A stretch of DNA of 64,000 nt, taken from positions 426,676 through 490,675 of the forward strand of contig JBILHA010000001.1 of NCBI GenBank assembly GCA_044350705.1, written 5' to 3'. How positions within the stretch are numbered: the stretch's first letter is position 1; the number at the start of each line of letters is the position of its first letter. The translations under genes were made by a program, and so were the position numbers. Shown here piece by piece: positions 1 through 64,000 of this stretch. The stretch comes from Candidatus Kapaibacterium sp. (lineage in GTDB: Bacteria; Patescibacteriota; Patescibacteriia; UBA9934). Below the pieces are notes generated by a model. That model saw only the letters and a list, made by a program, of their open reading frames with translations, was not told the origin of the DNA and made no database searches.

Positions 1-1020
1 GTGCAATAATTCTGGCTTATGGAAAAGAAGGTACTTATAAAATTCTCTCCATATGAGTTCAGAAACGTAGTGTACTTCTCCCTGAAGATTCTCTGGCACG
101 GAAAACCAATTCACTCCGAGAAGGTGCCCTTCAGACTTTTCTAAAATTTTTGCGCACATCCAGCGTGCGGAAAGAAGCCCCCATGCAAGCGCAAGCGACA
201 TTCGCGAGGTTCCGTCTTCTTCAGCATCGATGGCAAGCGAATCTCGGGTATCGGCGTATGCGTGTAACCCAGCGCGTAAGAAATGCGTAAAACGATGTTG
301 CGCCTCTGCTTCGCTTGCGTACCAACCTTCCATGCTTGGTGCCGCACCTGCAAGCTCTTCAAGGTGCAAGATGTGTTTCTTTTCTCCCTGCACCTCACAT
401 GTTCGCTCCTGTGAAAAAACATGCATGATGTCTTGCTCTCGTGCTTGTACCTGCTTTACAAACAGCGCGAGTATTGCCGTTGGGACATATTTTGCATGCT
501 CAAGTGGCGCACGTGGAAGTACGGGTGCCGTAAGGAATGATTTCCACACCGCTTTTTTAAATGGCGTAAATACCGAATAGATCGTTCCACTCCCAGAACG
601 TGTTTCTTTTGCAACGGTGAGCTGGTCGGGATACACCACGATTTCCACGTGCGCTTGTTTGAGCTTTTCTACCTGAGAATAAAAATCAGGATAGACGTCT
701 TCGTTTACATGCACGCGCAGAGCATAGCCTTCTGCGAATGCTTTTTTTGCAAATGTCTGGAGCGTTTTTGCACCCTTTCCTTGCGCAATAACAAAATGCG
801 TAAAGTGCTCCGCAAATTTAGGGAGTGCGCGCGCAAGAAACTGCCGTTGCGGATAACCAAACTGCATGCTCGGCTCTGCGCGCGTCATGTAGTCTTCGAG
901 AATAAATATCGGGAGAAAGAATCCGTCGCCGTGCGTTGATCCCGCGATTGCGGCCGTAAGTGCCGGATTATCGGTGAGACGAAAATCTCTCCGCGACCAG
1001 TAAAGGTGGATGGTTTTCAT
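1..1020 (-). CDS. phr: Deoxyribodipyrimidine photolyase (class I CPD photolyase family); start codon at 1020, C-terminus runs off the window start
   Basis: Manual minus-strand translation from ATG at 1018-1020 gives MKTIHLYWSRRDFRLTDNPAL...SELIWREFYKYLLFHKPELL with no stops down to position 1. This is the characteristic photolyase N-terminal alpha/beta domain motif and the WREFY FAD-domain motif. The ORF track does not list it because it is edge-truncated. Confidence 0.78.
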   Translation of the reverse strand, partial: MKTIHLYWSRRDFRLTDNPALTAAIAGSTHGDGFFLPIFILEDYMTRAEPSMQFGYPQRQFLARALPKFAEHFTHFVIAQGKGAKTLQTFAKKAFAEGYALRVHVNEDVYPDFYSQVEKLKQAHVEIVVYPDQLTVAKETRSGSGTIYSVFTPFKKAVWKSFLTAPVLPRAPLEHAKYVPTAILALFVKQVQAREQDIMHVFSQERTCEVQGEKKHILHLEELAGAAPSMEGWYASEAEAQHRFTHFLRAGLHAYADTRDSLAIDAEEDGTSRMSLALAWGLLSARWMCAKILEKSEGHLLGVNWFSVPENLQGEVHYVSELIWREFYKYLLFHKPELLH

Positions 1021-1055
1021 GGCAAAAGCATAGCAAGATTTGTTATGCTCTGCGA

Positions 1056-2471
1056 GTGTCTTCTCTTGGTCTCATTTTTCCCCATCAGCTTTTTGAAAAA
1101 AGCGCCCTCCCGTCGCAATGCGACCATATTTTTCTCATTGAAGACTTTCTCTTTTTTCGCCAATTTCCTTTTCACAAGCAAAAAATTGCTTTTCATCGGG
1201 CAAGCATGCGCGCCTATGCACGCGCACTTGAAGCACAAGGCATCAAGGTGACGTATCTTGAAAGTCACGACCTGCGCACGCGCGGCGCTTGGGCGTCTTT
1301 TCTCAAAAAACACAAACCTCACACCCTTGTTTGCTACGACGTCGTTGATACGTGGCTTGCGCAAGATATTCGCCGTGCGGCAAAGCATCTTGGTGCCGAG
1401 CTCACGTTTTTGCCCACTCCCCAATTTCTCAATTCCCCTGAGGAAAATGCCGCGCTTCTCCCCCTCAAGAAAAAACCGTTCATGAAAACGTTTTACGAGG
1501 CGCAGCGCAAGCGTCTTGGCGTTCTCATGCATGCCAACGGCACTCCTGTGGGAGGAAAGTTTTCTTTCGATACTGAAAATCGAAAACGCCTTCCCAAAAA
1601 TCATCGCATTCCCCCTCCGCTTTCGCTTCCGTCGTCGCCTGACGTTGCAGAGGCTATTGCATATACCAACGCCCACTTTGCACAACACTACGGAGAGCTC
1701 GACACCTTTTCTTACGCCACCGATCACCACGGAGCACGCAAGGTGCTTCATCATTTTCTTACCCATCACTTGGCGGACTTTGGCGCGTATGAAGATGCCA
1801 TTTCTTCAACACAGACCGTGCTTCATCACAGCACGCTCTCGCCCTACCTCAACTCAGGCCTTCTTACGCCTCACGAGGTTCTTCGGGCAACCCTTGATCA
1901 TGCAGAAACTCACACCATTCCTCTCAATAGCCTTGAAGGATTTCTTCGTCAGCTCATCGGATGGAGAGAATTTATTCGCGCCATGTATACCCCCCACGGC
2001 AACCGCATGCGTACAAGCAATGCCCTCCACGCTACCAAACACCTTCCTTCTGGTTTTTGGGATGCTACTACGGGAAATATCGTGCTTGATACGAGCATTG
2101 CCCGCGTTCTGCAACATGCATACTGCCATCACATCGAACGCCTCATGGTGCTCGGGAACTATCTCCTCCTCAACGAAACACACCCCGATGAAGTGTACGC
2201 ATGGTTCATGGCCATGTTTATCGATGCGTACGACTGGGTGATGGTTCCCAATGTATACGGCATGAGTCAGTTTGCTGATGGAGGTATTTTTGCCACGAAG
2301 CCGTATATCGCTGCGGCAAATTATATTTTACGCATGAGTGACTATCGTCGTGATGGCGTATGGGATAAGGCGTTCGATGATGCCTTTTGGGTGTTTCTCA
2401 AAAAGCATCGCACGCTTCTTGAGAAGAATCCGCGCTTCCGCATGCTTCTCACTCAGCTTCACAAGCATTAA
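1056..2471 (+). CDS. Cryptochrome/photolyase-family protein of the photolyase-related (PF04244-like N-terminus + FAD-binding-7) type
   Basis: 471 aa. N-terminus MSSLGLIFPHQLFE matches the MxxLxLILGDQL start of DPRP/COG3046 proteins. C-terminal GWREFIRAMY and MSQFADGGIFATKPYIAAANYILRMSDY are photolyase FAD-binding-domain signatures. Divergent from the phr gene with a 35-bp spacer. Confidence 0.75.
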   Translation: MSSLGLIFPHQLFEKSALPSQCDHIFLIEDFLFFRQFPFHKQKIAFHRASMRAYARALEAQGIKVTYLESHDLRTRGAWASFLKKHKPHTLVCYDVVDTWLAQDIRRAAKHLGAELTFLPTPQFLNSPEENAALLPLKKKPFMKTFYEAQRKRLGVLMHANGTPVGGKFSFDTENRKRLPKNHRIPPPLSLPSSPDVAEAIAYTNAHFAQHYGELDTFSYATDHHGARKVLHHFLTHHLADFGAYEDAISSTQTVLHHSTLSPYLNSGLLTPHEVLRATLDHAETHTIPLNSLEGFLRQLIGWREFIRAMYTPHGNRMRTSNALHATKHLPSGFWDATTGNIVLDTSIARVLQHAYCHHIERLMVLGNYLLLNETHPDEVYAWFMAMFIDAYDWVMVPNVYGMSQFADGGIFATKPYIAAANYILRMSDYRRDGVWDKAFDDAFWVFLKKHRTLLEKNPRFRMLLTQLHKH

Positions 2472-2473
2472 CG

Positions 2474-3196
2474 TCAAAGCCCCTCGCTTCCTTCATCCCA
2501 CGTTACCCTGCCGTCTCCTGTTATTTCAATTGGTTCCCCGCCGTAGCGAGGCTCCGCTCTGGTGACTACTTCATAGAATGCCTTTATACGTGCGGGGATT
2601 TCTCGGGTGATAAATTGGGTTTCTTTGACATACGACTCAAGCGAGGCAGAAACCCCTTGAACAGAAATCCCCTGTGCATCTGCAACATACAATGCACGAG
2701 GAAGATGGAAATCTTGCGTGACGATCATTGCTTCGGTCACGCCAAATACTTCTGCCGCCCGTACCATGGTGTCGTAGGTATCAAACCCCGCGTGATCAAG
2801 GAAAAGATCTTCCGGAGCAACTCCTCGCGCAAGCAACCATTCGCGCATGGCGTTTACTTCATCGTACTGCACCTGTCCGTTATCTCCGGAACAGAGAATC
2901 TTTTCCGTACGTCCATCTTGATAAATCGCCAGGGCAACCATAAGGCGATCCCGCAGAACATCGGACGGCGTTCCATCATGCTTCAATCCTGCGCCCGGAA
3001 CGATCACCACCGGCGCTGCTGCACTTTGCGCATCAACAATGAATTCCTTTCCCTTTACATACACGTACAATGACGCTCCAATCAACATGATGCCTCCAAG
3101 AATGCCAACGATTCCTGCGTATATTCCTATTTTTTTACCATGATTCAAGATATTCTTCGTGAGTGACTTCTTTTCTTTCTCCATACTTTTTTGCAT
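2474..3196 (-). CDS. SanA/YdcF (DUF218) family membrane-anchored protein
   Basis: 240 aa with an N-terminal TM helix (IGIYAGIVGILGGIMLIGASLYVYV), then the DUF218-like core VVIVPGAGL...ILCSGDNG...DTYDT. Confidence 0.6.
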   Translation of the reverse strand: MQKSMEKEKKSLTKNILNHGKKIGIYAGIVGILGGIMLIGASLYVYVKGKEFIVDAQSAAAPVVIVPGAGLKHDGTPSDVLRDRLMVALAIYQDGRTEKILCSGDNGQVQYDEVNAMREWLLARGVAPEDLFLDHAGFDTYDTMVRAAEVFGVTEAMIVTQDFHLPRALYVADAQGISVQGVSASLESYVKETQFITREIPARIKAFYEVVTRAEPRYGGEPIEITGDGRVTWDEGSEGL

Positions 3197-3202
3197 TTTA
3201 TC

Positions 3203-3236
3203 AAAAATCTCCGACCATGGTCGGAGATTTTTTTAT
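3203..3236. terminator. Bidirectional rho-independent terminator (perfect hairpin aaatctccgacc-atgg-tcggagattt flanked by A-run and T-run)
   Basis: Read directly from the sequence. Lies between the end of the ABC permease gene and the start of the sanA-like gene. Confidence 0.6.
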
Positions 3237-4465
3237 TCGTAACGCAATGCTTCGATCGGGTCGAGTTTTGCCGCACGTTTTGCAGGATACCATCCGAATG
3301 CAAGACCCACGATCGTTGAAACGAGTACCGAAGCGACAATGGCTTCCGGGGGAATAATGAGCCCCCAGCCATCGACCGCGCGCGTGAGAATTGCGGCAAC
3401 GAGCACCGACGCGAGCACGCCAAGCAACATACCGAGCACTCCCCCTGCCAGCGTAAGCACCACCGCTTCGAGCAAGAATTGACGAAGCACTTCTTGTGAA
3501 GTTGCGCCGATTGCTTTTCGCAAACCAATTTCTTTTGTGCGCTCAGTTACCGACACCAGCATGATGTTCATAATTCCGATTCCTCCTACAACGAGCGAAA
3601 TGGCCGCAATTGAAGCGAGAAGAATGGTGAGTGTCGAACCTACAATGCCAATGGTTTGCGCGGCGTCTTCTTGGCTTGAAACTGCGAAATCGTCTTTTGC
3701 TAAATCACCTTCTGGATTATCGAGATTATGCGTATCTCGCAAAATCCAACGTGCTTCATCTTTTGCAACTTCGAGGTCGCCCGTTGCACGCGCGGCAATG
3801 TAGGAGAGGTAATCCGTACCAACCACGTTTCTGAGTGCCGTCGTCACCGGAATGTACACCTGTTTATCGAGGTTGGTGAAGAATCGACTGCCCTGTTCGT
3901 CGAGTACGCCGATTACTTTGTATGTTCCATTTTTAATGGATACTTTTTCTCCCAGCGGATCTCCATCGCCAAATAAATCGTCTGCAGCTTCAGAACCGAG
4001 CACGACGTTCATCGCGTAACTATCAACGTCTTGCTCGTCGATGAATCGTCCTTGCGCTATGGTCGCAGGAAATACCTCAAGCTGAAATTGATCAACTCCT
4101 GCAACGTTGGTGAAGAAACTGCTCTCTCCACTTCCTACCGTAGTATTGGTAATCGTTTGTGCGGAAACGAATGAAAAAGGTCCGCGACGACGCATTGCTT
4201 CAACGTCATCGAGCGTAATGGTTTGTTCGACGAATGGACTCGGCGGTCCACCCTCGGTATCTCCTGCACCAGATTCAACGAAAATTTGATCCGATCCTAA
4301 ATCGGCAACTTGGCTTAAAATAAGCTGTTGCGCGCCTTGACCGATGGAAAGCATGAGAATCACTGCGGCGATACCAATAACGATACCGAGTACCGTAAGC
4401 ACTGCACGAGATTTATTTCGTGCGAGTGATTGAAATGCTGACTGTACGAGATCGTTGGTTTGCAT
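3233..4465 (-). CDS. ABC transporter permease, MacB/FtsX family
   Basis: 410 aa. N-terminal TM (AVLTVLGIVIGIAAVILMLSI), a large periplasmic domain, and a C-terminal FtsX-like 3-TM bundle. Abuts the ATPase gene. Confidence 0.85.
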   Translation of the reverse strand: MQTNDLVQSAFQSLARNKSRAVLTVLGIVIGIAAVILMLSIGQGAQQLILSQVADLGSDQIFVESGAGDTEGGPPSPFVEQTITLDDVEAMRRRGPFSFVSAQTITNTTVGSGESSFFTNVAGVDQFQLEVFPATIAQGRFIDEQDVDSYAMNVVLGSEAADDLFGDGDPLGEKVSIKNGTYKVIGVLDEQGSRFFTNLDKQVYIPVTTALRNVVGTDYLSYIAARATGDLEVAKDEARWILRDTHNLDNPEGDLAKDDFAVSSQEDAAQTIGIVGSTLTILLASIAAISLVVGGIGIMNIMLVSVTERTKEIGLRKAIGATSQEVLRQFLLEAVVLTLAGGVLGMLLGVLASVLVAAILTRAVDGWGLIIPPEAIVASVLVSTIVGLAFGWYPAKRAAKLDPIEALRYE

Positions 4466-4467
4466 AG

Positions 4468-5193
4468 CTACGCTCCAATTCTGCCGTCTTTCATTCTAAT
4501 GGTCTTTTTGGCGTATGCCGCGATGTCTGGCTCGTGCGTCACCATAACGATCGTTTTCCCTTGCTTGTTTAACTCCGTCAACAATTCCATGACCTGCTCC
4601 GATGAGACGGAGTCGAGGTTTCCGGTTGGTTCGTCGGCGAAGATAACGTCAGGTTCATTCACGAGTGCGCGGGCGATTGCCACGCGTTGACGTTGACCAC
4701 CGGAAAGCTGGTTCGGCAAATGGTCCATACGCTCCCCAAGACCAACTGATCGCAACGCTTTCTCTGCACGAGGACGGCGGTCTTTTTGCGAAACATGTGC
4801 GTACATCATGGGGAGGATGACGTTATCGATCACGCGCGCTTTGGGAAGCAAGTGGAACGCTTGAAACACGAAACCCACTTCGTTTCGACGCATGAGCGCG
4901 AGTTCGTCTTCACCTAACTGCGCAACTTCTTTTCCTTTAAACTCGTAACTTCCTCCCGAAACTCGATCAAGAAAACCAAGAATGTGCATGAGTGTTGATT
5001 TTCCGCTTCCTGAAGGTCCCATGAGTGCAACAAAATCCCCTGGATACACATCGAGATCAACGCCACGAAGGACGTGCGTTGTAATATCGCCATTCACGTA
5101 GTCTTTCGTGATGCCGCGTAATTTCATGATTGGCGTGTGAGACATAAGCGTGTTTGCAGGCACCGGGTCAACCCTTAAATAAGGTCTCACCAT
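4468..5193 (-). CDS. ABC transporter ATP-binding protein (MacB/LolD-type)
   Basis: Walker A GPSGSGKST, signature LSGGQRQRVAIARAL, Walker B IFADEPTGNLD. Confidence 0.92.
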   Translation of the reverse strand: MVRPYLRVDPVPANTLMSHTPIMKLRGITKDYVNGDITTHVLRGVDLDVYPGDFVALMGPSGSGKSTLMHILGFLDRVSGGSYEFKGKEVAQLGEDELALMRRNEVGFVFQAFHLLPKARVIDNVILPMMYAHVSQKDRRPRAEKALRSVGLGERMDHLPNQLSGGQRQRVAIARALVNEPDVIFADEPTGNLDSVSSEQVMELLTELNKQGKTIVMVTHEPDIAAYAKKTIRMKDGRIGA

Positions 5194-5211
5194 GAGCCAG
5201 CTGTTTCTTCG

Positions 5212-7053
5212 CTATTCTTCCTTTATCGAGAGAATGACCGTTTCCCCCTCTTCGACACCACTGCGTATTTCAAGATAGCCATCATCAGCACGCATGCCTA
5301 CGGTCACCGTTCGCTTCTCAAATTCTCCCGCTTTTTCCAAAGGAATGCGTACATACTTTACGCCATCCGCTTCAAGTACGGCGCGCTGAGAAACATAGAG
5401 CGCACTCTGCGCTTCGCCGGTTACGATCGTTACGTCGGCAGACATCCCGGAACGGATTTCCTCTGCAATGTCCGTATCGGTGAGCACGACGGTTGCTTCA
5501 TAGAACACCACACCTTCAATGTTTTTTTCTGCAGGATTGATTGCGGCTACCGTCGCATGGAAAACGCGATCGTCGCCAAACGCATCGAAAGTCACGGTCG
5601 CCTTGTCGCCGGTTGCAACCTTCGCAATATCAGATTCGGAAATATCAACCGGGATCTTGAATTGTCCGGCGTCTGCCTGAATCGTCGCTACCACAACACC
5701 AGCGCCTGCCTGTTCGCCGACATCAAGGGCAAGATCGGTAAGAATACCGTTAATCGGCGAGGTAATGAGTGATTTTGCATAACGCGCTTGCGCTGCCGCA
5801 AGATCGGCGCGCAAAGAGGCGAGATCTACCGCGCGCGGCGTTGCCTGCACTTGCGCAAGTTGCGCCTTTGCTACTGCAAGATCAGCTTGTCGCGCAGCAA
5901 TACCTGCTTGCGCAATAGTAACTGCGGACTGCGCTGCGGCAATATCATTCTCTTCCGCAATCTGCGCGGCTGCAAAACTTTGCGTTGCCGCCTGAGCAGC
6001 GTTTTGCGCAGCAAGTTCTGCAGTTTCCGCAGTTACCTGTGCCAATGCATACGCCTGCTCACCATTTGCAACGCTCGCTTCATCCGTTTGTACGGCGTCA
6101 CGTGCGGCTTCAATGGTTGCTTTGTACGCATTGATATCGGCCAATGAACAAGAAACCGTGTCGGAAACGGTCATGTCCAGTACGCGCGCAACGTGAAAGA
6201 GCGTGGTACTCGTTCGTGCGAGCGCATCTTCTACCAGTAATTGTGCGGCCTCAATTTCCGCATTTGTAGAAAGCGAGGTGAGCGCGTACACCGCATCTTC
6301 AGCAACATCGCGCGCATTCGCGGCGTTATCGAATGCAAAATTCGCCGCAGATACGGTGGTAGGATCTTGGCGTCCAAGCACTGGCTCGCAGTCATTGTTT
6401 TGCAGTGCATTCTCTCGTCCAAGCACCTGATCGGCATCGGCAAGTCCGCCACGTACCGTAACCAATGCGCCTTCCAAGCTGATAATATAGTCTTCCCGTG
6501 CCTGTGCTACTTTGAGGCTATTTTCGGTTTGCGCGCGCGAAAGATCGTCTTGCGCTTTATCAGCCGCAAGTGAGGCGCTCGTTACCGATGCCGCGGCTCG
6601 CGCGGTTACGCGCATCACGTCCGCTTCTTTTATAGCCAAATCTGCCTCGGCGGATGCAAGAGCCGCTTCAGCAACCGCGACTTGGGATTCGCTCACGGCA
6701 ATCTCTTCATCGGTCGCTCCCGCAAGTCGCTGTTCAAGAAGCGCTTGCGCACGTGCAACATCGGCACCAAGTTCCCCCGCCGAAAGCGAGGCAATCACCG
6801 TTCCCGCGGCCACACGATCACCTACCGCAAAAGGCAGGGATCCAATCACCCCGGATGTGGAAAACGAAAGGTCGATATCCTGCAAGGATTCTACCTCTCC
6901 CGTGACATCGACCGTTTGGATCAGGTCTCCCCTGCGAACCGCCTCGGTCGTTACGGTGACGTTTTCATCTCCTCGAGAAAAGAGCGCAATACCTCCGATC
7001 AGGAGCGCAACCGCCCCAATTCCTCCAAGAATCCAAGATGTTTTCTTCAGCAT
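5212..7053 (-). CDS. Efflux transporter periplasmic adaptor subunit (HlyD/MacA family) with a long Ala-rich coiled coil
   Basis: 613 aa. N-terminal TM, extended coiled-coil region (AQ/AL repeats), C-terminal beta-barrel/MP domain. Heads the adaptor-ATPase-permease operon. Confidence 0.75.
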   Translation of the reverse strand: MLKKTSWILGGIGAVALLIGGIALFSRGDENVTVTTEAVRRGDLIQTVDVTGEVESLQDIDLSFSTSGVIGSLPFAVGDRVAAGTVIASLSAGELGADVARAQALLEQRLAGATDEEIAVSESQVAVAEAALASAEADLAIKEADVMRVTARAAASVTSASLAADKAQDDLSRAQTENSLKVAQAREDYIISLEGALVTVRGGLADADQVLGRENALQNNDCEPVLGRQDPTTVSAANFAFDNAANARDVAEDAVYALTSLSTNAEIEAAQLLVEDALARTSTTLFHVARVLDMTVSDTVSCSLADINAYKATIEAARDAVQTDEASVANGEQAYALAQVTAETAELAAQNAAQAATQSFAAAQIAEENDIAAAQSAVTIAQAGIAARQADLAVAKAQLAQVQATPRAVDLASLRADLAAAQARYAKSLITSPINGILTDLALDVGEQAGAGVVVATIQADAGQFKIPVDISESDIAKVATGDKATVTFDAFGDDRVFHATVAAINPAEKNIEGVVFYEATVVLTDTDIAEEIRSGMSADVTIVTGEAQSALYVSQRAVLEADGVKYVRIPLEKAGEFEKRTVTVGMRADDGYLEIRSGVEEGETVILSIKEE

Positions 7054-7092
7054 AAGGGAAAGAGTCTAGCAGAAAAGACGAAAAAAGGGAAA

Positions 7093-7842
7093 TTATTGTA
7101 TCTCCGCGCTATATTCATCTTTATCGCTCATATTCCATGAGGGAAGCGTCGCCCCTGAAATACCTCTGATTTTTTGTATCCCTCCTATTTTTTCTTCCAT
7201 ATACCACACCTCGCGCGTTCCTCCCCCATAGCGCACGGCGAGTGCATGCTCCCGAGGGGAGAAGCGGATTTCGTCCGGGCGCACGTCAAGGCCCGAGGCC
7301 CATGCCCGTCCTTCATCGGTGTGCATAAGCATGAATTCACCTTCCGCCATATAAGCAACCCACATCCCGCCTTCGCTTAAGCTGAGTATCGTTCGCTCTT
7401 CCGTGCCACCCCCTAAAATATGGGTGAGCGTTTTTGTGCAGTAATCCAACCGGTAAAGCGAGAGCGCGGGAAATGCTTCTTGCTGCTCAACGTTTGCAAC
7501 CGCAGTTACATAGGCCTCGCCGCTGTCGGTACTTGGCACATATCGGAGCTGGACCTTGGCGACCGTCAGCAAGGTCTCTCCCCCGTCACCTATGGTTACC
7601 GCTGACATGACACTCCCCGTATCGGTCCGCTCTTCCGTTATACGCACCCCTGAAATATCACTACACACTTCCTGTTCAGCACGGCGTTCATCCTGCGCGG
7701 ACTGCCAAAAAAAATTGAGCGACGTACTTGCAATGTGCGTGACGACGATCGCCCCGACAATGCCGCCTAGCACAAATCCTGCAAGTATTCCTGGGAAAAA
7801 ATGCGTCACCACTGACGGCCCATGATGCCTTCCTCCATGCAT
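7093..7842 (-). CDS. Hypothetical membrane-anchored protein
   Basis: 249 aa ORF with an N-terminal TM helix (FFPGILAGFVLGGIVGAIVV). No recognisable domain. Confidence 0.4.
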   Translation of the reverse strand: MHGGRHHGPSVVTHFFPGILAGFVLGGIVGAIVVTHIASTSLNFFWQSAQDERRAEQEVCSDISGVRITEERTDTGSVMSAVTIGDGGETLLTVAKVQLRYVPSTDSGEAYVTAVANVEQQEAFPALSLYRLDYCTKTLTHILGGGTEERTILSLSEGGMWVAYMAEGEFMLMHTDEGRAWASGLDVRPDEIRFSPREHALAVRYGGGTREVWYMEEKIGGIQKIRGISGATLPSWNMSDKDEYSAEIQ

Positions 7843-8421
7843 ATAGCAGAAGTATACCCTACCTCATTGGCCTTGCCCCTTTTTGTCCATGCACCTATGC
7901 TGCGGTGCGTATGCCCTTCGTTCCCGCTACCACGCTCGTTTTTCTCGTTCGAGAAAAAGAGGGGAAAAAAGGAAGTCTGCCTCGCGCTCAAAAAGCGCGG
8001 TTTTGGCGTAGGGAAATGGAATGGCGTGGGAGGAAAGGTGGAGTCAGGCGAATCCCCTGCTCAGGCAGCACTCCGAGAAACACAAGAAGAAATCGATGTT
8101 GTCGTTCATCTTCCTTGTAAAATCGCCGAACTCACCTTCACCTTCTCTCATCAACCTGCCTGGGATCAAGTGGTCCATGTTTTTGTTTGCAAACAATGGA
8201 AAGGCGAACCGCAAGAAACTGAAGAGATGCGACCGCAATGGTTTTCTCTTGATACTCTCCCATGGGATGACATGTGGCCTGATGATCGTTTTTGGCTTCC
8301 CCTCGTTCTTGAAGGCAACCTTGTCCAAGGAAGTTTTGTCTTTGGGAAGGAGCATGAAATCCTCACGCAGGAGGTACGCACCGTGGATTATCTTTTCTCT
8401 CCCCACGCTTTCCGTCTTTAG
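7822..8421 (+). CDS. NUDIX hydrolase (MutT/MTH1-like); true start is probably an internal Met near 7897
   Basis: Nudix box GKWNGVGGKVESGESPAQAALRETQEEIDV (GX5EX7REUXEEXGU). Confidence 0.75.
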   Translation: MMPSSMHIAEVYPTSLALPLFVHAPMLRCVCPSFPLPRSFFSFEKKRGKKEVCLALKKRGFGVGKWNGVGGKVESGESPAQAALRETQEEIDVVVHLPCKIAELTFTFSHQPAWDQVVHVFVCKQWKGEPQETEEMRPQWFSLDTLPWDDMWPDDRFWLPLVLEGNLVQGSFVFGKEHEILTQEVRTVDYLFSPHAFRL

Positions 8422-8550
8422 CACCCTCTCTTCCAAGAGTTTATACATAAGGAAAAAACAAAAGCCTCCCCAGGAGCTCTTTTGCTTTTCGGGGTGACGC
8501 GTTACTTTTGTTCTCGTTGATTCGTTATACTTGGTGAAGCGCTTCACCCT

Positions 8551-9132
8551 ATGGACGAGATCATGGATTTAGCTACCCGTGCCCGACAGGGCGACCGCGT
8601 CAGCTTTGGATTGCTTTATGACCGGTATGTTCAGGATGTCTATCGTTTCCTTCTTTCGAAAACCCGGAATAAAGAAGAAGCGCAAGACCTCACGAGCACT
8701 ACCTTTATCAAGGCTCTCCAAAACATCACCTCTTTCTCGCCCAAGCGAAATGCCTCTTTTCGCGCCTGGCTCTTCACGATCGCCCATCGAAACTTTCTCG
8801 ATAGCACGCGCTCGGGAAAGCGTTATGAAATGCCGCTTGAGGCAACTGCCGAACCTCAGGCCCCACACTCCCCTGCCCACGATACAGAAAACGTTCTTCT
8901 CCACGAAACGCTCATGAAAGCGCTTCGAGAGCTCAGCGATGCACAACGAGAAACGATTATTCTGCGCGTGTGGCATGACTGCTCGTTTCAAGAGATCGGT
9001 GAGATTCTTGGAAAGAGCGAGGCATCGACCAAGATGCTCATGAAACGCGGGCTTGTTACGTTACAGACACTCATGCCAAAAGAATTTGCAGCGTTTGTGG
9101 TGCTATGGGAATGGTTGACGGTTCATGGCTAG
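8551..9132 (+). CDS. RNA polymerase sigma-70 factor, ECF subfamily
   Basis: 193 aa. Region 2 (YDRYVQDVYRFLLSKTRNKEEAQDLTSTTFIKA) and region 4 HTH (RETIILRVWHDCSFQEIGEILGKSEASTKMLMKRGL). Confidence 0.85.
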   Translation: MDEIMDLATRARQGDRVSFGLLYDRYVQDVYRFLLSKTRNKEEAQDLTSTTFIKALQNITSFSPKRNASFRAWLFTIAHRNFLDSTRSGKRYEMPLEATAEPQAPHSPAHDTENVLLHETLMKALRELSDAQRETIILRVWHDCSFQEIGEILGKSEASTKMLMKRGLVTLQTLMPKEFAAFVVLWEWLTVHG

Positions 9133-10595
9133 CGATCAACACTCCCCCCACTCCCTTTACTCCCCTCACTCCCCCTATGCCTCTCCTCGACGACCTGCTC
9201 AGGGAGTTTCCGGATCTTGCTCCCAAGAAAGACGAGCTTGCTCGTATTCTTTCCGCCATGGAGCGTTCTGGCCCTCCTCCTGCACTTGATAAAGCATTCG
9301 TTGACCAACTCCGTCGACAGCTGCTCACGATGCCCGAACCCGCCTCTCCCCTTCATTCATTCTTCTCTTCTATGCAACAGAAAACATTTGCACTTGCCGG
9401 TGCCGCAATCGCTATCGCCCTTCTCCTTCCCGCAGGATACGCCCTTTGGAAAATCAACGATGGCGGCAGTACGCTCGTCAGTAAAAATGCCGCGAAAATC
9501 ACCATGCTTGAATCTGGAGCATTCGGAAATCTTTCCGAAGCTACGTCATTTGGGAGTGCGGACGGTAAAGGCGGTAGTCCCATGATGGGATCTGCAGCAT
9601 CCTCTTCCGCACTGGTCGCTGAGGACAAGCGCATGGCAGAAGACGGCATGTTTATCGAACCGTTTCCGTACGAACCTACCATCTACACCTATACCTTTGA
9701 CGGGGACCTTGCATCGTACTTAGGAGATGCAACGGCTACCGTCTATGAACGCCAAGGATTTTCAGGATTCGACGGAACGGTGCTTGATGAAATCTCTTCT
9801 TTTTTCTCACCATTGAACCTGCGCTCTTTTCTGGGCGGTACGCTCACCTCCTTTGTCTTGAAGGCTGACAATCACTTCCTTTCTGTAGATACCACGGGAA
9901 ATATGTGGAGCATCTATAAAGACTGGATGTCGTACGGCATGATCGATAACTGGACTCCCCTTGCCGCATCTGACATTCCCGCCGATGATGCGATCATTTC
10001 TGCGGCACGGGACTTTGTGAACACGTGGGACATTCAACTCGATGGCTACGGCGATCCCCTCATTGCCGAGCCCGAGGTTTCCCTCGCACGTTCCGGTGAC
10101 ACGAGCGTCTATATTCCCGAGTCTGCGACCGTGGTCTTCCCCATGCTCATTGATGGACAGCAGGTTTACCCTTCCTGGAGCGCGGCGCCGACCGGCCTTC
10201 GTGTGAGTGTGAACCTCCGTGATCTTTCTGTAACCAATGCCTACGATGCACTCAATCAAAGCTACAACGCCTCTTCATATGCACTCACGCAGGATACCGC
10301 CCTCGTGAAGAAGCTCATTGCCGGCGGTGGGAGTGCGCCTATCACCTCGGTGGAAGGTATCGCATACGATGAGGTGACGGTTGCGCTCAACGCCCCTGAA
10401 CGCGTGCTCATGGAATACTCTCTCTACGAAAACGGCCAGTCACGCACGCTCTTTATTCCTGCCCTGCGCTTTACCATGCAAGATCCTGCTCAGATCCCAT
10501 GGACCAGCGGGGTTATTACCATCCCGCTCGTGAAAGATATCGCGGAAGCACAGGCAAGCGTGGATAACGGCGTGGTCATGCCGATGGTAAAATAG
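9105..10595 (+). CDS. Putative anti-sigma factor / membrane protein with a large extracytoplasmic domain
   Basis: 496 aa. Overlaps the ECF sigma gene by 28 nt. Cytoplasmic N-terminus, single TM (FALAGAAIAIALLLPAGYALW), large C-terminal domain. The N-terminus contains a TPPTPFTPLTPP repeat. Confidence 0.5.
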   Translation: MGMVDGSWLAINTPPTPFTPLTPPMPLLDDLLREFPDLAPKKDELARILSAMERSGPPPALDKAFVDQLRRQLLTMPEPASPLHSFFSSMQQKTFALAGAAIAIALLLPAGYALWKINDGGSTLVSKNAAKITMLESGAFGNLSEATSFGSADGKGGSPMMGSAASSSALVAEDKRMAEDGMFIEPFPYEPTIYTYTFDGDLASYLGDATATVYERQGFSGFDGTVLDEISSFFSPLNLRSFLGGTLTSFVLKADNHFLSVDTTGNMWSIYKDWMSYGMIDNWTPLAASDIPADDAIISAARDFVNTWDIQLDGYGDPLIAEPEVSLARSGDTSVYIPESATVVFPMLIDGQQVYPSWSAAPTGLRVSVNLRDLSVTNAYDALNQSYNASSYALTQDTALVKKLIAGGGSAPITSVEGIAYDEVTVALNAPERVLMEYSLYENGQSRTLFIPALRFTMQDPAQIPWTSGVITIPLVKDIAEAQASVDNGVVMPMVK

Positions 10596-10694
10596 TGGGT
10601 TGCGCGAAGAAGTTGTGATGCGTTAGTATTTTGGTACGTTTAGTTTCTGGCACTCAACCAACTAAACCATCTAATCCATCTAAACCCAACCTCT

Positions 10695-11225
10695 ATGATT
10701 ACTCACGTTCCTCAGGTTACCTTCAAAACACGCGTTCGTGATGAAAGCATTGGCGGCGAGAATCCTTTCCGCTGGCAAGATGTCACCACGGATGAAGTTT
10801 TCAAGGGAAAGAAAGTTGTCGTCTTCGCGCTCCCTGGCGCATTCACTCCTACCTGTTCTTCTACCCATCTTCCTGGCTACGAAGCTGCATACGACGAATT
10901 CAAGGCGCTCGGAATTGATGAGGTGTACTGCCTCTCGGTCAACGATGCGTTCGTCATGTACCAGTGGGGCCAAAAGCTTGGCGCAAAGAAAGTAAGGCTC
11001 CTTCCTGATGGAAATGCCGAATTTACTCGTGGCATGGAAATGCTCGTAAAGAAAAACAATCTCGGTTTCGGTGAGCGCTCATGGCGCTACAGCATGTTCG
11101 TTGAAGATGGAGAAATCAAGAAGCTTTTCAGCGAGCCAGGCTTCTCTGACGACTGTCCTACCGACCCGTTTGAAGTCAGCGATGCAGGAACCATGCTCGC
11201 ATACCTCAAGGGTTCACAGGCGTAA
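10695..11225 (+). CDS. Peroxiredoxin (Prx5-like, AhpC/TSA family)
   Basis: [19 protein letters not shown] peroxidatic-Cys motif. 176 aa. Confidence 0.9.
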
Positions 11226-11237
11226 AAACATCAAAAA

Positions 11238-11268
11238 ACAACCGCATACACTGCGGTTGTTTTTTTAT
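11238..11268 (+). terminator. Rho-independent terminator (aaccgca-tacac-tgcggtt + T-run)
   Basis: Perfect 7-bp stem followed by TTTTTTTATTT immediately after the peroxiredoxin stop. Confidence 0.65.
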
Positions 11269-11308
11269 TTGTTTCAGTTATCATTTTGGCGCCACTCAAC
11301 CACGGGAG

Positions 11309-11722
11309 GTGGAGATGAGACTGCTCGAATCTCACATCGGGCACGCCCTCAGCGACATCATCGGCGAAGGATCGTCAGATGATGAGCAGCTGTTTGCTCG
11401 GCAACGGGCAACCCCTCATTCGCCCACCATCGTGTGGGCGGCAGAAGTGTGCGGAAAGCGCCTCTTTCTCGCCAAGGAAGGGGTTCGGCTCCGTCTCATC
11501 GTCGTCATCAACTTCCTCAACCGGCCTGAGTACGAAGGCGTGCAGGCGGTCGCCGATGCGCTCCTCAAGGAGGGCATCATGGAGACCAGCGCCGCCATCG
11601 CGCACGCTTCCCTGCCGCCAGAGGTCCGGGAGCAGATCCGCATCATGCGGGTTGCGCAGTCGACGGATCTGGCCCTCACCCCAGGGATGAGGGAGGGGCA
11701 TCAGCTCCGTTTCAACTGGTAG
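11309..11722 (+). CDS. Hypothetical protein encoded in a GC-rich islet
   Basis: 137 aa. Strong RBS GGGAGGTGGAG 5 nt upstream of the ATG. Third codon positions are visibly GC-enriched relative to neighbours. Terminators on both flanks. Confidence 0.4.
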   Translation: MEMRLLESHIGHALSDIIGEGSSDDEQLFARQRATPHSPTIVWAAEVCGKRLFLAKEGVRLRLIVVINFLNRPEYEGVQAVADALLKEGIMETSAAIAHASLPPEVREQIRIMRVAQSTDLALTPGMREGHQLRFNW

Positions 11723-11750
11723 GCAGCATCCCGTTCGTCTTACTTCAAAG

Positions 11751-11786
11751 GGCGCCAGGACCACTCGGGTCCAGGCGCCCTTCGCG
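11751..11786. terminator. GC-rich hairpin (gggcgccaggacc-actcgg-gtccaggcgccc), probably a bidirectional terminator
   Basis: Near-perfect 13-bp inverted repeat between convergent genes (the 11309 ORF and murJ). Confidence 0.45.
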
Positions 11787-11801
11787 CATTTTAGAGGAAT
11801 A

Positions 11802-13424
11802 TTATGCACTTGTACTACTGTCGATCGCAGGAACTTCTTTTGGCGTTGCGGCACGAAGCATCTTTGCGCGGACGCTTGTAATCATCGCCATGCACTCTTC
11901 GTTTTTCATGAGCACCGACATTCCGACGTACACCAGTCCACCCACGGCACTCGCACCGAGCACTTGAATCAGCACGCCCGTAAACGTGGTGAGCGGAAAC
12001 ATGCTTGCCAACATATATTTTGCCGTCTGTACCCCTACCGCCATTCCCATGGCTGCTGCGCTCGTTTTCATGAGCGATTTTACGAGTGCTCGTCCCCCTA
12101 GATGTCCCGCCTGTACCCGCAAAAGCGCCCACAAGAGCGCACACTGGAGGATTGCAGAGATACTAAACGCTCCCACAAGGCCAATGAGTCCTGCCTGCGG
12201 CGTGAGGATAAGTGCAAGCACGACATTACACGCTGCGCCAAGCAGGGCTGCAAGCACCGGGGCTGCGGTCTTTTCCATGGCAAAAAATCCCCGCACAAGC
12301 ACGTAAATAAGTCCTTGCGCACAGAAACTGAGCGCAAATACCGCTAGTGCATCTGCGGTGAGAACGGTTGCCTCCCACGAGAAATTTTGCGCCCCGAGTA
12401 CCAAGCGGACAATTTGCGCGCGGAGGAGCAGGAATACCACGGTTGCGGGAATCATGAGGAACATCAGCTGACGAACCGTGCCGCTAAACACTTCTTTAAA
12501 GCTCCGTGTCGCTTCTCCGGGCGTACGTACCGCATCACACAACGCGGGAAATGCTGCGATCGCATAGGAAACGGCGATAATCCCGATAGGAAAATAGTTG
12601 AGGTTGTAAGCAAACTGGAGCATGGTGACCGATCCCTCAGTAAGCGTTGAAGCGAGCGTGGTCATGAACAGAAAATTGAGTTGTGCGACCGCAAGGCTGA
12701 GCGTGCGCGGCCCCATGTGGAGAAACGTGTTGCGAACATCGCTCTCGAGCGTGACGACAGGACGAGGTGCATAGCCAAGGGCATAGACCCCTACCGATTG
12801 CAGCATGGCATGCATTGCGGCACCGAGGACCGTTCCCCAGGCAATTCCCCACGGCCCCATGATCGGCACCAAAAAAATGGCTCCTAAAATAATGCCAACG
12901 TTATAAACAATAGGCGCAAGTGAGTAGATGAAAAACCTTCGCGTTGCTTGGAGCACCGATCCAAATACCATGCTCACCGCAAAAAAGCATTGCGAGACGA
13001 GAATGACCCGGAGCATGTCCGCGGTAAGTATTTGTTTCCCTTCAGAAAATCCCCAACCAACCACCGACGCAATCCATGGCGCAAAGATCGCACAGAACAC
13101 TGAAACAACAAAAAAAGCTCCTCCCGCGAACGTCAGCATGGCATTCGTGTACCGCCACGCCTTTTCTTGGCTCTTCTCCCAATACTTCAGGAAAATCGGA
13201 ATGAAGCTTGCGGAAAGCGTCCCCATGATCAAGAGCTGAAACAGAATATCGGGAACGCGAAATGCCGCGTAATACGCATCAAGGGTATCCCCTACTCCTA
13301 CCGCCTGTACCAATACTCTGTCTCGAACTAATCCGAGAAAACGGGAGACAACCGAAAAAAAGCCTACCAGCACCGCGGCACTGGCAACGGAAGTTGTCGT
13401 AGCGGTGATGAGGCGTTTCATCAT
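11802..13424 (-). CDS. murJ: Lipid II flippase MurJ (MviN)
   Basis: MKRLITATTTSVASAAVLVGFFSVVSRFLGLVRDRVLVQAVGVG...LDAYYAAFRVPDILFQLL is a canonical MurJ N-terminus, followed by a ~14-TM body. The likely start is ATGATG at ~13419-13424, overlapping the upstream stop by 4 nt. Confidence 0.9.
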   Translation of the reverse strand: MMKRLITATTTSVASAAVLVGFFSVVSRFLGLVRDRVLVQAVGVGDTLDAYYAAFRVPDILFQLLIMGTLSASFIPIFLKYWEKSQEKAWRYTNAMLTFAGGAFFVVSVFCAIFAPWIASVVGWGFSEGKQILTADMLRVILVSQCFFAVSMVFGSVLQATRRFFIYSLAPIVYNVGIILGAIFLVPIMGPWGIAWGTVLGAAMHAMLQSVGVYALGYAPRPVVTLESDVRNTFLHMGPRTLSLAVAQLNFLFMTTLASTLTEGSVTMLQFAYNLNYFPIGIIAVSYAIAAFPALCDAVRTPGEATRSFKEVFSGTVRQLMFLMIPATVVFLLLRAQIVRLVLGAQNFSWEATVLTADALAVFALSFCAQGLIYVLVRGFFAMEKTAAPVLAALLGAACNVVLALILTPQAGLIGLVGAFSISAILQCALLWALLRVQAGHLGGRALVKSLMKTSAAAMGMAVGVQTAKYMLASMFPLTTFTGVLIQVLGASAVGGLVYVGMSVLMKNEECMAMITSVRAKMLRAATPKEVPAIDSSTSA

Positions 13425-14566
13425 ACTTCTTCTCGCTCTTCTTCTTTTGACTCCTTTAATCGTACCAGAAACCAAATCAGTCCCAATAAAATGAAGAAGA
13501 GCGCCGCAAGGGTTGCCTGGATCCAAGGATTATGGAGATGGAAAAACGAGATATCAAATACCTGTGCATCGCTGACCATCGTTCCCGCTTCATCAATGAC
13601 CGCAAGCGTTACGGTGTATTGCCCCGCATCAGGAAATGCATGGACGAGCGTGGACTGTACCGAAGTTGCTCCATCACCAAAATCCCATGCGTACGTTACC
13701 TCCCCCTGTCCCACACTTGGCAGTGCGGTAAATTCATACGTTCTCCAGTCTATCCTGCGATAGGAGAACTGTGCATACGGCGAGATACTGAGTGTCCCAA
13801 ATCCAAAGATGCCCGGGCTTCCCTGCGGAGGCGCGGGGAGCTGCGTATCAGTAACGACGGTTTCCTCTCGCGCAACCGGCTGCTCGTCGTTCACTGGCTC
13901 AGGAGTTTGCTGCACTGCTGCCGGTTCTGGCTCGATCGCTTGCGCAGGCTGAGTCACTTCTTCTTTCACTTCTTCTTGTGCGATGGGTCGCGTGGTTCGT
14001 GTATCGTCATCAGGATAGGCATCTCGGTCATTTGTTACCCCATCTCCATCACGGTCATCATCACAGACATCCCCTCTCCCATCGTTATCACGATCTTGCT
14101 GGTCAGCATTCTGCGTTTCGGGACAATTATCTTCCTCATCGATGACCCCGTCTTGATCGCTGTCGCTGACACTCGTGAACAATCCCGTAATCGCTTCATC
14201 ATTTGCGGCATTGGTATCTTCAGGCGTTTGTCCTTGAATGACCGCGCGAATATTGAACGTTCCCTTGGGAACCATGTAATCAACGTAAACATCATCGCTT
14301 CCTCCTCCCGCGAGCACCGATACCGTCTGCGATCCACCGATTAATACCGCTCCCTGATAAAAGACCACTTTTGCGGCAATATCCGTTTCGCTATAGTTTT
14401 TCACCGTTGCGTAGAGACGCACGGTCTCACCCGCATACAGCACCTCTTCCGAGAAACGGATGTTCCCCGCGGAAATACTCAAATCAGCCGTTGCGGCAAA
14501 GAGCATGCGCGGCATGCACATGACTCCTGCTCCCACGACGATAGCGAATTTCTTTCCAAACTTCAT
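13421..14566 (-). CDS. Secreted or membrane-anchored protein with CARDB-like, thrombospondin type-3 (DxDxDGxxD calcium-binding) and PKD domains
   Basis: Signal peptide. DNCPETQNADQQDRDNDGRGDVCDDDRDGDGVTNDRD is a TSP3 repeat. VTYAWDFGDGATS...YTVTLAVIDEAG is a PKD motif. C-terminal TM helix plus a charged tail. Confidence 0.7.
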   Translation of the reverse strand: MKFGKKFAIVVGAGVMCMPRMLFAATADLSISAGNIRFSEEVLYAGETVRLYATVKNYSETDIAAKVVFYQGAVLIGGSQTVSVLAGGGSDDVYVDYMVPKGTFNIRAVIQGQTPEDTNAANDEAITGLFTSVSDSDQDGVIDEEDNCPETQNADQQDRDNDGRGDVCDDDRDGDGVTNDRDAYPDDDTRTTRPIAQEEVKEEVTQPAQAIEPEPAAVQQTPEPVNDEQPVAREETVVTDTQLPAPPQGSPGIFGFGTLSISPYAQFSYRRIDWRTYEFTALPSVGQGEVTYAWDFGDGATSVQSTLVHAFPDAGQYTVTLAVIDEAGTMVSDAQVFDISFFHLHNPWIQATLAALFFILLGLIWFLVRLKESKEEEREEV

Positions 14567-15162
14567 ACAAATACTGAGGACGTTTTTTCAAGTGAAGCGT
14601 ATGTGGGTCCCGCGATCCAATGTTCTCGGGCGATATCTGCATGGATGTGCAGACGCAGCGTGTACGAAGGGTGCACACGCACCACCACTCCTTCAAGCAT
14701 CCGAGGGACATCAAGATGGAGCTCTACACTCACTTCTTGTCCATGGGACAAGCGTAACACACTCGCTTCATCGGGGGAGCAGTGCAGATGGGGACGAGGA
14801 ATGATCACTGCGGCTTTTCGTTGCAGTTTGCCGTTGAGGCCTATCAGGGTGCATTCTCCAGCTTCGGCCAATTCTCCTGATCGGGCAACCGGCGCTTCAA
14901 TCCCGAGGTATTTCGCTTCCGTAGGCGTGAGCTCTACTTGCGTTTCTTTCCGCTCAGGACCCACATACCGGACGACAACCGCACGCTTTAAGAGCTTTCC
15001 TCGTACTTCTACGCTCATATCGCTCGCGTGCTGTCCTTGCTGGGAAAGGCGGTGCGCAACCGTACTTGTCTGGTCACCAAAAAGCACCGCATAGTCTGCG
15101 GTACTTAAATGGATGTGCGAGGGAATAACTTCAATCGGAATGGCGTGCACATGTTCTATCAA
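14563..15162 (-). CDS. pduL: Phosphate propanoyl/acetyl-transferase PduL family (phosphotransacylase)
   Basis: Two PduL half-domains with IPIEVIPSHIHLSTADYAVLFG and IIPRPHLHCSPDEASVLRLSHGQEVSVEL. These align with Salmonella PduL IPLGVSNRHIHLS... and QRHIHMSPLDALILRVSHGDMVSV. Confidence 0.8.
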   Translation of the reverse strand: MIEHVHAIPIEVIPSHIHLSTADYAVLFGDQTSTVAHRLSQQGQHASDMSVEVRGKLLKRAVVVRYVGPERKETQVELTPTEAKYLGIEAPVARSGELAEAGECTLIGLNGKLQRKAAVIIPRPHLHCSPDEASVLRLSHGQEVSVELHLDVPRMLEGVVVRVHPSYTLRLHIHADIAREHWIAGPTYASLEKTSSVFV

Positions 15163-15168
15163 ACGAGA

Positions 15169-18100
15169 TTATCCTCCCAATTCGCTGCGTTTCATCATGT
15201 CGTTTTGTGGCTCTGTCACATCGCCTGCATCATCAATCACTTCTCCTTGGCCGAGATTCATGAAGATGCTTTCAACGATATCGAGCACGTATTCTCCCCA
15301 TGACGCTCCATAGATCACGCGCGCAACGGATTCTGACGCAATCCACCGGAGACGCACGATGCCGTCTCGATTCTCCAAGGCATATACTTCAGGCTGGGTT
15401 TGCAATTTCACGAGTACCGTTCCTGCCTTTGGCGGTACCAACGTTCCTTCTGGGTATGCGGCGAGCAAGCCATCAGCTACGACTTGTACATCGTCAAATG
15501 ACGAAAGATACGTGAAGAAAATTTGCTCATTGAGGAACGGGCGCTTCGTACCAAGCGTATCAAGATAGAACACCCCTCGTTCGGACTGTTCGCGCACAAT
15601 CATGCCCGGCTCCAGCTCGGCTCGTGTCGTGATCACGTCATCGCTCTTCTTTTCTACCATTTCTTCTATCGCCTGTTCCTGATCACCTTCTTCGTCTTGC
15701 TGCTCATCCTCTCCTTCACCTTCCTCTGCGCCATCTTGCACTTCCTGTTCGTCATTTTCCGTTGCAATACTCAGCGCTTCGGAAAGATCGCTCGCGAGAA
15801 CGCTGGCCAGGTCGGTCGCTTCCGCCTTAATGATGACCGCGTCTGCCTGTTCTTCAGGCGCACTCCAGCGATATTCACCGTCGTTTGGCGTATTTTGCGC
15901 AATCGTTTTCCAGAAGGTTCCCGCGTCTATGCTGTAAGAAAGCGTCACAAAACCTGGCGTTGTCGTGCTGCCTTGCGTGGTCCAGGTAATCGGAATGATT
16001 TCTCCCGCGGTGAATGATCCTCCCAGAGGCGCGGTAATGCTCATGGCATAGACTTGCGGCGTTTGCGTTCCCCCTCCGCTGTCATCACCTCCCGTTATTA
16101 CCGTTCCCGCTACAGCCGTTGCTTCATCGTGGAGCACATCAGCCGCCGTGGTCGTTTGAATGGCGTAAGTTCCGGTGGTTCCCCGCGTGGTGGGATTGGT
16201 GATCCCTGAAACCGTACACACCTGTGCTCCCGGTACCTCAGATGATCCGCCGCTTCGCGTCAGGGTGACGGTTTGTCCGCTCACACTGGTTGCAAATGCA
16301 CCATCCATGGTGGAACACGTGCCGCTTGTTGCTCCGGATACCGTGAATCCGGAAGGGAATGTTACTTTGATTTTTCCATTGTTCGCGATGCTGTTTTGCG
16401 TGGTAAACGCGATCGTGACGAGCGTGCTTACCCGGGGACGCACCAGTGACGGCGTTACCGCAGGAGAGGTCAGCGTTGCCGCAACAAGGGTATCGGCGCT
16501 CACGGCAAGTTCGCTGTCGATCATGCTGTCTGCGCTGGTAAACGTTGCCAAGGAATACGTTCCTGTCGTTCCCGCAGTGGAAGGATTTTTAATGCCGCTC
16601 ACCGTACAGGTTTCCGCGCTTCCTCCCGCCTGCAACGACCCGTCGTTTTGACGTGTAATCGTTACCCGTTGTCCGGAGATACTCGTCACAAACGTACCGT
16701 CCATCGATGAACAGGTTCCGCCCGTTGCACCCGTGATGTCGAATCCTGCAGGAAATTCTATGGCGATTTTTCCGTTTGCAGGAATGGCGTTTTGTGTGGT
16801 GAATGATGCGGTCACCGCGCCCGTTGCTCCTGCCGCAAGCGATGCTGGCTGCACGTTGGTACTTGCGAGTGCACCCGTTGCACTCGTGATGGTATCTGCC
16901 GATACCGCACTATCATTATCGATCGTCTGACTTGCTCCCGTGAGCGTTGTGATTGTGTATGTTCCGGTCGATCCTGCACTTCCCGGGTTGGTGATGCTGT
17001 TGATGGTACACGTTTGCGGACCCGGCGCCTCAGGACTTCCTGCGCCATTTCTTGTAATGGTAACCTCTTGTCCGCTCACCGACGTGGTAAACCCTCCATC
17101 CATGGATGAACAGGTTGCGCCGGATGCTCCGGAAACGTTAAATCCTGCTGGAAATGTTACGCGGACGCGGCCGTTATTAGGCAAGCTGTTGATGGTGGTA
17201 AACGTTACCGTCACGGTTCCGTTTGCGCTTGCGACAAGCGACGTAGGTTCAACGTTCGTGCTCGTGAGCGTTGACGCGACAATCGTGTCTGCGGTAACCC
17301 CTGTATCGGTGTCGATGACACTATCGGTACTCGTCAGCGTTGCCAACGAATAGGTGCCGGTCGAGCTAGCGGTAGTTGGATTTTGAATGCCGCTCACCGT
17401 ACAGGTTTCCGCGCTTCCTCCCGCCTGCAACGACCCGTCGTTTTGACGTGTAATCGTTACCCGTTGTCCGGAGATACTCGTGACAAACGTACCGTCCATC
17501 GATGAACAGGTTCCGCCTGTTGCACCGGTAACCACGAAGCCGGAAGGAAATTGTACGGCGATTTTTCCGTTTGCGGGAATGTTATTCGTTGTGGTAAACG
17601 ACAAGGTGACCACGCTTGTTGCTCCCGTATTCAATGAGGCCGGCTGCACGTTGGTGCTCGTGAGTGTTGGCGTTGCGGCGGTGATCGTATCAGCCGATAC
17701 CGTCGCGGTATCAATGAGCTGTCCCGAGCTATTTGTTGATTGTAAGGAATATGTTCCGGTCGATCCCGCGCTTCCTGGGTTGGTAATACCGTTCATGGTA
17801 CACGTTTGCGCGCCTGCCGGTTCACTTGTTCCGGCACTATTTCTTGCAATAGTAACTTCCTGTCCGGTCACCGATGTGGTAAATCCTCCATCCATGGATG
17901 AACAGGTACCGCCCGATGCGCCGGAAACGTTAAATCCTCCTGGGAATGTCACGCGGATACGGCCGTTGTTTGGAATAGCGTTCACCGTGGTAAACGTTAC
18001 GGTCACCGTATTGGTCGTTCCTGCGACGAGCGATGCCGGCTCGACGTTGGTACTCGTCATGAGTGCCGCAACAATACTGTCTGCGGCTACCGAGGGATCG

Positions 18101-18564
18101 ATGTCGATCTGGACATCAGCGGCGTTCGTCGTTTCAATGGTGTACGTTCCGGCCGAACCTGCAACCGCCGGGTTTTGAATGCCGTTGATCGTACACGTTT
18201 CGCTTCCGCTACTTTGCGAGGTTCCATCGTTTTGACGGGTGAGCGTCACCGTTTGGCCGGAAACGCTCGTCACAAACGTCCCATCCATGGTTGCGCACGT
18301 TCCGCCCGATGCGCCGGAAACGTTAAATCCGGAAGGATAGGTGACCTTAATCTTTCCATCAGCAGGAATCGCGCCCACCGTAGTAAAAGAAATGGTGTTC
18401 TGACTCGTTCTTCCTGTTTCCATGTTCATAGGCTGGACGTTGGTTGACGTCAGCCCCGCGCCCTTCACGACTGCAGCAATGCTGAGTGAGCCTGCAAGAA
18501 TGAAGGCGCTCAGGACGAGCAGAGATTTTCCGTATTTTTTCGGGGTGTGGAGTGTGCGTTTCAT
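15169..18564 (-). CDS. Large tandem-repeat cell-surface protein (about 8 repeats of ~100 aa) with an acidic C-terminal domain
   Basis: Signal peptide MKRTLHTPKKYGKSLLVLSAFILAGSLSIAAVV (the ORF track extends to 18672 but the likely start is 18564). Repeat unit: LTSTNV(E/Q)PASL..TVTFTT.N.IP.NG(K/R)I.V.FP.GF.V.GA.GGTC..MDG.F.TS.SGQ.VTI.R. Confidence 0.75.
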   Translation of the reverse strand: MKRTLHTPKKYGKSLLVLSAFILAGSLSIAAVVKGAGLTSTNVQPMNMETGRTSQNTISFTTVGAIPADGKIKVTYPSGFNVSGASGGTCATMDGTFVTSVSGQTVTLTRQNDGTSQSSGSETCTINGIQNPAVAGSAGTYTIETTNAADVQIDIDPSVAADSIVAALMTSTNVEPASLVAGTTNTVTVTFTTVNAIPNNGRIRVTFPGGFNVSGASGGTCSSMDGGFTTSVTGQEVTIARNSAGTSEPAGAQTCTMNGITNPGSAGSTGTYSLQSTNSSGQLIDTATVSADTITAATPTLTSTNVQPASLNTGATSVVTLSFTTTNNIPANGKIAVQFPSGFVVTGATGGTCSSMDGTFVTSISGQRVTITRQNDGSLQAGGSAETCTVSGIQNPTTASSTGTYSLATLTSTDSVIDTDTGVTADTIVASTLTSTNVEPTSLVASANGTVTVTFTTINSLPNNGRVRVTFPAGFNVSGASGATCSSMDGGFTTSVSGQEVTITRNGAGSPEAPGPQTCTINSITNPGSAGSTGTYTITTLTGASQTIDNDSAVSADTITSATGALASTNVQPASLAAGATGAVTASFTTQNAIPANGKIAIEFPAGFDITGATGGTCSSMDGTFVTSISGQRVTITRQNDGSLQAGGSAETCTVSGIKNPSTAGTTGTYSLATFTSADSMIDSELAVSADTLVAATLTSPAVTPSLVRPRVSTLVTIAFTTQNSIANNGKIKVTFPSGFTVSGATSGTCSTMDGAFATSVSGQTVTLTRSGGSSEVPGAQVCTVSGITNPTTRGTTGTYAIQTTTAADVLHDEATAVAGTVITGGDDSGGGTQTPQVYAMSITAPLGGSFTAGEIIPITWTTQGSTTTPGFVTLSYSIDAGTFWKTIAQNTPNDGEYRWSAPEEQADAVIIKAEATDLASVLASDLSEALSIATENDEQEVQDGAEEGEGEDEQQDEEGDQEQAIEEMVEKKSDDVITTRAELEPGMIVREQSERGVFYLDTLGTKRPFLNEQIFFTYLSSFDDVQVVADGLLAAYPEGTLVPPKAGTVLVKLQTQPEVYALENRDGIVRLRWIASESVARVIYGASWGEYVLDIVESIFMNLGQGEVIDDAGDVTEPQNDMMKRSELGG
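15900..18400. repeat. Intragenic tandem repeats of ~300 bp, including a ~150-bp near-identical pair at about 16590-16740 and 17385-17535
   Basis: Direct reading shows ...accgtacaggtttccgcgcttcctcccgcctgcaacgacccgtcgttttgacgtgtaatcgttacccgttgtccggagatactcgt... at both loci. Confidence 0.7.
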
Positions 18565-18641
18565 AAAGTTTTTTCTACCGGAAAAGCATACCATTTTTAT
18601 TGCCTCGCTTTTTTCTCCACTGTGAACAGTCCTCCCCTCTT

Positions 18642-19160
18642 TCATTGCCATACCCTGAGCTCTCTTCGGCATTCGCGGTACTCCGGGATGGTTTGCGCCA
18701 CGAGCGCCCAGAACCTTGGTGAGTGATTGAATTCCTTAAGATGGCAGAGCTCGTGAACGATGAGGTATTCGGCAAGGTGCGGGGGGAGAAACAGAATGCG
18801 GTAGTTGAAATTGAGATTGCCACGCTTTGAGCAACTGCCCCAGCGGGTTTGTTGATTGCGAACCGAGATCTTTCCGTAGGAGAATCCGTAGTGCTGATTT
18901 AGCTCGGCTACTCGTTGCGTCGTGAAATGAAGTGAGGAGTGTTTGACGTCTTGGTAAGACGGATATGAACGGACGGGACGGATATGTGGAAGCTTCGCTC
19001 TCGCCTTCTCAATCCATTCCTTTTTCTCCTCCACAAACTTTTCTGCCCATTTCATAGGTACACGAAAAGGGACGGTCACCATGCAGGTGCCGTCGCCTTT
19101 GATGCGAATGCGCAGATACTTTGCATTTCGCTTTTTCGTGAATACGATCCCTTCCTCCAT
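18642..19160 (-). CDS. YgjP-like (DUF45) M48-family zinc metallohydrolase
   Basis: HELCHL zinc-binding motif in IVHELCHLKEFNHSPRFWALV. 172 aa, typical of the family. Confidence 0.75.
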   Translation of the reverse strand: MEEGIVFTKKRNAKYLRIRIKGDGTCMVTVPFRVPMKWAEKFVEEKKEWIEKARAKLPHIRPVRSYPSYQDVKHSSLHFTTQRVAELNQHYGFSYGKISVRNQQTRWGSCSKRGNLNFNYRILFLPPHLAEYLIVHELCHLKEFNHSPRFWALVAQTIPEYRECRRELRVWQ

Positions 19161-19166
19161 GTCCTT

Positions 19167-19679
19167 TTAAGCTCTTGCCTGGTCATTGAGAATCACCAAA
19201 TCTACCCAGTCTTTCATAAGGGCGAGATTTCTTTCTCCCGTTTCTCTTTTGGTAATCCAAAGAATCCCGTCAGGTTCCGGCATTCCCCATGTGCGCGCCT
19301 TTTCCTCTCTATACACCCTTTCGATTTCCCGATCTCCGGGAAACATGGGGTATTGCACGAGCATCACCCACTTCTCCCACGCTTCTTTCTCTGCAAACTC
19401 GGAGGGAATCTCTTCGTATCCTTTTATTTCTCCGCCCTGTATCGCTACATCTTTTTTCCGCAGTTCCTTCATTATTTGATCCGCGAAATATGACTTCCCT
19501 GCATTCGGCAAACCATACACTATGAACGTTACCAGGTTCTTTTCTCTCAGCTTTTCTTCAGTATTTTTTGCTACCCGGCTCACGCCCTCTCCAAAATCTA
19601 CGATATTTGCATCACGCTCTCGTTTTTCTCTTCGCTCTCCCACTGATTCCATACGCTTCATTTTCAAAAAATATCTCAA
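19167..19679 (-). CDS. Small P-loop NTPase/kinase-like protein
   Basis: Walker A GLPNAGKSYF. 170 aa. No further family assignment possible by eye. Confidence 0.5.
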   Translation of the reverse strand: MRYFLKMKRMESVGERREKRERDANIVDFGEGVSRVAKNTEEKLREKNLVTFIVYGLPNAGKSYFADQIMKELRKKDVAIQGGEIKGYEEIPSEFAEKEAWEKWVMLVQYPMFPGDREIERVYREEKARTWGMPEPDGILWITKRETGERNLALMKDWVDLVILNDQARA

Positions 19680-19688
19680 GCTCCATCA

Positions 19689-20528
19689 TCATACAATTTC
19701 CCCCTTCTTCTTTCCAAACAAAAATGCTTCATCGCCAACTTTTTTTCTTGGACGAACGAAGAGCACTACACCATCATCTTCCACACCAACCTCCTCTCCC
19801 CCATCTTTTCCTATACATTGGCCGCGCGTAACCTCTTCAAAGTCAGCGAAGATTTTTTCTGGGTTGAAGGTATTTGTTTTTGTGTGATAGAGCGATTCCA
19901 TGTGTATCCATTCTTTGGGAGATTGCACGGGGGCATTTCCTGAAATATGGCCGCGCACTATGAGGAATGCATTCATCGCTTCTTTTGCACGCGCTACGCT
20001 TTCCGGATCGTTGATGTACCCTGCTTCAAAGCAAATTCCCACGCCGCCCTGCATGTTGATGTACCCGTCAGAACCACCCGGTTCGAGCGCATCAAATCCG
20101 CTCACCATGCGCTTTGCGGGGAACGTTGCCGCATATGCAAATGCGTGTGGCTCGCATATACAGAATGGTTCGCTTTCGGGGGAGTTGCTTGCGTGAATGT
20201 CGAGGAGTGCATCGACGCCTTCAAGGTCGGAAAGGATTTCTCGGGAGCGCGCGTACTCGTATGTACGCTTCACCTCATCGGAAACCGCATCTTCGGAACA
20301 GAACAAGCGATTGAGATTATATTCGACAAAGCGAACCCCTTCTTCGACCGCCTTTGGATTTCCCACAATAATACGCACCTCGCCTTTTTCGATAGTCTGC
20401 AAGTTCATTTCTTCTATTGCGCGTATACCGGCAAGCTCGTTTCCGTGTACCCCCACGAGAATTGCACTGACGTTTCCTAATTGTGTTCCTTTGAGAATTT
20501 TTGTGGGGGGAGTTTGATTCATAGACAA
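19689..20528 (-). CDS. Succinylglutamate desuccinylase/aspartoacylase (AstE/AspA) family zinc hydrolase
   Basis: VGVHGNELAG zinc-ligand motif. 279 aa. Confidence 0.75.
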   Translation of the reverse strand: MSMNQTPPTKILKGTQLGNVSAILVGVHGNELAGIRAIEEMNLQTIEKGEVRIIVGNPKAVEEGVRFVEYNLNRLFCSEDAVSDEVKRTYEYARSREILSDLEGVDALLDIHASNSPESEPFCICEPHAFAYAATFPAKRMVSGFDALEPGGSDGYINMQGGVGICFEAGYINDPESVARAKEAMNAFLIVRGHISGNAPVQSPKEWIHMESLYHTKTNTFNPEKIFADFEEVTRGQCIGKDGGEEVGVEDDGVVLFVRPRKKVGDEAFLFGKKKGEIV

Positions 20529-20714
20529 CGCCCCATTTTTTCAGATTTTCTCTCAATTGTAAAACCTCAATTTGTTTACCTTTACTTCTGTTCAAGATCT
20601 TTCAGTACCACCCCTTCTCCGGTCTTCCACTCCGTCCAGCCATTTGCGGAACGTGCGAGGACAATTGCGGCGGCGGCACTCGGAGAGGAGAAGAGGTGGT
20701 CTTGGGTGAAGATG

Positions 20715-21341
20715 CTAGGTCTCGATGAAATTTATCTCATCTTCGTATATGACGATCTTCTCAATTCCATCATTCCCAATTTTAACAATCTCATTTTTTA
20801 ATATTTTTCCATTCAAAAGATATCTACACCGTGCATTATTAACTTCATTTATTTCTTCGTGAGGATTTGATACTAAAAATATCCCTCTTGTAAGCTTTTT
20901 TGAGGCCTCCAGAAGCTTCCCAACTTCATCTTCTAAAAGATTTGTATTTTTATGAAAAACAATAATTAAACCATATGCATTTGTTTGTACTTTTTTCTTG
21001 TTTAAAATTTCTTTCAAAAATTCACTGAAAGTATTTTTATCTTTTTCATGAAATTCTTTAACGTCAAAAACAATACCTCTCATTCCATTAGAATCTCCGC
21101 ACGCAAAGATTACATCCCCTCTTTCTTCCTCAGGAAAGAAGAGTAAATGAGAGCATCCCTCAATGTCGTCAAAAAGTCTGCAGGCAAATAAGGAAAAATA
21201 TGCCTCTCTTATTTTTAAATATTTATGATTATTTAAAAAAATATCTTTATGCTTCTCTTTTGAATAAATCTCATGAAATATATTAAAAACACTGGATTGC
21301 GGAATGAGCCTTTTAACAGGAATGTCTCTATCTTGATTCAT
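20715..21341 (-). CDS. Hypothetical protein (208 aa) translationally coupled to the nuclease-helicase gene in the AT-rich island
   Basis: Its start overlaps the stop of the upstream helicase ORF by 14 nt. Very AT-rich codon usage. No recognisable motif. Confidence 0.5.
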
Positions 21342-23202
21342 GATTCATTGTTTTGATTTTTATTCTTTTTCTCACATACTCCTTTACGTTTTCATCCACA
21401 AAATACACATAACACCCCTTCATTCCACGTGACATGAGGACTTTGTAAATATTTCTCACAAGCTGGTTCATACGCTCGGGATTGTTTTTTAATCCCTTCT
21501 TTCCATTCGCATCTTTGTACTCATTCCATTTTGTAAAATACTCCATTTTTTCAGCATCAAACTGGAGGTCTTTCCCCACAATAACTCCCACATAATCGAA
21601 CTCAAGACCTTGCGATGTATGCACACATCCTGCTTGGTCAATACCGTCTCCATCAATTGCCCACGTCGTACCGATGCGACGAGAATTCCACGGCATACTG
21701 AAATCGTACTCTGGAATAACAATATCGTGATGATTTGCATCGGGATTTCCCGCATTTGCGGCCGTCCATTTCCATGCATATCCTGCAAGAACACGCGCAC
21801 TTTTACCTGCCGTTTGCTTCTTTTTTATCTCTGCAACTAATTCTTTCGGATCATCAAAGATGCGGAAATCAAATTTTTCCCTATCCCATCCGTCGTAGTT
21901 TGCAGTCTCGCGAATATGAAGTGTGTTATCAAGCCAATTCAAATATCCTTGAGCACCAGCGCAACGAAATTGCGCCTGTAACTCCACTTCAAATACTTCA
22001 GCACCCTCTTGTTTTACTACTCGCTTTATCTCCTCCACCGATCCCACATCATCCGGACGAATTACCTGATTATCATCAACGAAAAATATACTCACCTTTG
22101 CCGCGCGAACTATATCTTCCACCTGATTTTCTCCCTGATACATATAGGCTCCTGCTTTCTTCAAGCGATGAGCTTCATCTACGATCACTACATCAAATGC
22201 ATTCGCTTCTGTATCCACAAAACTTCCTGAACCTCTAAAAAGTGACTGGATGCGGTTCTTTGCATGCTCTTGTGCAAGTTTGTGCATGAGAACTGTTCTA
22301 AATGAAGCATTCGGCGCTACAAAAACTGCATTTTTTTCTTCTTTTAATAATCCCCCGAGAAGATTTACCGAAACGACCGATTTTCCCGTTCCCGGTCCGC
22401 CCTTAATAAGTACTACGGACTTTGATACATGCTTTAGCGCAACATGCTTTGCGGTCTCATATGCAATCTTTTGCTCATCCAAAAGCACAAACTCTTGATT
22501 TCCTTCAAGCATTCCTGAAACATGGTCAATAAGTTTTTTACTTGGACGAATACGACCATATTCAACTTCGTATAGAATATCGTCTCCGTTTCCCTTTCCT
22601 ACATACTTTTTCAAAAACTTCTCCAACTTCTCCTGATCATCCTTAAGATAGAGCGGTGCAAGATCTGTATGCTCTTTATATATCTCTGCTTCTAATGGTT
22701 CCGGATTTTGTCTTATGTAATTGTGAAGATAGGCGCACGCATGTGCATTAAGTTGCTTTGTTTCAATATTTTCATTGTAGTCTTCGAGATACATCTGATA
22801 TGAGCTCGCCTGATATGAAGGGTGTGTTGTTTCGCGTACAGCACCTCCGAGAAATGTTTTTACCAAACCATCCTTTTCGGTCGCCTCAGCTTTATCCCAT
22901 TGTTTAAGCTCAACAATGACGAAGTGTCTATTTCCTTCGTCATCATGTCCTGCTATAAAAAAATCGATGCGATTTGAAGTCGCAGGAATGACGTATTCAA
23001 TTAAAATGCCACATGTAGGATTAAGATCTGCACGCCGGACAATACGCTCCATATACTGCAAAGAGTTTGTCATTGCACGTTTTTCCGAAGGTGAAACCCT
23101 TCGCCCCAATCCATCTTCGAATGCCTTTTCTACAACATCGGCAATAATATTTCTATCAACGTATTCACGAAATTCTTCAAGCGTACTGCGATATAAAAAC
23201 AT
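21328..23202 (-). CDS. PD-(D/E)xK nuclease domain fused to a DUF2075-type SF1 helicase/ATPase (Nhi/Schlafen-like architecture)
   Basis: N-terminus GILIEYVIP...RIDFFIAGHDDEGNRHFVIVELKQW gives an E...D...ExK motif set. Walker A GGPGTGKS, Walker B VVIVDEAHRL, SF1 motif VI-like CVHTSQGLEFDYVGVIVG, and DUF2075-like AGYAWKW. Confidence 0.8.
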   Translation of the reverse strand: MFLYRSTLEEFREYVDRNIIADVVEKAFEDGLGRRVSPSEKRAMTNSLQYMERIVRRADLNPTCGILIEYVIPATSNRIDFFIAGHDDEGNRHFVIVELKQWDKAEATEKDGLVKTFLGGAVRETTHPSYQASSYQMYLEDYNENIETKQLNAHACAYLHNYIRQNPEPLEAEIYKEHTDLAPLYLKDDQEKLEKFLKKYVGKGNGDDILYEVEYGRIRPSKKLIDHVSGMLEGNQEFVLLDEQKIAYETAKHVALKHVSKSVVLIKGGPGTGKSVVSVNLLGGLLKEEKNAVFVAPNASFRTVLMHKLAQEHAKNRIQSLFRGSGSFVDTEANAFDVVIVDEAHRLKKAGAYMYQGENQVEDIVRAAKVSIFFVDDNQVIRPDDVGSVEEIKRVVKQEGAEVFEVELQAQFRCAGAQGYLNWLDNTLHIRETANYDGWDREKFDFRIFDDPKELVAEIKKKQTAGKSARVLAGYAWKWTAANAGNPDANHHDIVIPEYDFSMPWNSRRIGTTWAIDGDGIDQAGCVHTSQGLEFDYVGVIVGKDLQFDAEKMEYFTKWNEYKDANGKKGLKNNPERMNQLVRNIYKVLMSRGMKGCYVYFVDENVKEYVRKRIKIKTMNHESR

Positions 23203-23205
23203 ATT

Positions 23206-23571
23206 CTAAAGATCAGTATATTTCGTATGCACTCCTTTCGCTTTTTCTACAGGGTATTTCTCTTCATTCTTCCGCATCTTTTCTTCTAGTGCCGTAAAGA
23301 CATCAATATCAAAATCATGCGCCATAAGTAAAATCCAATAAAGCGTATCTGCGAGTTCCTCCCCCACCGCCTTCTTTTTATCCTCACGTTCAAGATACAT
23401 TTTCATTTCTTCTGCATTCTTCCACTGAAAATGTTCCATGACTTCAGTAGCTTCAAGTACTAAAGAGACCGCGAGGTCTTTTGGGTTATGAAATTGTTTC
23501 CAGTCGCGAGCATTGCGGAAGGCGATAATGCGCTGAGTCAAAGAATTAATATCCATCATATCTAGCTGCAA
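23206..23571 (-). CDS. MazG-like nucleoside-triphosphate pyrophosphohydrolase (all-alpha NTP-PPase)
   Basis: 121 aa. EELADTLYWILLMAHDFDIDV and LVLEATEVMEHFQW are typical MazG-domain helices. Its stop is 3 nt from the helicase start. Confidence 0.75.
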   Translation of the reverse strand: MQLDMMDINSLTQRIIAFRNARDWKQFHNPKDLAVSLVLEATEVMEHFQWKNAEEMKMYLEREDKKKAVGEELADTLYWILLMAHDFDIDVFTALEEKMRKNEEKYPVEKAKGVHTKYTDL

Positions 23572-23821
23572 TGGCGATACTTGTATTTTTTATAGCTTCC
23601 ATTGCAGTATTTTTTTTACCTATCTTTCAAAAAAACTTATAAGTTTTTCTCATTTATTTTGAGAATACCTTTCAGTCATATACTCGTCAATCGAGGTGGG
23701 CAATTAAAAATACCCTCGATTCGTACCATCAATATTTTTCAAAAAGGCTGTGAGACCCTTCCTTACGTCAGGGTCTTTCTTTACATCAGAGTCTTTTTTC
23801 TGCACATGATTGGAGCATACA

Positions 23822-23856
23822 AAAAACTCCAGGATTATTCCCGGAGTTTTTTTTAA
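23822..23856. terminator. Bidirectional rho-independent terminator (ctccagg-attatt-cccggag with A-run and T-run)
   Basis: Lies downstream of the HEPN-like gene on the minus strand. Separates it from the mazG-helicase operon promoter region. Confidence 0.55.
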
Positions 23857-23918
23857 CTCGTCTTTATTTTTAACTTTCTATATTTCTCTACTAACCTTCT
23901 TTGATCTTCGGCAGATTT

Positions 23919-24380
23919 TTATTTTGAAATCCCTGCATCAATCGCTATCTTTTTTCTTAAATTATTTAATACAATTCTCAATTCTTTCATTTTTTCCAAC
24001 GTAAGAATCATACTAAATTCAACCTCAAGATCTCTATTCTTCTGTGTTTTAAATTTTACCAACTGCATCATGCCATCTCCATCTATTTCTGCCATAATTC
24101 CATGTGCAAATGCATGTCTTAATTGCTTAAACTCCTCTGGAATTTTTATTTTTGGAAATTTGTCATTGAATTCTTCTATTATTTCTTCGAGCCGAATGAT
24201 AGAAAAGGCTTTTGGATAAACTTTATATACTTTTCCTTTCGCATAAGGGGGCTTGGGAAATTTCGATTCTTCCCCATCTTTTTTCGCAATTGCACACCTC
24301 ATAATGAATTCTATCGCGGCGATATCCCTTACTACCTCCCCCAGGCATTCAAAAAATTCTGAGATATCTTTTTTTTGCAT
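23919..24380 (-). CDS. Hypothetical protein with a HEPN-like Rx4H motif (LRHAFAHG)
   Basis: 153 aa. AT-rich. Immediately downstream of cysS. R-x4-H within a predicted helical region. Confidence 0.45.
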   Translation of the reverse strand: MQKKDISEFFECLGEVVRDIAAIEFIMRCAIAKKDGEESKFPKPPYAKGKVYKVYPKAFSIIRLEEIIEEFNDKFPKIKIPEEFKQLRHAFAHGIMAEIDGDGMMQLVKFKTQKNRDLEVEFSMILTLEKMKELRIVLNNLRKKIAIDAGISK

Positions 24381-24389
24381 ATATCTCCC

Positions 24390-25856
24390 TCAGGATGACA
24401 TGCGACTCTCCCTCACTCTCTGCCCCTTGGCAGTGTCTTCGACGGCGTAGCCTAATTCTGCCAACTGATCGCGGAGTTCGTCGGACTTTTGCCACTCTTT
24501 GGCGGCGCGGGCTTTTGCGCGGTCGTCGAGGAGCTTTTGCGCTTCATCGGTGATTTTTATAGGGCGAGCAACGACGTCTTCGAGGGCAAGACCGAGCACT
24601 TCATCCATTTTAAGCACGGTTGCGGATTTCACACCCGGAGCAAGGGTATCGTTATGCACGACTCCCCAAAAAATCGCGAGGGCACCCGGGGTGTCGAGGT
24701 CGTCGCGTATACGATCCATGAATGCGGTCATGCTTATTTCGTCGGCGTGCAGGTCGCCCGGCTTTGCCCAGTCACGGACTTCGTCGATGAGGTTGTTGAT
24801 CGCGTTTTGTGCGGCTTGCGCGGCATCGAAGGTGAAATTGAGATGCGTGCGGTAGTGTGCTCCCAAAAGGAAGAGGCGGAATGCGCGTGCGCTAATTCCC
24901 TTTTCGGCAAGTTCGTCGAGCGCGTACGTATTGCCAAGCGACTTACTCATTTTTCCGCCATCGACAAGCAAGAATTCGTTATGCATCCAAACGTTCGCTT
25001 CAAGGCATCCGCGTGCGGCATCGGTTTGTGCGAGTTCGTTTTCGTGGTGTACCGCAATGTGGTCAATGCCTCCCGTATGAATATCAAATGGAACGCCAAG
25101 GTACTTTTCCCCCATCGCAGAACATTCAATATGCCATCCGGGGAAGCCCTTGCCCCAAGGTGATTCCCATTCCATGTGACGCTTTGGCTGAGGCGATCCT
25201 GACGAAAGGAAGGATCCTTCGGTCGACTTTTTATCTCCCTCAGGATGACAAGGCTCGCTAAATTTCCAGAGTGCGAAATCTGCAGGGTTCTTTTTCTCTT
25301 CGTTTACGCCGATGCGTGCGCCTTCTTCTTTTTCAGACAGTGGCTGACGAGAAAGTTGCCCGTAGGAAGGAAGCTTGGACGTATCAAAATAGACGCCATC
25401 AGAAATGACGTATGCGAACCCGTTCTTCTCGATATCTTGAATCATGGTGATTTGCTCGGCGATGTGGTCGGTTGCGCGCGGCATGACATGCGGAAGCTGG
25501 ATGTTGAGCTTACCCAAGTCTTGCACGAAGAGATCGGTGTACTTTTTGGCGATATCCCACGCGGTCTCTCCGGTTTTCTTTGCGGCGACTTCCATTTTGT
25601 CATCGCCCTCCGATGCATCGTCAGTAAGGTGGCCGACGTCGGTGATGTTCATGACGTGGGTTACTTTGTATCCCTCAACTTCAAACATGCGGCGCAGGGT
25701 GTCGGCAAAAACGTAACTTCGGAGGTTACCAATGGAGGCGCGACCGTACACCGTAGGGCCACACACGTACATGCCGACCGTGTTAGGTTTTGCGGGAGTA
25801 AATGGACCCTGGGAGCGCGTAAGCGTGTTGTAGAGGGAAATCATAGCTTCCCGCAT
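24390..25856 (-). CDS. cysS: Cysteine--tRNA ligase
   Basis: HIGH-type motif (CGPTVYGRASIGN) and KMSKS (KMSKSLGN). 488 aa. Confidence 0.95.
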   Translation of the reverse strand: MREAMISLYNTLTRSQGPFTPAKPNTVGMYVCGPTVYGRASIGNLRSYVFADTLRRMFEVEGYKVTHVMNITDVGHLTDDASEGDDKMEVAAKKTGETAWDIAKKYTDLFVQDLGKLNIQLPHVMPRATDHIAEQITMIQDIEKNGFAYVISDGVYFDTSKLPSYGQLSRQPLSEKEEGARIGVNEEKKNPADFALWKFSEPCHPEGDKKSTEGSFLSSGSPQPKRHMEWESPWGKGFPGWHIECSAMGEKYLGVPFDIHTGGIDHIAVHHENELAQTDAARGCLEANVWMHNEFLLVDGGKMSKSLGNTYALDELAEKGISARAFRLFLLGAHYRTHLNFTFDAAQAAQNAINNLIDEVRDWAKPGDLHADEISMTAFMDRIRDDLDTPGALAIFWGVVHNDTLAPGVKSATVLKMDEVLGLALEDVVARPIKITDEAQKLLDDRAKARAAKEWQKSDELRDQLAELGYAVEDTAKGQRVRESRMSS

Positions 25857-25977
25857 CGTATCGGAAATTTATTCCGAGGAGAAGTGGGTTATTCGTTATC
25901 GCCCCGTTGGTTTGATGGGGTTGATTTTTGGGGTCTTTTTGCATACGCTCAATGCGCACCCTTGCCTGGAGGTAGCC

Positions 25978-26280
25978 ATGGGTAAGTTTATTTCTCGATT
26001 CTTCAACTTTTTCGCAATTTTCTTCTGGGTGCCCGTGGGCATCCAGCTAATCGTGATCAAGATTTTTTTTGAGGTAGCTTCTCGCTACCTCCCCCTCCTC
26101 CTCGCCGTGACGCTCGGTCTCGGCGCGGCCCACTCCCTTCGCGGGGAGGGCGCCCTTGATGTGGAGGCCGCCCTGCTGGTCTCCCTCACCATCACCGCCG
26201 CCCTCGCGACGGCGTGGCGGCTTATCAAGTATGGGGTCAGCCGGCTCCACACCCTCTGGCGGGAGCGCGAGGAACTGTAA
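25978..26280 (+). CDS. Small hypothetical membrane protein (about 100 aa) in a GC-rich segment
   Basis: RBS GGAGGT 5 nt upstream of ATG 25978 (the ORF track starts at 25912). Two or three hydrophobic helices. Confidence 0.4.
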   Translation: MGKFISRFFNFFAIFFWVPVGIQLIVIKIFFEVASRYLPLLLAVTLGLGAAHSLRGEGALDVEAALLVSLTITAALATAWRLIKYGVSRLHTLWREREEL

Positions 26281-26950
26281 TGAATCCGCGCCTCGTCACC
26301 CCCCCCGTCTCATCGGCGGAGTTTTTTCTTGATATATTTTTCTTTTTTGTGCATTCTTTTTTGCACACCCCACGCTGGAGCGCACGATGCACGTGTACTA
26401 CCTCGCCCCCATCCTGATCACCTCCCTCTGGATCGCGGGCGTTACTGTGACGCTCGTTGCTCAGGAGCTTGCCTCCCGAGCCCTTTGGCTCTTGGGGGAT
26501 GATTTTCTCCTGGAGTGGTAAGCACCCCCCCCTCTCGTCTTCTCCCACCGTACTCTGCGGTGGGAGTTTGTTTTTTCTTTATATCCCTTTCATCTACGTA
26601 TAAATTGTGCGCAAAAACACCCTCTTACTATCGCCCATAGTCAAATATGGTACACTCCTTTTCAATCGGCACATCTCGCTCCGCCGATTAAGGATGTCCA
26701 GATGCGACGACTTGTACTCTTGTCCGTCGGCGTCGGCCTTGTCGTCTTCGTCGTCTTCGCGATGATACTAACGGCGACGCTGGGCGGCGAGTGGTGGGCG
26801 CTCTCGGCCCTCGCCGGCGGAGCCTGCGCCCTCACCTTTTTCGCCTTCGCGAGAGACTAGACGACTAGAGGAGCCCGACGATCCTCGTCCCTCCTCCCTT
26901 CCCCTCGCATGAACCGTTCGATGCGTGGGGTTTTCTTTTTTTGCTCCAAA

Positions 26951-26990
26951 AAACAAAACATCCTCCGTGCGTTCGTTGGAGGATGTTTTG
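26951..26990. terminator. Rho-independent terminator (acatcctcc-gtgcgttcgt-tggaggatgt + TTTTGT)
   Basis: Read directly. Lies downstream of the small GC-rich ORF cluster. Confidence 0.5.
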
Positions 26991-27200
26991 TGTAAATTAT
27001 GCAACGAGGATTCGACAGAATCGCTCGGTAGGAAGAGTATACATCATTCTCACGCGCTCACCTGCAGGAGATCCCCAAGGTCCTCGAGAAGCATCAGCAC
27101 CGTCTCGTCATGCCGACCGGTCCCATGCGCTCAGGAAAGACCTCCATGCGGTTGAGAACACATCACGCATGGTGCGGGGCTTTTCGTTTTTATTTTCACC

Positions 27201-28268
27201 TCACGCAATACGATGATCCAGTTCTTTCAGTAACTCAGCTTCCTTCTTTCCGAGCTTTGTCGGGGTTTGCACTTTGATCATCACGATATGATCACCGCGA
27301 CCACCGCGTGCCGCAGGAACGCCTTTTCCTTTCAGGCGCAACTGATCGCCGCTTTGCGTGCCTTGCGGAATGGTGAGCTCCACTTTTCCATCAACGACAT
27401 CTACCGTTACTTTATCTCCCAGTGCCGCTTGCGTGAAGCCGATGATTTTTTCTGAATAAATCGCCGTACCCTCTCGACGGAAACGCGGATCAGGGGTGAC
27501 GCGCAATTGCACGTATAGATCTCCTGCATCTCCCCCTTGCACCGCCTCTCCCTCTCCGCGTACCCGGAGCTGTACGCCATCATCTACACCGGGAGGAATA
27601 TCAACGGTAATTGTTTTTCTTGCGTGCGCGGTTCCCGCCCCCTGACACGCAGTGCAGGTTTTTTCCGGCTTTTCTCCTCGGCCATCACAATCTGTACACG
27701 CCGTGCGCATTTGCATGGCGCCGAGAATCGTTTGATGCACCTGTACCGTTGTTCCTTTTCCTTTACAGGTCGCGCATGTTTTCATGGCGCTTCCAGGCTC
27801 CGCACCTACGCCGCCACAGCGTTCGCAATGCGCGGTTTTTGCAAGAGGAATTTCTTTGGTTATTCCAAACACGGCTTCTTTAAATGAAAGCGTGAGAGAT
27901 ACCACAAGGTCTTCACCGTGACGCGCGCGACGACCTCGACCTCCCCCTCCTCCAAACATGCTGCCAAAAATATCTCCAAATTCTTCAAACATGGAAGGAT
28001 CAAATCCTCCCGGGAATCCCTGCGCTCCTCCGAAGCCGCCAAATCCCCCGAAGCCCTGCGGACCTTCCGCACTTCCGAATTGATCGTAGCGCTTCCGCTT
28101 TTCAGCATCACCAAGCACCTGATATGCCTCGTTTACCTCTTTAAACTTGTCGGCATTTCCCCCTTTGTCGGGATGATGTTCGTGTGCAAGTTTACGAAAA
28201 GCGCGCTTCACATCATCTTGCGAAGCAGATTTATCGACACCTAATATTTTGTAATAGTCTTTGGACAT
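27201..28268 (-). CDS. dnaJ: Chaperone DnaJ
   Basis: J-domain YYKILGV...HPD, G/F-rich linker, four CxxCxGxG zinc-finger repeats. Confidence 0.95.
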   Translation of the reverse strand: MSKDYYKILGVDKSASQDDVKRAFRKLAHEHHPDKGGNADKFKEVNEAYQVLGDAEKRKRYDQFGSAEGPQGFGGFGGFGGAQGFPGGFDPSMFEEFGDIFGSMFGGGGGRGRRARHGEDLVVSLTLSFKEAVFGITKEIPLAKTAHCERCGGVGAEPGSAMKTCATCKGKGTTVQVHQTILGAMQMRTACTDCDGRGEKPEKTCTACQGAGTAHARKTITVDIPPGVDDGVQLRVRGEGEAVQGGDAGDLYVQLRVTPDPRFRREGTAIYSEKIIGFTQAALGDKVTVDVVDGKVELTIPQGTQSGDQLRLKGKGVPAARGGRGDHIVMIKVQTPTKLGKKEAELLKELDHRIA

Positions 28269-28287
28269 AGGGTGTGGGAACGCAGGG

Positions 28288-28347
28288 GTTGGGGAGTGAG
28301 GGGAGTGAGGGGAGTGAGGGGAGTGAGGGGAGTGAGGGGAGTGGGGG
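28288..28347. repeat. Microsatellite (GGGGAGTGA)x5 plus one variant unit, immediately upstream of dnaJ
   Basis: Read directly: ggggagtga ggggagtga ggggagtga ggggagtga ggggagtga ggggagtgg. Confidence 0.9.
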
Positions 28348-28367
28348 AAGCCTGCATGTCATGCTCA

Positions 28368-29024
28368 TTACACTCCCATTCTTTCAACATCAGTTGCGGT
28401 AATCTCGGTAAAGTCATCGATGAGCCCTTCTACACCAGGAAGTTCGCGCAGAAAGAGCCGGTCTCGTACGCCCACTACCTGCATGCCGGCAGCTAAGGCG
28501 CTCTCCACTCCTGCGGGAGCATCTTCGAAGGCGAGGCACTTTGCAGGATCTACTCCCATACGGTCCGCGATCGCAAGAAAAACATCAGGAGCAGGCTTTG
28601 GATTTTTCACCTCTTCTCCCGATACACATCCTTCGAAGTATTGCAGGAGGCCCGTCATCTTGAGCGCCTTCTCGCGATACTCTTTTCCGCTCGCGGTCGC
28701 GACTCCGAGACGATAGCCGCGATCGACGAGCGCTGAAAGAAATGATTGCACTCCCACTTTTGTCACGAGCGCTCCTCTCTCGAACAATCTCCGCTTCGCC
28801 TCGGCGCGGATCATATTGAGCTCTTCGAGCGTCATGCGCACGCCCACCTGCTCTTCTAAGATCTGCAAATTTACCTCTTTTGACCTTCCCATCATGAGCG
28901 CATGGTGCTCTCCTGTATATTCTTTTCCGTACTTTGCGCAGGCTTCAAGGTATGTCGTAAACCAGACCCGTTCGGAATCAAGCAGCGTTCCGTCTAAATC
29001 AAAGATCATCGCCTGGTACGACAT
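28368..29024 (-). CDS. HAD-IA family hydrolase (beta-phosphoglucomutase-like)
   Basis: MIFDLDGTLLDSE motif I and later HAD motifs. 218 aa. Confidence 0.85.
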   Translation of the reverse strand: MSYQAMIFDLDGTLLDSERVWFTTYLEACAKYGKEYTGEHHALMMGRSKEVNLQILEEQVGVRMTLEELNMIRAEAKRRLFERGALVTKVGVQSFLSALVDRGYRLGVATASGKEYREKALKMTGLLQYFEGCVSGEEVKNPKPAPDVFLAIADRMGVDPAKCLAFEDAPAGVESALAAGMQVVGVRDRLFLRELPGVEGLIDDFTEITATDVERMGV

Positions 29025-29028
29025 ACGC

Positions 29029-29235
29029 TTATTGTTTCTTTACCTGCACATCGATGACGTCACCTTTTTTGTAGGTCTCTCCCGTGATTACATTCCCAGG
29101 AGCGCCCTTCACTGATGCGCTCTTCTTTGGACGCGTAAACAATCGCCACAAGAAACGAAGCATGGGCACGACCACGACAGCAACAAACGTCCAGTTCTTT
29201 TTTGCGAGTTTTGCAATGTTTCCAAAGAAGGCCAT
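29029..29235 (-). CDS. Small hypothetical membrane protein (68 aa)
   Basis: One hydrophobic helix. Abuts the HAD gene (4-nt gap). Confidence 0.35.
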   Translation of the reverse strand: MAFFGNIAKLAKKNWTFVAVVVVPMLRFLWRLFTRPKKSASVKGAPGNVITGETYKKGDVIDVQVKKQ

Positions 29236-29319
29236 ACGCGCTTGTCAACAAGTTAATTTCAGAGCAAGGTCACCCACTCACTATAATAGATTGTCATTTT
29301 CACGGAAATCACCCTGCCT

Positions 29320-29721
29320 TTATTTCTCTTCCGCCATCCACTGCACCAAGCGTACCGGCTCCCCTCCCTCCATACGCGACCAAAACGTATAGGTTCCTGC
29401 TGCGGATACGGGAATTGCAAAGCGGAGCACGACTTGCGTTGCAGGGCCTTTTACTTTCCCCTTCATGAGGCGTCCTTTTTCGAGGACCACGTTATTTGCG
29501 TCCGTGATGTAGATTTCTAACTCTCCTTCTGCGGGAACATCAGAGAACTTTGCGGCGAGGAATCCTCGTACACCCATAGGTGTGCCTTTCTGGAAGGTGG
29601 TTTTATCAAACACGTGCATGAAGCTATGAAGACCGTTGGTAGACATGGTTGCAAATTCACACAGAAGCGCGTAATCGAGGTGCATAGAGGATGTGAGGGG
29701 GGGATTAGGGGTGTGAAGCAA
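29320..29721 (-). CDS. Hypothetical protein downstream of dnaK
   Basis: 133 aa ORF with no recognisable motif. The start may be the internal Met at about 29685. Confidence 0.45.
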   Translation of the reverse strand: MLHTPNPPLTSSMHLDYALLCEFATMSTNGLHSFMHVFDKTTFQKGTPMGVRGFLAAKFSDVPAEGELEIYITDANNVVLEKGRLMKGKVKGPATQVVLRFAIPVSAAGTYTFWSRMEGGEPVRLVQWMAEEK

Positions 29722-29754
29722 GAAGTTGAACGTGAATTGGAAGGAGACCGCGTA

Positions 29755-31671
29755 TTACGCTCCAGATGCATCCTTGAAGTCAGCATCCTTTGGACCTTGC
29801 CCTGCATCTTCTGCCTTTGCGTCAGCTGCACCTGCGTCTGCAGAAGCGCCAGCCGCTGCGTCTGCTTGAGGATTCTGTTGATACATCTTTGATCCAATGG
29901 CCTGCGCTGCTTTGTTCAGCTCTTCCGCGGCGTTCTTGATTGCGTCGAGGTCTTCCTTGTCTTTCACTTCCTTGAGTGCCGTCATCTTCGCTTCAAGATC
30001 TTTCTTTTCGTCATCGCTTACTTTGTCTTTGTAATCAACGAGCATCTTTTCAACGGTGTAGATGGTTGCATCTGCAATGTTGCGTGCTTCAATAAGTTCC
30101 TGCTTCTTCTTGTCTTCGGTTGCGTGGTCTTCTGCGTCTTTCTTCATCTTTTCAATTTCTTCCTTTGAAAGACCTGAAGATGACGTAATCGTGATGTCTT
30201 GCGACTTACCGGATGCTTTATCGGTTGCTTTTACTTTGAGAATACCGTTTGCGTCGATGTCGAACGTTACTTCGATCTGAGGAACGCCGCGAGGTGCAGG
30301 AGGGATGCCTTGAAGATCGAATTGTCCAAGGAGCTTGTTGTCACTGAACATCGGACGCTCACCCTGTGCCACGCGAATGGTTACTGCGGGCTGATTATCA
30401 GAAGCCGTGGAGAAAATTTGCGACTTTGATGTCGGGATCGTGGTATTGCGCTCAATGAGCTTTGTAAACACGCTTCCCATCGTTTCGATACCCAGCGAAA
30501 GCGGTGCAACGTCCAAGAGCAGCACGTCCTTTACGTCTCCCTGAAGCACACCTGCCTGTACTGCCGCACCAATTGCTACTACTTCATCAGGGTTTACCGA
30601 TACGTTTGGTTTCTTACCGAAAAAGTCTTCCACCTTCTTCAATACAAGTGGCATGCGGGTCATACCACCCACCATAACAATCTCACCAATATCTCCCGCG
30701 CTCATTTTTGCATCGGCGAGTGCCTTCTTTACTGGTTCGAGGGTCTTTTCAACAAGAGGCGAAACGAGCTCTTCGAGCTTTGCACGAGAAATCGTGAGCG
30801 TGAGGTGCTTTGGACCTTCTGCTCCAGACGTAATGAATGGTTGATTTACTTCTGTTTGCTGAGCGGTAGAGAGCTCAATCTTTGCGCGCTCTGCGGCATC
30901 TTTAATACGCTGCATGGCAAGCGGATCTCCGGAAAGATCAACGCCTTCCTGTTTCTTAAACTCATCCAAGATGTAGCGCATGATCGTAAGATCAAAGTCA
31001 TCACCACCGAGGTGGGTATCACCGTTAGTTGCGAGTACTTCTACGGTTCCTTCGCTTACATCGAGTACCGAAACGTCGAACGTTCCTCCGCCCAAATCGT
31101 AGACGACGATCTTTTGTCCGACTTTCTTATCAAAGCCATATGCAAGCGCTGCGGCGGTTGGCTCGTTGATAATACGGAGCACTTTAAGCCCCGCGATTTC
31201 ACCTGCGTCTTTCGTAGCCTGACGCTGTGCATCGTCAAAGTATGCAGGAACCGTAATGACGGCTTCGGTTACTTTTTCACCAAGCTTTTCTTCTGCGTCT
31301 GCCTTGAGCTTCTGCAGTACCATCGCAGAGATTTCTTGTGGCGTATATTCTTGGTCGCCAAGCTTCACCGCAACACCCTCACCGCGCTTCAAAATTTCAA
31401 ACGGCATGAGCTTGATATCGCGCTGTACTTCCTCATCGGTAAAGCGACGCCCAATCAAACGCTTGATGGAATACAAGGTATTCTTTGGATTTGTTACTGC
31501 TTGGCGCTTTGCAGGTACACCCACGACGCGCTCACCTGCCTTGGTGACACCCACCATGGAAGGCGTGGTGCGCATGCCTTCCTTATTTTCCAATACTTTT
31601 GGCTGACCACCTTCCATCACGGCCATGCAAGAGTTTGTTGTACCAAGGTCGATTCCGAGAATTTTAGACAT
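29755..31671 (-). CDS. dnaK: Chaperone DnaK (Hsp70)
   Basis: [16 protein letters not shown], and overall Hsp70 length of 638 aa. Confidence 0.97.
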
Positions 31672-31677
31672 ATGATG

Positions 31678-32010
31678 TTATGAACTTGATTGAGTGAAAG
31701 ATTCTTCTTTTTTAGGTGCCCACAAGAGCATAATTTTTATGACACACGCAAGGTCGAGCGAGAGTGCGATGGCGATCACTGCCCAACGCGCATCTTCGAA
31801 TGCGGTCATGCTCATCATTTCTTTTTCAAACGTTCCTATGAGCGTTTCCACCGTGAGGACCGGTGGGAAGCATTTTGCCGCGGGTGGGCACGTGTAGTCT
31901 TCCGGATAACTTGGTGTTGCCGTGAACGCAAGTACCGCAACAACTGCACATACCGTGCTTGCAAGCGCAAGCATGACCGTCTTCCTCTGCCTCTCTTCTT
32001 CTTGCGCCAT
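31678..32010 (-). CDS. Small hypothetical membrane protein between grpE and dnaK
   Basis: 110 aa with two hydrophobic helices. Confidence 0.4.
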   Translation of the reverse strand: MAQEEERQRKTVMLALASTVCAVVAVLAFTATPSYPEDYTCPPAAKCFPPVLTVETLIGTFEKEMMSMTAFEDARWAVIAIALSLDLACVIKIMLLWAPKKEESFTQSSS

Positions 32011-32012
32011 AG

Positions 32013-32528
32013 TTATTCACTTACGACGACTTTGCTTGGTCGAAGGACTACATCGCCGAGCCTCCACCCCTTGATGAGTTCTTCGAGCACCGTTCCCTCG
32101 GCGACCCCCTCCTCATGGCGAGCAGAAGCGGCTTCGTGGAGTTTTGCATCGAACGGCTTTCCTACGGCTTCGATCGGTTCGACGCCCATGTTTTTGAGCG
32201 CCTCCGTGAATTGCCGATCGATATGCGTAATGCCACTTGCCCATGCGGTGAATTTTTTCTGGAATTCCTCTCCGCATGTCGTGACGTCGGGAATATGCTT
32301 TGTCACGTATCCGAAGTTGTCGACGACCGCGAGAAGATGTTCCGCAAGATTTGCACGTACACGCCGACGATCTTCATCACGTTGTTCCGCGAGGCGCTTC
32401 TGCATGTTTTCGTAATCAGCGCGTGCGCGTTGCCAGCCAAGAAGATATTCGTCGCGTTCTTTTTTTATTTGTTCGAGGGCGTCTTCCATGGAAAGGCCGG
32501 GAGTGGGGTTTTGCTGTTCGTCGGACAT
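32013..32528 (-). CDS. grpE: Nucleotide exchange factor GrpE
   Basis: 171 aa. Coiled-coil N-terminus plus GrpE C-terminal beta domain (GTVLEELIKGWRLGDVVLRPSKV). Confidence 0.9.
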   Translation of the reverse strand: MSDEQQNPTPGLSMEDALEQIKKERDEYLLGWQRARADYENMQKRLAEQRDEDRRRVRANLAEHLLAVVDNFGYVTKHIPDVTTCGEEFQKKFTAWASGITHIDRQFTEALKNMGVEPIEAVGKPFDAKLHEAASARHEEGVAEGTVLEELIKGWRLGDVVLRPSKVVVSE

Positions 32529-32534
32529 AGCATG

Positions 32535-33254
32535 TTATGTCAATAATTTTTTATCTCCCTCAATAATCTTTTTTGCCTGGGAAAGGATCGCCATATTTTT
32601 TGGGTAGTCCATGCGCATCGGCCCGATAATGGACATCACACCTTGCGTTCCGTCGGGCAATCGATGACGCACTACCACCGAGGCAAGATCAGGGCCGAGC
32701 GGATTTTCCATACCGAGCACCACCTTTACATCGTCGCCCGCTACTCTGAGCATTTTTTGGAGCGCTCCGTCGAAGCGTTCAAAGGCTTTTGCCAGCCCTT
32801 CAATCGCTTCATCGGTGCGAAAGTCCGGCTTACGCAGCAAGTTTCCTACGCCTACGGTTGCGCTCCAGGGGCGTGACGTTGCCACCATCACTGCTTCACC
32901 TGATGCTTGGGCAACATCTTTTGCGAGCGCATGAAGACGCTCTTCCATCGTCGGCGCGCGCGTAATGCGCTGGATGGTAATGGTGACGTTCATGACCGTC
33001 CGCTTTTGTGCTTCTTTGGAAAGGTTTGCGATGTAATAGCGATATGCTTTCTCTGTAGGAATACGTCCGGCCGAGGTATGCGGCTGCACGATAAATGCCT
33101 GCGCCTCAAGCTCTGCCATGTAATTCCGCACCGTCGCCGAAGAAACCGTGAGACCGAAGGTGTCGCACAGTTCTTTCGAGCTCACCGGTTGGGCCGTTTG
33201 TACGTACCGCTCCACGATGAGCTTGAGCAATTGCGCTAAGCGAGGTTCGAGCAT
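32535..33254 (-). CDS. hrcA: Heat-inducible transcription repressor HrcA (short form)
   Basis: N-terminal winged-helix domain (LLKLIVERYVQTAQPVSSKEL...TVSSATVRNYMAELE). A CIRCE operator lies immediately upstream. Confidence 0.85.
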   Translation of the reverse strand: MLEPRLAQLLKLIVERYVQTAQPVSSKELCDTFGLTVSSATVRNYMAELEAQAFIVQPHTSAGRIPTEKAYRYYIANLSKEAQKRTVMNVTITIQRITRAPTMEERLHALAKDVAQASGEAVMVATSRPWSATVGVGNLLRKPDFRTDEAIEGLAKAFERFDGALQKMLRVAGDDVKVVLGMENPLGPDLASVVVRHRLPDGTQGVMSIIGPMRMDYPKNMAILSQAKKIIEGDKKLLT

Positions 33255-33337
33255 AGTGAAGAAATACCCGTGTCATTCCGACGATAGGAGGAATCTCCCA
33301 CTGGGAATGACGGTGCTATCCCTGGCATAAAAAGAAA

Positions 33338-33364
33338 TTAGCACTCATTATTATAGAGTGCTAA
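33338..33364. promoter_or_regulatory. CIRCE operator (TTAGCACTC-N9-GAGTGCTAA)
   Basis: Perfect consensus ttagcactc attattata gagtgctaa about 85 bp upstream of the hrcA start. Confidence 0.9.
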
Positions 33365-33394
33365 TCACACCTGTCAAGACGGTTTTACGCACGT

Positions 33395-34024
33395 CTAGAC
33401 AGCTCTCTTACTCGCCTTTTTTAGATCATATTGGCGCTCTGCGCGCTCCTGCGCACGCCGTGCCTCCGCTTCAGATCCGGTTCTGCGATACGCTTCACTA
33501 AAGGCGCGTACACCTTCCATACGCCGTTCGCCCTCGCTCCAACGTGCCTCTTGCTCACTCTTTCCACGTTCATCAAGCTCCTCTTGAGCGCGCTGTTTTG
33601 CTTCCGTGAGTTTTTTCATCCGATCAACGCTCGATACTCTCCCTTCCTGACGAGGCATGCGAGATGCTCCCTGTATGACCCGCACTTCTCCCGCATGATT
33701 CTTCTGCATACGCTCCATCTGAATCATCTGTTCATTCGACCATCCCGCATTTCGCAACACCGCCTCACCTTCTTCAGTGATATTTCCCTGTTCGTCAAAA
33801 ATATCGCCTCGCTCGGCAAGCTCTTGTCGGCGTGCTTCCCACGGATCTTGCACCTCTTCTTCTCGTCCCGCCTCTCTCCGCTCCTCCGCTCGCGCTTGCG
33901 CTTCACGTGCTTCACGTTCAGCACGTACCCGAGGGTTCTCTCGTGCAACGCCCATTTGCGGCTGCGTTTCTTGTGATCGACCGCGATGAACCGGTCCCCA
34001 TTTCGGCATTCCATCCATGACCAT
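33395..34024 (-). CDS. Hypothetical highly charged (E/R-rich) low-complexity protein
   Basis: 209 aa ORF with ER/EA repeats. No motif. Confidence 0.4.
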   Translation of the reverse strand: MVMDGMPKWGPVHRGRSQETQPQMGVARENPRVRAEREAREAQARAEERREAGREEEVQDPWEARRQELAERGDIFDEQGNITEEGEAVLRNAGWSNEQMIQMERMQKNHAGEVRVIQGASRMPRQEGRVSSVDRMKKLTEAKQRAQEELDERGKSEQEARWSEGERRMEGVRAFSEAYRRTGSEAEARRAQERAERQYDLKKASKRAV

Positions 34025-34034
34025 ATTATGCTTC

Positions 34035-35729
34035 TCAAGTTTGATATTTTTTTGCCATCTCCTGCCAACCGCGCTTGGTGAGTTTCGCCTTCTTCAAGAG
34101 TCCTGCGAAATGCGCACCGCCAAGAATCGAAGGGATGATGACGAAACTTGCTCCTAAAGCATAACATCGTGCGGCGTCATCGGAATGCTTTGCGGTGACC
34201 ACGACGAGCGCTTTAGATTTTCGTGCCCGCACATAATCGAGAATATCCGCATTCACCGCCATGTCCGGAATGGTGGAGATGATCATTTTTGCTTCATCTA
34301 CCCGCGCAAGTTTGAGTACCTCTTCACTTCCTGCATCGCCATAGAGCACCGGAATATCTCGATGCTTGAGATCTTCTACGATACTTGGATTAAAGTCGAT
34401 TACTTTGTAACGCGAGGTTACTTCCTCAACCATCGGGAAAATTTCTCGCCCCATGCGATCGAAGCCGAGCAGAATGATCTGCGCCGCATGTTCGCTCATC
34501 GGCTCTTCATCGTGATGGCCGTGACGCAAAAAAGCAATATGACGCGCGAGGAATTCAAAGATGCGTTCGTTGTAGGTAATGAGGTATGAGGAAATGGCAA
34601 TCGTGAACAGTCCCACGATCGTCGCCAGAGGCAACGCTGTTTCTGCCACCAAGCCTGCCGCGATTCCTCCCGCAATGAGGATAAATGAGAATTCACTGAT
34701 CTGCGCGACCGTCGTTCCAGACAAGAATCCGGTTCTTGGGTGGTACCCCATGAGCTTCATGATCAGCATGACAATCAGCGGATTTCCCACAAGCACAAAT
34801 GCCGAGAAGATGATGCCGGGCACGATGAGTGATCCGAGCGAATCAAAGCCCAGGTGCGTGCCTAATACAATAAAGAAAATGACGAGGAAGAAATCGCGAA
34901 CAAAACGGATCTTTGATTCGATCTCGTGTTGAAATCCCGAACCTGCAAGCGCAATGCCTGCCATGAGCGCACCGATTTCAACACCGAACCCCAAGAGCTG
35001 CAATCCACCCGCTACCGCAAAACACCACGAAATGGCTATCAGGAAAAGGAGCTCTTGGTTTTTCGCCGCAAAGGTGAACAGTCGGGGAACCGCAAACTTC
35101 GCAAAGAACCACAATACAGCCACTGCGGCAATTGCCTTCGTTAGAGAAGTCGTGATCATCGCAGAGATCGTACCTCCATCCGCATATGCTGAGAGAATGA
35201 GCAGCAGCACCATGGCCATGAGGTCTTGTACGATAAGCGCGCCTACCGCAATGCGTCCGTACAAACGATCAATATCTTCCTTATCGGTGAGCATCTTCAC
35301 GATAATAATCGTTGAAGAAAACGCGAAGCCTACGGCAATAAACGCGCTCGTCCATCCATCAAATCCAAGTAATCGTCCCATGCCCCACCCTATTGCCGAA
35401 GTCATGAGCATCTGCGCAACACCAGCAGCAACCGCAACAAATCCGACATCTTTAATGTTCTTCCAATTGAGATTCAGTCCCACGATAAACAACAGAAAGG
35501 CGACTCCCACGCGCGAAAGCGTTTCAAAAACTTCTGCAGATTGTGCGAATCCGAGCGCCGCAGGCCCCACAATGATGCCGGTGAGAATGTATGCAATGAC
35601 GAGCGGCTGCCGAAATACGTAAGCAATCAGCGAGAGCGCGCCGGCCGTCATCATGACTGCCGCGATTTCAAGAAAGAGTTCTGAGAACATAGCTATGCAG
35701 AAGTATAGCAAGCACTCAGAAATCAGCAT
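34035..35729 (-). CDS. Monovalent cation:proton antiporter-2 (Kef-type) with a C-terminal RCK/TrkA-N domain
   Basis: About 12 TM helices (GIIVGPAALGF...), then a Rossmann-type domain ILLGFDRMGREI. Confidence 0.85.
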   Translation of the reverse strand: MLISECLLYFCIAMFSELFLEIAAVMMTAGALSLIAYVFRQPLVIAYILTGIIVGPAALGFAQSAEVFETLSRVGVAFLLFIVGLNLNWKNIKDVGFVAVAAGVAQMLMTSAIGWGMGRLLGFDGWTSAFIAVGFAFSSTIIIVKMLTDKEDIDRLYGRIAVGALIVQDLMAMVLLLILSAYADGGTISAMITTSLTKAIAAVAVLWFFAKFAVPRLFTFAAKNQELLFLIAISWCFAVAGGLQLLGFGVEIGALMAGIALAGSGFQHEIESKIRFVRDFFLVIFFIVLGTHLGFDSLGSLIVPGIIFSAFVLVGNPLIVMLIMKLMGYHPRTGFLSGTTVAQISEFSFILIAGGIAAGLVAETALPLATIVGLFTIAISSYLITYNERIFEFLARHIAFLRHGHHDEEPMSEHAAQIILLGFDRMGREIFPMVEEVTSRYKVIDFNPSIVEDLKHRDIPVLYGDAGSEEVLKLARVDEAKMIISTIPDMAVNADILDYVRARKSKALVVVTAKHSDDAARCYALGASFVIIPSILGGAHFAGLLKKAKLTKRGWQEMAKKYQT

Positions 35730-36228
35730 TTTTATTTGATTTCTTTTCTTTTTTTTGCTATCATCTATTCCCCATGTTTCCCGGAGATCACATGGCCTTT
35801 CTGGCGAGAATGCTCGTAGTTGAGGGCATCATCTTCAACGGCCTTGCGGGTGAGGCCGCATGCTTCCTTGGACTCGTTCTCTTGGGACTCGTTCTCTTGT
35901 TTACCGCTTCCGCTTCTTGCCATGGGAGCCTTCATGTCGCACAACCTGCAGAGCATCATCGAAGTCCTTCAGGAGTTTGGATACCAACTCCGACGGCGCC
36001 CAGATTCTGCGCTCACCCCGCCGCTCATAATCGTCGTGAGGCAGTTCGGCGGTCGCGAGGAACAAGTGAACCGAGGTAGCGCTATACTGCTCACCAGCCA
36101 AAATGAAGCCAAGTCGGAAGTCTGTTTCGTTACCGAACAAGGCATCCGACTCAGGGGCCTCGAGCGTCGCTATGCAGAAATAGCGAGAAGCGCCTCAGGA
36201 ACCCCCTGAGGATCGCTCGTGCGCCTGA

Positions 36229-36262
36229 CCCGCCTAATCTCTAGGCGGGATTCTTTTTTTAT
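36229..36262 (+). terminator. Rho-independent terminator (cccgcctaatctctaggcggga + TTCTTTTTTT)
   Basis: Read directly. It terminates an unresolved plus-strand transcript in 35760-36230. Confidence 0.5.
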
Positions 36263-36266
36263 ACCG

Positions 36267-36869
36267 TTACGCCGACATTGCCGCTGACAGCGGGTGCCAA
36301 CGGCGGATGTCGTGTGTTGGGCGAATCATGCCCTTATGATGCGCGGCGGCAAGCACTGCACGAATACATGCGTAATCTTCCGGGAAATGATGCGTGCCCG
36401 CAAACCACGTTTCTGGCGCCTGCGCATAGGCGCTCATAATTTCCTGCGGATGCATCCATGCAAATGTTTCTACTTCACCTGGCTGCGGCGTAAATGCATC
36501 TAGCGGCGCATCGTGGTGTACCACAACATCCATAACCCACAACCGTGCACGCGTGAGCTTACTTGTTCTCCATGGTAAAAATGCGTGCTCTGCCAACGCA
36601 ACACCTGCTTCTTCTTCCAATTCTTTCTGTGCGTTACTCAAAAAATACTCTCCCGCGCCCACATGACCCCCCAAATGCGTGGACCATCCTCCCGGCAAAC
36701 GCTCCTTCTGCAACGAACGCTGATGACACAGTATCTGACCTGCGCTATTTACCACGTAGACATTTGTTGACTGGCACCATGCACCCTGCGCAATCGCTTC
36801 ATGACGAGGCAAGCTGTACCCGAGTGGAGTTCCTGTTTGTTCGCACACAATTTCTAACTGTTCCGACAT
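36267..36869 (-). CDS. NUDIX hydrolase
   Basis: Nudix box GGHVGAGEYFLSNAQKELEEEAGV. 200 aa. Confidence 0.8.
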   Translation of the reverse strand: MSEQLEIVCEQTGTPLGYSLPRHEAIAQGAWCQSTNVYVVNSAGQILCHQRSLQKERLPGGWSTHLGGHVGAGEYFLSNAQKELEEEAGVALAEHAFLPWRTSKLTRARLWVMDVVVHHDAPLDAFTPQPGEVETFAWMHPQEIMSAYAQAPETWFAGTHHFPEDYACIRAVLAAAHHKGMIRPTHDIRRWHPLSAAMSA

Positions 36870-36876
36870 AGAAAAA

Positions 36877-39800
36877 ATGAAAAATAAAACATCGTATAAA
36901 AACGACGTTTTTTTTCATCAGATATCTTCTCCACACTTGCACCAACGTCCGGCGCAAGGCCGGACAAGAAGTGTGACGTTATATCCGACGAATATGTTCG
37001 TCTTTTTATACAGAAGAAAGTATACCCAATCTCTCTTTTTTTCAAAAAAATGCCCTTTTTTTCATGCTACACTTTCTCTACGCTTTATTATCTTTTCTGT
37101 GCAAAAACAAACCTTTTTATCAGCGTTCTTTCTTGGTTTCTTCTCCGCCTTGTGCACGCTCCTCTTCCCTGCCACTACGCTTGCTGCTCCCGACTACCTT
37201 ACCGATGGCTCGGAACTTCTTTTCCCCTATTCATTCCTCGAACCTGAAACTTCCTGGAGAATAGATACAAGTACCACGGGTAGTGCAACGATTACGAGCA
37301 TCTCTCCCGACTTTGTTGGCCCAAGTGATACCGGCGTTTTAAGTACCGAGGGCTGGACAGAAGGTATTTCCGAAAGTATTGATGATGGCTTTTTCCCCGT
37401 TCCTCTTCCTGAGAGTATCTTTTTTAATGGATCTTCTACCGACACCGTATGGTTCGGCTCGAATAGTTATATTTTTTTTGATGGAGGGTCTACTGAATAC
37501 GAGAGCCTTACGTTTGATAATCCTGCTCGCGCTGGTATTTCTCTTTGCGCAAACGATCATTCCTATCAGCGACTGCTCTATCGTACGGAGGTGGGAACTA
37601 ACAATGTTCGCGTTCGCTATGAAGGTACCGCAAGTACCATTGGCGATATTGGCCTTCCTGACATTGTTTATGAAGCAGTGTTTTATGAAGGCGAATCCTA
37701 TTTCGACCTTCATGTTGGACATCATGCAGGCTGTAATGGGAGCGTCCTCGATCCCGAGATTCGCGGACGAACAAGTGAGGACTACATCCTCACCGCTTCA
37801 ACGGGTACATGGTCTTACAGCGATGCTCCTCTTGATTTTTCCTATCAATGGCTTCGCTATAACAATGACACGAGTACATGGGATGAAATTTCTGGAGCTA
37901 CAAGCCAGCAATACCTTCTTACACCTGATGATGCCGGAGTAGCCATTACCGTTGAAGTTGTCTCTTTCGATCCTGAGTCTGGGCCCTCTGGAAGAACTGC
38001 TGAACCAACTGCTCCCATTACCGAAGTACACCTCATTTCTACCTGTGAAGAACTTCAGGCATCTGACGATGGTCTTCATGGGCTCCCAAGCGACGTGTAT
38101 CGACTCGCCAATAGCATTGACTGTACCGGAGTTGAAATGGACCCTTTGTGGCCCTCTGGATTTTCTGGAGTTTTTGATGGAGACGAGTACACTATTTCTG
38201 GTATCTCTCTTTCCGGCGGAGATAATACCGCGCTTTTCTCCAACTCCGACGGCGCTGAATTTTTTGACCTGACACTTTCTGGCTCGGTAGCCAGTACCGG
38301 CCACTATACCGGTGCGTTAGTTGGGGAGGCGTACAATACTTCGTTTTCAAATATTACGAGTACCGTAGAAATTTATGCGGGCGCAAACCATGTTGGCGGT
38401 ATTGCCGGCTTTGCACATTACGATACTGATGGAACCTATACACTTACTAATCTCTCCGTAGAAGCAGACATCTATCTTCCACTCCATGGATCGTCGATCG
38501 GTGGTATTTTTGGCTATCTTGGTGAAGGCATTGATGGAACCGAGATTTCTGTCACGCTCGATAACGCGCAGTTTGTCGGATCAATATCTGGCGACAATGA
38601 AGGCGGGTATCAGCTCACCGAAGTTGGTGGACTCATTGGTTATGTACAAATCTATAAAGATAACGACGGCGATCATCATTTCACGATTCAAAACAGTTCA
38701 ACTTCTGGTTCTGGCATTTCTGCTTACTTTTCTGCCGGTGGTCTTGTGGGTCGGCTGGTGAGCGAAAACTACACCTCGTCATTTACTCGTGAACGTTCAC
38801 CTTCAACGATTTCCATTCTCTCCTCTTCATCGAGCATGCCTATTCAGGTTAGTTCGAGTCGTGGCGGTGGACTCATAGGTTATGTGCACATGTACAACGA
38901 GGGCGTTTCTGATCAAGCCATTTCTTTTGATGATACAAGTGCAACTGGAAATGTAACCGGGGGAATTTTCGCTGGAGGACTCCTTGGAACCATTGATATC
39001 AACATCCAAAATAGTGGAGCTTCAAATACACTTGATATCACAAACTCATTTGCTACAGGCGCGGTTACGGGATCGGGATTCATTGGAGGATTTCTCGGAG
39101 GATCGTACGATGAGCACAATGACATCTTCGTTGCAGGCACTGAACGCAGCGTTACATTCACCAATACGTATGCAACCGGTGACGTTGTAGGATCTCTCGA
39201 CAGTGACGATGTCTACTTCGTGGGCGGCTTTGCCGGATCCCTCTACTGCACTTCAAGCGATATCCGTGAAGGGCAAAAGGTTTGCGAAATACATGAGTCG
39301 TATGCCTCCGGTGACGTTACGGGAAACCTTCTTGGAGGAAGCTGGAATGTTGGTGGATTTTTTGGAGCGCTTTCTGACTCTATCACTCTTCGTGATTCCT
39401 ATGCACAAGGCGATATTTCAGGATATCAGCACGTGGGAGGATTTGCTGGCGTTGTACAGGAAGCTTACGACGGTATGTCTATCGAGCGTGTATATAGCTC
39501 GGGAATGGTCGCGTCGTCTGAGTTAAATTCTTATGCACTCGGCGGACTCTTTGGATATACCGACAATACCTTTATCACTCTCCGCAATGCATTTACTACC
39601 TCACCCGTAGTCGACGCCCTTACCGGCGCAACACAACTTGGTATGTGCGTGGGAAGCATGGGCACGGAAATATTTATCGAAAATACTGAATACGTTGCAG
39701 GAAGCTACTCGGGATCGGGAGGGGGAGATTTGGACGGATGTACCTCCGTTGATGATGCGTCGTACTTTTATCAAAGCGATTATTCCTTCTTGAGTTCCTG

Positions 39801-42800
39801 GGATTTTTCTATAGTTTGGCGTGAAAATCCAGATCAACTCCCTACTTTGCGCGCAAGTTCAGAAGAAATGGGAGATATCACTCCTCCAACCCTCTCACTC
39901 ATTCGTCCCTTGAGCGATACCATTGTCGTTGACTGGGATCCGTCGGTAGATTGGGGCGATTCTGCGGCGTGCTCATACTCGTATGACGATGAAGTCTATA
40001 CGCTCATCGACTGTTCTCTTGAAGGCTCTAACATTCCTTCCCCGGAAACCTCCGGTGACTACACGCTCTACATTCTCGGTGCTGATGACGCAGACAACGA
40101 GGCATACGAGGAAGTGACCTTTACGTTCGCCGATCTTGAACGCCCGCATCTTCTTGGCGCAACAGGAACGGGTTTTGCCTATACCTCTTCAGAAATTGCT
40201 TTTGACTGGCAAGATTTTACCGATGCTGCAACGTCTGTAGGCTTTGAAACAGATGATGATGACCGGATGTCGGAAGCGATTCGCCTCCCCTTTCCGTTTA
40301 CCTTCTACGGGAACGTGTACGAATCGCTGTACGCTTCTACGAATGGATTCGTCACCTTTACCGGCGATCAAAGCGCTACCTACGATCCACCTGCACAGCC
40401 AGATTTTGGCATAGAAAATGAAACACATAACGTTATCGCGCTCAACTGGACAGACTTGTACTTTGGACAAGACAGTCAACTTGCGTACGAAGTCTTTGGT
40501 ACCGCGCCCAATCGCGTGTTCGTTCTTGAATATCGCGACTTTGAAGAATGCTGCGATCAGGATATCAACCGCGTCACCATGCAACTTCATTTGCACGAAT
40601 CTACACATGTTATAGAAATGTACATTGATGAATCCGATGTCTCACCTGACCACCTTATGGTGCAAGGCGTTATCGATAGCCAAGGCACACAGGCGGTTCT
40701 CACTCCCGAGCGTAACTCGGTACTCTCCACAGCTCTTACACATGATGCTGTTCGCTTTACTCCAATTGCTGTCCCTAATTACGTTCGCTCTGGCGATGTT
40801 CTTCTTGGGCGATGGGATCCGAGTGATTTTCCTCGAGAAATTTATTCGGTTCAGTTCGTTGTTTCCGAATTTTATGGTGAAGAAATGATTACTGCGGCAG
40901 GGTTTAACGACGAAACTGGTTACTATGAAGCTGAACTGAGTGAAGACCTTCTCGCGCAAGATCAAGATGATGCACTCTTTTTTATACGAGTTACTGATAT
41001 TTCCGATACCGTCTCTGAAATTTGGAGTGAAACCTATAATATCGATACGTACATTCCCGATGACTTTTCTGTTTCGGACATTGAGGTTCTTGGTGGCACT
41101 GTCAATGAAGAAGAATGGAATGCAACAAATACGAGCATTGAGATTACCGTAACCATTCCTGAAGATAACAGTCTTATTGGCGGCAATCTCTATATCTTCT
41201 CTGATAACGACGAAGATGATCGCTGGATTGCGGTTGAAGATCTTTCCGCTGAAGATCTTGGTACCGATAAAGTAGTTACTCTCACCGCGGAAGATCTTTA
41301 TGACATTCCCCTTCTTGCGGAATGGGAATATTTTGAGCTCTATGCAGTACTTCAAGACAATGCGGGAAATTATCTTGAAAGCGATGACGAACGCTTCCGA
41401 GTGTACATGACGGAAGATGACATCTTCCCCACTCTTTCTCTCATTGGAGGAGATGATGTGTATATAACCCTTGGAGAGACTTACGAAGAACTCGGCGTGT
41501 ACGCAGAAGACGCTGTGGATGGTAATATTTCTCATGATGTACTTATTACAGGCTCGGCAGATACCTCTCGCGTTGCAAATTATCCCCTCAGTTATTTCGT
41601 TGAGAATTCACGTGGAATAATTTCCGAAATTGTCACTCGAGATATCATCGTTCTTCCTGAAGATTCTTCCGATTTCTTTATTGGATATAACGATGAAACG
41701 CGTATTCATGTTTCTCAAACCTCAACTTCTTCCGTGCAATTTACCGATCTTTGGAACGAAGGCGATCCTTCGTTTATCACCCCTGGTATTACGATGATCA
41801 CTGCACAGTCAGCTATCGGTGTACTTGAAATTGTCATGCCAAGCGACATGACGGTTACCCCAAGTGGTGATTTCGATGGCTCCATGATGCTTCCCCGTGC
41901 ACTTACCGAAGAAGATCTCGCCCTTCCTTCGGGCGCACCGCTTCATGCCGCATTTGAAATTGGACTCTCGGAAAGCTCTCTCGTCTTTGATCGAGGTATT
42001 CGCATCCTCTTCCCCGGACAGGGCAATCGCCTTGCGGGAACGCAACATCTTGGAGTCTTTACCCCTATTTCCACTGTTTGCGATGCTGATACCCAAGACT
42101 TTGCAGACACTCTTCCTGAAGAGGGTGATTGCGCCATAACCGTTGGTGAGGACTTGGTTGTTTGGACAAAACATTTCAGTGCTTTTTCGGCATACGGCGA
42201 GGGAGAAAGCGATGACACTCCCGCGCCACGCTCAAGTAATGCTCGTCGATATTCGTGGCGTCAATCTCCTCAAAAGCCTACGGGCGGATGCCAAGATCCT
42301 CGTGCTGAAAATTTCGATCCCACCGCACGTCATGGAGGAAAGAAGCTCTGCACCTACGCATCCCCCAGTCCCGCGCCTATTATCCTACCCCCAACATCCA
42401 ATGCCTCACTCCCCTCACTCCCCTCACTCCCTACACCCACCACCCCCTGCCCCTACACCCGAACCCTTGTTCTCGGCATGGAAGGTGAGGACGTTCGTGC
42501 ACTGCAAGTGTTCCTCAATGCTCACGGGTTCCCTGTCGCGGCAATCGGTGCCGGATCACCTGGTTTAGAAACATTGTATTTTGGTCCCGCAACGCGTGCC
42601 GCACTTATTCGCTACCAAGCAAGTAACGGCATTGCTCTTTCGCAAGGCGCTGGCACGTTCGGCCCTCGCACGACCGCACTCGTTTGCGCGGGAACGACGA
42701 CATCTCCGACTCCCGCTTCTCCTTCGCCGGTATCATCATCATTCTTTACGCGCGATTTAACGCTTGGCTCTATGGGAGAAGATGTTGCCATTCTCCAGCG

Positions 42801-42984
42801 CACGCTCATTGCGAACGACTACGTTATTCCTGCAGGTGCTACCGCGTATTTCGGCCCACAAACCGCGCAGGCACTTGCTCAATTCCAGGAAGATCATGGC
42901 GTTTCGCCATCACTTGGCTTCTTCGGTGCACTGACTCGAGCATTTTTTGTCAATTCAATCCTTATTCATGCACTCATCCCTTAG
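36877..42984 (+). CDS. Giant secreted cell-surface protein with GLUG-motif repeats and two C-terminal peptidoglycan-binding (PG_binding_1-like) domains
   Basis: 2035 aa. Signal peptide LSAFFLGFFSALCTLLFPATTLA-AP (the in-frame GTG at 37099 is a plausible alternative start). At least 10 VGG(L/I/F)xG(Y/F) GLUG-like repeats. C-terminal LVLGMEGEDVRALQVFLNAHGF...YFGPATRAALIRYQ and LTLGSMGEDVAILQRTLIANDY...YFGPQTAQALAQFQ. Confidence 0.8.
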   Translation: MKNKTSYKNDVFFHQISSPHLHQRPAQGRTRSVTLYPTNMFVFLYRRKYTQSLFFSKKCPFFHATLSLRFIIFSVQKQTFLSAFFLGFFSALCTLLFPATTLAAPDYLTDGSELLFPYSFLEPETSWRIDTSTTGSATITSISPDFVGPSDTGVLSTEGWTEGISESIDDGFFPVPLPESIFFNGSSTDTVWFGSNSYIFFDGGSTEYESLTFDNPARAGISLCANDHSYQRLLYRTEVGTNNVRVRYEGTASTIGDIGLPDIVYEAVFYEGESYFDLHVGHHAGCNGSVLDPEIRGRTSEDYILTASTGTWSYSDAPLDFSYQWLRYNNDTSTWDEISGATSQQYLLTPDDAGVAITVEVVSFDPESGPSGRTAEPTAPITEVHLISTCEELQASDDGLHGLPSDVYRLANSIDCTGVEMDPLWPSGFSGVFDGDEYTISGISLSGGDNTALFSNSDGAEFFDLTLSGSVASTGHYTGALVGEAYNTSFSNITSTVEIYAGANHVGGIAGFAHYDTDGTYTLTNLSVEADIYLPLHGSSIGGIFGYLGEGIDGTEISVTLDNAQFVGSISGDNEGGYQLTEVGGLIGYVQIYKDNDGDHHFTIQNSSTSGSGISAYFSAGGLVGRLVSENYTSSFTRERSPSTISILSSSSSMPIQVSSSRGGGLIGYVHMYNEGVSDQAISFDDTSATGNVTGGIFAGGLLGTIDINIQNSGASNTLDITNSFATGAVTGSGFIGGFLGGSYDEHNDIFVAGTERSVTFTNTYATGDVVGSLDSDDVYFVGGFAGSLYCTSSDIREGQKVCEIHESYASGDVTGNLLGGSWNVGGFFGALSDSITLRDSYAQGDISGYQHVGGFAGVVQEAYDGMSIERVYSSGMVASSELNSYALGGLFGYTDNTFITLRNAFTTSPVVDALTGATQLGMCVGSMGTEIFIENTEYVAGSYSGSGGGDLDGCTSVDDASYFYQSDYSFLSSWDFSIVWRENPDQLPTLRASSEEMGDITPPTLSLIRPLSDTIVVDWDPSVDWGDSAACSYSYDDEVYTLIDCSLEGSNIPSPETSGDYTLYILGADDADNEAYEEVTFTFADLERPHLLGATGTGFAYTSSEIAFDWQDFTDAATSVGFETDDDDRMSEAIRLPFPFTFYGNVYESLYASTNGFVTFTGDQSATYDPPAQPDFGIENETHNVIALNWTDLYFGQDSQLAYEVFGTAPNRVFVLEYRDFEECCDQDINRVTMQLHLHESTHVIEMYIDESDVSPDHLMVQGVIDSQGTQAVLTPERNSVLSTALTHDAVRFTPIAVPNYVRSGDVLLGRWDPSDFPREIYSVQFVVSEFYGEEMITAAGFNDETGYYEAELSEDLLAQDQDDALFFIRVTDISDTVSEIWSETYNIDTYIPDDFSVSDIEVLGGTVNEEEWNATNTSIEITVTIPEDNSLIGGNLYIFSDNDEDDRWIAVEDLSAEDLGTDKVVTLTAEDLYDIPLLAEWEYFELYAVLQDNAGNYLESDDERFRVYMTEDDIFPTLSLIGGDDVYITLGETYEELGVYAEDAVDGNISHDVLITGSADTSRVANYPLSYFVENSRGIISEIVTRDIIVLPEDSSDFFIGYNDETRIHVSQTSTSSVQFTDLWNEGDPSFITPGITMITAQSAIGVLEIVMPSDMTVTPSGDFDGSMMLPRALTEEDLALPSGAPLHAAFEIGLSESSLVFDRGIRILFPGQGNRLAGTQHLGVFTPISTVCDADTQDFADTLPEEGDCAITVGEDLVVWTKHFSAFSAYGEGESDDTPAPRSSNARRYSWRQSPQKPTGGCQDPRAENFDPTARHGGKKLCTYASPSPAPIILPPTSNASLPSLPSLPTPTTPCPYTRTLVLGMEGEDVRALQVFLNAHGFPVAAIGAGSPGLETLYFGPATRAALIRYQASNGIALSQGAGTFGPRTTALVCAGTTTSPTPASPSPVSSSFFTRDLTLGSMGEDVAILQRTLIANDYVIPAGATAYFGPQTAQALAQFQEDHGVSPSLGFFGALTRAFFVNSILIHALIP

Positions 42985-43024
42985 CATTCCCCTCACCTCG
43001 TCATCCGCATCTACGAAATATCCG

Positions 43025-43058
43025 CCCTGATAGGCGGATATTTTTTTCATGAGGTACA
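43025..43058 (+). terminator. Rho-independent terminator (atatccgcc-ctgat-aggcggatat + TTTTTTT)
   Basis: Perfect 9-bp stem about 40 nt after the giant gene stop. Confidence 0.6.
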
Positions 43059-43200
43059 GGTCCTTCACATCAAAACAAACTTCATGAAACATCGTCTTCA
43101 ATCTATATCACACTCTTTCACCTTCTTCTTGTCACGAAAACGCTCGGACAAGGTAGTCCCCACGTGGGACACCTCATCCGAGCGTACGGCTGGTTGCACT

Positions 43201-43653
43201 TCAGCTTTTTTTGTCAACTCGGTCGCTGAGCGCAAACCATGCCAGAGCGACGTCCAGATTGTATTCAATGAGCACGAGGCGCTTGCCTCGGTACTCACGC
43301 TCTTCCCCTTGCTTCGACACGCCTCGCAACGCTGCGGGAAGCGGTGGCACTCCCCACTGCTTTTCTGCCCCGGCATCGAGCGCGTATCCAATACAAGGAA
43401 CACCTAGCCGCCTGTCCGCGCCCGCAGTACATGGGAACTCGGCGGATCCTGCCCGCAGCACCGAGAGTCGCACCCTTTCCTCTCCTCGCGGAGGGGTCCG
43501 AGAGAAAAGCTCAGGAAATCGCCCGGCGATGTCTTGCCCTAGGTCACTCCCAAGATCAATCAACATCAGCTCATACAGTAATGCTCGCTCCCCCTCTCCT
43601 CTACAATCCCCCAATGCATCTGCAAAAGCTTGCCAACGTATAGATCGATACAC
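43201..43653 (-). CDS. Hypothetical protein in a GC-rich putative integrated element
   Basis: 150 aa ORF. Overlapping antisense ORFs exist, so the strand choice is uncertain. Confidence 0.3.
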   Translation of the reverse strand: MYRSIRWQAFADALGDCRGEGERALLYELMLIDLGSDLGQDIAGRFPELFSRTPPRGEERVRLSVLRAGSAEFPCTAGADRRLGVPCIGYALDAGAEKQWGVPPLPAALRGVSKQGEEREYRGKRLVLIEYNLDVALAWFALSDRVDKKS

Positions 43654-44221
43654 GGCACCTCTCCTTTATCGCTTTTCAGCGACTATGGAGTATAGCTGAT
43701 CCGCGCGAAAAACAACAACCGCAAAAAGCACTTTTTTTGAATTTGTCGGAATATTTCCAGATCCATGGTTTGAGACGCCTTTTTGTACACAATAAAAAAG
43801 GCCCATCACATGGATGGGTCTTTTTTGGTGACCCCGAAGCGAGCCAGCATGAACTACGTCGCCAAGTTAGAGGAGCTCGTGCCGTTTATCATGGCATGGA
43901 ATGGGGACGTTTCTCGGTTTTTACAGCGTCCCCGCGCATTGCAGCGTGTTGCGGTGACGTACTGAACGGGCGTAGAATGGAGACAGTAACCCTCAACAAA
44001 ACAGTATGACCCTCGACGGCGAAAGCAACATCAGCGACGTAGTACAGAACTTGCCCCAAGCAGCGCAACGCCCCGCAGATGCACCCGCAGGCACCGTGGT
44101 GACGGCGAACGGCCAGCGCGTGACCTTGGGGGAGGAAGGGCATCACAACGCCGCTATCTCCTCCCCTCAACAGGGCATGAACCTCACGGAGAAGTAGAAC
44201 AGAGCCAAAGAAAGCCAAGAT

Positions 44222-44632
44222 ATGACCAACCCTGCAATAAAAGAGCAGTTCGTAGAGCTTCGTGCCCAAGGCATGAGCTTTGCGGCTATTGCGGAGCGTC
44301 TTGGCGTTGCAAAGTCCACCCTCATCGCATGGAGCAAGGAGGCGGAGAATGACATCGGCAACCTGCGACAAATCTACGCGGAGGCACTACGAGAGAAATA
44401 CCGCATTGGAGCAGAGCGGCGGGTAGAGCTCTTTGCCAAGCAGCTCGATGCGGTGGAGGGAGAACTTACGAAACGCGACATGGCAACCATCCCGACAGAA
44501 CGCCTCTTTGACATGCTCTTGAAACTCGGACGCGAGATTGGCATCAACCCGCCCATGACCTTCAAGCAGAAAAAAATCGGTGCTGACTTCGATTTTGCCG
44601 ACCTCGCACCGACGGCAGAATGGCAGGCGTAG
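44222..44632 (+). CDS. Helix-turn-helix DNA-binding protein (phage small-terminase/excisionase-like N-terminus)
   Basis: HTH QGMSFAAIAERLGVAKSTLIAWSK. 136 aa. Confidence 0.5.
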   Translation: MTNPAIKEQFVELRAQGMSFAAIAERLGVAKSTLIAWSKEAENDIGNLRQIYAEALREKYRIGAERRVELFAKQLDAVEGELTKRDMATIPTERLFDMLLKLGREIGINPPMTFKQKKIGADFDFADLAPTAEWQA

Positions 44633-44796
44633 GTTGTTAGGTTATCTCCCACTTTCTGACCGTTCCGCTACCAAAAGACGACCGCCCGAAAGGTAGCCGT
44701 CTTTTGATTGTTTGAGCAAAAAGAAGACGCGCCCACGAGCCGAGGGCACCCGTGGGTGGGCGTCTCCTTGCGGCTTGGGCGCGAGGGTGTGTGGCG

Positions 44797-45354
44797 TCAG
44801 TAGAGCTCGACGAGGCGGTCGTGGATGCGGCGCAAGGCGACTTCTCCACCGCAGCGTTCCGTGATGACCACGCCTCGCACCTCGCCGCGCTCGATGGCGT
44901 TCACGAGGGGCGGTCGATGGTTGCGGTCGAGGTTGCAGTCGCACGAGACGATGTACACCGCCATCTGCTTCCCGAGCTGCTTCGCGAACGCCAGCGGAAC
45001 GTCGAAGCTCGACACCCCGACGTAGACGAAGGCCAGCCCGTAGCCGTTCGCGTCCACCCCGTCCGCGATGCCCTTCATGATGCCCGCCGCTTCGCCCATC
45101 TGCTCCACCGTGATGGGGGACACCATCACCACGAGCAGCGGCGGCGGTTCGAAGTAGCCGCTCTGCACGTGGATGGTGAGGTTGTCCTTCGGAGAGTAGG
45201 CGCCCGCCTCGATGCCGCGGACACTGTTGTACGTAGCGAAGAGCACGTTGCGGGGCGCATCCTTGACGGCTTGCGCGAGACCTTCACGAAGAAAATCGTC
45301 GATGGAAACCAGCGGGTGCATGGGCACCTCCATTCGCACATCCGTGGTACTCAC
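44797..45354 (-). CDS. Hypothetical protein (185 aa) in the putative integrated element
   Basis: Protein-like composition, whereas the antisense 230-aa ORF is Arg/His-rich GC-artefact-like. Alternating beta-alpha pattern suggests a Rossmann-like fold. Confidence 0.4.
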   Translation of the reverse strand: MSTTDVRMEVPMHPLVSIDDFLREGLAQAVKDAPRNVLFATYNSVRGIEAGAYSPKDNLTIHVQSGYFEPPPLLVVMVSPITVEQMGEAAGIMKGIADGVDANGYGLAFVYVGVSSFDVPLAFAKQLGKQMAVYIVSCDCNLDRNHRPPLVNAIERGEVRGVVITERCGGEVALRRIHDRLVELY

Positions 45355-45449
45355 GGAAGGGTCGATTTACGACGCATCAGAATACCACAAAATGGCCGCT
45401 TCGTCAATCGCAAGGCAGTTGTTTTCGTGATAAACTGGCCGTAATCTGT

Positions 45450-47123
45450 ATGCCCTCCGAAACCCTCCCCAGCCCATCCGAACGCGTGGCAGAGCTTGTA
45501 ACGCGTCTACAGGCACGATTTGGGAGGAAGGACGGGGAAAGTGACGGCGAGGAGGCAAAAGCCATTCGGTACGTCATATACGTCCGTAAAAGCACCGACA
45601 CGGCGGAAAAGCAGGAGCGGAGCATTGCCGACCAGACGGCAGAGTGTAAACAGCTTGCCGATCGCCTCGGCTTGCGGTGGGTGGACGTCATCCACGAGGA
45701 ACAGTCGGCCATGGTGTCCGACGGTCGCCCACTTTTCTGCGCCATGCTCAACGAGCTCAAACACGGCGACAGCTACGAGGGCATCATCGCGTGGGCACCT
45801 GACCGCCTTGCCCGCAACATGAAGGAAGGCGGCGAGATAATCGACATGCTCGACCACGGGGACATTCAAGACATCAAGTTCGCCAACAACTTCGTCTACA
45901 ACAACGACCCTTCGGGCAAAATGCTTCTTGGCATTGCGTTCATCATGGCGAAGCAGTACAGCGACCAACACTCGCAAAACGTCACCCGCGCCATTCGCCA
46001 CAAGACGGCAGAAGGCAAATGGGCAGGCAGTCACCTCAAACATGGCTACTGGAAAGATAAACTGCACTACCTGCGCCCCGACGGGGAGAACCACGAGCTC
46101 ATCAAGGACGTGTTTCGGATGCGCATTAAGGGCAAATCGCTCAAAGAGATAGCCGACCACCTCGTAGAACGCGGCTATCCTGTCCCAACTGTCCATACCA
46201 AGCACCGTGCATTGAAAATCGACGACAAGTTCGTGTCGGGCATTTTGCATGATGCCTTTTATGTCGGTGCCATGAAGTTCGGCGACCAGTACGAAAATCT
46301 CTTTGACAAGTATGACTTCGTGCCCGCTGTGTCCATGGACGACTACGAGAAGCTGTACGGGCAGGACGGCGGCAAGACGGGCATCAACCTCGCCAAAGTG
46401 TTTACACCGCGCGAGGAAACGCAGGCCGCCCTCATGCAGCAGTTCGCCATCTGCGGCCATTGTGGACACTTCCTGTCCACGGGTATTACCAAAAACCTCT
46501 ACTATCTGCGTTGCGACTACAAAAAGCAGGGTTGCCCGATGGGTGGCAAGTCAATCCGTGCAAAAGACATCCTCGCTCCACTCCTCGACTTTCTCAAACA
46601 CCACCCACTCCTCACCGAGAAGGGATACGAGCGCTACACGGCAGAAATGGCGAAAGTGTTGGCCGAGAAGGAAAAGGAGTGCGACAACACGCTCCGCTCA
46701 CTCATGGCGCAGAAGCGGCAGGCGGAAATGCGGGTCGAAGACATGAAGGAACTCATCCGCAGGGACAAGGGCGATAAGGTGCTTGAACGCGAATACAAAG
46801 CCGACCTCAAAATGCATATCGCAAAGGGGCAAGAACTCGGCAAAAAGATAGCCAAACTCAAAGCGCAGAAAGAGAACGCGAAAGACGCTATTGCCACCTA
46901 CGCAGAGTTTCATGAACTCTTCCAAAACATCGCTGAACTCATACCAAAAATGGACAACATGGCCGAGTTGGATTTCATCATCAAAAAACTCTTCATGAAC
47001 GTCACCGTCACCAACCAAAAAGTGACTAACATAACACAAAACTCCCCTTTCAGGGAGCTCTGTGGGACGCCGAACTCGGCGATGGTGACTCCACGGAGAA
47101 TCGAACTCCGATTTAAGGCTTGA
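45450..47123 (+). CDS. Large serine recombinase (resolvase/integrase family)
   Basis: N-terminal catalytic domain YVIYVRKSTDTAEKQERSIADQ...WAPDRLARN, recombinase domain, zinc-ribbon (CGHCGH...C...C), coiled-coil C-terminus. The last ~14 codons of the ORF overlap tRNA-Glu on the opposite strand, so the true stop may be earlier. Confidence 0.85.
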   Translation: MPSETLPSPSERVAELVTRLQARFGRKDGESDGEEAKAIRYVIYVRKSTDTAEKQERSIADQTAECKQLADRLGLRWVDVIHEEQSAMVSDGRPLFCAMLNELKHGDSYEGIIAWAPDRLARNMKEGGEIIDMLDHGDIQDIKFANNFVYNNDPSGKMLLGIAFIMAKQYSDQHSQNVTRAIRHKTAEGKWAGSHLKHGYWKDKLHYLRPDGENHELIKDVFRMRIKGKSLKEIADHLVERGYPVPTVHTKHRALKIDDKFVSGILHDAFYVGAMKFGDQYENLFDKYDFVPAVSMDDYEKLYGQDGGKTGINLAKVFTPREETQAALMQQFAICGHCGHFLSTGITKNLYYLRCDYKKQGCPMGGKSIRAKDILAPLLDFLKHHPLLTEKGYERYTAEMAKVLAEKEKECDNTLRSLMAQKRQAEMRVEDMKELIRRDKGDKVLEREYKADLKMHIAKGQELGKKIAKLKAQKENAKDAIATYAEFHELFQNIAELIPKMDNMAELDFIIKKLFMNVTVTNQKVTNITQNSPFRELCGTPNSAMVTPRRIELRFKA

Positions 47124-47156
47124 GAAGCCTCTGTCCTAACCGTTAGACGATGGAGC
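47082..47156 (-). tRNA. tRNA-Glu (anticodon CUC)
   Basis: Manually folded cloverleaf: acceptor GGCTCCA/TGGAGTC (one G-U pair), D-arm TCGTCTAACGGTTAGGAC, anticodon arm GAGGC-TTCTCAA-GCCTT, T-arm CGGAG-TTCGATT-CTCCG, encoded CCA. Confidence 0.65.
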
Positions 47157-47420
47157 CTGAAATATATTGAGCCGTTCGCGTTTGATGCGATTCTTTATTG
47201 CCTTACGGATTATTCCCGATCTTTTTATCTGACGCTCACGTTTCGCTGCTTCGCTTTTTGTTGCAAACTCTTCTTTATGTATTACCCCATAAGGAGCATA
47301 CGGTGCAGATGAAATGACTTTTCCCGAGTTATGTATCGCGAGTCTCTCTTCAAGATTTGCGGTATGGCCAATGTACCATCGCCCATTCTTCTGACTTTCG
47401 AGAATGTACACGATATACAT
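47136..47420 (-). CDS. GIY-YIG nuclease family protein (small UPF0213/COG2827-like)
   Basis: MYIVYILESQKNGRWYIGHTANLEERLAIHNSG is a GIY-YIG motif. 94 aa. Its 3' end overlaps the 5' end of tRNA-Glu. Confidence 0.7.
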   Translation of the reverse strand: MYIVYILESQKNGRWYIGHTANLEERLAIHNSGKVISSAPYAPYGVIHKEEFATKSEAAKRERQIKRSGIIRKAIKNRIKRERLNIFQAPSSNG

Positions 47421-47512
47421 ATCGAGATTTGTCCCCGGCTACTTCGGCACGCATGTCTTTGCCGAAGGCCGGGTCCGGCCGTCCGGTTTTTATCTTTCCG
47501 GACGTAGCCGGA

Positions 47513-47534
47513 CTAACCGTTAGACGATGGAGCC
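47513..47534. repeat. 22-nt direct repeat copy of the tRNA-Glu 5' end (ctaaccgttagacgatggagcc), identical to 47135-47156
   Basis: Read directly. The two copies flank the GIY-YIG gene. Confidence 0.7.
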
Positions 47535-47645
47535 CGAATGGCATCTGACGTGCGCCAAGATACCATCTCTTCTTTGTTTTCGCAAGCCATAATCCTCCAC
47601 AGGATTCTCTCGACCAAATACGCTTATCTGCTATAACAGAAGCCT

Positions 47646-49475
47646 ATGTGTGGAATTATTGGGTTCGTCGGAAATGAAGACTGCGTCTCCTATCTTTTGG
47701 ACGGCCTCTCCATTCTCGAAAATCGTGGTTATGATTCCGCGGGCGTTGCAACGCTCGGAGCAAATGGCACCATGACCGTTTCAAAGTTCGCTAGTAAGAG
47801 CGCGAGCTCTGCCGATGCAATTGCGCGCCTGCGAAAAGAAGCCGCACGCCATGTTGGCCATGGCCTCGGCATCGGTCATACGCGTTGGGCAACCCACGGC
47901 GGAAAAACTGATGCAAATGCGCATCCGCATATGGATCAGAAAAAGCGGGTAAGCGTGGTGCATAACGGCGTGATCGAAAACTACGCTCCGCTGAAAAAGC
48001 AACTCATGGATAAGGGCGTATCGTTTTTGTCTGAAACCGATACCGAGGTGATCGCGCAGCTCATCGGCGTTGCACTTGATGAGGGAAGAGACCTCCAGGA
48101 TGCGGTGAAGCATGCACTTCAGCAACTCGAAGGCACGTGGGGGCTCGCCGTTCTCTCTCCGCTCCTTCCTGACGCCATCATCGTTGCAAAAAATGGAAGT
48201 CCGATCTGCATTGGACTTGGAGAACATAAAGCATTTGTCGCATCAGAACCTGCCGCATTTGGCATGGTCACGCGTGATTTCATTAGTCTTGAAAATGGCG
48301 AAATGGCCATTGTCCGTGCGGACCGCTCAGGCCTTGATCTTTCTCGCGTAGAAAAAGCGCCCGAAGATACTATCGCCACCTCCCCTGCTCCTCATCCGCA
48401 CTGGACGATTAAAGAAATTCTCGAACAACCTGAGGCCGTACATCGCACGCTCAACTATGGCGCTCGTCTTGAAGGTGAAAGCAAAGTGAAACTCGGCGGC
48501 CTTGAGCAGCGCCAGGAGGAACTCTGTACCATCAAGCATCTCGTTATTGCCGCGTGCGGCACGAGTTACCATGCGGGGCTCTATGGGGCCATGGCGATGC
48601 GCGCCATGAAAGCATTTACCACCGTCCAGGTCGTTGATGCCTCGGAAATCACCTCGCATCATTTTCCCAAAGAGGGCGCAGGGCTTCTCGTATTGTCGCA
48701 ATCCGGTGAAACGAAGGATACCCATCGTGCCGCTGTCCTCGCACAAAGCATGGGCATTCCCGTCTTTTCCGTGATCAACGCGGTCGGTTCACTCATCGCG
48801 CGTACCACAAAATGCGGCGTGTATCTCAATGCCGGTCGTGAACATGCAGTTGCTTCTACCAAAGCATTTGTCACGCAAGTGACTGCCCTTGAGATGATTG
48901 CGGTTTGGTTCGCGCAACACCGCAACGAAGAACTTTCTCGCCGTATTTCGGTTATTGAAGATCTCCGTCGTCTTTCCATGAACATACAAAAGACGCTGCA
49001 AACCCGAAGTGCATGCGAGGAGATCGCTCGGAATCTTCAAGGCGCTGATCATGCATTTATCCTCGGAAAAGGCCCGGGAGAGAGTATCGCTCGCGAAGGT
49101 GCGCTGAAAATCAAAGAGATTACCTATCTCCATGCCGAAGGCTATCCCGGTGGCGCGCTTAAACATGGACCCTTTGCGCTCATTACTGAAGGCACCCCCG
49201 TTATTCTCATTATTCTTGACGACGCGCATGCGCATCTTATGCGTACCGCTGCCGAAGAAGTTCGCGCACGAGGGGCCCATACCGTCGTGATTACCAACAA
49301 TATGAAACTCGCCGAAGGCGTTGCGGATGATGTCGTATGTATTCCTCGCGACGGTTCCCTCACCGCGCTTCTTGCGACCATTCCGCTTCAAATGATTGCG
49401 TACGAGCTTGCGGTGATCAAAGGCCTTCATCCGGATAAACCCCGTAATCTTGCAAAAGCAGTTACCGTTGATTAG
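47646..49475 (+). CDS. glmS: Glutamine--fructose-6-phosphate aminotransferase
   Basis: N-terminal MCGIIGFVG (Ntn Cys), two SIS domains, length 609 aa. Confidence 0.95.
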   Translation: MCGIIGFVGNEDCVSYLLDGLSILENRGYDSAGVATLGANGTMTVSKFASKSASSADAIARLRKEAARHVGHGLGIGHTRWATHGGKTDANAHPHMDQKKRVSVVHNGVIENYAPLKKQLMDKGVSFLSETDTEVIAQLIGVALDEGRDLQDAVKHALQQLEGTWGLAVLSPLLPDAIIVAKNGSPICIGLGEHKAFVASEPAAFGMVTRDFISLENGEMAIVRADRSGLDLSRVEKAPEDTIATSPAPHPHWTIKEILEQPEAVHRTLNYGARLEGESKVKLGGLEQRQEELCTIKHLVIAACGTSYHAGLYGAMAMRAMKAFTTVQVVDASEITSHHFPKEGAGLLVLSQSGETKDTHRAAVLAQSMGIPVFSVINAVGSLIARTTKCGVYLNAGREHAVASTKAFVTQVTALEMIAVWFAQHRNEELSRRISVIEDLRRLSMNIQKTLQTRSACEEIARNLQGADHAFILGKGPGESIAREGALKIKEITYLHAEGYPGGALKHGPFALITEGTPVILIILDDAHAHLMRTAAEEVRARGAHTVVITNNMKLAEGVADDVVCIPRDGSLTALLATIPLQMIAYELAVIKGLHPDKPRNLAKAVTVD

Positions 49476-49556
49476 CCCTCTTCTCACTTAAGCACAACTC
49501 ATTTTTTTTCTTGTGGTAAAGTATATTTACTCCCCAATTTATTCTTCTTTTTTCTT

Positions 49557-49880
49557 ATGTTGAGTAAAAAAGATCTTCTCCTTATTGGGGAAATGCTTGA
49601 TGAGAAGCTCGAGCAAAAACTCGAGCAAAAGCTTGAAGAGAAGCTTGAGCAAAAGCTTGAGCAAAAATTTACAGAAAAGCTTAAGGATTTTCCTACAAGA
49701 AAAGAGATGTTCGCCGCAATGGATCAACAACGTCGCGACATCATGCACGATACCCAATCTCTCCTCGCCTCTTCCCTTGCCGCATCCGAAAACCGCGTCA
49801 TCCACGAAATCTGCGGATTCATCGATGACGCTCTCCTTCCCCAAATAAACGATCTCCAAAGAAAAACCGCCTTAACATAA
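49557..49880 (+). CDS. Small hypothetical coiled-coil protein with (KLEQ)n repeats
   Basis: 107 aa, with KLEQKLEQKLEEKLEQKLEQ. It ends at a clean terminator. The antisense ORF is less protein-like. Confidence 0.45.
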   Translation: MLSKKDLLLIGEMLDEKLEQKLEQKLEEKLEQKLEQKFTEKLKDFPTRKEMFAAMDQQRRDIMHDTQSLLASSLAASENRVIHEICGFIDDALLPQINDLQRKTALT

Positions 49881-49890
49881 GGCGGTTTTT
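49861..49890. terminator. Bidirectional rho-independent terminator (aaaaccgcctt-aacat-aaggcggttttt)
   Basis: Perfect hairpin between the convergent coiled-coil ORF and murF. Confidence 0.65.
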
Positions 49891-51189
49891 CTATTTCTTT
49901 ATCCAATTCGTTTCTTGCCGCACAAGCATCTCACTTGCCTTCAGCGGTTCGGCCATAATGTCTTTTACCGCCTTTTCCATGCGCATACTTTGCGAACCCT
50001 TGATGAGTACGATATCTCCTCCTTGCACATGATGATCGAGGTAACGCCCTGCTTCTGTACTGTCTTTAAACCACTCAACACAATGACGGTCCATTCCTGC
50101 AGCAATCGCTTCATCCGCCGCAATGCGCATATTTGGTCCGACTGCTAAAAAGAGATCAGCAACTTCCGCTACGCGTCGTCCCATTTTACGGTGTTCTTGT
50201 TCGGTCATGGTTCCCAGCTCTGCCATATCTCCCAATACCGCAATATGACGGTCTTGTGTTTCTCCGGGGATAAATGCACTGAGCACATCAAGGGCCGCGA
50301 GCGTTGAGGCAGGAGCAGCATTGTAGGAATCATCGATGATGAGCGATCCGCGAATTCCTGAAATCGGATTGAGACGGCCCACGACGGGTTTTGTTTGTTT
50401 TTCTAGCGCGCGTACCGCAGTTTCAAGCGGAATATCGTAAAACCGTGCTACCGCACACGCTGCAAGCATCGAGGAAAGCACCGTTTCCGAGATACAGTTT
50501 ACCAGCGTGAGCGACACCTGCTCTCCCTGGGCAGTGATGGTTGCAGTGAGTCGTGAAAATTCTTCGCCTGGCATGAATTTTCCATCGCCATCTTTCTTGG
50601 TAAAGAATGCGACATCTTTTGCCATGATATCCGCTTCGTGGTGAATACCGTACGTCACCACGCGCGCACGGTAGCGATCCTTCATCGCACGCGTGTGCTC
50701 ATTGTCCATATTGAGCACCACAAGCCCTGTATCATCAACCTGATCACCCAGGGATGCTTTTTCTTCGATCAGCGCCTCATAGTTTGGATAATTTTCTACA
50801 TGCACAGGAGATACCGCGGTAATCACCGCCACCTCCGGTTTTGCAATCGTTCCTAAGTAGGCAATGTCTTTGGGCTTATCTGCACCGTATTCCAATACTA
50901 AATACTCGGGCATTTCTTCTTTCCCCATGTTTCGCACCAGCAGCTTTGCCCACTCCCATGCATTCCTTCCGGGGCTCGACTCTCCCAAAATCGCCAACGG
51001 AACACCGATCTCATTGTTATAATTTTTTGTTGCCGCTCTTACCCGGTATCGCGCAGAAAGCGCCTGAGCAATCGCGGTGCGCGTGGACGTTTTTCCTACG
51101 GAGCCGGTTACCGCAACGATGTGCGGGGCATGCGTTGCAATTTGCTTACGCGCTACCCGCGCTAAGAGGGTGTGGAAGAAAGAAGACAT
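49891..51189 (-). CDS. murF: UDP-N-acetylmuramoyl-tripeptide--D-alanyl-D-alanine ligase
   Basis: Mur ligase P-loop VTGSVGKTST and overall Mur ligase middle and C-terminal domains. 432 aa. Confidence 0.88.
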   Translation of the reverse strand: MSSFFHTLLARVARKQIATHAPHIVAVTGSVGKTSTRTAIAQALSARYRVRAATKNYNNEIGVPLAILGESSPGRNAWEWAKLLVRNMGKEEMPEYLVLEYGADKPKDIAYLGTIAKPEVAVITAVSPVHVENYPNYEALIEEKASLGDQVDDTGLVVLNMDNEHTRAMKDRYRARVVTYGIHHEADIMAKDVAFFTKKDGDGKFMPGEEFSRLTATITAQGEQVSLTLVNCISETVLSSMLAACAVARFYDIPLETAVRALEKQTKPVVGRLNPISGIRGSLIIDDSYNAAPASTLAALDVLSAFIPGETQDRHIAVLGDMAELGTMTEQEHRKMGRRVAEVADLFLAVGPNMRIAADEAIAAGMDRHCVEWFKDSTEAGRYLDHHVQGGDIVLIKGSQSMRMEKAVKDIMAEPLKASEMLVRQETNWIKK

Positions 51190-51195
51190 AGTTGG

Positions 51196-51930
51196 CTATA
51201 GGATACCATCTGCTCCCTCATCTTTCTGAGTATATCCGAAACCGTAGTGGAACTTATGGTGACGAATAGGTCCAAGGAAAAGGAGGTGTAATTCGGCGAG
51301 AATATACGTACACGCCATACGCATACGTCCGTCCCGCTCTTGTCGGCGCGTGGTTACCGCAATACGTACCGTATCCAAAAAACCAAATCTCCCCTGCTTT
51401 GCTGCTCGGCCAACATACTCATGATCTTCGCAAAACGTTACCGTCTCATCAAAACCCCCTATTTTTTCATGCAGTTTTTTTCGTACAAAAATACAAAACC
51501 CTGGTGCATGAGGACGTATACTCCCCCATAAACGCGCGTAAGCGTTGTAAAATGCATGCCCCGCCTTGTCATACCACGCGCCGTTTTCCAACCAAACATC
51601 TGCGGTTGCAACATCAAAATTTCTTTCTTCGCATTCCCGCATCGCACGTTCAAGAAAATCCCGCGTCGGTAAACGTACATCTGCATCAAGAAAAAGGATC
51701 ATCTCACTGGTTGCCGCACGAGCGCCAGCATTTCTCCCCGGACCAGGCAGTCCACCGTCTACAATGCGTGCTCCAAATGCAGTCGCGATTTCTCTTGTCT
51801 TATCGGTACTCTTTGCATCCGCCAAGATCATTTCATCTGCGGGACGAGTCTGTTCCTGTAAAGAAGTGAGCAGCGTTGAGAGCAGTGCTTCTTCATTTTT
51901 TGCGGGAATTACCACCGTGAGCGTCGGCAT
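51196..51930 (-). CDS. Glycosyltransferase family 2
   Basis: VVIPAKNEE...DAKSTDKT...LDADV (DxD) GT-A fold motifs. Confidence 0.8.
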   Translation of the reverse strand: MPTLTVVIPAKNEEALLSTLLTSLQEQTRPADEMILADAKSTDKTREIATAFGARIVDGGLPGPGRNAGARAATSEMILFLDADVRLPTRDFLERAMRECEERNFDVATADVWLENGAWYDKAGHAFYNAYARLWGSIRPHAPGFCIFVRKKLHEKIGGFDETVTFCEDHEYVGRAAKQGRFGFLDTVRIAVTTRRQERDGRMRMACTYILAELHLLFLGPIRHHKFHYGFGYTQKDEGADGIL

Positions 51931-51939
51931 AGGGCGTGT

Positions 51940-52752
51940 TTAAAATTTTTGCCACTCTTTCATTTTTTCTTTCATTTTCCTTATCACCTTTTCATCGTAA
52001 TCAAATCGATAATTAAATCGATCATGGTAAATGGGTCCCAAGAAGAGCAGGTGCATCTCTGCAAGGACGTATTTCATAGCAAGCCCCATTCTTCCCTCCT
52101 GATCAAAGCGACGGGTATTCAATCCTATTTTTACCGAATTGAGGAAACCGAATTTTCCCTCCTTTGCCGCACGCATAGAGTACTCTCGGTCTTCGCTGAG
52201 TTTTGCCTGTTCATCAAATCCGCCAATACGCTCATGCAATACTCTCCTTACGAGCATGCAACATCCGTGGCCGTGTGGCCAGACCTCTCCCCACATCCGT
52301 ACGTAGAAATTGGAAAAATCGTGACAAACTTTGTCATACATTTTTCCATCTGTGACGTAAAGATTTGCACTCGCAATATCCAGTTCACGCTCCTCAAACT
52401 CTTGCACGGCTTTTTTGATAAAATCCCTCTCTTGAAGCGTGACATCTGCATCCAGAAAAAGGATGAGTTCGCTTTTTGCGACTGCGGCTCCACGATTTCT
52501 CCCTACTCCCGGCATGCCGCCATCGACGACCCGAGCCCCAAAACGCCTCGCAATCTCGCGCGTCTTGTCGGTACTCTTTGCATCTGCCACAATAATCTCC
52601 TCCGACTGCAGCGTTTGCTTGCTGAGCGCAGTGAGGAGGAGCGGAAGCGTATGCTCTTCGTTCTTCGCAGGGATAACTACCGTAACCTTCGGCATATAAC
52701 CGTGATAATAGCAGATATGTTGGTCATCGCCCATAATATTCGAAGTTTGCAT
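51940..52752 (-). CDS. Glycosyltransferase family 2 (tandem paralog of 51196..51930)
   Basis: Same motif set (VVIPAKNEE...ADAKSTDKTREIARRFGARVVDGG...FLDADV). Long collinear similarity to its neighbour. Confidence 0.8.
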   Translation of the reverse strand: MQTSNIMGDDQHICYYHGYMPKVTVVIPAKNEEHTLPLLLTALSKQTLQSEEIIVADAKSTDKTREIARRFGARVVDGGMPGVGRNRGAAVAKSELILFLDADVTLQERDFIKKAVQEFEERELDIASANLYVTDGKMYDKVCHDFSNFYVRMWGEVWPHGHGCCMLVRRVLHERIGGFDEQAKLSEDREYSMRAAKEGKFGFLNSVKIGLNTRRFDQEGRMGLAMKYVLAEMHLLFLGPIYHDRFNYRFDYDEKVIRKMKEKMKEWQKF

Positions 52753-53163
52753 AACGTTGGCGCAATTTTTCGCAGTGCTGCCGCTTTTGGCGTAGAAAAG
52801 CTCTTTCTTACCGGCTACTCCCCCACCCCTCCTCGGAAAGAGATTGCCAAGGTCGCCCTGGGCGCTGAACGCCTCATCCCTTGGGAGCAGGGGGATATCC
52901 TTCCCGTTATTGAGCAGTGTAAAAAAGCAGGCTACACTGTGCTCGCCCTTGAACAGACGCCAGGGGCAAAGTTTCTCTCAGCAGTTTCGGGAGAAAAAAT
53001 TGCGCTCATCCTCGGAAATGAGGTCACCGGCATTGAACCTGAAGTTCTGGCCGTATGTGATGGCAGCGTGGTTATTCCGATGCACGCAAAACGATCGTTA
53101 AATGTGTCCGTCGCAGCGGGAGTCGCCATGTATGCATTGCGCATGCCGAAAATGGACCAATAG
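52727..53163 (+). CDS. SpoU/TrmH-family RNA 2'-O-methyltransferase (TrmL-like, about 145 aa)
   Basis: HNVGAIFRSAAAFGV and LILGNEVTGI SPOUT motifs. The longer track ORF (from 51949) is antisense to the GT2 gene in its N-terminal part, so the start is placed at ATG 52727. Confidence 0.75.
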
Positions 53164-53182
53164 ACGACGCCTGACATGTTAT

Positions 53183-53257
53183 GTTCCTATAGTTCAATGG
53201 ATAGAACGCTGGCCTCCGAAGCCGGAAATTGAAGTTCGAATCTTCATAGGAACACCA
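53183..53257 (+). tRNA. tRNA-Arg (anticodon CCG)
   Basis: Manually folded cloverleaf: acceptor GTTCCTA/TAGGAAC (perfect), D-arm GTTC-AATGGATA-GAAC, anticodon arm CTGGC-CTCCGAA-GCCGG, T-arm TGAAG-TTCGAAT-CTTCA, encoded CCA. Confidence 0.75.
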
Positions 53258-53277
53258 CTTTCAAACCCATCTTCACT

Positions 53278-54423
53278 ATGCTCAACTCACCTTGCCCCAA
53301 TCCTGATGTCTGCGGAAGCTGCGGATGGAGCCATATTCCGTACGAAAAACAGCTCAAACAAAAACTTTCTGATATTGAAGGCTCTTTTGCTTTGAAAGAA
53401 CTCCCCTATAAAGTTTCTGAAATTCTTCCCTCCCCAAAAATCGAACACTATCGCAATCGCATGGACTTTGTCATTGATTGGCAGGGCAATGTAGGACTTC
53501 GTGAAAAAGGAAAATGGTGGAAGGTGATTGATAACCATCCGTGTTTTTTAGCAGATGAAAAAATAGAAGCACTCTTTGCACGATGTCGAGACTGGGCAAA
53601 AACGTGCGGACTCTCTTTTTATGACCGTAAAGCCAATATCGGACTTTTACGCTATGCCGTGATTCGCTCAACGACCATTGGACAGACGATGGTTACGATC
53701 GTCACGAGCGCACCGTCGGATGAGACTGAGAAGAAAACGATTCTTGAGGCACTCCAAAAACTTGTAGATTCTTCCCCTACCACCCTCATCTGGGCAATCA
53801 ATCACACGGTGACCGATGTTTCTCATGGCGGAGAAAATATTGTTCTCCATGGTCCTGGATACATCGAAGAAGAAATCTCCGGCACGCGCTATCGCATTTC
53901 TCCCAATGCGTTCTTTCAAACAAATCCGCACGCCGCACCTCTTCTCCTCAAAACCGTCGCGGATTTCCTAGGAGACCTTACGGGCAAAACATTTCTTGAC
54001 CTGTACTGCGGAACGGGATTCTTTTCCCTCGCACTCGCAGGAAAAGCAAAGAGCACCATCGGCATTGAACTTGTTGAAGACGCTATCAAGGACGCGCAGG
54101 CAAATGCCGAACTCAATGGAATCTCCGATACCGTGGAATACATTGCCCAGCCTACCGAGCAGGTAAACTGGCTTTCCTATAACGCCGATGTCGTCCTTCT
54201 CGATCCACCTCGCGCAGGACTTCATCCTTCTACGCTTGAAGAGCTTACGCGAGAGAACCGACCCAAACACGTGGTCTACGTTTCCTGCAACTATAAAAAT
54301 CTTGCACGAGAGCTGGTGACGCTAAAAGATTTCTACGACGTCCTTGAAATCAAAGCTGTCGACATGTTCCCCCACACGCCACACGTTGAAGTGATTGCGA
54401 ATCTTGTAAAAAAGCAGCAATAA
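53278..54423 (+). CDS. 23S rRNA (uracil-C5)-methyltransferase RlmD/RumA family (TRAM-less)
   Basis: N-terminal Cys cluster CPNPDVCGSCGW, SAM motif LDLYCGTGFFSLAL, FFQTN and DPPRAGL motifs. Confidence 0.85.
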   Translation: MLNSPCPNPDVCGSCGWSHIPYEKQLKQKLSDIEGSFALKELPYKVSEILPSPKIEHYRNRMDFVIDWQGNVGLREKGKWWKVIDNHPCFLADEKIEALFARCRDWAKTCGLSFYDRKANIGLLRYAVIRSTTIGQTMVTIVTSAPSDETEKKTILEALQKLVDSSPTTLIWAINHTVTDVSHGGENIVLHGPGYIEEEISGTRYRISPNAFFQTNPHAAPLLLKTVADFLGDLTGKTFLDLYCGTGFFSLALAGKAKSTIGIELVEDAIKDAQANAELNGISDTVEYIAQPTEQVNWLSYNADVVLLDPPRAGLHPSTLEELTRENRPKHVVYVSCNYKNLARELVTLKDFYDVLEIKAVDMFPHTPHVEVIANLVKKQQ

Positions 54424-54455
54424 AAAATCCCCTCAGGACTGAGGGGATTTTTCTT
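54424..54455. terminator. Bidirectional rho-independent terminator (aaaaaatcccctcag-gac-tgaggggattttt)
   Basis: Perfect hairpin between convergent genes. Confidence 0.6.
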
Positions 54456-55260
54456 ATGCAGTTATTTTTCGCGTTGCGAGCATTTTTCTGTACATGAGCG
54501 CAGAAGCAATCATGTTAAACGCTCCGAGCGCGATACTCACCACAATCGCCCATACTGCCGCGACGATACCGATCAGACCCGTGATGAGCAATCCGTATTC
54601 CATCTGCATAACCACCGGAACGAAGGCTACCGCTAAAGGGATGATCACGAGCGCCATTCCTACGAGTGCGACGATGAGGCCGAACAGGAAAATATTCCAC
54701 CGGTTCCCTTTCGTCATTCTCCAGCTTTGCTTGAGTGCATCAATTGCTCCTGTGTTTTTCTCAACGATCGGATAGGTGTACATGGAAAATGCAACGCCGA
54801 GGATGATTCCCGGCACGATCAGCAGCACGAACCCTCCTAATATGGCGAGCACGTAAAGCATGGTCGCTCCGAGCAACATGAGCAGCATTCTTCCGTCAAA
54901 GAAAAAATATTGCTTAAAGGGCACGGTCTTATCTTCAGACGCATGCAATGCATACCGCGTAATAACGATCGCGAAATACATCTGGATCACCGTACTTACT
55001 ATTCCCAAAAGAACTACCGCAATTTCCGACCCTAGACTCTGCTCAAACGCATTCATGGAGTCGCGCAACTCGAATGCACCATTTATTTCAATGATGGTTC
55101 GCGCCACTTCAAATGGCGCGATTGCGAGGAGCCCTACAAGACCGATCAGAACATAGTTCGGCCAGTGCTTTTTTGTCAGCACAAGCGCACGATCCTTAAT
55201 TTCTTTTAAGGTAAATGAGGGTTGAAGCGGTTGCTGAGCCGCGGAAAGGGGTTCATTCAT
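54454..55260 (-). CDS. Hypothetical polytopic membrane protein
   Basis: 268 aa with about 6 TM helices. Confidence 0.55.
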   Translation of the reverse strand: MNEPLSAAQQPLQPSFTLKEIKDRALVLTKKHWPNYVLIGLVGLLAIAPFEVARTIIEINGAFELRDSMNAFEQSLGSEIAVVLLGIVSTVIQMYFAIVITRYALHASEDKTVPFKQYFFFDGRMLLMLLGATMLYVLAILGGFVLLIVPGIILGVAFSMYTYPIVEKNTGAIDALKQSWRMTKGNRWNIFLFGLIVALVGMALVIIPLAVAFVPVVMQMEYGLLITGLIGIVAAVWAIVVSIALGAFNMIASALMYRKMLATRKITA

Positions 55261-55334
55261 AGAAAAGTTTTATCTACCATGCGCGATTTTTGAGAAAGCT
55301 GTCAAGCGAGAGAACGAAATTCCCCCTTCCCTGA

Positions 55335-55565
55335 TTATCGAGCATCTCCCGCCACCGCAGCTTCACTTTCTCGCATTTTTGCTTCGAGATCCGCGATACG
55401 GCCACGCATCATGCTGTTTTCATTATTGAGCATGGTTATCACGAGCAGCGCTACACCGAGCGCAAGCATCGTAAGTACCCATTTTCTCCATGACTCTTGT
55501 GTCTCCTGCGCACGTACCGGTGCGCGTCCTCCGTTTTTTTTCATATACAAAAGTATAGCACGCAC
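55335..55565 (-). CDS. Small membrane coiled-coil protein (FtsB/FtsL-like septum protein candidate)
   Basis: 76 aa. One TM (WVLTMLALGVALLVITML), then a short coiled coil. Its start abuts the uppS stop. Confidence 0.35.
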   Translation of the reverse strand: MRAILLYMKKNGGRAPVRAQETQESWRKWVLTMLALGVALLVITMLNNENSMMRGRIADLEAKMRESEAAVAGDAR

Positions 55566-56437
55566 TAGACCCCAAACCTTCGTTGCCGTGATTGGTACGA
55601 ACGAAGCGCTCGCAGAAAATCGATCTTTCGAAACACGGGCCAGTGCACATCTACAAAATAGTACTCGCTGTACGCCGCTTGCCAGAGCAAAAATCCTGAA
55701 AGGCGCACTTCTCCTGACGTACGAATAATAAAATCGGGATCGGGAACGTCCGAAGAGTACAGGAAACGCGATACATCAGCTTCAGAGAATTGCTCGCGCG
55801 CTTCACGAAGCGCCGATCCCTTTTCCTCTTTCTCTCTTAAATACTTCTTTACGGCATCAACAATTTCCTCCCGTCCTCCATAGGCGAGCGCTACTTGCAA
55901 AAGCATTCCGGTACGATGAGCGGTGTTTTCTTCCAACTCTTTCCATGCCTCTTGTACTTCGCTACTTAAGAGATCTCTTCGTCCGATGACTTTAATACGA
56001 ATACCATGCTTTTCCATGTCACGATCTTTTGTCATCGCCTTTGCCTGGTCCACGAAGAGCTTCATGAGATCAGAAACTTCGTCTGTACTGCGTGAGAAAT
56101 TTTGCGTGCTAAATACCCAGATCGTCACAACAGGGATAGCGAGCGATCGACACCAACGGATGAGCGCTTTAACCGTTTCTGCGCCATGGCGGTGCCCTTC
56201 ACCGGGGTGAAGACCGAGTTCTTTTGCATACCGACGGTTTCCGTCGAGGATAACTCCAAGATGTTTTGGAAATACGCCATCTTTCCGTATTTCTCGTTCA
56301 ACCATCTGCTCGTACACCTCATAGAGGGGTCGCAATGCCCGTGAAACGATTTTCAACATATCAAAAAACATGCCATATTTGGCGAATATTTGCAACGAAT
56401 GGTTGCTTTTCTTCTCTTTTTTTGCTACTCTTTTCAT
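55565..56437 (-). CDS. uppS: Isoprenyl transferase (undecaprenyl diphosphate synthase)
   Basis: HLGVILDGNRRYA and later RTSGE...S.FLLWQ motifs. Confidence 0.9.
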   Translation of the reverse strand: MKRVAKKEKKSNHSLQIFAKYGMFFDMLKIVSRALRPLYEVYEQMVEREIRKDGVFPKHLGVILDGNRRYAKELGLHPGEGHRHGAETVKALIRWCRSLAIPVVTIWVFSTQNFSRSTDEVSDLMKLFVDQAKAMTKDRDMEKHGIRIKVIGRRDLLSSEVQEAWKELEENTAHRTGMLLQVALAYGGREEIVDAVKKYLREKEEKGSALREAREQFSEADVSRFLYSSDVPDPDFIIRTSGEVRLSGFLLWQAAYSEYYFVDVHWPVFRKIDFLRALRSYQSRQRRFGV

Positions 56438-56445
56438 GAAGAATC

Positions 56446-57345
56446 TTGGTGTTTCCGGCTATTGAGCCGGGAACGACTACCTCTCTTATGAAATCAGGTT
56501 TTGTGGCCATTATTGGCCGTTCAAACGTGGGAAAGTCCACGCTTCTCAATACCCTTGTGGGCACCAAGGTGGCTATTACCACCCCCAAGCCTCAAACTAC
56601 TCGCCGCCCTATTCAGGGTGTTATTACTCGCCCAGAGGGACAAATTGTCTTCGTAGACACGCCGGGTGTCATGCAAAAAGCCAAGGATGCGCTCACGAAA
56701 AAGCTGCTCGACTTTGCGAAAGACTCTCTCCGCGATATTGACGCGGTCATGTACGTGGTCGACCCTACGCGCTCCATTGGCGACGAGGAAAAACAAGCCT
56801 TTAAATTACTTGAACATGTTTCCGTTCCGAAAATTCTCGTCATTAATAAAATTGATGACCGGACTTCTCGCAACTATATCGATTATTATCGCGATCTTGC
56901 AAAAGAATTCAACGCATACGCGGAAGTTTCTGCATTGACCGGGAAAGACGTTGATACCCTCGTCCGCTGGCTTTTTGAGCAGATGCCTGAAACCGATGAA
57001 CTCCCTTATCCCGAATTCCAGTTTACGAACTTGAGCAATACCGACTGGATGTCCGAGCTCATTCGTGAAAAACTTTTCCTTCGCCTCGATAAAGAGGTTC
57101 CTTATTCTACGCACGTTGAAGTTGATGAAATTGCTGAGCGGGAAAATGGATCGGTGTACGTACATGGTATCGTGTATACCAATGCGGAACGCTATAAACC
57201 CATGATCATCGGGAAAGGCGCACGAGGCATTAAAGAGATCAGTCAGTCTGTACGCAATGAACTTGAAGGAGTTACCGGAAAGAAATATTACATTGAACTT
57301 GAAGTAGCGGTTGATCCGCGTTGGATGGGAAAATATGAAATCTAA
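56446..57345 (+). CDS. era: GTPase Era
   Basis: G1 GRSNVGKST, G3 DTPG, G4 NKID, C-terminal KH domain. Confidence 0.95.
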   Translation: MVFPAIEPGTTTSLMKSGFVAIIGRSNVGKSTLLNTLVGTKVAITTPKPQTTRRPIQGVITRPEGQIVFVDTPGVMQKAKDALTKKLLDFAKDSLRDIDAVMYVVDPTRSIGDEEKQAFKLLEHVSVPKILVINKIDDRTSRNYIDYYRDLAKEFNAYAEVSALTGKDVDTLVRWLFEQMPETDELPYPEFQFTNLSNTDWMSELIREKLFLRLDKEVPYSTHVEVDEIAERENGSVYVHGIVYTNAERYKPMIIGKGARGIKEISQSVRNELEGVTGKKYYIELEVAVDPRWMGKYEI

Positions 57346-57553
57346 GTCTTTCGAAGATGTACTTCGAGAACACCTCCTCAAAAAGCCCGAGACTGAGGAA
57401 ACAAGCACTCCCCAGCAGAATAATGTAAATATCGTCGATGCACTTCAGCCTCTCGCAGCAGCAGGTGCGGAAAATGACGCTGCGCGATCGGTTTTCCAAG
57501 GAGAAGGGGAAGAAGATGATGATACGAACAATGCTGCTCGTGCGGCAAAATAA
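57335..57553 (+). CDS. Small acidic hypothetical protein, start overlapping the era stop
   Basis: About 72 aa (MKSKSFEDVLREHLL...). It ends at a terminator. Confidence 0.35.
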   Translation: MKSKSFEDVLREHLLKKPETEETSTPQQNNVNIVDALQPLAAAGAENDAARSVFQGEGEEDDDTNNAARAAK

Positions 57554-57580
57554 AACACCCAAGTGGGTGTTTTATTTTGT
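57553..57580. terminator. Bidirectional rho-independent terminator (aaaacacccaag-tgggtgtttt)
   Basis: Read directly. Confidence 0.55.
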
Positions 57581-58456
57581 TTGTATATTCGTTACCTTAT
57601 AGCCCTTCACTTTGCTTCCTGGATGAAGAGACTCTATTGCATTCATGAGCCACGAGGTGGGCTTTGGAATAACGGAAAGAATGAGGGGATTCTCTGGATT
57701 TGCGAGGATTTCAAATCGTGCGAAGGTGTTTTCCGCAACAATCGTTGGGACTTTTATCTTTTCATCGTTATACAGCAGCGTAAACGATCCCCACTCCGGC
57801 TCTGCGGTGATCGCAATATACTCGTTATAACCATCGGTCAGTGTAGGGACAATTTCATTTCCTTGAATTTTTTCAGCAAACGCCGCCGCACTTTGATAGT
57901 ACGAAAGCAATCCTTCGAGCACGCTATCTGCTCCCCCGAAAATGACGATCGCTTGTCGCGTATTTGCTAATTGCTCGTACTGTGATTTCGATAGCCATAG
58001 AAGACTATTTTCTTGTCCGCTGAAGTCTTGATCGCCTTCGCTCCAAAATGACGGCAAGGCAACGCGCCTTCCCTCTTCAAGGCCATCTGCACGAAGCGTT
58101 CCCGATCGCACGACCTCTTCGTATACCGGCTCGGGCATTTCAGCCTTTGAACCCACGGGAGTATTCATCGCAGCCGCGCGCGCTTCTTGCGATGCTTGCG
58201 TCTCCTGTCGCTCAGTTCTTGTCCAGGCGATCTCTACCGCTCCTGTATCCTTACTCGTAATACGAACCTGCGTCGTCGGCTCATCAGTAAAGGGATTGTC
58301 AAAGCCCGCAACAGTCTCTCGTAAGATCAATTGAGCGTCTTGCCCAACCAGAACGTCGGTTGCGGCTTTTTCTGTTGCCGCAAGAGGATTCGTACAACCA
58401 ACGCCCAAAAATAGACACATGCTCGCAAAGAAAACGGGGAGAGAACGCATATGCAA
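57572..58456 (-). CDS. Hypothetical lipoprotein
   Basis: Lipobox LFLGVGC after a signal peptide. 294 aa. Confidence 0.55.
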   Translation of the reverse strand: MHMRSLPVFFASMCLFLGVGCTNPLAATEKAATDVLVGQDAQLILRETVAGFDNPFTDEPTTQVRITSKDTGAVEIAWTRTERQETQASQEARAAAMNTPVGSKAEMPEPVYEEVVRSGTLRADGLEEGRRVALPSFWSEGDQDFSGQENSLLWLSKSQYEQLANTRQAIVIFGGADSVLEGLLSYYQSAAAFAEKIQGNEIVPTLTDGYNEYIAITAEPEWGSFTLLYNDEKIKVPTIVAENTFARFEILANPENPLILSVIPKPTSWLMNAIESLHPGSKVKGYKVTNIQTK

Positions 58457-58473
58457 GCATCATAGCAAACCGC

Positions 58474-58679
58474 CTATTTCTGATAGATGAATATGTCCTC
58501 AATTGCACAGTGAAAGAGTTTCGCAATGCGATATGCCAATAAGAGGCTCGGGGAACAATTGCATTGCTCAAGTGTCGCAATTGTTCTTCGCGAAATTCCG
58601 AGCTTTTGCGCAAGTTCTTCCTGCGTCATTTTTTGCAGTACGCGATATGCGCGTAATTGAGAAGTGAGGGTGCCCATAG
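58474..58679 (-). CDS. XRE-family helix-turn-helix transcriptional regulator
   Basis: MGTLTSQLRAYRVLQKMTQEELAQKLGISRRTIATLEQ is a Cro/C1-type HTH. The track ORF extends upstream, but Met at about 58679 is the likely start. Confidence 0.7.
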
Positions 58680-59067
58680 TGTTATAAAAGTAACCGTGTG
58701 AGGTCTGTTTAAGGAAGTGAGAGAATAGGGGGGGCTTCGTTGAGATTATCATGGAAAATAAAGCCGTATCGTCGAGAGCTCCCGATCAGGGCTCAGGGAG
58801 TCACCTTCTTTATTTTTGTGTAAAGAATGAAGTATCAAAATGAGAACTTTACTTCACATTCATTTAAAAAACCCAACAGATACTTAAATTGATCTTTTCT
58901 TATAGCGAAAGCGGTGGATCTCAGAAGGTCATTTTTATTGGAAAATATTCACATATGTGAAATAAACTTCACATTTCAAAACAGAGTGAAACAATGAAAA
59001 AATAACCCCCATTCTTACCTCCAGAAAGCAGTCAATCCCGCTCTCCTTTACTTCTTTCGCAGAATAT

Positions 59068-59331
59068 CTACATCCCTTCCCCCTTCATCCAGCGTCGCAA
59101 ACGATCTTCATCGCACGATCCACAAATATAGGTTCCGTTTTCATCATTGTAAAAAAAGGGGACTCCTCCGCAGAGACCGCGATCAATGAGCTGCAACTGC
59201 ATGGCATTTGCTTCGTTATTCCACACTTCCATCTTCTTTACTTCGACTCCCAATTCTTTTTCGAGTTTCTCTATCATCGGCATCATTTCAATGCAGTGTG
59301 GGCACGTTTCTCCGTAAAATTCCATGAGCAT
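59068..59331 (-). CDS. Glutaredoxin/thioredoxin-like small redox protein
   Basis: CPHC active-site motif. 87 aa. Confidence 0.7.
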   Translation of the reverse strand: MLMEFYGETCPHCIEMMPMIEKLEKELGVEVKKMEVWNNEANAMQLQLIDRGLCGGVPFFYNDENGTYICGSCDEDRLRRWMKGEGM

Positions 59332-59340
59332 ACAAAGATG

Positions 59341-60267
59341 TTAAGAGGTTTGGTCAGCTTCTTTTATTTTAATACACTTTTTCTCATCCACTGAAATAAA
59401 TGCATCTTTTTGTAATCCCTTGACGAGACGATCGACGCGTTCCTCATCAAAGAGATCGATTTCTCTTCCCACTTCATGACGACGCAGCGTTCCATACTTG
59501 TGTAATGCTCGCAATATGCGGCCGCGATACATCCGATCTGATCCTTCAAATTTCTTCTGCTTCACCTTCACGATATCATCTCCTCCGCAGGGATATGAGG
59601 CACAGATCGTTTGGAGGGGGCAGGTCTCGCACTGCGGTCGCCTCGCGGTGCATTTACTCGCACCCAAGTCCATGAGTGCATGATTCCAAGAGGCAACATC
59701 TTCAGGCACTACTTCTTTTGCGAGTACTGCAATTGCTTTTGCATCTTTTCCATGAAATTTAAATACCCGACGAAGTACCCGATCGATATTCGTATCTACC
59801 GGCGCTGATCCCTTCTTTCTGAATGCAAACGCCGCAACTGCCGCAGCGGTGTACGGACCAATCCCTGGAAGTTCGCGCATCTTTTCTTCTTCGTCGGGGA
59901 AGGCACCCCGCTCCTCTACGGTTGTCGCGAGCTTCTGGAGCATGAGTGCACGGCGGTTATAACCGAGTCCGCTCCATGCGCGCAGCACATCAGCGGTTTT
60001 TGCGCGTGCAAGGGCCTGCCACGTAGGAAACAGCTGCAACCACATTTCCCACTTTGGACGCACCCGATCTACCTGTGTTTGCTGAAGCATCACTTCAGAA
60101 AGCACGATCGCATACGGATCACGAGTTTTTCTCCATGGCAAATCCCGCTTTGCTTTTTCATACCAGGCAAGGAGCATTTCACGCATGGCTGTGATACGCT
60201 CTTGGTGCGTCATACGCGCTCTACTGTATGCAACCCTCCCCCAACCCCGCAATGCGGTTATCCGCAC
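59341..60267 (-). CDS. HhH-GPD base-excision DNA glycosylase, MutY/Nth family
   Basis: LSEVMLQQTQV, helix-hairpin-helix LPGIGPYTAAAV, catalytic D in VDTNIDRV, and a 4Fe-4S Cys cluster C-x6-C-x2-C-x5-C. Confidence 0.8.
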   Translation of the reverse strand: MRITALRGWGRVAYSRARMTHQERITAMREMLLAWYEKAKRDLPWRKTRDPYAIVLSEVMLQQTQVDRVRPKWEMWLQLFPTWQALARAKTADVLRAWSGLGYNRRALMLQKLATTVEERGAFPDEEEKMRELPGIGPYTAAAVAAFAFRKKGSAPVDTNIDRVLRRVFKFHGKDAKAIAVLAKEVVPEDVASWNHALMDLGASKCTARRPQCETCPLQTICASYPCGGDDIVKVKQKKFEGSDRMYRGRILRALHKYGTLRRHEVGREIDLFDEERVDRLVKGLQKDAFISVDEKKCIKIKEADQTS

Positions 60268-60857
60268 CAGCCCTCGTCGTCTTTTTCATCCTTTTCCTCA
60301 CCCTCTTTCTTCTTATCGGCAATCGACTAGACTGGAAGATCGCGGGCGGTGCAGGTGCGGGATCCCATGCCGACGCCATTCTCGTGCGTACCACGGATCC
60401 CGCCTCCCCTCTCTCTCTGCAACGAGGAGAAGTGATTACCACCGATGCACGCACTTTTTCTTCCTATCAGGTACATAACCGCTGCACGGTAGATCTTGCA
60501 GAAAATTCCTCCCTTCTTTTTCAGGATGGTCGGACAACCTCTCACGTCTTTGGTTTTCTCACGGGACGCATCGTTGCTCACGGTGATTGCACCTTTGTCA
60601 TCCGAGAAATGGAGATCAGTACTTCTGGGACTGCGACGCTTGTGCATTATTCCTGGCTCGACAAAGTGATCGTGAAAGCCCTCGAGGGGAGTACTGTAGT
60701 GAGCCAGGGCACTGACGTGACGACCGCGCTTACCCCCGAAAGTCCCGCCTATCGTTTCTCTACACTCCCTTCAGATCTCACTCATGAGGCAACCGATTTC
60801 TCCCTTGAGCAGAATAATTTGGTATCATCTTTTTATACATGGAGCTTATCTCAATAA
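60228..60857 (+). CDS. Hypothetical membrane-anchored protein
   Basis: 209 aa. N-terminal TM (ALVVFFILFLTLFLLIG). No motif. Confidence 0.45.
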   Translation: MQPSPNPAMRLSAPALVVFFILFLTLFLLIGNRLDWKIAGGAGAGSHADAILVRTTDPASPLSLQRGEVITTDARTFSSYQVHNRCTVDLAENSSLLFQDGRTTSHVFGFLTGRIVAHGDCTFVIREMEISTSGTATLVHYSWLDKVIVKALEGSTVVSQGTDVTTALTPESPAYRFSTLPSDLTHEATDFSLEQNNLVSSFYTWSLSQ

Positions 60858-60860
60858 CGT

Positions 60861-61472
60861 ATGGAAGGCGGCAAACACCCAGAAAAAAGAAAAGAATTTC
60901 TCACTCATCCTGCACAGCGGACCAAGGAAAGTCTGCTTGCGGCAATACAAAAAGCTCGCGAAGCGTACGAAATCGGCAAGACGCTTCATCAAGATCCTGA
61001 GGTTCGCACGGGGAGTGAGGCGGCATTCCGCAGCGCACTCAACATCGCGATTTCATGCGTTGATGTCGTCCCTGGCGCAGGAGAAGTAGCTTCATGGGGC
61101 GCTGATCTTCTCAAGATCATAGAAGAGATACAGTATCGTCAAAAAAAGCGCGAGGTCGAGAAAGCAGGAGGTGATGTTTCTCAAATACAACGAAAAAAAT
61201 ACAATCTCACTCCTGATGTACATTTGCTCCTTGCAACAAGCACTGAAGCGCTTGAAGCGCTTTCTTTCTTCACCTTTCCCACCCATGCCTTTGAAACCCT
61301 TAACCAACTTTGGTACGACATTCCCCGCATGATCAAGGGCGCACGGAGAGCACGCGCGCTCTTAGAGGAAGTGCGACAAAAACACGCTCGTGCCCGGGAA
61401 GCCGCCGAGCGTTTTGCCGCTCGTCAGCATTTCGAAGAGTACATGTGGGGAAATGGCGATAAAAAAGAATAA
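60861..61472 (+). CDS. Hypothetical protein
   Basis: 203 aa ORF. Helical, no motif. Confidence 0.45.
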   Translation: MEGGKHPEKRKEFLTHPAQRTKESLLAAIQKAREAYEIGKTLHQDPEVRTGSEAAFRSALNIAISCVDVVPGAGEVASWGADLLKIIEEIQYRQKKREVEKAGGDVSQIQRKKYNLTPDVHLLLATSTEALEALSFFTFPTHAFETLNQLWYDIPRMIKGARRARALLEEVRQKHARAREAAERFAARQHFEEYMWGNGDKKE

Positions 61473-61704
61473 TCGTATGACCGACAAAGAAGCATTACAG
61501 GAGCTTATTTACGTAGCGCCTGTTTCCGAAGAGGATAAGGCGCGCATGCTCGCTTATATTCCGAAAATGACCGATGAGGAAGTACAAGACTTGGGCAGCA
61601 TTCTCGCCGTACAAGAAATGATGCTTGATCAGAAAATTGCGCACGCCATTGAAAAGATTGATACCTTCCTAGATCAGCAGGAAGCAAGGGAAAAAGAGCG
61701 GTAA
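61453..61704 (+). CDS. Small hypothetical protein (about 83 aa)
   Basis: Internal start MAIKKNN... of the track ORF 61390..61704. Overlaps the previous gene. It ends at a terminator. Confidence 0.35.
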   Translation: MAIKKNNRMTDKEALQELIYVAPVSEEDKARMLAYIPKMTDEEVQDLGSILAVQEMMLDQKIAHAIEKIDTFLDQQEAREKER

Positions 61705-61720
61705 TTCCGCTCTTTTTTTA
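61695..61720. terminator. Bidirectional rho-independent terminator (agagcgg-taat-tccgctct + TTTTTTT)
   Basis: Read directly. Confidence 0.55.
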
Positions 61721-63058
61721 CAGTTCGTAGACCTGATGCATGCGAGGAATCAGCACTTCTGCATGCGTACTTGCTTGGAGGTACGATGCAAAACTCATCT
61801 TCGCCTCATCCTCTCCGTGCACGAGAAAGATTTTTTCCACACTTCCCTCTTCTGGGTGCAGCCACCGCGCGAGCTTCCCTCGATCCCCATGCGCCGAAAA
61901 TGATCCGATCATTTCTACCTCTGCACGTACCTCGGTTTCCTGGCCGAATATTTTTACGGTTGGTGCTTTATTGAGGATCTTTCTCCCGAGGGTTCCCGGA
62001 GCTTGGAATCCAATGACGAGCAACCCCGCACGCGCGTCACCGAGATAGCGCTTGAGGTGATGGAGAATCCTTCCTCCGGTCATCATGCCATTCCCCGCAA
62101 TAATAATTTTTGGCCCATGATCGTCATTGATCTTTTTACTTTCGTCCGCAGAAAGTGTTTCGCGGAGCGAAGGGAAAGAAAAGAAGTCAGTCTGCATGAG
62201 GGGGTGATCCACGCGCAAATGATGCGCAAAGTGGCGATAGATCGATGTCGCACGGATCGCGAGCGGACTATCAAGATAAATCGGTACATGCGGCAGTCTT
62301 CCCTGCGTAATAAGCAGGTCTAGCTCATAGAGTAGCTCTTGGGTGCGCTCCACCGAGAATGCGGGAATAAGGAGCGTTCCTCTTCTCCCAAGCACCTTCT
62401 TTGCAAAAGAAAGGAGTCTTTCTCCGCGCTCTGCGGTCGGTTCGTGATCCCGATCTCCGTACGTCGCCTCACATACGACATAGTTTGCGCGGTGCAAGGG
62501 CTCGGTATCCGGAAGAATGGGCACATCATCGTTTCCAATGTCCCCCGAGAATACAAAACGTTTTCCTTCGACATCAATTGAAATGTACGCAGAACCAAGA
62601 ATGTGTCCGGCATCATGGAACATGATTGAAATACCTGGCGCAGGTTCAAACGCTGTATGGTAATTCACGCCATGCACCTGACTCAGCATGGCGTCTTTAT
62701 CTTCTTTGCTATAGGGAACTTCATCGCCGCAGCGCTCAGCATTCTCTCGCATGATATTGAGCGAATCTTCAAGCACAATATCCGCAAGCGCCTTAGTGGG
62801 AGGCGTCATAAAAATAGGTCCGGTATACCCTTGAGCGATAAGCTCAGGCAAACGTCCCGTATGATCGAAGTGCGCATGCGTGACTACCACTGCAACGATC
62901 TTTTTGACATCAAATGAAAAAGGGTCGAGCGTGCGCAATATGCACAATCGCTCGCCCTGCTTCATACCACAATCAATAAGCACGTTCCCTGCTGCCGTTT
63001 CAAGCAAGAAACACGATCCCGTCACCTCCTCTGTGGCACCGTGAAACGACAGCTTCAT
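61718..63058 (-). CDS. MBL-fold beta-CASP family ribonuclease (CPSF/Ysh1/RNase J-like)
   Basis: HAHFDHTG metallo-beta-lactamase motif, beta-CASP region, C-terminal HGE motif. Start at MKLSFHG with RBS AGGAAGG (the track ORF extends to 63145). Confidence 0.8.
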   Translation of the reverse strand: MKLSFHGATEEVTGSCFLLETAAGNVLIDCGMKQGERLCILRTLDPFSFDVKKIVAVVVTHAHFDHTGRLPELIAQGYTGPIFMTPPTKALADIVLEDSLNIMRENAERCGDEVPYSKEDKDAMLSQVHGVNYHTAFEPAPGISIMFHDAGHILGSAYISIDVEGKRFVFSGDIGNDDVPILPDTEPLHRANYVVCEATYGDRDHEPTAERGERLLSFAKKVLGRRGTLLIPAFSVERTQELLYELDLLITQGRLPHVPIYLDSPLAIRATSIYRHFAHHLRVDHPLMQTDFFSFPSLRETLSADESKKINDDHGPKIIIAGNGMMTGGRILHHLKRYLGDARAGLLVIGFQAPGTLGRKILNKAPTVKIFGQETEVRAEVEMIGSFSAHGDRGKLARWLHPEEGSVEKIFLVHGEDEAKMSFASYLQASTHAEVLIPRMHQVYEL

Positions 63059-63062
63059 AGAT

Positions 63063-63287
63063 TTAGCCTTCCTGACAACGTCGCTCGAACTCGGTATATC
63101 GAGCGCGTAGATGAGTAATATGACCTTCAATATTCTGGTCCTCATTTAATTCTCCCATACGAAGCATGTCGTCAATAACTTCTTCCACAAGAGCGTGATA
63201 CTGCTCTTCACCAGCAATACCCTGCATCATGCCTTCTTCAACAATACGTTCGAAAATTTCTTCTTCAGAAAATGTAAGATTATCCAT
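63063..63287 (-). CDS. Small acidic hypothetical protein upstream of the beta-CASP RNase
   Basis: 74 aa. Its stop is 5 nt from the RNase start. Confidence 0.35.
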   Translation of the reverse strand: MDNLTFSEEEIFERIVEEGMMQGIAGEEQYHALVEEVIDDMLRMGELNEDQNIEGHITHLRARYTEFERRCQEG

Positions 63288-63425
63288 ATAAGGTGATTAC
63301 AGGGAAAGTATACCGAGGATACGCATGAGCGCAAAGTGAAGAGCGGGGAAAAAGAGGGGTTTTTCGTATTTGTAAAATTTTCTTAAAAACGCTAAAATGG
63401 CGCATTCCTTGGTTTATCCGCATTT

Positions 63426-64000
63426 ATGCTCAACTGGTCCTCCCTCCCCAAGCCCATTGTCTGCCTTTCTCCTATGGCCGACATGACCGACTCCGCTTTT
63501 TGCCAAGTCGTGCGCGAAGTTACCGAAGAAAAAGGTCAGAAAAATGACCACCTTATTGTTTTTCGAGAAATGGTCTCCGCTGAAGCGGTGGTTCGCGGTA
63601 ATGAAAAGACGCTCGACATGACTGATATTCATCCGGCAGAGCGCCCCCTCGTGCAGCAGATTTTCGGGAGCGATCCTGCAACCATGGCCGCTGCCGCACA
63701 AAAAATAGAGGCGGAACATCATCCTGAAGGATTTGATATCAACATGGGTTGTCCCGTGTATAAAATTGTGCACAACTTTAACGGGTGCGCGCTCATGAAA
63801 GACCCTGCCGTTGCCGCACAGATCGTGAAGGAAATGAAAAAGGTGATCACCGTTCCGCTTTCCGTAAAAATTCGCTTAGGCTGGTCTGACCCGACAGACT
63901 GCCTTACCTTCGTTGAAGTGCTCGAAGATGCGGGGGCGGACCTGATCACCATCCACGGCCGCACAAAGGCGCAAGGCTACTCGGGCGTTGCTGATTGGCG
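63426..64000 (+). CDS. dus: tRNA-dihydrouridine synthase (3'-truncated by the window end)
   Basis: DINMGCP, VKIRLGW and ITIHGRT Dus motifs in a manually translated frame from ATG 63426. Confidence 0.8.
   Translation, partial: MLNWSSLPKPIVCLSPMADMTDSAFCQVVREVTEEKGQKNDHLIVFREMVSAEAVVRGNEKTLDMTDIHPAERPLVQQIFGSDPATMAAAAQKIEAEHHPEGFDINMGCPVYKIVHNFNGCALMKDPAVAAQIVKEMKKVITVPLSVKIRLGWSDPTDCLTFVEVLEDAGADLITIHGRTKAQGYSGVADW

What the first reader, a model, noticed from the sequence alone, without database searches (positions are those of the whole stretch)
43050..47160. Putative small integrated element: GC-rich cargo ending in a large serine recombinase abutting tRNA-Glu
From the terminator at 43025-43058 to the recombinase, composition is noticeably GC-richer than neighbouring genes. 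Several ORF pairs in this stretch are mutually antisense, so gene calls are ambiguous. The segment ends in a 557-aa large serine recombinase (catalytic Ser in VRKST, zinc ribbon, coiled coil). The 3' end of that gene faces the 3' end of a minus-strand tRNA-Glu(CUC) and even overlaps it by about 40 nt. tRNA genes are classical integration targets. The cargo includes an HTH protein (44222..44632) and two unknown proteins. This looks like a cryptic integrative element of about 4 kb whose cargo function is unknown.
Basis: partly seen in the sequence, partly recalled or inferred. Interest (0 to 1): 0.6.

Follow-up and report, generated by a model that had tools for sequence, protein, structure and literature searches.

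The report
Mini integrative element splitting its integrase
A 3.3-kb mobile element sits at the end of a tRNA-Glu gene in a Candidatus Uhrbacteria genome, and its integrase gene runs across the element's own joining site, so the enzyme's tail changes depending on whether the element is inserted or free.

Summary
The recombinase, the tRNA-Glu(CUC) and their 41-nt overlap are real. The region is an integrated element, but its left end is at 43826, not 43050, so it is 3.26 kb.

A 7-bp repeat, TGGTGAC (the tRNA 3' end), flanks it at 43826-43832 and 47083-47089. The tRNA's native terminator now lies at the left junction.

Related elements in other Patescibacteria share a tail ORF, a 63-aa protein, an HTH protein, a variable cargo slot and the recombinase. 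Closest relatives use tRNA-Glu; distant ones use Leu, Val, Pro, Asp, Ala, Arg, Met or Gln.

The overlap is not incidental. Rejoining the two ends continues the recombinase frame into the left-end ORF. This held in 26 of 27 loci, with purifying selection on that frame. The free form would therefore encode 590 aa and the integrated form 557 aa, ending in tRNA-antisense codons.

The recombinase 3' end also carries an antisense terminator-like hairpin just past the tRNA.

No empty site or circle was found. What the tail swap does is inferred. This is a new variant: an attP inside the integrase gene was previously described only for archaeal tyrosine integrases.

The parts
43793..43825 (-). Displaced native terminator of tRNA-Glu. 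This is host DNA immediately left of the element.
   Evidence: The terminator scan finds a minus-strand hairpin at 43818..43802, CCCATCCATGTGATGGG, followed by a T run. L005 and L008 have different, host-specific hairpins at the same position, followed by the same conserved element sequence.
43826..43832 (.). attL core TGGTGAC. It is a direct repeat of the tRNA 3' end (GTCACCA on the minus strand).
   Evidence: The identity block is 7 bp here and 8-11 bp in relatives.
43828..43965 (+). 'Tail' ORF of 45 codons plus stop: VTPKRASMNYVAKLEELVPFIMAWNGDVSRFLQRPRALQRVAVTY*. It is in frame with the recombinase once the two element ends are joined.
   Evidence: The reconstructed junction gives a 590-aa ORF. 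Codon differences among the four closest elements are 53 synonymous to 12 non-synonymous. Over six elements the ratio is 140:168 in this frame, against 27:283 and 31:277 in the other two frames. A tail HMM hits 45 loci, always upstream of the recombinase, on its strand, and ending at a stop.
44006..44197 (+). Conserved 63-aa core protein of unknown function. It is a candidate cofactor.
   Evidence: tblastn finds it in 16 related loci at 34-90% identity, always between the tail and the HTH gene. It has no family match.
44222..44632 (+). Conserved 136-aa helix-turn-helix core protein. It is a candidate regulator or directionality factor.
   Evidence: Pfam HTH_23 1.3e-05, HTH_Tnp_1 and HTH_7. It is found in 21 related loci at 39-85% identity.
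44720..45361 (.). Variable cargo slot.
   Evidence: DNA homology to L005 and L008 stops at about 44715-44720 and resumes at about 45361-45459. The slot holds a 370-aa LysM-like gene in L005 and a 99-aa gene in L008.
44797..45321 (-). Cargo gene of 174 aa (maximal ORF runs to 45354, 185 aa). It belongs to an uncharacterised alpha/beta family with invariant CxC...CGG.
   Evidence: One 56-60% identical homologue and about 99 remote ones of roughly 200 aa. No Pfam, NCBIfam, PHROG, PADLOC or PDB match. GC3 is 0.87. The AlphaFold model has pLDDT 56 and was not usable.
45379..45407 (-). Promoter-like site upstream of the cargo gene.
   Evidence: TTGACG-17-TATTCT with an extended -10 TG. This is a consensus match only.
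45450..47123 (+). Large serine recombinase, integrated ('short') form, 557 aa. The last 13 residues, MVTPRRIELRFKA, are read from the antisense strand of the tRNA.
   Evidence: S48 and four zinc-ribbon Cys residues (C335, C338, C355, C362) are invariant. The AlphaFold model matches LSR-DNA complexes at E 1e-19.
47025..47064 (-). Terminator-like hairpin plus U-rich tract, 19 nt downstream of the tRNA 3' end. It is embedded in the codons for ITQNSPFRELC.
   Evidence: A 13-pair stem at 47064..47035. It is conserved in the tRNA-Glu group and in some tRNA-Pro elements. It is retained with paired synonymous changes in L018, L024 and L032, and where the peptide differs in L030 and L081.
47083..47089 (.). 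attR core TGGTGAC.
47083..47157 (-). tRNA-Glu(CUC), the integration target. It remains intact.
   Evidence: ARAGORN.

Best explanation
Window 43826-47089 is a 3.26-kb integrative element inserted at the extreme 3' end of the tRNA-Glu(CUC) gene of a Candidatus Uhrbacteria (Patescibacteria/CPR) genome.

The element family:
- It is widespread in Patescibacteria.
- Its gene order is tail ORF, 63-aa protein, HTH protein, variable cargo on the opposite strand, then a large serine recombinase.

Shown from sequence:
- The crossover lies within TGGTGAC, which is the last 7 nt of the tRNA.
- The tRNA stays intact. Its own terminator is moved 3.26 kb away to the left junction.
- The recombinase 3' end carries a terminator-like hairpin on the tRNA strand.

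Shown by inference from many loci:
- The attachment site attP lies inside the recombinase reading frame.
- A free or tandem copy encodes a 590-aa enzyme with a conserved 46-residue C-terminal tail: MVTPK...WNGDV..FL...VAVTY.
- Integration cuts the gene at that point. The integrated copy makes a 557-aa enzyme that keeps all catalytic and DNA-binding domains but ends in 13 arbitrary residues read from the tRNA antisense strand.

Inferred, not shown:
- The tail swap makes the enzyme's properties depend on the element's state. The long form would drive integration (attP x attB).
- The short form would be either an excision-competent enzyme, acting with the 63-aa and/or HTH protein as directionality factor, or a weakened enzyme that stabilises the insertion.
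- The position fits this idea. In solved LSR complexes the C-terminus sits on the zinc-ribbon domain, next to where directionality factors bind.
For: Identity of the enzyme.

Boundaries:
- Homology to L005 and L008 covers only 43818-44720 and 45361-47157.
- Host-specific terminator hairpins are followed by the conserved sequence TGGTGACCCCGAAGCGAGCC in three loci.
- The 7-bp repeat flanks the element.

Mobility:
- The same element family (79% recombinase identity) sits at tRNA-Glu(UUC), between unrelated genes, in L005.
- Heterologous tandem arrays occur in L012 and L011.
- GC3 is 0.64-0.87 against 0.40-0.51 for host genes.
- Element proteins are 82-86% identical to those of L008, against 66% for GlmS.

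Family-wide tRNA targeting:
- 63 of 85 loci have the ORF ending inside a minus-strand tRNA (Glu, Leu, Val, Pro, Asp, Ala, Arg, Met or Gln). Three more read right through one.

attP inside the ORF:
- In-frame continuation into a 46-residue tail of constant length in 10 of 10 tRNA-Glu loci.
- 18 of 18 automatic junctions, plus 8 of 9 inspected by eye, are in frame, against 1/3 expected by chance.
- The tail frame is under purifying selection.
- The internal Met of the tail is not conserved (it is M, T or S), and distant members have no Met near the junction. An independent start is therefore unlikely.
- Contiguous long ORFs exist in nature: P0029 at 590 aa and P0041 at 607 aa.

Terminator.

LSR C-terminus near the RDF site, and working Int-RDF fusions through that terminus: 10.1101/2025.05.02.651858 and PMC5737554 (listed).
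Against: - No circular form and no empty attB site was found for this element. The metagenome scan returned nothing, and every exact-protein look-up returned the same integrated arrangement.
- The natural long ORFs are all in tandem arrays or a decayed remnant, not circles.
- AlphaFold places the tail with pLDDT below 50, so there is no structural support for any docking site.
- Whether the short form is active is unknown.
- Syntenic occupancy of the same tRNA-Glu(CUC)-glmS locus in L008 and L032 allows some vertical inheritance.
- The crossover dinucleotide is not determined.
- Covariation support for the hairpin is thin: 2 compensatory pairs in the alignment.
Confidence: 0.8

Rival explanations
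1. 'Suicidal-lite' version of the same architecture. The tail is essential, so the 557-aa integrated form is inactive and integration is a one-way trap. It would be reversed only when a second element lands in tandem and restores a full-length gene, as proposed for archaeal SSV-type integrases.
For: Every contiguous long ORF found is in a tandem array. No circle was detected. The SSV-type model, with tandem restoration, is described in PMC7253208.
Against: The integrated recombinase ORFs are intact through to the tRNA in 63 or more of 85 loci, and tail ORFs are intact in 45 loci. Widespread decay would be expected if integrated copies were dead ends. Only the last 43 or so residues are lost, and all recognised LSR domains remain.
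Confidence: 0.25
2. The tail ORF is an independent small gene, for example an excisionase-like factor. Its being in frame with the recombinase is a by-product of attP lying next to the int stop codon.
For: Gene callers annotate it as a separate 51-76-aa ORF using start codons in the host flank. In the tRNA-Glu group an ATG sits immediately before the core.
Against: The candidate start codons lie in non-conserved host DNA inside a terminator. The internal Met is not conserved (L008 has ACG). Distant members have no Met at the junction, yet 26 of 27 are in frame and tail length is constant.
Confidence: 0.1
3. It is not a mobile element in this genome. It would be a vertically inherited, domesticated recombinase cassette fixed next to tRNA-Glu in Uhrbacteria.
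For: The same tRNA-Glu(CUC)-glmS locus is occupied in L008 and L032, and L011 shares the upstream context. No empty site was found. The sequence is identical in five metagenomes.
Against: Element proteins are much less diverged than GlmS (82-86% against 66%). GC3 is strongly deviant. The cargo slot differs between syntenic loci. Close relatives sit at another tRNA in other contexts and in tandem arrays.
Confidence: 0.05
4. It is a remnant of a prophage or a phage satellite.
For: The best PHROG match is 'integrase', and the HTH protein hits phage regulator and small-terminase PHROGs weakly.
Against: It is 3.26 kb with no structural, replication or packaging genes. Intact relatives are the same size, 2.9-5.8 kb. 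Only 3 remote relatives (31-32% identity or less) exist among 2.9 million IMG/VR contigs.
Confidence: 0.05

Closest known systems
Large serine recombinases / serine integrases (phiC31, Bxb1, A118/LI, SPbeta, TP901-1)
   Same: It has the same domain order: catalytic domain, recombinase domain, and zinc ribbon with an inserted coiled coil. The catalytic Ser and four zinc Cys residues are conserved. The att sites are short with only a few shared bases. The model matches solved LSR-DNA complexes.
   Different: Sequence similarity is too low for phmmer to find any PDB chain. It targets tRNA gene 3' ends. It has a roughly 38-aa N-terminal extension with a conserved helix. attP lies inside the ORF, so the C-terminus depends on integration state. 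It is carried by 3-6-kb elements in Patescibacteria rather than by phages or ICEs.
SSV-type ('suicidal', type I) integrases of archaeal viruses and plasmids
   Same: attP lies within the integrase ORF. Integration into a tRNA gene partitions the gene. Tandem insertion restores a full-length, sometimes hybrid, gene (PMC7253208).
   Different: Those are tyrosine recombinases, described as 'so far restricted to archaea'. They are split into two inactive pseudogenes. Here the enzyme is a serine recombinase in bacteria, and the cut removes only a 43-46-residue tail, leaving every recognised domain in one ORF.
Integration-dependent immunity of mycobacteriophages (BPs, Brujita, Charlie)
   Same: attP lies inside a coding sequence, so viral and integrated genomes make proteins with different C-termini. 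The swap acts as the switch, and the target is a tRNA gene (PMC3694055).
   Different: There the split gene is the repressor, and the lost segment is an ssrA-like degradation tag. The integrase is a tyrosine recombinase. Here the integrase itself is split, and the tail (ending ...VAVTY) has no demonstrated degron.
Engineered integrase-RDF fusions (phiC31, Bxb1)
   Same: A polypeptide attached to the LSR C-terminus reprograms directionality. The C-terminus lies on the zinc-ribbon domain near the RDF contact surface (PMC5737554).
   Different: Those are artificial and carry a full RDF on a long linker. Here a natural 46-residue tail is added or removed by the recombination reaction itself, and its effect is unknown.
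Tycheposons and other small tRNA-targeting cargo elements of streamlined genomes
   Same: Small elements at tRNA genes with a conserved core, a swappable cargo slot and tandem arrays, in a host with a reduced genome. This rests on my own knowledge of 10.1101/2020.12.28.424599, which was listed but not read.
   Different: Tycheposons use tyrosine recombinases and carry a replacement tRNA segment. This element shares only 7-11 bp with the tRNA and instead supplies a replacement terminator.

Membership tests
Large serine recombinase (serine integrase) | N-terminal resolvase-type catalytic domain with a nucleophilic Ser | tested here: met
   PF00239 1.7e-22 over residues 42-191. S48, R46, Y41 and Y44 are invariant in 30 homologues.
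Large serine recombinase (serine integrase) | Recombinase domain plus a zinc ribbon with four Cys | tested here: met
   PF07508 4.8e-08. PF13408 scores 22.7 bits, just under its 25.3 cutoff. C335, C338, C355 and C362 are invariant.
Large serine recombinase (serine integrase) | Coiled-coil motif inserted in the zinc-ribbon domain, with an overall LSR fold | tested here: met
   The AlphaFold model has helices at 390-438 and 443-480 between the zinc-ribbon strands, with mean pLDDT 78. Top Foldseek hits are serine integrase-att complexes 9y66/9dxh (E 1e-19), Bxb1, phiC31 and 4kis.
Large serine recombinase (serine integrase) | Recombination between short attP and attB sites at a 2-bp crossover | not testable with these tools
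   Only the shared block is visible: 7 bp here and 4-11 bp in relatives. No clear dyad symmetry was found in the reconstructed attP or attB.
tRNA-inserted integrative element (genomic island) | Integrase next to a tRNA gene, with a direct repeat of the tRNA end at the far boundary | tested here: met
   TGGTGAC at 43826-43832 and 47083-47089. The far copy abuts a host-specific tRNA terminator.
tRNA-inserted integrative element (genomic island) | Related elements at other sites, or unoccupied sites in relatives | tested here: inconclusive
   Other sites: yes, at tRNA-Glu(UUC) in L005 and L012, and at eight other tRNA types in the family. Empty site for this locus: none found.
tRNA-inserted integrative element (genomic island) | Composition distinct from the host | tested here: met
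   GC 0.566 against 0.501 for the window. GC3 0.64-0.87 against 0.40-0.51.
SSV-type 'suicidal' integrase | attP inside the integrase ORF | tested here: met
   The reconstructed junctions are in frame in 26 of 27 loci, and the tail is under purifying selection. This is inferred from attL and attR; no circle was sequenced.
SSV-type 'suicidal' integrase | Tyrosine recombinase chemistry | tested here: not met
   It has a serine recombinase catalytic domain.
SSV-type 'suicidal' integrase | Integration yields two inactive gene fragments | tested here: inconclusive
   The attR-side ORF keeps all recognised domains (557 of 590 aa). Its activity was not testable.
Integration-dependent immunity (BPs type) | attP within the repressor gene, removing a C-terminal degradation tag | tested here: not met
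   The split gene is the recombinase. The HTH gene 44222..44632 is not crossed by the junction. Degron function of the tail was not tested.
Prophage | Virion, packaging or lysis genes | tested here: not met
   There are five ORFs in 3.26 kb and none has a structural PHROG match. The family is almost absent from IMG/VR.

The most novel reading that the evidence does not exclude
This would be the first bacterial, serine-recombinase counterpart of the archaeal 'attP inside the integrase gene' design, and it would work as a self-sensing directionality switch. The recombination reaction itself adds or removes a conserved 46-residue C-terminal tail that sits where directionality factors act. Circle-encoded enzyme would then integrate and chromosome-encoded enzyme would excise, or stay quiet, across a Patescibacteria-wide family that targets the 3' ends of at least nine tRNA types and brings its own replacement tRNA terminator.
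Probability: 0.35. Interest if true: 0.85.

Novelty: new variant of a known kind. Interest (0 to 1): 0.68.

Why it matters
- Patescibacteria (CPR) have tiny genomes, few described mobile elements and essentially no genetic tools. A compact, self-contained integration module (recombinase plus short sites in universally present tRNA genes) is a natural candidate for such tools.

- For recombinase biology, directionality control is the central open issue in large serine integrases. A natural enzyme whose C-terminus is rewritten by its own reaction gives a directly testable model. The experiment compares two defined proteins (590 and 557 aa) on four defined sites.

- It extends the 'attP inside the integrase ORF' design beyond archaeal tyrosine integrases.

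- It shows another way for an element to use a tRNA gene harmlessly. The element replaces the terminator rather than the tRNA end.

- For annotation, the family's true C-terminus is systematically miscalled. Databases hold tRNA-antisense C-termini (...MVTPRGIEPRF) and orphan 50-76-aa 'hypothetical proteins'.

Tried and rejected
1. A degenerate pattern matching all four att configurations of this element found nothing in the JGI metagenome collection, not even the integrated junctions. That collection therefore does not hold this strain and the result is uninformative.

2. Exact-protein look-ups of the 150-aa neighbour found no record. Look-ups of GlmS, the recombinase and the 51-aa ORF returned only the same integrated arrangement. 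L001-L004 are 100% identical to the window.

3. An attP-specific pattern found one 3.9-kb contig, L097. It is a decayed tandem remnant, not a circle.

4. I first read the long ORF at the end of contig L011 as a circle junction. I rejected this because its tail differs from the tail at its own attL, so it is a heterologous tandem.

5. The AlphaFold model of the cargo protein, from a 2-sequence alignment, had pLDDT 56 and was not used for fold search. Profile searches of the cargo family against PDB and NCBIfam gave nothing.

6. AlphaFold of the 590-aa form left the tail at low confidence, so no docking claim is made.

7. A dyad-symmetry scan of the reconstructed attP and attB was not informative.

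8. Automatic longest-common-substring junction finding failed where cores are only 4-6 bp. Those 9 loci were inspected by eye: 8 are in frame and 1 (L068) is unresolved.

9. I considered a group I intron to explain the duplicated tRNA 5' fragment near the GIY-YIG gene. I rejected it because the breakpoint differs between loci (nt 22 here, nt 35 in L028) and a complete tRNA follows.

10. Literature searches found no description of tRNA-targeting serine integrases in CPR or of attP inside a serine integrase ORF. The library is incomplete, so this is absence of evidence only.

Full report
**What is at the coordinates**

The ORF 45450..47123(+) encodes a 557-aa large serine recombinase (LSR). Pfam gives Resolvase at 1.7e-22 and Recombinase at 4.8e-08. 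Zn_ribbon_recom scores just below its cutoff. PHROG 95 'integrase' scores 2e-58.

ARAGORN finds tRNA-Glu(CUC) at 47083..47157 on the minus strand. Its last 13 residues, MVTPRRIELRFKA, are read from the tRNA antisense strand.

An AlphaFold model built with 32 sequences (mean pLDDT 78) has the LSR domain order. Its best PDB matches are serine integrase-att complexes, Bxb1, phiC31 and the LI integrase, at E 1e-19 to 1e-8.

The window comes from a 187-kb JGI contig. Four other assemblies carry 100% identical sequence. The closest recombinase homologues are from Candidatus Uhrbacteria and other Patescibacteria.

**Where the element really begins**

Three related loci were compared with the window.
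- DNA homology covers only 43818-44720 and 45361-47157.
- At the left edge each locus has its own terminator hairpin. The same conserved sequence, TGGTGACCCCGAAGCGAGCCAGC..., follows it.
- At the right edge the recombinase 3' end runs into TGGTGAC, which is the 3' terminus (GTCACCA) of the tRNA.

In the window the repeat sits at 43826-43832 and 47083-47089. The hairpin at 43818..43802 is a minus-strand intrinsic terminator. It is the tRNA's own terminator, displaced by the insertion.

The element is therefore 3.26 kb. The stretch 43050-43825, with the 150-aa ORF, is outside it. That ORF has no counterpart in any related locus, and its GC3 (0.54) is close to host values.

The element's composition is clearly foreign. 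GC is 0.566, in the top 0.7% of windows of that size. Its genes have GC3 of 0.64-0.87, against 0.40-0.51 for the giant surface protein, glmS, the Mur ligase and the GIY-YIG gene.

**Anatomy**

Left to right, the element contains:
- a 45-codon 'tail' ORF (43828..43965)
- a 63-aa ORF (44006..44197)
- a 136-aa HTH protein (44222..44632)
- a variable slot (about 44720-45361) holding a minus-strand gene of 174/185 aa, with a promoter-like site upstream
- the recombinase

The 63-aa and HTH genes recur in 16 and 21 related loci. They are core genes, not cargo.

The slot holds a 370-aa LysM-like gene in L005 and a 99-aa gene in L008.

For the antisense ORF pair at 44752-45444, the minus-strand gene is the real one. 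It has a 56-60% identical homologue and about 100 remote ones. The family has invariant CxC...CGG residues and no Pfam, NCBIfam, PHROG, PADLOC or PDB match. Its function stays unknown.

**Is it mobile?**

No empty site and no circle were found for this element. Four lines of evidence still point to mobility.
1. A 79%-identical recombinase with the same core genes sits at tRNA-Glu(UUC), between an AI-2E transporter gene and a TrmB-family gene, in L005.
2. L012 and L011 carry two different elements in tandem at one tRNA.
3. Between the window and the syntenic L008, element proteins are 82-86% identical while GlmS next door is 66% identical.
4. The composition is foreign, as described above.

The family is almost absent from IMG/VR, with 3 remote relatives. 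Its members are 2.9-5.8 kb. These are not prophages.

**The overlap with the tRNA is a family hallmark**

I examined 85 loci: 80 from one genome per species, plus the window and four loci from metagenome assemblies.
- In 63, the recombinase ORF ends inside a minus-strand tRNA gene. In three more it reads right through one.
- Most of the rest are cut by contig ends or sit in tandem arrays.
- The closest relatives use tRNA-Glu, and 14 of those 17 have exactly the 41-nt overlap.
- More distant ones use Leu, Val, Pro, Asp, Ala, Arg, Met or Gln.
- In a 30-protein alignment, nearly all C-termini read ...S[AV]MVTPRGIEPRF.., which is tRNA antisense sequence.

**The main finding: attP lies inside the recombinase ORF**

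Joining the right end of the element to its left end reconstructs attP. Doing so continues the recombinase frame into the tail ORF:

...NSAMVTPKRASMNYVAKLEELVPFIMAWNGDVSRFLQRPRALQRVAVTY*

This gives a 590-aa protein. The evidence that this is real and functional is as follows.
- The same reconstruction gives a 46-residue tail of identical length, with a conserved WN.(D/E)(V/I)..FL...VTY motif, in 10 of 10 tRNA-Glu loci.
- A tail HMM finds the module in 45 loci. It is always upstream of the recombinase, on its strand, and ends at a stop.
- Where the junction could be located, 18 of 18 automatic and 8 of 9 manually inspected cases are in frame, across nine tRNA specificities. Chance would give one third.
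- The frame is under purifying selection. Among the four closest elements there are 53 synonymous and 12 non-synonymous codon differences. Over six elements the ratio is 140:168 in this frame, against 27:283 and 31:277 in the other two.
- An independent start is unlikely. The internal Met is M, T or S (L008 has ACG). Distant members have no Met near the junction. The ATGs used by gene callers lie in non-conserved host terminators.
- Two database proteins carry the tail contiguously: P0029 (590 aa) and P0041 (607 aa). Both come from heterologous tandem arrays, where one element's recombinase reads into the next element's left end. A decayed third case is L097.

**A replacement terminator**

Nineteen nucleotides past the tRNA 3' end, on the tRNA strand, lies a 13-pair hairpin followed by UUUUGUGUUAU (47064..47025). 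It is encoded by the codons for the highly conserved peptide ITQNSPFRELC.
- The hairpin is kept throughout the tRNA-Glu group and in some tRNA-Pro elements.
- In L018, L024 and L032 paired synonymous changes preserve it.
- In L030 and L081 it is kept even though the peptide differs.
- Formal covariation support is limited to two compensatory pairs in the alignment.

I read it as a terminator that the element supplies for the tRNA whose own terminator it displaced. This is an inference.

**How it most likely works**

Shown:
- an LSR element sits at the tRNA 3' end
- the tRNA is intact
- attP lies in the ORF
- two protein isoforms follow from the element's state

Inferred: the tail swap matters for function. 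In solved LSR complexes the C-terminus lies on the zinc-ribbon domain, close to the surface that binds the directionality factor. Attaching an RDF there reprograms direction (PMC5737554, partly from my own knowledge). A tail at that position could tune the coiled-coil/RDF machinery.

My preferred model has two parts.
- The circle-encoded long form performs attP x attB integration.
- The chromosome-encoded short form, with the 63-aa and/or HTH protein, performs or permits excision.

The main alternative is that the short form is crippled and integration is locked until a tandem insertion restores a full gene, as proposed for archaeal SSV-type integrases (PMC7253208). The large number of intact integrated ORFs argues mildly against a dead-end fate.

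A degron role, as in mycobacteriophage integration-dependent immunity (PMC3694055), is also possible. AlphaFold gives no confident placement for the tail (pLDDT below 50).

**Comparison with known systems, and novelty**

The enzyme is a member of the LSR family by every sequence and fold test I could run. The element qualifies as a tRNA-inserted integrative element, apart from the missing empty site.

It works like an SSV-type integrase in having attP in its own ORF, but it fails that family's defining features:
- it is not a tyrosine recombinase
- it is not archaeal
- it is not split into two stumps

PMC7253208 states that the attP-in-ORF type is 'so far restricted to archaea'.

Six literature searches found no description of tRNA-targeting serine integrases in CPR, or of attP inside a serine integrase gene. 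The Durrant et al. LSR survey does not mention tRNA at all.

I rate it a new variant of a known kind, with moderate to high interest. The architecture is well supported. Its functional meaning, and current activity in this genome, are untested.

Noticed in passing
window 47136-47538; also L028 8631-9240: A 94-aa GIY-YIG gene (47136..47420, minus strand) ends with its stop codon inside tRNA-Glu at nt 20-22. Its C-terminus ...SSNG* is read from tRNA nt 1-22. A second copy of tRNA nt 1-22(26) lies at 47513-47538, beyond a 92-nt GC-rich leader, which makes a 377-bp repeat-flanked unit. L028 has the same design: a 5' tRNA fragment of nt 1-35, a leader, the GIY-YIG gene ending ...SSNG*, a complete tRNA-Glu, a terminator, and then a 20-nt tRNA 3' remnant at the recombinase end. 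It looks like a second selfish cassette that invades tRNA-Glu loci and brings or restores the tRNA. In the window only 12 nt of the tRNA (47124-47135) are free of overlapping ORFs.
   Followed up: partly
window 47068-47082: A small hairpin (GCCGA-GTT-TCGGC on the minus strand) lies directly after the tRNA 3' end, just left of the att core. Relatives keep it with paired changes (ACCGA/TCGGT, ACAGA/TCTGT, GCAGA../..CTGC) while the encoded peptide varies (PNSAM, TDSVM, AESAM). The consensus fold did not include it. Its role is unknown; it could be tRNA 3' processing, part of the P arm, or part of the terminator.
   Followed up: partly
L003 and L004 (window 46837/46838): Two independent assemblies (ENA ERZ27272086 and JGI 3300034023) both produce contigs that start at the same base inside the recombinase coiled-coil region. 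This suggests an assembly-graph branch there, for example co-occurring strains with a different or recombinant element sharing the last 290 bp.
   Followed up: no
window 45450-45590 (recombinase residues 1-38): The family has an N-terminal extension before the catalytic domain, with a conserved helix (A.LV.RLQA.FG; model helix 9-24). The phage LSRs I know of begin directly at the catalytic beta-strand, which is my own recollection rather than a tool result.
   Followed up: no
L016 8620-8720; proteins P0008, P0018, P0224: A third kind of recombinase C-terminus occurs (...MVTLRRLPWNQFMEEL...). Here the core TGGTGAC is followed by an AT-rich block of unrelated genes rather than by a tRNA or a standard tail. 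This is probably a heterologous element inserted between this element and the tRNA.
   Followed up: partly
window 44797-45321 and proteins P0122-P0220: The cargo protein belongs to an uncharacterised family of roughly 200-aa proteins, with about 99 representatives at E<=1e-3. It has invariant Tyr, Gly and three Cys residues (CxC...CGG) and predicted alternating strands and helices. No Pfam, NCBIfam or PDB relative was found. Two members hit the HpnJ radical-SAM model weakly.
   Followed up: partly
window 20500-24500: A 4-kb block has much lower GC (0.35-0.43) than the rest of the window (about 0.50), with strongly negative GC skew. It may be another foreign insertion.
   Followed up: no
L012 6157-14725: This is a clear two-element tandem array at tRNA-Glu(UUC). 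Element A (about 5.5 kb) carries extra cargo, including a secreted 288-aa protein with an HNH-like C-terminal motif; that motif is my own reading of the sequence, not a family search. Its recombinase is full length only because it reads into element B's tail.
   Followed up: partly
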